Source of the DNA: a virus
Taxonomy: Duplodnaviria > Heunggongvirae > Uroviricota > Caudoviricetes
Length of the DNA stretch: 50,069 nt
Direction: 5' to 3' (one strand)
IMG/VR virus record: IMGVR_UViG_641522650_000006
A model generated the notes under the pieces. It was not told the origin of the DNA. It saw only the letters and a program-made list of their open reading frames with translations, and made no database searches. Made by a program: the position numbers and the translations under genes. Positions 1-50,069 of the stretch are shown piece after piece (positions within the stretch are counted from its first letter, which is position 1; every line of letters starts with the position of its first letter).

Positions 1-378
1 TTATTGATAGTGTTTTATGTTCAGATAATGCCCGATGACTTTGTCATGCAGCTCCACCGATTTTGAGAACGACAGCGACTTCCGTCCCAGCCGTGCCAGG
101 TGCTGCCTCAGATTCAGGTTATGCCGCTCAATTCGCTGCGTATATCGCTTGCTGATTACGTGCAGCTTTCCCTTCAGGCGGGATTCATACAGTGGCCAGC
201 CATCCGTCATCCATATCACCACGTCAAAGGGTGACAGCAAGCTCATAAGACGCCCCTGCGTCGCCATAGTGCGTTCACCGAATACGTGCGCAACAACCGT
301 CTTCCGGAGCCTGTCATACGCGTAAAACAGCCAGCGCTGGCGCGATTTAGCCCCGACGTATCCCCACTGTTCGTCCAT
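1..378 (-). CDS. insB: IS1 InsB reading frame (full InsAB' transposase needs the programmed -1 frameshift from insA)
   Basis: 125-aa ORF with the InsB sequence [18 protein letters not shown]... Confidence 0.85.
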
Positions 379-422
379 TTCCGCGCAGACGATGACGTCA
401 CTGCCCGGCTGTATGCGCGAGG

Positions 423-698
423 TTACCGACTGCGGCCTGAGTTTTTTAAGTGACGTAAAATCGTGTTGAGGCTAACGCCCATAATGCGTGCAGTTGCCCG
501 GCATCCAACGCCATTCATGGCCATATCAATAATTTTCTGGTGCGTACCGGGTTGAGAAGCGGTGTAAGTGAACTGCAGTTGCCATGTTTTACGGCAGTGA
601 GAGCAGAGATAGCGCTGATGTCCGGCAGTGCTTTTGCCGTTACGCACCACCCCGTCAGTAGCTGAACAGGAGGGACAGCTGATAGAAACAGAAGCCAC
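423..698 (-). CDS. insA: IS1 InsA
   Basis: 91-aa ORF with CPSC...CSHC zinc-finger motif typical of InsA. Confidence 0.9.
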
Positions 699-772
699 TG
701 GAGCACCTCAAAAACACCATCATACACTAAATCAGTAAGTTGGCAGCATCACCCAAATGCTTTATTCATTCT

Positions 773-1051
773 TTACTTCCTTTTTATGGCTCGTAATTTT
801 TTCAGGTGCTTTTCCTGCTCAGTGTCCGCGAGAATTTTGCGGTACTCCTGGTGGTCAATATGTTCGAACAGGCAGTTTAACTCACCAATGCGTACCCGCC
901 CGGATCGTCCGTCCATCCGTCGAAAGAACACTGAGTGCTCAGTGATGCGAGTAATCACCACGGGGTATCCAGCTCTGTCCGTGTATATCTGACCGCGTTG
1001 AATCAAAGCGAACATGTGGTTATCCCCATCGACAAATCGAGAACACAACAA
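773..1051 (-). CDS. hypothetical phage protein
   Basis: 92-aa ORF ending 20 bp from the IS1 end; no family recognised. Confidence 0.3.
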   Translation of the reverse strand: MLCSRFVDGDNHMFALIQRGQIYTDRAGYPVVITRITEHSVFFRRMDGRSGRVRIGELNCLFEHIDHQEYRKILADTEQEKHLKKLRAIKRK

Positions 1052-1099
1052 ACGCTGCTGCGAATACCACCCCCAGAGTTACGATTGCATCAGGCCAGC

Positions 1100-2044
1100 T
1101 CATTGATTCACCTCCTGCCTGTCGTCCGGCATTCGCTCACTACAGCTTATCCAACCATCCGGAGTTACCGGAACTTGTGGAATGGCTGTCTGCTCTCGAA
1201 CGTCATTAGGCGCTATAGGTTCTGCTGCCAACTGACTGGCATATTTGTTAATGGTAACGATAAGCTCTTGCTCAGCCTCATCCAGACAATCACCGATACC
1301 TCGCCTGTCACCGTCAAAATCATCGAAATCGGCACGAATCCTGGCAACCTTCAGGATTGCGGACAACACCTCACTAGGAATTGCCGGATAGTTGGTTGAC
1401 GTTTCCGCGATTTCCCGAAAATTATTGGTTGACGAATTCTTGTTTTCCCGAAAGTTTCCGGACTGAAGCATGGCGGCGCGGCAGGCGTTCCATATTTCGG
1501 CAGCAATATCGCGCTCGCTATCGGTTAATTTGTACGTTGAAACATAGCCAGAGAGCATTTCTACGTTTTCCGGAGTTGCTTCTTCAGGCACTACCGGTGC
1601 TGGCTCACGTATTACAGGCTCGCCCATGCGTGATTCTCCCTGCGCCTCTTTCACCATGTGGTCATTGATTTGCTCCAGTCGCCGAACGTGCTCATCAGCT
1701 TCAAGCGCTCGCCGTTTCCAGATGGACAGGTCTTCACGAGCGCCCTGATATGCGTCACCGTATTCGCCGTTAAATACTGGCGCTGGCGGGGCGATGCGTC
1801 CAAGCAACTTATTTACCTCTTTCGCCATCGCGTCATATTTATCTAAATAGCGATTAGCTTCTAAGCAGACTCGGTGCATCTGATCTGAGTTAACTCGTTT
1901 AACTGGATCTGCTTCCAATGATGCCAGTGCAATCCGTGCCAGTTCTTCCGCTTCTTCTGCTGGCAGTACAACGTTGCTACCCGGTCCGTATGTTTCGCGC
2001 CACTGCTTGATTGTCAGCAGTCGCCCTTTGGTAATAGTGATCAT
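1100..2044 (-). CDS. phage early-region protein, Ea22-like with DUF551-like C-terminus
   Basis: 314-aa ORF, coiled-coil-like middle, C-terminal TPDGWISCSERMPDD motif; position in leftward early operon. Confidence 0.4.
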   Translation of the reverse strand: MITITKGRLLTIKQWRETYGPGSNVVLPAEEAEELARIALASLEADPVKRVNSDQMHRVCLEANRYLDKYDAMAKEVNKLLGRIAPPAPVFNGEYGDAYQGAREDLSIWKRRALEADEHVRRLEQINDHMVKEAQGESRMGEPVIREPAPVVPEEATPENVEMLSGYVSTYKLTDSERDIAAEIWNACRAAMLQSGNFRENKNSSTNNFREIAETSTNYPAIPSEVLSAILKVARIRADFDDFDGDRRGIGDCLDEAEQELIVTINKYASQLAAEPIAPNDVREQTAIPQVPVTPDGWISCSERMPDDRQEVNQ

Positions 2045-2331
2045 GCCGCGTTTCCTTCTTTCTTATTAACAATCACACCGTCATATATTTCATTAAGGTG
2101 CCCTCTCAACTCCATGTGCCTTAATGCAGATAACATGTAATCGCATTCAACCTGCTTATTCCCGGTAAATGGCTTATCGTCAGGATTACCCCAACAGCAA
2201 TTACCCCTGGGCCATCCATGTACTTTCCGTACTCTTCCGTTAACAACGTGAAGTAATCCTGAAGTGGCACACTGAATTTGGCCACCTGAACAGAGGTGAT
2301 ATGCTCACCTCAGAACAACACAGGTGCTCCA

Positions 2332-3070
<739 letters not shown>

Positions 3071-3124
3071 TGAACCGCCCCGGGAATCCTGGAGACTAAA
3101 CTTCCTGAGAAAGAGGTAAACAGG

Positions 3125-3447
3125 ATGACTAAAAATACTCGTTTTTCCCCCGAAGTCCGTCAACGGGCAGTCCGTATGGTTCTGGAAAGTCAGGGCGAAT
3201 ATGACTCACAATGGGCGACAATTTGTTCCATTGCTCCAAAGATTGGCTGTACGCCGGAGACTCTGCGTGTCTGGGTTCGCCAGCATGAGCGGGATACCGG
3301 GGGCGGTGATGGAGGGCTCACCACCGCTGAACGTCAGCGTCTGAAAGAGCTGGAGCGTGAAAATCGTGAACTGCGCCGCAGTAACGATATCCTTCGCCAG
3401 GCTTCCGCTTATTTTGCGAAGGCGGAGTTCGACCGCCTCTGGAAAAA

Positions 3448-3451
<4 letters not shown>
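3125..3451 (+). CDS. IS629 OrfA
   Basis: 108-aa [24 protein letters not shown]... Confidence 0.85.
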
Positions 3452-4738
<1,287 letters not shown>

Positions 4739-4819
4739 CGGTGGGTTACCCCCAAACGAATCGGAAAATCGATACTGGAAAAACTCTAACTCGGTGGCCA
4801 GTTTTTGTTGACCACTTCA

Positions 4820-5379
4820 CACTCATATTCTTGGGCCACCAGATTTTTTGCAGCTTCTATAGCAGCATCCACCCCCTGCGCCCGGACTTCAGCCAGGAAA
4901 GCATCAGTGGTTGGCGTTTCAGGTATCTGTCTCCTCATCCGTTCTATTGCATGATTGAACCCGAAGTCTTCCGCGAGAGATACGTCATCCATATTGTCAT
5001 TGTCATTGTCATCCTCAATATCCCGTGATTCTGGAATTGCAGACTTTATTCCCGCATTCTCCGCTGCCAGCGCCGCGCACTTGGCTTCAAGAGCGGCAAC
5101 CACTTCCTGATGGTCTTTGTACTTAACGTATGAGCCGGAGATGTCATCACCTTCGGTGTTTAGCCATGCGTCATTGCAATTCACTGCGTAGGTTCTGATG
5201 CTGATGCTCTCCCGCCCCTGACAGACGCCAGGCCAGTCAATAAAGTATCCGCAATGCCTACCCTCAGACGTGCGCGCAGGATAAATGCCGTTATGACCCG
5301 GCAAAATATATGCTACCCATTCATCTTGCGTTGCCTGTTCCGCCGCCTCGCGCAGTGCCTGATAGTCAATCTTGCTCAC
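4820..5379 (-). pseudogene. Ead/Ea22-like phage protein, 3' end replaced by IS911 sequence
   Basis: N-terminus MSKIDYQALREAAEQATQDEW...; last ~11 codons of the ORF (to 4786) lie inside the IS911 terminus. Confidence 0.45.
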
Positions 5380-5632
5380 TGGCAGCCTCCTTTGCCGGGA
5401 TTTCTAACTTTTGAGTGGTTGTATCAAATTCAAACAACTTAACCACGTCATCAAACAGGACATAATCACCATCAGGATCTTCAGTCATATCTGCGCCACA
5501 ATCCTGACCGCACGAGTCGCAACCATCCATATCAAGCTCGTATCGCTTCAGGTTTGCGATATTTGATAAATTCAGCGCCAGTACAGCCAGGTCATAAACC
5601 TCTTCGGCAGTGACATCGCTGTTCAGTCCCAT
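5366..5632 (-). CDS. small acidic hypothetical protein
   Basis: ORF 5366-5704; internal start at 5632 lies 1 nt from the upstream stop. Confidence 0.3.
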   Translation of the reverse strand: MGLNSDVTAEEVYDLAVLALNLSNIANLKRYELDMDGCDSCGQDCGADMTEDPDGDYVLFDDVVKLFEFDTTTQKLEIPAKEAASEQD

Positions 5633-5633
5633 T

Positions 5634-5951
5634 TCATGGCGATATATGATTTTTTCTACTCGTTGTTTTGTGATCGTCATTTTTCTCTTCACTCCGATAT
5701 ACAAGGATTACTACACCCCCTCTGCTGATTGCGCGAGCTGGATCCCCTGGTTCCATGCCGTCAATTCCGAAGGCTTCGGAAAACGCATTCATTGCCTTCT
5801 GGCGTTCATCCTGCTTACGGCGTTTATTCCATTTTTTCAGGAACAACAGCGACAGCCACCGTCCGCTGCAGAACACGATGTAAAAATAACCAAGGAGCGC
5901 CAGGCCGACATTCAGGGCCGTTTCTATGGTTAGTTGTGAGTCAGTTGCCAT
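5634..5951 (-). CDS. small membrane protein
   Basis: One hydrophobic helix (LNVGLALLGYFYIVF), basic stretch after it. Confidence 0.35.
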   Translation of the reverse strand: MATDSQLTIETALNVGLALLGYFYIVFCSGRWLSLLFLKKWNKRRKQDERQKAMNAFSEAFGIDGMEPGDPARAISRGGVVILVYRSEEKNDDHKTTSRKNHISP

Positions 5952-6189
5952 TTCTTACCTGTTTAAGTAACTGGTTGAACATAACACTTAGGGGATTGCT
6001 GTATCCAAACGGCAGATTGTTTACGCAGTACAGAATCATTTTGTTTTTTTCTCCAGTTCGTACTATTAACCCATTCCACAATAACCGTGATAATTTATTA
6101 CTGATAGAAGTTGCGCTTCTTCCAAGTGCGAGGGATATATCTTCTCTACTGCAATCTGGATTTTCCTGGATATACTCGATAACGGTCAT
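5941..6189 (-). CDS. winged-helix DNA-binding protein
   Basis: HTH-like segment REDISLALGRSATSISNKLSRLLWNGLIVR. Confidence 0.35.
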   Translation of the reverse strand: MTVIEYIQENPDCSREDISLALGRSATSISNKLSRLLWNGLIVRTGEKNKMILYCVNNLPFGYSNPLSVMFNQLLKQVRNGN

Positions 6190-6199
6190 GTGGTCCCTT

Positions 6200-6781
6200 T
6201 TACTTAATATCTGTTTCGGATTGCATGCCATGAGTATTCATTTCGTTAATAATTTCATCCAGAAGGATTTCAAGCCCTTCTCGACCCATATCTGAAAGAA
6301 TGAAACCTTTATCAGGGGAAGTAGTGAGCATTTTCTGATAAAGAAACAGCGCTCTTCCCATTCCTTCAGCTTCGCCGTATTTTTGAATTAAATTCCATTC
6401 AATATACTGTTGTAAGGCAAATCGAATGGGGCCGGGATATATCGTCATAAACCCATACATCCCGTTATATACCACGGCGTGTTCAGTTGTTCCGTGTTCA
6501 TTCAGGATATCAATTGTGCCGTTCTTGTCTTCTTCTTCGTTGATGAATGTCGTCACATACAACCATCGCCACTGAGCAACCTTCATCTCAACCGGAAGTT
6601 TACCCAGTAATCCTGCTTCGTCGGCTTGCGCCAGACACTGAAGGATACGTAAACCTCGCACATTAGGAGTATCGAATTCTCCGGCATCCAGACGACGTAT
6701 GGCGTCGTGATAATCAATCGTCATACTGCCAGTTCGTATACCATTGGCTGTTGCTTCAGCCTGGAATTCATCGTATTGCAT
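6200..6781 (-). CDS. hypothetical protein (193 aa)
   Basis: Long ORF, starts 6 bp after upstream stop; no family recognised. Confidence 0.4.
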   Translation of the reverse strand: MQYDEFQAEATANGIRTGSMTIDYHDAIRRLDAGEFDTPNVRGLRILQCLAQADEAGLLGKLPVEMKVAQWRWLYVTTFINEEEDKNGTIDILNEHGTTEHAVVYNGMYGFMTIYPGPIRFALQQYIEWNLIQKYGEAEGMGRALFLYQKMLTTSPDKGFILSDMGREGLEILLDEIINEMNTHGMQSETDIK

Positions 6782-6786
6782 GATAT

Positions 6787-6981
6787 TTATTCCTCATCTT
6801 CATCTTCATCTTCATCTGCTGGTGCAATAACGTCATATCCTGCCTTTTCTGCAATAAACAGGAATGTTGAAAGAGTTCCTACAAGTTCATCGTCATGAAC
6901 ATGGCGAATGAATATTACTTTCCCGTTTTTGATGGTCAGCAATATTCTGGTTTGTTCGTGTTCTGCTGTTTTCTGATGCAT
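6787..6981 (-). CDS. small protein with poly-acidic tail (64 aa)
   Basis: C-terminus ADEDEDEDEE; tightly coupled to the downstream 193-aa gene. Confidence 0.35.
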   Translation of the reverse strand: MHQKTAEHEQTRILLTIKNGKVIFIRHVHDDELVGTLSTFLFIAEKAGYDVIAPADEDEDEDEE

Positions 6982-7155
6982 TATTATCTCCCGTATGCTT
7001 TACGCAGAAATAAGCAGGCAATATGCATGTAATTTTCACCGTATTGTGCAATAAGGCAGGCGGTTAGACTGGCCCCCTGAATCTCCAGACAACCAGTATC
7101 ACTTAAATAAGTGATAGTCTTAATACTAGTTTTTAGACTAGTCATTGGAGTACAG

Positions 7156-7521
7156 ATGATTGATGTCTTAGGGCCGGAGAAACGCAGACGGCGTACCACA
7201 CAGGAAAAGATCGCAATTGTTCAGCAGAGCTTTGAACCGGGGATGACGGTCTCCCTCGTTGCCCGGCAACATGGTGTAGCAGCCAGCCAGTTATTTCTCT
7301 GGCGTAAGCAATACCAGGAAGGAAGTCTTACTGCTGTGGCCGCCGGAGAACAGGTTGTTCCTGCCTCTGAACTTGCTGCCGCCATGAAGCAGATTAAAGA
7401 ACTCCAGCGCCTGCTCGGCAAGAAAACGATGGAAAATGAACTCCTCAAAGAAGCCGTTGAATATGGACGGGCAAAAAAGTGGATAGCGCACGCGCCCTTA
7501 TTGCCCGGGGATGGGGAGTAA
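7156..7521 (+). CDS. insC: IS2 OrfA (InsC)
   Basis: [29 protein letters not shown]... Confidence 0.85.
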
Positions 7522-8384
7522 GCTTAGTCAGCCGTTGTCTCCGGGTGTCGCGTGCGCAGTTGCACGTCATTCTCAGACGAACCGATGACTGGATGGATGG
7601 CCGCCGCAGTCGTCACACTGATGATACGGATGTGCTTCTCCGTATACACCATGTTATCGGAGAGCTGCCCACGTATGGTTATCGTCGGGTATGGGCGCTG
7701 CTTCGCAGACAGGCAGAACTTGATGGTATGCCTGCGATCAATGCCAAACGTGTTTACCGGATCATGCGCCAGAATGCCCTGTTGCTTGAGCGAAAACCTG
7801 CTGTACCACCATCGAAACGGGCACATACAGGCAGAGTGGCCGTGAAAGAAAGCAATCAGCGATGGTGCTCTGACGGGTTCGAGTTCTGCTGTGATAACGG
7901 AGAGAGACTGCGTGTCACGTTCGCGCTGGACTGCTGTGAGCGTGAGGCACTGCACTGGGCGGTGACTACCGGCGGCTTCAACAGTGAAACAGTACAGGAC
8001 GTCATGCTGGGAGCGGTGGAACGCCGCTTCGGCAACGATCTTCCGTCGTCTCCAGTGGAGTGGCTGACGGATAATGGTTCATGCTACCGGGCTAATGAAA
8101 CACGCCAGTTCGCCCGGATGTTGGGACTTGAACCGAAGAACACGGCGGTGCGGAGTCCGGAGAGTAACGGAATAGCAGAGAGCTTCGTGAAAACGATAAA
8201 GCGTGACTACATCAGTATCATGCCCAAACCAGACGGGTTAACGGCAGCAAAGAACCTTGCAGAGGCGTTCGAGCATTATAACGAATGGCATCCGCATAGT
8301 GCGCTGGGTTATCGCTCGCCACGGGAATATCTGCGGCAGCGGGCTTGTAATGGGTTAAGTGATAACAGATGTCTGGAAATATAG
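7479..8384 (+). CDS. insD: IS2 OrfB (InsD) transposase
   Basis: 301-aa ORF overlapping insC; DDE integrase-like region. Confidence 0.85.
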
Positions 8385-8511
8385 GGGCAAATCCAGCGGT
8401 CTTGTGTGATGCCATATTCTTTATAAAAGTCACAATAAAGCCTCCTGCGGATTAAGGTTGTAACAATCCCCGGCGATAAAACCGCAATAAACGTTCAGGG
8501 CATATTTGTTG

Positions 8512-8877
8512 TTATTGCGCTAATTCTTTTTCGGCAGCAGCTTTTGTATACTCACATGCAAAACTCAGAATTTCGCTGCCGAGTGTTTTCGTTTCGTGAT
8601 TACTGGACATATGTAATACCTGTGTTGCATGCAATAAATGATAAACATTTACCGCAAATGAATCAGGCTCCAGACAAATGCCTTCGTAATTATCTTGCTG
8701 TGAGGTTGTTTCTCTCATTGCTCCTGAAGTGCATGCGAGCCTGTTTTTGACAATTCTCTTTTCTCTAATCACTATATCGGCAACATCTATTGCCTTTACA
8801 ACCTCCGGGAGAAGTTCCGGGTTTGTATAATCAAAGTCATCAACATGGAGAACAGTTATGTTTTCGAACTTTTTCAT
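8512..8877 (-). CDS. hypothetical protein, AT-rich gene
   Basis: 121-aa ORF in visibly AT-rich DNA, second gene leftward of the repressor. Confidence 0.4.
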   Translation of the reverse strand: MKKFENITVLHVDDFDYTNPELLPEVVKAIDVADIVIREKRIVKNRLACTSGAMRETTSQQDNYEGICLEPDSFAVNVYHLLHATQVLHMSSNHETKTLGSEILSFACEYTKAAAEKELAQ

Positions 8878-9005
8878 GGCTTCCTCAGCTGACTTATATG
8901 TTCTGCTATATAGCGAGTCTCAGAAGTGTTTTCATATTGAGACTGTTTCCGCAATGATTGATAAAAATGTTCGCATGTACCTTGAAGGGCGAAGCGGCGA
9001 TTATG

Positions 9006-9509
9006 TCACCATTGGTATTGGTTCTTCCGCAGAAGAGCTTCGCGAGATAAGGGGCAAACTTGTTGAGATGCGTCATGGTGTTGCTGCTCCTCACTTTTTG
9101 GTTGCTCCGGAGGAGTAACCTCACCAGTTAACAGCCACATCGGATCGCAGCCAAGAATATTTGCCAGTGGGATAAGCATACTGATAGTTGGTTCATACTC
9201 TCCGCTCTCCCACTGGATGATAATTTCTTCATCGAGATCGAGCAGCCTGGCGAGTTCGGCGGTTGTTAAGCCGCAGGCTTCGCGTTGGGTGCGAAGACGG
9301 TTGTTGATTGCAGAATTTTTGTTCTGTAAAAGCATTGCTGACGATAGCTTTCTGGATATGCTATTTGTCATATCCCATGCCAGTCCTGCGCATGACTCTA
9401 TATCGCTAGAGAGTGTAGCATCAGGTGTTGCTTTTGCTATTAGTGTAATGAGGCTGCCGAGGTTTTTCAGTTCTTCGAGACAGTCAAGAGTTGTAGCTTT
9501 ATTGATCAT
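9006..9509 (-). CDS. XRE-family HTH protein with uncharacterised N-terminal domain
   Basis: C-terminal HTH (LRTQREACGLTTAELARLLDLDEEIIIQWESG); first gene leftward of cI. Confidence 0.5.
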   Translation of the reverse strand: MINKATTLDCLEELKNLGSLITLIAKATPDATLSSDIESCAGLAWDMTNSISRKLSSAMLLQNKNSAINNRLRTQREACGLTTAELARLLDLDEEIIIQWESGEYEPTISMLIPLANILGCDPMWLLTGEVTPPEQPKSEEQQHHDASQQVCPLSREALLRKNQYQW

Positions 9510-9611
9510 GAGATGATACCTCAGTTACGAACTTTGTTTTATGGTAACTAAGGTGTCAAGGTGTGGCAAGTGATTTTGATACTTTGGTTTCTTTTTGTGT
9601 TTTGTGTCTGG

Positions 9612-10268
9612 TCAGAAAATATCCCACCTGGCATCAACCACAACACCTACTATTTCGCAATCATTGTCCATTTCTATGATTGGATATTGTGGATTAAGGG
9701 GCTTTAGAAACGCCTTTCCCATGTCAGAAATATATTTTTTGAATGTTGCTTCATTGGTGGATTTTTTTCTGGCGATGACGTAACACCCTGAAAAAACTTC
9801 TTTATCTGGGTTGACAAGGATCGACATTCCTTCAGGAAATGTTATTCCTACGGGCGAAGTCATTGAGTCTCCGTGCACTTCCAGCCAGAACCCCCTCTCA
9901 CCAGCGTATTTTACAGAATGCCTCCAATTATCCTGATCATACATGTTGTAGTCATCACCAGAAGTTGCGAATAATCCTGCCTGAACCCAGTTAATTACAG
10001 GGTAAGAGTGTGCTGTGTCTCTCTGTGGGCAGCTCTTAACATTATTTTCCCAATGCTTATCTTTTTCATCTCCGTTCTGAAGCCACTGCGGTGAACACCC
10101 CAGTGCAGCTGCAACTTTAAAAAGGGTGTCACCGTTGAAACTTTTTGTAAGGCCTTGCTCGGCTTTACTGATTGCAACTCTGGTGATCCCAGCTTTTTTA
10201 GCCAACGCATCTTGTGTTAACCCAGCTTTTTGCCGTGCGTTGATGAGACGTTCACCTAAAGACTTCAT
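9612..10268 (-). CDS. CI-like prophage repressor (N-terminal HTH plus LexA/S24-like peptidase domain)
   Basis: MKSLGERLINARQKAGLTQDALAKKAGITRVAISKAEQG... then S24-like C-terminus with ...GDSM... and K residues. Confidence 0.75.
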   Translation of the reverse strand: MKSLGERLINARQKAGLTQDALAKKAGITRVAISKAEQGLTKSFNGDTLFKVAAALGCSPQWLQNGDEKDKHWENNVKSCPQRDTAHSYPVINWVQAGLFATSGDDYNMYDQDNWRHSVKYAGERGFWLEVHGDSMTSPVGITFPEGMSILVNPDKEVFSGCYVIARKKSTNEATFKKYISDMGKAFLKPLNPQYPIIEMDNDCEIVGVVVDARWDIF

Positions 10269-10379
10269 TTTTCTTCTCCTCTCATGGCTGTTGATACGAA
10301 AGTAACAGAATTTCTTGATACTTTGGAATCCCGCGGTTAACATCGTTGAATAACAAAGTATCTGGTGTGAGACTAAAGA

Positions 10380-10607
10380 ATGACCCTTTATGAAATATTA
10401 AAAATTCAATTTAAAACCAATGCCGCTATTGGTCGCAGGTTCCCAAAGAAAGGAAGGCCTCGTGGCAGTCAAGGTGTTGGAAAGTGGAAAACGCGAGGTG
10501 TTCCGGAGGATGTTGCCATTCTTTGTCATCTGGATCCGAGCATTCCATATACACACCCAAGGCTAGCGAATACAGAAGATGACAAGCCCACAGGAGACCA
10601 ACAATGA
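10380..10607 (+). CDS. small protein in cro position
   Basis: Divergent from repressor; its stop overlaps the next start (ATGA); sequence is not Cro-like. Confidence 0.25.
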   Translation: MTLYEILKIQFKTNAAIGRRFPKKGRPRGSQGVGKWKTRGVPEDVAILCHLDPSIPYTHPRLANTEDDKPTGDQQ

Positions 10608-11311
10608 ACACCGCAATTTTTAACGGCAAAGCATCCATGACCAGCGTTGAGATCGCAGAGCTGGTGGGAAGCCGACCAGATAGTGTTAAGAGAACTATTG
10701 AAACACTGGCTAAAAAGGGAATCATCCAATTTCCACAGACTGTGGAAATTGAGAATAAACAATCACTTGGGCCTCGCCGATTTTCTAGCGCGTATGTATT
10801 CGAAGGTGAACGAGGTAAGCGCGACAGCATCATTGTCGTCGCACAGCTCTGTCCTGAATTCACAGCTCGCCTGGTAGATCGCTGGCGCGAACTGGAAGAA
10901 CAGATCCGTAAGCCAATGAGCGAAATCGAAATGGTTGCCGCGATGGCTCTTGAAGCCGTTCGCCAACAGAAACGGATCACTCAGGTGGAAGAAAAAGTCA
11001 GCCACGTTGCTGAAACAGTCGAGCAAATTAAAAAGGGCACTATTCGTGAGGGCTATGCCGGATATCGCCAACTGAAAGCAAAAACCGGTTTGTCAGATGA
11101 TAAATGCCGCAATCTGGTGAACGCCTATCAAATTCCTACAGACACCCATGAGTTCATGACGCCGGACAGATTGTTGCCACGTCGCGCAATTGTTGCTGTG
11201 GAACCGTTTATGGCTGCTTTTTATCGGGTTATGGAGGAAGCAGAACCGCGAGGGACTCGCTGGTATCACCCGAAAATGGGGTTATTTCAGGTTATTGGTT
11301 GGCAGCGGTGA
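10604..11311 (+). CDS. phage regulatory protein (Rha/antirepressor-like)
   Basis: N-terminal HTH-like MTSVEIAELVGSRPDSVKRTIETLAKKG. Confidence 0.45.
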   Translation: MNTAIFNGKASMTSVEIAELVGSRPDSVKRTIETLAKKGIIQFPQTVEIENKQSLGPRRFSSAYVFEGERGKRDSIIVVAQLCPEFTARLVDRWRELEEQIRKPMSEIEMVAAMALEAVRQQKRITQVEEKVSHVAETVEQIKKGTIREGYAGYRQLKAKTGLSDDKCRNLVNAYQIPTDTHEFMTPDRLLPRRAIVAVEPFMAAFYRVMEEAEPRGTRWYHPKMGLFQVIGWQR

Positions 11312-11716
11312 AAAAAAGCCGGGAGTAACCCGGCTCACTCAACATCAATAACGGGGAGCTGTTTCGCATAAAACGGCTCCGAAACATCCAAGAACAGTTC
11401 TAAAGATATCAGCAGCTATATGATCATTTCAAGACCAAATATTGATTCTGCAATTTCGGGACGTTACACTGTCTCCGCACCTTATAAAGCGGGTGCCGGG
11501 ATTGGCGTCCTGAAATTCGCACATGCGCATAACCGCGCTTCAGCGGTTTTTTTGCGCACGTTTCCTCACATCCAAATTATGGTGGGGCGTGCAGGGGCAT
11601 CGAAAGATGCGCCGGGGTCATGTGCGACCGGTTACGCCAACCCTGTACGTCTCACCACCTCTGTGATTGGCGTCCCATGTGGTGAGTTTTCAAAATTCGC
11701 ACATGAGGATGTCACT

Positions 11717-12268
11717 ATGGCAACCACCCCTACCCAAACTCACCCTAAAATTGATGTTATCCATGGGAAGGCTGTTACCTCTTCTTTGGCCGTTGCCGAA
11801 TATTTCTGCAAGCAGCACAAAAACGTTATTCAAAAAATCCAGACGCTTGAGTGCTCTGTTGAATTCACTGAGCTGAATTTTCAGCCCAGTGATTACACCG
11901 ATTGCACAGGCCGCAAACTACCTTGCTATCAAATCACCCGCGATGGCTTCGCGTTCCTTGCTATGGGCTTTACTGGCAAACGTGCAGCCCGGTTCAAAGA
12001 GGCATACATCAACGCCTTTAACCAGATGGAGAAGAATTTATCTGGTGCTGACGCGGTTGATATGTCAGCTGTCGCACGAAACGCCAGAGGCGTATACCTG
12101 CATTTGCGTGAAATCCATCAAATCTGGACAAGCCAGCTTTATCCAATGCTTAAGGCCGTTGAATCTCCGCTGGCTAGCAAACTGTACGACCGTGTTGGTG
12201 ATGCTGTTTTTGGCGCTGCACTTGTTGATTCCAGGCTGAATGGTTCTGACAAGGAGGTTCGCCCATGA
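11717..12268 (+). CDS. Rha-family phage regulatory protein
   Basis: AEYFCKQHKNVIQKI...YQITRDGFAFLAMGFTGKRAARFKEAYINAFNQME matches Rha signature. Confidence 0.6.
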   Translation: MATTPTQTHPKIDVIHGKAVTSSLAVAEYFCKQHKNVIQKIQTLECSVEFTELNFQPSDYTDCTGRKLPCYQITRDGFAFLAMGFTGKRAARFKEAYINAFNQMEKNLSGADAVDMSAVARNARGVYLHLREIHQIWTSQLYPMLKAVESPLASKLYDRVGDAVFGAALVDSRLNGSDKEVRP

Positions 12269-12459
12269 TTAGTTACGAAATCATCATCTCCACTACGGAA
12301 TACAGAAACGATGTATCAGTTCGCACGGATGTATCTGTCTGGCACCGTCGCTATAAATCCAGAAAAACAGCGGAACTGAAAGCGGCAGAGATGTGTGAAA
12401 CCATCTCAATGAAAGGTAGCCCGGTTAAATACGTAACTACGGTGGAGGTGCGTCCATGA
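12265..12459 (+). CDS. hypothetical small protein
   Basis: 64-aa ORF, start overlaps upstream stop. Confidence 0.3.
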   Translation: MISYEIIISTTEYRNDVSVRTDVSVWHRRYKSRKTAELKAAEMCETISMKGSPVKYVTTVEVRP

Positions 12460-12680
12460 TCCGCCACATCGTTAATTCCCTGTATCACCGATACAACCGT
12501 TGCCCCCGTGTGGGGCAGTGGTTCGCCACCAGCAACGGTCACGTTCTGCGGGTTTGCCTAGTCAACGCTGAAAGCCAGAAAGTCGTGTGCGAACTACAGG
12601 GGCGTAGCTACACCATCAGTTACCCTCTGGCGGTATTTCTGTCTGGAAAAATGTTTAAGCGTCTGGGAGGTGTGGCGTGA
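12456..12680 (+). CDS. hypothetical small protein
   Basis: 74-aa ORF in a chain of overlapping start/stop codons. Confidence 0.3.
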   Translation: MIRHIVNSLYHRYNRCPRVGQWFATSNGHVLRVCLVNAESQKVVCELQGRSYTISYPLAVFLSGKMFKRLGGVA

Positions 12681-12976
12681 ACTGTTTTCAGTTTGTGTGC
12701 GGATGTGCTTTCGATAACCCGATTCAGCGCCTGATTATGTTGCGTGTTTTGATGTCGGGTTCTTCAGACGGTGAAGGCGAGAGAGTTATTGATCATCAGG
12801 TGCTTGCTGATTTCTGCTGTTGTTCTAAGCAAGCGATATTCAGGGAAACCCTGGCACTGGAAAGAGCTGGTTATCTTCATATCCGAAAAATTGCAACGCT
12901 TACTATTGATGCAAAAGCCAGACTACAACCTGCGCGTGGCTACACAATTCTCATGCCGCGGAAGGAGGTTGTATGA
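12677..12976 (+). CDS. hypothetical protein
   Basis: 99-aa ORF, overlapping start/stop with neighbours. Confidence 0.3.
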   Translation: MNCFQFVCGCAFDNPIQRLIMLRVLMSGSSDGEGERVIDHQVLADFCCCSKQAIFRETLALERAGYLHIRKIATLTIDAKARLQPARGYTILMPRKEVV

Positions 12977-13953
12977 GCCGTTACGCCCCCACACCGGAAG
13001 TTATGGCTATTGGTCAAATTAATATTTCCGGCAATGTTACACCTGCGAACTGGTGGAAATATATTCGACTACCCAGTGGGCGTCCGGATGCGACGGCTAT
13101 CGCTCTGCTTTCAGAGATCGTTTACTGGTACCGCCCGACAGAGGTCAGGGATGAGCACACCGGAGCGTTGCTGGGATATCGCAAGCGTTTTCAGGGCGAC
13201 AAACTGCAAAGAAGCTACCAGGCGTTTGCTGAGCAGTTTGGTTTCGGGAAAAGGGAAACCGCAGATGCGCTGAAGCGTCTGCGCGATGCAGGGTTTATTA
13301 CTCTGGATTTACGCACGGTGGAAATGCTCGATGGGGTGAAATGCAGCAATATTTTGTTTGTCGGGATCAACCCACAGGCAATTGCGGCCATCACCACACC
13401 TTCTTCTGTTTCGCCAGAAAGTAACAGCAATAATGCAATCAGCGATACAGCTATTACGTTAAAACGGAACACCCCCCGACGTCATAACGGAACAGGGGAT
13501 ACGCCGAATGTTGATACAAATACAGAGATTACAACGGAGACTAAAAACACTATTGATGCATCCGCTGACGCGTCTGCGCCAGCGCGTTCTGCCCGACAGG
13601 AATATTCACCGGAATTTGAACAGGCCTGGCAGGAATATCCCAAACGTGCTGGTGGCAATTCCAAGTCAGCAGCCTTCAAAGCCTGGAAAGCCCGTATCAG
13701 GGAAGGAATAAAACCGGAGACCATGCTTGATGGCGTGAAGCGGTATGCCGCCTGGGTACGTGCTACAGGAAATACCGGCACACAGTTCGTGAAGCAGGCT
13801 GCGACGTTCTTTGGACCCGATCGTCACTTCGAAGATTACTGGCAACAGCCAGCCGCTCACGGAGGTGGGCGACAGCGACAGGTTGATGTCCTGGCTGGCC
13901 TGGGAGCCATGTCTGACAAATTCGGTAAATCCAGTAACAAATTGACATTCTGA
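12973..13953 (+). CDS. replication initiation protein (O-like)
   Basis: 326 aa, sits immediately upstream of DnaC-like and DnaB-like genes. Confidence 0.4.
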   Translation: MSRYAPTPEVMAIGQINISGNVTPANWWKYIRLPSGRPDATAIALLSEIVYWYRPTEVRDEHTGALLGYRKRFQGDKLQRSYQAFAEQFGFGKRETADALKRLRDAGFITLDLRTVEMLDGVKCSNILFVGINPQAIAAITTPSSVSPESNSNNAISDTAITLKRNTPRRHNGTGDTPNVDTNTEITTETKNTIDASADASAPARSARQEYSPEFEQAWQEYPKRAGGNSKSAAFKAWKARIREGIKPETMLDGVKRYAAWVRATGNTGTQFVKQAATFFGPDRHFEDYWQQPAAHGGGRQRQVDVLAGLGAMSDKFGKSSNKLTF

Positions 13954-13954
13954 G

Positions 13955-14842
13955 GTGACAGCGATGATGACGATTGACCAACGTGAGAAACAAACAAGAC
14001 TACAGGCGCGAATGGATGAGTTACGGGCAGAGATTGCATTTGCTCAGAAGGGCGAAAAGCCATGGCCTTATCGTTCCTGCCTGATGCGTGAAGGTCGCGG
14101 ATATTGCGAAAAACACGGTAAATATCGTACGCATATACTGGTGTGGAGCGATCGTAATGGCGAGGACAGAGAAAAAATTTCATGCTGCCCTGACTGCTTG
14201 ATCGCTGAGGCCAGTTATTTGACCATGGAACTGTCGTCCCTCAAGGCGGAAGAACTGACTGATAACGCCGGAATTGCTCTGCGTTTTCGGGACTGCGAGT
14301 TTGATAATTATCTGGAGGTTAATCCTGACGCAGCCAGAAATCTTGCGGCCTGTCGCCGCTATGCGGAGAACTGGCCAGATATGCTGGAGAACGGTACCAG
14401 TCTTGTTATGACCGGCAGTTGCGGTACCGGGAAAAATCATCTGGCGGTATCAATGGCAAAACACATCATCCGTAACTATCTGGCCAGTGTGGAGATCACC
14501 GACGTGATGCGCCTTACCCGGGCTGTGAAAAACTGCTGGCGGAATGACAGTGAAAAAACAGCGGATGACGTCATTGAGCATTATGCGTCACTGGATTTGC
14601 TGATTGTCGACGAAGTCGGCGTTCAGTTTGGCAGTGCGGCTGAAATGGCCATTTTGCAGGAAATTATCAATGCCCGGTATGAGGGTATTTTGCCAACTAT
14701 CTTGATCAGCAATCTTTCACCGGAAGAATTGTGGGCGTTCATCAGTCCCCGGATTGCCGACAGGATCACCGATGGCGGGCGCAACTGGTTGTCGTTTAAC
14801 TGGCCCAGCTACCGTTCTCGTATCGGAGGTGTTGCCGCATGA
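13955..14842 (+). CDS. DnaC-like helicase loader (IstB-like AAA ATPase)
   Basis: Walker A TGSCGTGKNHLA, Walker B LLIVDEVG; N-terminal Cys cluster. Confidence 0.65.
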   Translation: MTAMMTIDQREKQTRLQARMDELRAEIAFAQKGEKPWPYRSCLMREGRGYCEKHGKYRTHILVWSDRNGEDREKISCCPDCLIAEASYLTMELSSLKAEELTDNAGIALRFRDCEFDNYLEVNPDAARNLAACRRYAENWPDMLENGTSLVMTGSCGTGKNHLAVSMAKHIIRNYLASVEITDVMRLTRAVKNCWRNDSEKTADDVIEHYASLDLLIVDEVGVQFGSAAEMAILQEIINARYEGILPTILISNLSPEELWAFISPRIADRITDGGRNWLSFNWPSYRSRIGGVAA

Positions 14843-16240
14843 CCAGCCAGAACACCCCGGCATGGCGTAACGATGACCTGGAAGGCGCTGTCATCGGTGC
14901 GTTTTTTCTGCGTGGGGCCGATCCGGAAGTGATGGATATTCTGGCCACACTTCCGGCGGATGTATTTTTTGTGCGTCAGTACCGGGATATTTACGCGGGG
15001 ATTTGCAGACAGGCTCGCATATCCGGCGTCATTGACCCCGTACTGCTGTGCAATGAGATGCCGGAACTTGCCCCGGTGATTACCGACACCGGACGCAAAA
15101 CCTGGGTGAAGTCTTCACTGGAGCACTATGTCGCAGCGTTGCGGCGCAATGCCGCACTGCGCGATGCAGAAAAAACACTGACTGAAGCATTACAGAATTT
15201 ACGTGATGCGTATACCTGTGAAGCAGCCGAGGATGCCCTGAAGGATGTGCAGAACATGATGGCCTCACTGTCGACCGGAAAGGGCGTCATTCAGCCGGTT
15301 CACATTGATGATGTCCTTCTGGAAGTGGTCGACCGTGTTGAATGCCGCAATCAGGGACTGGAGAAATCCAGGGCGCTGATGACCGGTATTGATGAACTGG
15401 ACGCAAAAACGGGCGGTATGGAGCCCGGAGACCTGGTATTCATTGCCGCCCGTCCTTCGATGGGGAAAACCGAACTTGCGCTGGACATCATCGACAAGGT
15501 GACTGAGCAGGGGCATGGCGTGCTTCTGTTCACCATGGAGATGGCGAACATCCAGATTGGTGAACGTATGGTGTCTGCTGCCGGTGGAATGCCGGTATCC
15601 CGTCTTAAGTCTGTTGCCCGTTTTGAAGATGAAGACTGGGCGCGTTTCTCGCAGGGCGTGGGACGAATGACGGGGCGTAATATCTGGATGGTGGACCAGG
15701 CAAACCTGACCCATTGATGAGATATGTGCAACCACGAAGCACCACCGGATGAAACACCCGGAAACGGCGCTGGTGGTGGTCGATTACCTCGGCCTGATTA
15801 AAACCCGCAGTACGGGGCGTCACGACCTTGCGGTGGGGGAAATCTCAAAGGGACTTAAAAGCCTGGCAAAATCCGGCGGTTTTCCGCTGATTGCTCTGAG
15901 CCAGCTCTCCCGCGGCGTGGAATCCAGACCCAATAAACGCCCAATGAACTCGGACCTGAAAAACTCCGGGGAAATCGAGGCGGATGCCGACATCATTCTG
16001 ATGCTTTACAGGGATGAGGTATACAACCCGGAAACTCAGGCCAGAGGCATAGCAGAAATCAACATCACGAAACAGCGTAATGGCACGCTCGGGACCATTT
16101 ACCGGCGTTTTCATAACGGACATTTTCTGCCTGTGGACCAGGAGAGTGCCCGGGTTCTTTCCACACCCATGACGCCGGGCAATCCGCGCAGATACAGCAA
16201 TAACCGCATGTCGGGCAGTAAAACGGAGCGTTTATTTTGA
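14839..16240 (+). pseudogene. DnaB-like replicative helicase, frameshifted near 15700-15717
   Basis: ORF 14839-15717 (Walker A ARPSMGKT) and ORF 15749-16240 (VVVDYLGL...) are in different frames. Confidence 0.6.
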
Positions 16241-16494
16241 ACAACAGAACAATCACTGTTTCACCGGAACAACTTCGTCGGCAGGCGCAGGAGATGCTTC
16301 GTTGTGCTGAACAGATGGAAAAAACGAGCGTGGCAAAAGATACGCTCCGCAAGCAGCTTACTCCGGCGCTTCGTGATCTGCTGCAGGCAAAACACCGTAC
16401 ACAAAAGGCGGTGGATGAGCTGGTGGATTGCGTGGCGGAACTGGAAGGCCAGGTAAGCCAGTTTGAAACGCTGGTGAAGGAGTTTACTGCGTGA
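16237..16494 (+). CDS. hypothetical small protein
   Basis: 85-aa ORF, start overlaps helicase stop. Confidence 0.3.
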
Positions 16495-16539
16495 TGGCTG
16501 AATTTTTTCTCCTGCGTTCATGCAATATCGTTCGCTGAG

Positions 16540-17535
16540 GTGACCGTGAGAGCATTGTTGACTCCTGAAATTGCCCCGCGAATGGGGATTGTATTGTTCA
16601 GGCCCGGTTCAGAGCTGATGCCCCTGTTTATGCAGGGGCGTGTCCTGCTGGAGCCTGAGCCGGAACGTTATTCATCTTTCGCCAGCGGTGCCGTTCCGGC
16701 AGCATCACAACCGCTGGCGGATGATCCTGCCGTTCGGGCCGTGTTCCGCCATGAGGCGGTGATCCGTCGTGCTGGTGGCGTGGAATGCCTTGAGAGCTGG
16801 TTACTTCGTGAAAAGGGCTGTCAGTGGCCTCATTCCGACTGGCACAGCGAGAACATGACCACAATGCGGCACGCGCCAGGCGCAATCCGTCTGTGCTGGC
16901 ACTGTGACAATCTTCTCCGTGACCAGTTCACGGAACGGCTGGAATCAATGGCAACGGATAACTGTGCCCGCTGGGTGTTGTCTGTTGTGCGTCGGGATCT
17001 CGGTTTTGATGACAGTCACGTTGTGACAATGCCGGAACTGTGCTGGTGGCTGATTCGTAATGACCTGGCGGATGCCTTACCGGAAAGTGCAGCCCGTAAG
17101 GCACTGAGATTACCGAAGCCTGTTGTGCCGTCTGTCACCCGGGAAAGTGACCTTGTGCCTTCGGTTCCTGCCACCAGCATCATCCAGGATAAGGCGAAAA
17201 AGGTGCTGGCGCTGAAAGTGGATCCGGAGTCGCCGGAGTCTTTTATGTTACGCCCAAAACGTCGCCGCTGGGTTAACGAGAAATACACACGCTGGGTGAA
17301 GACACAGCCGTGTGCGTGTTGTGGTAAGCCAGCCGACGATCCCCATCACCTGATTGGTCATGGTCAGGGCTGAATGGGGACAAAATCTCACGATATTTTC
17401 ACGCTACCGCTGTGTCGGGAGCATCACAACGAGCTTCATGCGGATCCTCTGGCGTTCGAAGAAAAGCATGGTTCTCAGGTTGATTTAATTTTTCGTTTTC
17501 TTGATCACGCCTTTGCAACTGGCGTGCTTGGGTAA
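16540..17535 (+). pseudogene. DUF968/NinG-like phage protein with in-frame TGA at 17371-17373
   Basis: ...PCACCGKPADDPHHLIGHGQG-stop-MGTKSHDIFTLPLCREHHNELH... continues in the same frame. Confidence 0.5.
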
Positions 17536-17547
17536 AAGAGGTGACTG

Positions 17548-17922
17548 ATGCTCATAGATTTGGTTTTACCTTACCCGCCGACGGTGAACACTTACTGGCG
17601 ACGCCGTGGCAGCACATATTTTATCTCGGAGGAGGGAAAGCGTTATCGCCGGGCTGTGGCGCTTATTGTTCGCCAGCAGCGGCTGAAATTAAGCCTGTCC
17701 GGAAGGCTGGCGATAAAGGTGATTGCAGAGCCACCGGATAAGCGTCGTCGCGACCTGGACAATATCCTGAAAGCACCGCTGGATGCGCTGACGCATGCGG
17801 GAGTGTTAATGGACGATGAGCAGTTTGATGAAATCAATATCGTTCGTGGTCAGCCAGTATCTGGTGGACGTATGGGGGTGAAGATTTACCCCATAATGCA
17901 TGAAGAGCAGGTCAAAAAATGA
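17548..17922 (+). CDS. rusA: RusA Holliday-junction resolvase
   Basis: LPYPPTVNTYWRRRG...RRRDLDNILKAPLDALTHAGVLMDD. Confidence 0.8.
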   Translation: MLIDLVLPYPPTVNTYWRRRGSTYFISEEGKRYRRAVALIVRQQRLKLSLSGRLAIKVIAEPPDKRRRDLDNILKAPLDALTHAGVLMDDEQFDEINIVRGQPVSGGRMGVKIYPIMHEEQVKK

Positions 17923-18740
17923 AACTGGAAGATTTACCGAAATACTACTCCCCAAAATCCCCTAGCCTGACCGATGCATCGGCCTCAACGTCAAAAGATG
18001 CGCTGAGTATCACTGATGTGATGGCCGCGCAGGGCATGACACAGAATCGGGCTGAGATGGGGTTTTCTGCGTTCCTGGGGAAAATGGGCATCAGTATGAA
18101 TGACAGGGCGCGGGCAACAGAATTACTGGCAGATTATGCACTCAGTCGGTGCGATCGTGTGGCGGCGTTGAGAAAACTTCCGGCAGAAATAAAACCGGTA
18201 GTGATGCGCATTATGGCTTCGTATGCGTTTGAAGATTATGCCCGTAGCGCGGCGAGCAAAAAACAGTGCCCCTGCTGTCACGGAAAAAAATTTATTGAAA
18301 GCGAGGTTTTTACAAACAAGATCCAGTATCCGGATGGTAAGCCACCAGTGTGGGCAAAGTGCACAAAAGGCGTGTATCCGTCTTACTGGGAAGAATGGAA
18401 AAAAGTCAGGGAGGTGGTAAAAGTTGCCTGTCCGGAGTGTGGCGGAAAGGGTGAGGTTTCCACCGCCTGTAAGGATTGCCGTGGGCGTGGTGTCGCCATT
18501 CATCGTGAAGAGTCGGTAAAACGTGGTATGCCTGTTATCAGAGACTGCCAGCGTTGTGGTGGTCGTGGCTGTGAAAGACTACCATCAACGGAGGCATTTA
18601 ATGCCATATGCAAAGTGACGAGTGCTATCACGCTTGATACGTGGAAAAAATCAGTGAAACGCTTTTACGATACGTTGGTGGTTCGGTTTGACATTGAAGA
18701 GGCATGGGCGGAGCGGCAGTTAAAGAGGGTAACGCGATAG
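17919..18740 (+). CDS. Q-like late antiterminator (zinc-binding)
   Basis: 273 aa with several CxxC pairs; last gene before a PR'-like promoter and terminated leader. Confidence 0.5.
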   Translation: MKLEDLPKYYSPKSPSLTDASASTSKDALSITDVMAAQGMTQNRAEMGFSAFLGKMGISMNDRARATELLADYALSRCDRVAALRKLPAEIKPVVMRIMASYAFEDYARSAASKKQCPCCHGKKFIESEVFTNKIQYPDGKPPVWAKCTKGVYPSYWEEWKKVREVVKVACPECGGKGEVSTACKDCRGRGVAIHREESVKRGMPVIRDCQRCGGRGCERLPSTEAFNAICKVTSAITLDTWKKSVKRFYDTLVVRFDIEEAWAERQLKRVTR

Positions 18741-18745
18741 TTTTG

Positions 18746-18774
18746 TTGATTTTTCCCGAATCTGTGGTAAATTT
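18746..18774 (+). promoter_or_regulatory. PR'-like late promoter
   Basis: TTGATT, 16-17 bp spacer, TAAATT; lambda PR' uses a similar -10. Confidence 0.4.
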
Positions 18775-18822
18775 GCTCTAATGATGGGCGTTTTATGCCT
18801 GACGTTAGAAGATTTTTTACAC

Positions 18823-18844
18823 CCCGCCGCCTGGCGGGTTTTTT
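18823..18844 (+). terminator. rho-independent terminator (tR'-like)
   Basis: CCCGCC-GCCT-GGCGGG followed by TTTTTT. Confidence 0.45.
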
Positions 18845-18966
18845 ATGACTGAAATCGCGTCAGTACAGTAAACGCGCTGGTGGCGGTGAATACCTGTCTT
18901 TCAGCTTGCTGGCTTTTTCGACAAGAGTTATTGGTGTGTCACGTTAACCGGAAAAGGGAAAAAGAC

Positions 18967-19164
18967 ATGCTAAAACAGCAGGATATGACAGAAACCGCCA
19001 GAGTGGTGTTTAATGAATTAAGCGTTACCGAACCGGCGACAGTCGGGGAGATAGCGCAGAATACTTACCTTTCACGCGAACGCTGCCAGTTAATACTGAC
19101 CCAGCTGGTTATGGCGGGTCTGGCAGACTATCAGTTCGGTTGTTACAGACGCCTTCCGCAGTGA
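18967..19164 (+). CDS. hypothetical small protein
   Basis: ORF with purine-rich RBS-like stretch upstream. Confidence 0.3.
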   Translation: MLKQQDMTETARVVFNELSVTEPATVGEIAQNTYLSRERCQLILTQLVMAGLADYQFGCYRRLPQ

Positions 19165-19314
19165 AGGCTTTTTTATTTGTGGTAAATGGGCGGCTGGTGG
19201 GTGTTAGGGGCACCCACCAGCCATCTGCTCATGCGTTGGGTTCACAAGCAAACCTCAGGCCCACTGCTTTGCGCAAAAGCAGAATGAGCCTATCAGAGAC
19301 AGGCTTAATGATCC

Positions 19315-20364
19315 ATGCTTAATACTGTAAAAATATCCAGTTGTGAGTTAATCAACGCCGACTGCCTGGAATTTATCCGGTCGTTACCCGAAAATTCTGT
19401 TGACCTGATAGTCACGGACCCGCCGTACTTTAAAGTGAAGCCTGAGGGCTGGGATAACCAGTGGAAGGGCGACGATGATTACCTGAAGTGGCTGGACCAG
19501 TGTCTGGCGCAGTTCTGGCGGGTGCTGAAACCTGCCGGAAGTCTTTACCTGTTCTGTGGTCATCGCCTGGCATCTGATATCGAAATCATGATGCGTGAAC
19601 GCTTCAGTGTGCTGAACCATATTATCTGGGCGAAGCCTTCCGGACGCTGGAACGGGTGCAACAAGGAAAGCCTGCGGGCGTATTTCCCCGCCACAGAGCG
19701 CATTCTGTTCGCGGAACATTATCAGGGGCCGTATCGTCCGAAAGATGCCGGGTATGAGGCGAAGGGCAGGGCACTGAAACAGCATGTGATGGCCCCGCTG
19801 ATTTCTTACTTTCGTGATGCATGCGCGGCCCTGGGGATAACGGCAAAACAGATTGCAGATGCCACAGGAAAGAAAAACATGGTGTCGCACTGGTTCAGTG
19901 CCAGTCAGTGGCAGTTGCCGAACGAAAGCGATTATCTGAAATTACAGGCACTGTTTGCCAGGGTGGCAGAAGAGAAGCATCAGCGGGGGGAACTGGAAAA
20001 GCCCCACCACCAGCTGGTGGATACGTATACTTCACTGAACCGACAGTATGCGGAGCTGCAGAGTGAATATAAACATCTGCGGCGGTATTTTGGTGTGACG
20101 GCGCAGGTGCCGTACACGGATGTGTGGACACATAAACCGGTGCAGTTCTATCCCGGGAAACATCCGTGCGAAAAACCGGCAGAAATGCTGCAGCAGATAA
20201 TCAGCGCAAGTAGTCGTCCTGGTGATCTGGTTGCGGATTTTTTCATGGGGTCGGGTTCAACGGTAAAAGCGGCACTGGCGCTCGGGCGTCGTGCGATTGG
20301 CGTTGAACTGGAGACAGGACGTTTTGAGCAGACAGTCAGGGAAGTTCAGGATTTAATCGTTTGA
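19315..20364 (+). CDS. DNA N6-adenine/N4-cytosine methyltransferase, orphan
   Basis: DPPY motif (TDPPYF) and C-terminal FFMGSGST SAM-binding motif; no adjacent restriction gene. Confidence 0.7.
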   Translation: MLNTVKISSCELINADCLEFIRSLPENSVDLIVTDPPYFKVKPEGWDNQWKGDDDYLKWLDQCLAQFWRVLKPAGSLYLFCGHRLASDIEIMMRERFSVLNHIIWAKPSGRWNGCNKESLRAYFPATERILFAEHYQGPYRPKDAGYEAKGRALKQHVMAPLISYFRDACAALGITAKQIADATGKKNMVSHWFSASQWQLPNESDYLKLQALFARVAEEKHQRGELEKPHHQLVDTYTSLNRQYAELQSEYKHLRRYFGVTAQVPYTDVWTHKPVQFYPGKHPCEKPAEMLQQIISASSRPGDLVADFFMGSGSTVKAALALGRRAIGVELETGRFEQTVREVQDLIV

Positions 20365-20413
20365 AACGGATGAGATTGCAGAATTAATTACGCACCATTA
20401 TTATTCTGCTCCC

Positions 20414-20486
20414 GGCCCTTTAGCTCAGTGGTGAGAGCGAGCGACTCATAATCGCCAGGTCGCTGGTTCAAATCCAGCAAGGGCCA
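20414..20486 (+). tRNA. tRNA with CAU anticodon (ileZ-like Ile2, or Met)
   Basis: Acceptor GGCCCTT/AAGGGCC, TAGCTCAGTGG D-arm, GGTTCAAATCC T-arm. Confidence 0.7.
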
Positions 20487-20496
20487 CTATCACATA

Positions 20497-20570
20497 CCGC
20501 CATTAGCTCATCAGGAAAGAGCGCCAGCCTTCGAAGCTGGTTGCGCGGAGTTCGGGTCCCCGAAGGCGGT
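20497..20570 (+). tRNA. tRNA-Arg (UCG), argN-like
   Basis: Cloverleaf with anticodon loop CTTCGAA; one acceptor and one T-stem mismatch. Confidence 0.6.
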
Positions 20571-20586
20571 TCATTATCTGTATCCT

Positions 20587-20663
20587 GCGTTGTTAGCTCA
20601 GCCGGACAGAGCAATTGCCTTCTAAGCAATCGGTCACTGGTTCGAATACAGTAGAACGCGCCA
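20587..20663 (+). tRNA. tRNA-Arg (UCU), argO-like
   Basis: Anticodon loop CTTCTAA, T-loop TTCGAAT, encoded CCA end. Confidence 0.7.
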
Positions 20664-20678
20664 CACTTATTTTCCCTG

Positions 20679-20702
20679 GCTCGCTTTTGCGGGCTTTTTT
20701 TT
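20679..20702 (+). terminator. rho-independent terminator after tRNA cluster
   Basis: GCTCGC-TTTT-GCGGGC followed by eight T. Confidence 0.45.
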
Positions 20703-20953
20703 AAATGTCTCACAATTCAGGCGGTTGACTGTTGTCTGGTTTGCGGGGAGTTTGTTAAAAGAAACTGGCATGGTGAATCCCCCTGTGCGGAGGGGCAATC
20801 AGCGAGTAGGTATATGGGATAATCGCAGATTCAGGTGCTGGTACTGAATTCACCGGGAGGCACCCGGCACCATGCAATGGCACATAGCGCCACTCTCCAG
20901 CCCCTCTCCGGAGGGGCTGTTTATATTGATTTTGTCAGATGTGAGTAAACTCC

Positions 20954-21310
20954 TTATGGACTTTGTTGTTTTAGCCCATAAGGACATATTTGCAGAGTGC
21001 AACGGTTATTAAAGCATTCATTCAATACGTTATCTGTATTTGTAGGGCATTCCTGGCTGTTTTTGATTAAATTCCAGAATGTTTTATTGAATGGTACTAC
21101 GTTGTAAATGGTTACAGGTAGCACTTTGTTATTGAGCATGATGCCTGTGTGAGTCAGTGTAAATATACTTTCAGGAGGTAAGAAAGCATCCGATTGATAC
21201 CAGATTATTAATTTTATTTTACTCCATATGACTGAAAAAGATATTCCGCATGATGGCTGGATAACTGTATCAATCACAATCCACTTCATTTGGTTTCCTT
21301 GTTTATGCAT
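20954..21310 (-). CDS. hypothetical ORF in AT-rich segment
   Basis: 118-aa ORF antisense to late transcription; may be non-coding. Confidence 0.25.
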
Positions 21311-21549
21311 TGCTGGTGATGTTCTGAAAAGTATAAATGATATTTTTGAATGTAAACCATAGAGCAGAATTATTTTTCTGATGTTGTTTATTGTTTATTT
21401 AAATGCAGGGTGGTTTATATCTCGTCTTGTAGTTTATCCATGCATATCTGCTTGATGATGAGGTTTTTATTTAAGGTATGGTTTTGTGTTTTTTCTGTAT
21501 TACATGTCAGGTATTTTAAAGAATCATTTTTCAGATGGTGGAAAGAACC

Positions 21550-50069: not shown

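Follow-up and report, generated by a model that had tools for sequence, protein, structure and literature searches.

When a 12-bp sequence recurs on both sides of a phage repressor gene, are its copies operators of a lysis/lysogeny switch and, if so, which protein would read them? The question arises in a 50,069-bp stretch of tailed-phage DNA (the window, by which we mean the whole stretch that was analysed), where the initial annotation had placed four copies of a motif within 9570-10375, one downstream of the repressor gene and three on the other side of it, a layout that it likened to OL and OR flanking cI. All four copies are there, each of them displaced by 1-9 nt from the position first given. 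The exact copies of TTGATACTTTGG are located at 9576-9587 and 10315-10326 (rather than 9575-9586 and 10306-10317) and are the only two in the window; the related copy TTGATACGAAAG is found at 10291-10302 (not 10282-10293) and the inverted copy AACAAAGTATCT, the reverse complement of AGATACTTTGTT, at 10352-10363 (not 10357-10368). The motif does flank the gene on both sides, and the one-plus-three arrangement has to be replaced by three sites per side.

Exact matches to TTGATACTTTGG averaged 0.00 in 100 dinucleotide-preserving shuffles, none of which contained two. When up to three mismatches were allowed, the window had 36 matches against 40 expected from the shuffles, i.e., no enrichment, and since such matches are no commoner than by chance the 12-mer itself was rejected as the functional unit; a dyad fits the data better. 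Each copy corresponds to the left half plus the spacer of an imperfect dyad 14 bp long, GATAC-N4-GTATC, and the signal is the exact 12-mer pair together with this dyad structure. We propose as the putative functional unit a dyad of 14-16 bp, (T)GATAC-N4-GTATC(A), often extended to TGATAC-N4-GTATCA.

The repressor gene and its neighbours

The genes concerned are the following.

9006-9509, minus strand: first gene of the leftward operon, 167 aa, HTH_3 (DicA-like, Pfam 3.8e-11), at the position of lambda N
9612-10268, minus strand: cI-type prophage repressor gene, 218 aa, HTH_3 + Peptidase_S24
10380-10607, plus strand: gene in the cro position, 75 aa, divergent from the repressor gene, predicted all-alpha Cro-like protein

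The repressor has an N-terminal HTH_3 domain (Pfam, 3e-15) and a C-terminal Peptidase_S24 domain, the self-cleavage domain (3e-22), the combination of HTH and LexA-like S24 that characterizes the repressor of a lambdoid switch, and it matches the lambda repressor (PDB 3bdn, E 2.5e-33, residues 12-215) over its full length. The Ala97-Gly98 cleavage site and the catalytic Ser135 and Lys178 do not vary among the aligned relatives, and its recognition helix is ITRVAISKAEQG. The start at 10268 is preceded by GAGGAGAAGA and agrees with the starts annotated in phiP27 and in Stx phages. A 243-aa ORF starting at 10343 was discarded as an artefact of ORF listing, the 218-aa form being the one that has a ribosome-binding site and matches the starts of the homologues. 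Judged by these protein matches, the gene between the motif clusters is a true homologue of lambda cI.

The divergent 75-aa neighbour had no Pfam or NCBIfam match, and its PHROG is labelled 'unknown'. Its AlphaFold2 model (pLDDT 87.6) suggests that it folds like Cro proteins of the P22 and N15 type, and Foldseek pointed in the same direction with matches that were without significance. It would be the small, divergently encoded Cro-type protein of a lambdoid switch, and in the relatives its gene invariably adjoins that of the repressor. A basic insertion, FPKKGRPRG (residues 21-29), separates its helices 2 and 3, which match the HTH pair of P22 Cro; the insertion has the conserved pattern P-x-x-G-x-x-R, in which P22, G25 and R28 are invariant in 34 homologues.

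The 167-aa HTH protein belongs to PHROG 4739, labelled as of unknown function, and partially matches a family named 'CII-like regulator'. The gene also contains a mosaic junction near 9123, where the identity to phiP27 begins; phage PhiR49_2 matches 9000-9296 at 100% identity. The 3' end of the gene varies among relatives, the product being 138 aa long in phiP27 and, in Stx1a phages, 216 aa.

Predicted operators and promoters

Three predicted dyads were found in the 111-bp repressor/Cro-like intergenic region (OR, at start-to-start distances of 24 and 32 bp) and three in the 102 bp just 3' of the repressor gene (OL), and each cluster overlaps a consensus-type promoter that points away from the repressor gene.

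10315-10343, plus strand: PR, predicted rightward promoter, TTGATA-17-TAACAT, 9/12 in a consensus scan
9569-9541, minus strand: PL, predicted leftward promoter, TTGCCA-17-TACCAT, 9/12 in a consensus scan
10293-10298, minus strand: candidate PRM -10 hexamer, TATCAA, inside site A, read from the sequence and weak
10293-10306: predicted OR site A, GATACGAAAGTAAC, nearest to the repressor gene, in the position of lambda OR3
10317-10330: predicted OR site B, GATACTTTGGAATC, overlapping the PR -35 hexamer, in the position of lambda OR2
10349-10362: predicted OR site C, AATAACAAAGTATC, over the expected start point, in the position of lambda OR1
9578-9591: predicted OL site 2, GATACTTTGGTTTC, 8 bp upstream of the PL -35 hexamer, including an exact copy of the 12-mer
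9544-9557: predicted OL site 1, GTAACTAAGGTGTC, covering the spacer of PL and extending over part of its -10 hexamer
9515-9528: predicted OL site 3, GATACCTCAGTTAC, downstream of the predicted PL start and overlapping the ribosome-binding site of the first PL gene

Thus the region contains both elements expected of a lambdoid switch at the DNA level, namely several dyads in the repressor/cro intergenic region that overlap PR (starting at 10293, 10317 and 10349) and a second cluster (9515, 9544 and 9578) over a leftward promoter beyond the repressor gene. PR is predicted to drive the Cro-like gene and, after it, Rha/Ant-like and replication genes. Its -35 hexamer falls within site B, where TTGATA is both -35 hexamer and operator half-site, and PL is overlapped by OL-1. 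Aligned relatives preserve the hexamers of both promoters. In the OR intergenic region, no leftward promoter (PRM) emerged from the consensus scan.

The dyads are concentrated here. GATACNNNNGTATC with up to one mismatch has four matches in 50 kb, three of them inside this 800-bp stretch, and with up to two mismatches 5 of the 17 matches in the window fall in the two intergenic regions, which together make up ~213 bp. We also scanned the whole window with a 16-bp weight matrix built solely from the sites of three other prophages (L069, Providencia and Klebsiella). The top five scores were five of the six proposed sites, the exception being site C (15th); taken individually, the three best sites alone scored above the mean best shuffled score and one alone above the highest shuffled score.

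In OR, site A has a single mismatch to the dyad and 12 of its 14 positions are invariant over 23 sequence variants, and site B includes the exact 12-mer TTGATACTTTGG. Site C, which starts 6 bp past the PR -10 hexamer and includes the inverted copy AACAAAGTATCT, has two mismatches and is the weakest match among the six sites in the window. It reads GATAAC in most relatives and is the perfect GATACTTAAGTATC in Stx2_12E129. Its start is AATAA here and in a minority of relatives, GATAA in most and a perfect GATAC in some, and the operator over the PR start point would therefore be weakened in this window. In OL, site 2 (one mismatch) has the best weight-matrix score of the window, 19.8, and at the same position L069 carries the perfect GATACTAAAGTATC. 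Site 1 differs from the dyad by three mismatches here and by two in most relatives (GTAACTAAGGTATC), with 12 of 14 positions invariant and matrix rank 4. Site 3 has two mismatches, 13 of 14 invariant positions and rank 5; it is present in Providencia and not evident in Klebsiella, and its conservation may come partly from the ribosome-binding site GAGGT. A seventh candidate at 10368-10383 (TGAGACTAAAGAATGA, matrix score 9.8) was not counted, since Stx1-type relatives do not conserve it and it overlaps the start codon of cro. No RNA element reached the Rfam gathering level in 9000-11400.

Conservation, recognition helices and alternative readings

The region 9123-10668 has 96.0% nucleotide identity to phiP27 (NC_003356) and 85-86% to several Stx1a/Stx2a prophages. 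The repressor is 98% identical in the phiP27 locus L053, and near-identical repressor, Cro and intergenic DNA place the window in the phiP27 immunity type. In the alignments with phiP27 and the Stx phages, the operator blocks and the promoter hexamers are islands of conservation. We collected 66 loci from viral contigs with repressors 86-100% identical, giving 23 distinct OR and 28 distinct OL sequences, in which no variation was seen at 49 of 60 half-site positions, compared with 43 of the 129 remaining intergenic positions (Fisher p 4e-10, a descriptive value, since the sequences are related and the columns were treated as independent). Perfect 14-bp palindromes appear in two relatives (Stx2_12E129 at site C and L069 at OL-2).

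Conservation of the motif with the repressor in relatives, the check suggested with the initial annotation, was carried beyond E. coli through prophages of Providencia and Klebsiella, reached via the Cro-like protein, and one of Yersinia, reached via a genome scan.

This window (E. coli): helix ITRVAISKAEQG; three OR and three OL sites
Providencia: repressor 53% identical; helix VTRVAISKAEQG; three OR and three OL sites, same motif
Klebsiella: repressor 63% identical; helix VTRVAISKAELG; three OR and two OL sites, same motif
Yersinia similis: repressor 52% identical; helix VSRVAISKAELG; three OR sites of the form GAnAC-N4-GTnnC

The sites are kept wherever the recognition helix is kept, in four genera, and other dyads replace them where the helix differs, so that both the conservation and the pairing of motif and repressor are borne out. 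The helix is [IV]TRVAISKAE in Klebsiella and Providencia, with spacings of 24/32 bp, and VSRVAISKAE in Yersinia, with 24/35 bp; overall, the distance from A to B is 24 bp in 7/7 lineages and that from B to C is 32 bp in 6/7. The helix VSRMAISKIEMG is paired with the dyad TAAAC-N4-GTTTA, and the P22-type helix VSNAAISQWERS with ATTTAAG..CTTAAAT. Among 80 species-level relatives with 30-52% identity, at least two GATAC-type sites upstream of the repressor gene were found in the Yersinia one (VSRVAISKAE) alone. Operator sequence co-varies with recognition helix across E. coli, Klebsiella, Providencia and Yersinia, as it should in a lambdoid switch.

These data bear on what else the repeat could be. 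The idea that a short A/T-rich word recurs by accident where the intergenic DNA is itself A/T-rich finds some comfort in the counts at three mismatches given above, which do not exceed the shuffled expectation. It is refuted by the shuffles for the exact pair, by the matrix, whose top five matches of 50 kb fall within ~200 bp, and by conservation across genera at fixed spacing, and we give it a probability next to nil. The repeat could also be made up of promoter elements, with TTGATA as a -35-like and TATCAA as a -10-like hexamer kept for RNA polymerase, and indeed PR has TTGATA (10315-10320) as its predicted -35 hexamer and the half-site resembles TTGACA. However, the copy at OL-2 is not a predicted hexamer (TTGCCA, the -35 hexamer of PL, lies 8 bp from it), in every site conservation reaches the partner half of the dyad across the 4-bp spacer, two relatives have perfect 14-bp palindromes, and heteroimmune relatives keep the promoter layout and swap the dyad together with the recognition helix, all of which makes this reading very improbable.

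More akin to the reading that we prefer is the possibility that the sites are truly regulatory and are read by another protein, either the 167-aa HTH protein or the Cro-like protein alone, the S24 repressor being non-binding. A second HTH_3 gene does lie immediately beside OL, OL-3 overlaps the ribosome-binding site of that gene as an autoregulatory site might, and the Cro-like gene always adjoins the repressor gene. Yet the Klebsiella relative keeps OL and OR sites with no HTH gene downstream of PL, which argues that the S24 repressor and not the 167-aa protein reads the operators. As for the Cro-like protein, the motif changes with the helix of the S24 repressor while this protein remains 68% identical, and three sites at 24/32 bp between a divergent repressor and cro are the classical cI/Cro layout; moreover, that Cro shares the sites is expected if the repressor reads them, and so is no alternative to it. 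We regard another reader as decidedly unlikely. It has to be said that the 68% identity of the Cro-like protein between immunity types with GATAC and with TAAAC cI half-sites also goes against the repressor-based reading.

With the sites, their dyad symmetry and clustering, their conservation and co-variation with the helix, their overlap with consensus-type promoters and the protein homologies all directly observed, this is very probably the immunity region of a phiP27-type lambdoid prophage, in which repressor dimers would bind GATAC-N4-GTATC operators in OR and OL as a lysis/lysogeny switch. The likeness to OL and OR flanking cI that had been proposed therefore holds, with a cI homologue between the clusters, a Cro-like divergent neighbour and predicted outward promoters overlapped on both sides.

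The distribution of the module is consistent with this. Among 5426 complete E. coli genomes, 195 (3.6%) carry the 941-bp immunity module, always in the chromosome and at most once per genome, when ~7 double carriers would be expected under independent carriage and 0 were seen. This fits immunity, i.e., the exclusion of homoimmune superinfection.

Comparison with known switches and prophage context

The likeness to lambda is extensive. It includes the homology of the repressor, strongest in the C-terminal domain, the divergent gene in the cro position and the three OR and three OL dyads over outward early promoters. One adjacent OR pair is 24 bp apart, which is the distance between OR1 and OR2 in lambda. 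There are also clear differences. The predicted operator is the 14-bp GATAC-N4-GTATC instead of the 17-bp lambda site, the second OR spacing is 32 bp, and OL comes directly after cI, with no rex genes in between, so that OL and OR are separated by ~0.7 kb compared with ~2.4 kb in lambda. The repressor gene has a ribosome-binding site, unlike that of lambda, and its mRNA would therefore be leadered. The N-terminal domain of the repressor is of the 434/P22 HTH_3 type, the Cro-like protein is predicted to be all-alpha like P22 and N15 Cro and not to have the lambda Cro fold, and the first PL gene encodes an HTH protein, not N. Lambda proper, understood as having N first behind PL and cII and cIII present, does not include this region, whose membership in the broader cI/Cro class is unaffected. 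In P27, N, cII and cIII were not identifiable, and its cI and Cro ('Cro12') were typed as variants of their own, with no operators given (PMC3430580).

As to other phages, the N-terminal domain of the repressor matches 434 Cro, P22 c2 and the 434 repressor (E 1e-8 to 1.5e-5). The 434 operator is 14 bp long, with a centre that is not contacted, and the length is the same in the phiP27-type region. P22-type relatives (46% identity) carry known-style ATTTAAG..CTTAAAT operators at the same positions, but with helix VSNAAISQWERS where the window has ITRVAISKAEQG and with different half-sites; because both helix and half-site differ, the P22-type and phiP27-type systems would be heteroimmune. The closest system is phiP27 itself (NC_003356 / AJ298298, genes L10-L12, the repressor being L11), with which the window shares gene order and all six sites, as it does with the Stx1a/Stx2a prophages of the LC5678xx series. 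PhiP27 differs in having an extra reverse-strand gene, L13, after L12, and in the 3' end of the gene that corresponds to the 167-aa HTH gene of the window.

The records of phiP27, of the LC5678xx series and of E. coli in RefSeq carry no operator annotation, and RefSeq calls the repressor/Cro pair 'LexA family protein' and 'hypothetical protein'. A search for the operator strings in open-access full text, which did not cover the 2002 phiP27 genome paper, retrieved only unrelated eukaryotic and primer matches, none of them in a phage context, and the Stx-phage literature that we examined gives no operator sequence, though cI and cro genes are typed there.

The surroundings of the switch contain other features. 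Some 1.1 kb downstream of it, two Rfam matches at gathering level were found on the plus strand (11477-11662), an isrK Hfq-binding RNA at 11477-11553 (62 bits) and a C4 antisense RNA at 11575-11662 (75 bits), both in the 5' part of an ORF with Ash and Rha domains (11420-12268). It looks like an antisense-controlled antirepressor module of the P1 immI type and, if so, would add a second level at which immunity is controlled. The leftward operon contains an IS3-family element (transposase ORFs 7111-7521 and 7479-8384, ~130 bp past the ORF at 8512-8877), which we take to be IS2 from its InsC/InsD sequences. Other insertion sequences are an IS3-type element (3406-4338) with an ALIL frameshift pseudoknot at 3406-3522, an IS110-family transposase in two inverted copies (27588-28763 and 36276-37451) and an IS66 transposase (29056-30375). 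The prophage is full of such elements and may be defective or rearranged. Finally, in 20414-23415 a NanS-p-like sialate esterase gene comes after a tRNA-Met/Arg/Arg cluster and the sRNA STnc100; in the interval, where Stx phages have stxAB, there is no ORF of at least 150 aa, and the region looks like the late region of an Stx phage without stx.

If the switch works as its layout suggests, in the lysogen the repressor at OR-B, over the -35 hexamer, would shut PR and keep the Cro-like, Rha/Ant-like and replication genes off, with OR-C, over the start point, adding to the repression. Repressor at OL-1, perhaps also at OL-2 and OL-3, would shut PL, and OR-A, the site nearest to the repressor gene, is placed for autoregulation of PRM, a maintenance promoter that would be weak. 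Stimulated by RecA, the repressor would cleave itself at Ala97-Gly98, which would split the DNA-binding from the dimerisation domain and lead to prophage induction, after which the Cro-like protein would occupy the same operator region. In this scheme we infer binding and its affinity order, the position and activation of PRM, cooperativity, looping between OL and OR over ~0.7 kb and Cro binding from the sequence.

For the Cro-like protein we can also conceive a more particular role, although we consider it rather unlikely. The protein may represent an unclassified Cro subfamily whose insertion reads the A/T-rich 4-bp centre or the AC-N4-GT core and not the outer bases of the half-sites. If true, this would explain why Cro stays ~68% identical across immunity types with different cI half-sites, and the specificity of Cro would be partly uncoupled from that of cI in this group of phages.

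The switch is an ordinary lambdoid one and conceptually adds nothing new about how such switches work. Its value is in defining the predicted operator GATAC-N4-GTATC and the 3+3 layout for the phiP27 immunity group, which is found in Stx1a-, Stx2a- and Stx2e-converting phages. The operator could be used to predict homo- and heteroimmunity among Stx prophages, for immunity typing and in the design of reporter or induction studies, and the RefSeq pair of 'LexA family protein' and 'hypothetical protein' could be reannotated as a cI/Cro switch.

Follow-up and report, generated by a model that had tools for sequence, protein, structure and literature searches.

What fills the interval between the last tRNA gene and the esterase gene in a prophage whose late region is built like that of the Stx phages? 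For the 50,069-nucleotide stretch of viral DNA analysed here (the window), the original prediction held that the toxin site of such phages was occupied by an AT-rich segment without stx. The underlying arrangement, in which a Q-like gene, a methyltransferase gene, three tRNAs and a NanS-p-like gene are ordered as they are around stx, was borne out by ARAGORN, by Pfam and by approximately 94% DNA identity over 19300-20701. The Q gene (17919-18740, plus strand) encodes a late antiterminator of 273 amino acids (Pfam PF03589 Antiterm, E 2e-49), and its region is 94% identical at the DNA level to its counterpart in the potB prophage of strain CFT073. It is followed on the same strand by a DNA N6/N4 methyltransferase gene (19315-20364; Pfam PF01555, E 6e-44) and by three tRNAs recognised by ARAGORN and by the Rfam tRNA model: a tRNA with a CAU anticodon of the 'ileZ' type (20414-20487), tRNA Arg-UCG (20496-20572) and tRNA Arg-UCU (20587-20663). 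The methyltransferase gene and the tRNAs are about 94% identical to those of Stx2a phages, and the identical tRNA trio is labelled ileZ-argN-argO in the record of phage 933W. An intrinsic terminator, found in a terminator scan as a 7-bp stem followed by a T run, lies 3′ of the last tRNA (20678-20703, plus strand), and its homologous hairpin in 933W carries the record label 'possible rho-independent terminator upstream of the stx genes'.

The right boundary of the interval is set by a gene for a sialate O-acetylesterase of the NanS-p type (21550-23415, plus strand). This reading frame, of the 620-amino-acid class, has the three-domain NanS-p architecture in Pfam, with DUF1737 at residues 8-55, the SASA esterase domain at 71-266 and DUF6645 at 473-584, and it lies directly 5′ of the lysis genes. 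Because the esterase start at 21550 is taken from an annotated, near-identical locus (L001), the spacer between the last tRNA and nanS-p measures 886 bp (20664-21549), in agreement with the gap of roughly 0.85 kb originally described. The succession of Q, PR′, tRNAs, toxin slot, nanS-p and lysis genes is that of a lambdoid late region of the Stx-phage type. Beyond the lysis genes, a small ORF (26747-27088) encodes a TonB C-terminal domain, and a similar 'TonB family protein' is present in the Stx2a prophage of strain 02E060.

An Stx-converting phage carries both stxA and stxB, and neither was recovered here. Searches of the 50-kb window with Stx1A/B and Stx2A/B by tblastn, and with both stx cassettes by blastn at word size 7, gave no significant match, in keeping with the claim that stx is missing. 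The best matches were of the kind expected by chance, with E values of 0.55 or worse, lengths of 9-59 amino acids or 14-19 nucleotides, and scattered positions.

The position at which the toxin genes would lie can be fixed closely. Pairwise blastn comparisons with three Stx2a phages produced two blocks, of which one joins window positions 19300-20701 to phage DNA ending 53 bp before stx2A, at about 94% identity, and the other joins 20706-22691 to phage DNA beginning 41 bp past stx2B and running onward, at about 81% identity. A three-way alignment agrees with these break-points, and E. coli genomes repeatedly show them (query positions 99 and 102). Since the two blocks flank the cassette, stx2AB is placed by these alignments as a clean 1,335-bp indel at 20701/20706, just past the tRNA terminator, and this cargo insertion point is empty in the window. 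A third state of the slot is found in the CFT073 potB prophage, where an AT-rich stretch of about 640 bp containing a DUF3927 ORF (L006, 12554-13208) maps to the window junction 20675/20698 and is unrelated in sequence.

These comparisons also bear directly on the view that the slot was refilled, with stxAB replaced by a shorter AT-rich segment of unassigned function holding one doubtful antisense ORF. The segment does lie between the last tRNA and nanS-p, where Stx2 phages have stx2AB, and its right two-thirds have a GC content of 29-35%. Nevertheless, the same Stx2a phages carry stx2AB together with a full counterpart of the DNA from 20706 to nanS-p, located downstream of stx2B and including an antisense gene that some records label iraM; in Stx1 phages, STnc100-like sequence is likewise found downstream of stx1B. 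Because toxin genes and segment homologue coexist in Stx2a phages, the two are neighbours and not alternatives, and this collinearity refutes the replacement scenario. Two further features, described below, speak against it: the ORF encodes a protein 100% identical to the characterised IraL, and the left 190 nucleotides are an sRNA gene recognised by Rfam. We therefore regard a refilled slot as barely credible. The alignments instead indicate that the stx slot is unfilled and that the 886 bp adjoin it on the right as a conserved segment, so that the proposed occupation of the toxin site by this segment does not hold.

Nor does the interval consist only of AT-rich DNA, as had been stated. A structured sRNA is encoded at 20739-20928, where the GC content is 54.7%; AT-richness is limited to the right-hand part, with 34.8% GC in the coding region of the antisense gene and 29.1% in the 227 bp 5′ of it. 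Two small plus-strand ORFs (20872-21012 and 21410-21613) have no family matches in Pfam and were set aside as chance occurrences. The more general idea that AT-rich DNA serves here as accessory cargo was right.

The GC-richer part is an sRNA gene of the STnc100 family, EcOnc27 type (20739-20928, plus strand). It matches Rfam RF02076 over model positions 1-206 of 206 with 126.9 bits (gathering score 47), and minimum-energy folding gives back the core helices of the consensus. The gene has its own terminator, detected in the terminator scan as a 9-bp GC-rich hairpin (20898-20919) followed by a T run, and published STnc_100 qPCR primers (PMC12370729) match exactly, as read by eye, at 20770-20789 and 20842-20861. 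STnc100 is the computational name of the Hfq-bound sRNA EcOnc27, which lies just downstream of stx2B in O157 (PMC4104026, PMC12711010). In EDL933, eleven STnc100 copies are known, most with transcript reads, and STnc100_4 was confirmed by Northern analysis (PMC5331693); a link between STnc100 and the PasD sRNAs, which lie upstream of the esterase gene, is drawn in a 2026 preprint. By analogy with these homologous copies, the copy in the window may likewise give rise to a small transcript associated with Hfq. The PGAP annotation of related genomes includes a partial pseudogene for a 'hypothetical protein' (L001, 6095-6220; window 20758-20883, minus strand) that falls wholly within STnc100 and is probably spurious. 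The non-Stx phage vB_EcoS-640R1 has tandem STnc100-like copies (L009, 4521-4749 and from 5001 onward) that are 73% and 97% identical to that of the window, with small ORFs between them, and this pair lies upstream of iraL.

The antisense ORF was predicted to span 20954-21310, as reported by the ORF finder. An ORF is indeed present, and it corresponds to a characterised gene, iraL, that most likely begins further downstream. The coding region (20954-21289, minus strand) specifies 111 amino acids plus a stop codon, and all 111 of 111 residues match IraL of CFT073 (WP_000871291.1). A gene has been classed as iraL when its entire coding region shares at least 95% identity with that of CFT073 iraL (PMC4045071), a level that the window gene exceeds, and the similarity extends to the flanks, with the DNA of 20698-21703 being 98.6% identical to CFT073 over 1,006 bp. 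No Pfam family matched the antisense ORF. Its product scores 161.7 bits with NCBIfam NF007393 (IraM subfamily; cut-off 121) over profile positions 1-113 of 114, and it aligns, over the full 81 residues, with the IraM crystal chain PDB 8twd_A (E 1.1e-32), which represents the N-terminal domain that binds RssB. By these similarities, the product is a member of the IraM/IraL/RssC family of RssB anti-adaptors.

Published 5′-RACE data allow the start of the transcript to be placed. The 32-nucleotide RACE sequence (PMC4045071) corresponds to the minus strand of 21291-21322 with a single mismatch, where zero matches are expected by chance, and transcription would thus begin at 21322. This assignment and a comparison with three other loci define a 5′ UTR at 21290-21322, in which a Shine-Dalgarno sequence, AAGGA, precedes the ATG at 21289. 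The sole mismatch is a G-to-T substitution at 21309 that is absent from CFT073 and from two other loci, and it is this substitution that creates the ATG at 21310. That codon is in frame, seven codons 5′ of the normal start, and lies only 12 nucleotides from the mapped transcription start with no obvious Shine-Dalgarno sequence. Because the upstream ATG arises from a change that CFT073 and the two other loci lack, the true start of iraL is most likely the ATG at 21289, giving the 111-residue protein.

Upstream of the transcript lies an AT-rich promoter and regulatory region (21323-21549, minus strand; 29% GC). It contains a -10 element, TATACT, at 21330-21335 and, read by eye, a -35-like element, TTTACA, at 21351-21356, separated by a 15-nucleotide spacer. 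The 60 nucleotides 5′ of the start differ from CFT073 at one position and at one to two positions across CFT073 and two other iraL loci, which accords with the report that the upstream region is at least 96% identical in all iraL strains (PMC4045071). The conserved sigma-70 promoter and mapped start that characterise iraL-type genes are both present. No convincing intrinsic terminator for iraL was found on the minus strand; the hairpin at 20898-20919 is followed by a T run only on the plus strand.

Although the protein is identical to a functional one, the ORF could in principle be inactive or otherwise regulated, either as a Mg-starvation, PhoP-controlled gene of the IraM type or as a decaying pseudogene. 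Automated annotation does call it 'anti-adapter protein IraM', the 5′ UTR carries the substitution described above, and the surrounding prophage is degraded. The protein is, however, 100% identical to IraL and only 62% identical (over 107 amino acids) to IraM of K-12 (b1160; PDB 8twd, in complex with RssB), with which it shares the region of the beta-barrel N-terminal domain and the conserved C-terminal cysteines. K-12 iraM occupies a separate locus next to e14, and its homology with the window is confined to the coding sequence, at 71% DNA identity. The K-12 promoter region is therefore not shared, and the K-12 locus was ruled out as another instance of the module. The retained iraL promoter and transcription start and the intact reading frame also count against an inactive or IraM-like gene, which we consider very unlikely. 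[quoted passage not shown]

The closest relative of the locus is the iraL region of the CFT073 potB prophage, in which iraL has the same orientation, promoter and transcription start as in the window. Both regions contain Q, the three tRNAs, STnc100, a DUF1737 esterase gene and a holin gene. They differ in the roughly 640 bp with the DUF3927 ORF that separate the last tRNA from STnc100 in CFT073, where the window slot is empty; in an IS200 element that replaces the methyltransferase gene of the window; in the esterase gene, which is truncated in CFT073 and full length in the window; and in the one substitution within the iraL 5′ UTR.

Taken together, these observations make it very probable that the 886 bp constitute a conserved accessory module of lambdoid prophages, located just downstream of an empty stx insertion point and composed of STnc100 and iraL in convergent orientation, with iraL as lysogenic-conversion cargo. 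In a lysogen, the late operon would be silent, and iraL would be transcribed from its own sigma-70 promoter in the AT-rich DNA, with the sRNA produced from the opposite (late-gene) strand. IraL would then bind the N-terminal receiver domain of the adaptor RssB, assuming that the host has rssB and rpoS, and RpoS would be stabilised during exponential growth because RssB would no longer deliver it to ClpXP. It is this stabilisation in the lysogen that would make iraL the conversion cargo of the prophage. Binding to the RssB N-terminal domain and log-phase stabilisation of RpoS were established experimentally for IraL of CFT073 (Hryckowian et al. 2014, PMC4045071), and the same activities are predicted for the identical protein of the window. 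Structurally, the paralogue IraM acts by reshaping the RssB linker and covering the face that binds sigma-S (PMC10844676). Upon induction, RNA polymerase modified by Q would start at PR′, pass both the tRNA and the sRNA terminators, cross iraL in antisense and continue into nanS-p and the lysis genes. Both the expression of iraL in the window's own host and the antisense read-through at induction are inferred.

In the present case it may be that only the lysogenic part of this scheme still operates, because the prophage is heavily broken by IS elements. Within 27506-37533, inverted repeats at 27506-30348 and 34691-37533 are 100% complementary over 2,843 nucleotides, and nested repeats at 31607-32798 and 33508-34699 are 100% complementary over 1,192 nucleotides. 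The arms are made of transposase genes of the IS110 and IS66 families, with an IS3-type element in the left arm only, and the centre of the palindrome holds a minus-strand fragment of an Nu1-like small terminase gene, immediately 5′ of the gene for the large terminase (37581-39566). This region reflects either a palindromic rearrangement, mediated by IS elements and disabling packaging, or a faulty assembly. In the early region, transposase genes of the IS3 family (rve; 3448-4338 and 7479-8384) adjoin Ead/Ea22-like genes and a cI-like gene (HTH plus S24 peptidase, 9612-10343). A prophage so riddled with IS elements fits a degraded element such as those found in Shigella or EHEC.

If the slot is empty, the toxin genes may have been lost or may never have been there. 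A recent and precise loss, by which a former Stx2 phage would have shed its 1.3-kb toxin cassette, could explain why the limits of the stx2AB cassette fall precisely on the 20701/20706 junction and why identity to Stx2a phages is about 94% in the left flank. Against this, no remnant of the cassette is visible, since the window lacks both the 53 bp that precede stx2A and the 41 bp that follow stx2B. Identity of the right flank to Stx2-phage DNA reaches only about 81%, compared with at least 99% identity to the 886 bp in 507 E. coli records that have no stx at the junction. Likewise, a chimeric 926-nucleotide query joining stx2B to the window iraL allele (the stx2B junction only) was covered to at least 80% in none of 5,426 complete E. 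coli genomes. IraL proteins with at least 95% identity occur in four phage records, none of which carries stx, and all of the approximately 40 Stx2 phage records with a homologue have a 72-74% identical paralogue instead. The unrelated DNA in the CFT073 slot, finally, fits cassette exchange by lambdoid-phage recombination. A recent loss accordingly appears improbable. With respect to the comparison with Stx phages that had been proposed as a means of choosing between deletion and replacement, the alignments argue against replacement and against recent deletion alike, and an ancient, precise loss of stx is possible.

The state seen in the window is widespread. At least 80% of the 886 bp is covered in 1,428 of the 5,426 complete genomes, where the ORF bears the same 'anti-adapter protein IraM' label, and the unbroken junction from tRNA to STnc100 is found in 1,036 of them, or about a fifth. 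The latter group includes non-Stx prophages of O157:H7 and O111:H8 strains, and the junction is also present in phage Nil3, which comes from an O157:H7 strain. None of the complete genomes covers at least 80% of 13-30 kb of the window, and the prophage is therefore a mosaic.

Comparison with the Stx phages points to a second site of variation on the other side of STnc100. Stx2a and Stx2c phages such as Stx2_EH1846 (LC567840) and WGPS2 (NC_049941) share the gene order of the window, with methyltransferase, three tRNAs, terminator, slot, STnc100, antisense IraM-like gene, AT-rich spacer and nanS-p in succession, but they differ in having stx2AB in the slot and a distinct anti-adaptor paralogue. 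This third IraM/IraL paralogue is 73% identical to IraL and 65% identical to K-12 IraM. It is intact, encodes 107 amino acids and lies antisense about 300 bp downstream of stx2B, past STnc100 (L002, 4495-4818, equivalent to LC567840, 17138-17461). The gene is present in about 40 other phage records of the Stx2a, Stx2c and Stx2k types and is annotated in few of them. Among the papers listed by a full-text literature search, none links iraM or iraL to the stx locus or treats the third paralogue, although several GenBank records annotate the gene; nor is it mentioned in a paper devoted to the flanks of Stx2a.

In Stx2 phages of the 933W/Sp5 type, STnc100/EcOnc27 likewise comes after the slot on the plus strand, and opposite it, before nanS-p, stands a convergent element on the minus strand. 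In 933W (L011, 3778-4037), STnc100 (207.7 bits, plus strand) abuts the 53-nucleotide anti-sRNA AsxR (88.1 bits, minus strand), so that the convergent element there is AsxR and not a protein gene, whereas the window has iraL. Because AsxR sits at the position of iraL, the convergent element is exchangeable. A search of 20664-21560 for AsxR and AgvB (RF02703/RF02702) gave no match at E values up to 10, with 933W serving as the positive control at the 88.1 bits given above. Some Stx1 and Stx2a phages have a spacer of about 500 bp with no gene annotated at the convergent position, and convergent sRNAs at this moron site have already been described (Tree et al. 2014, PMC4104026). We tentatively suggest, as a conjecture that has the odds against it, that the minus-strand position between STnc100 and nanS-p is a second exchangeable slot of lambdoid prophages, which gathers 'anti-regulators' of host post-transcriptional control such as IraL, AsxR and the third paralogue. 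The convergent layout, in which iraL has no clear terminator, might also couple the transcripts of sRNA and anti-adaptor through antisense overlap.

All parts of this locus are known and their arrangement is common: the window provides a further example of a prophage gene already known to stabilise RpoS and of an sRNA that is likewise known, in an arrangement present in roughly one fifth to one quarter of complete E. coli genomes. What changes is the map of the cargo, on which the stx slot shrinks to a junction only a few bases long, directly behind the terminator of the last tRNA, and STnc100 together with a convergent element (iraL, an IraM-like gene or AsxR) forms a separate, adjoining module. 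When stx-negative relatives of Stx phages are annotated, an AT-rich antisense gene at this position should not be dismissed, and the PGAP pseudogene drawn over STnc100 should be viewed with suspicion. The only lead with some novelty is the presence of an anti-adaptor paralogue beyond stx2B and STnc100 in phages of the Stx2c type. If this third paralogue also blocks RssB, then lysogeny by such phages would raise the RpoS levels of the host.
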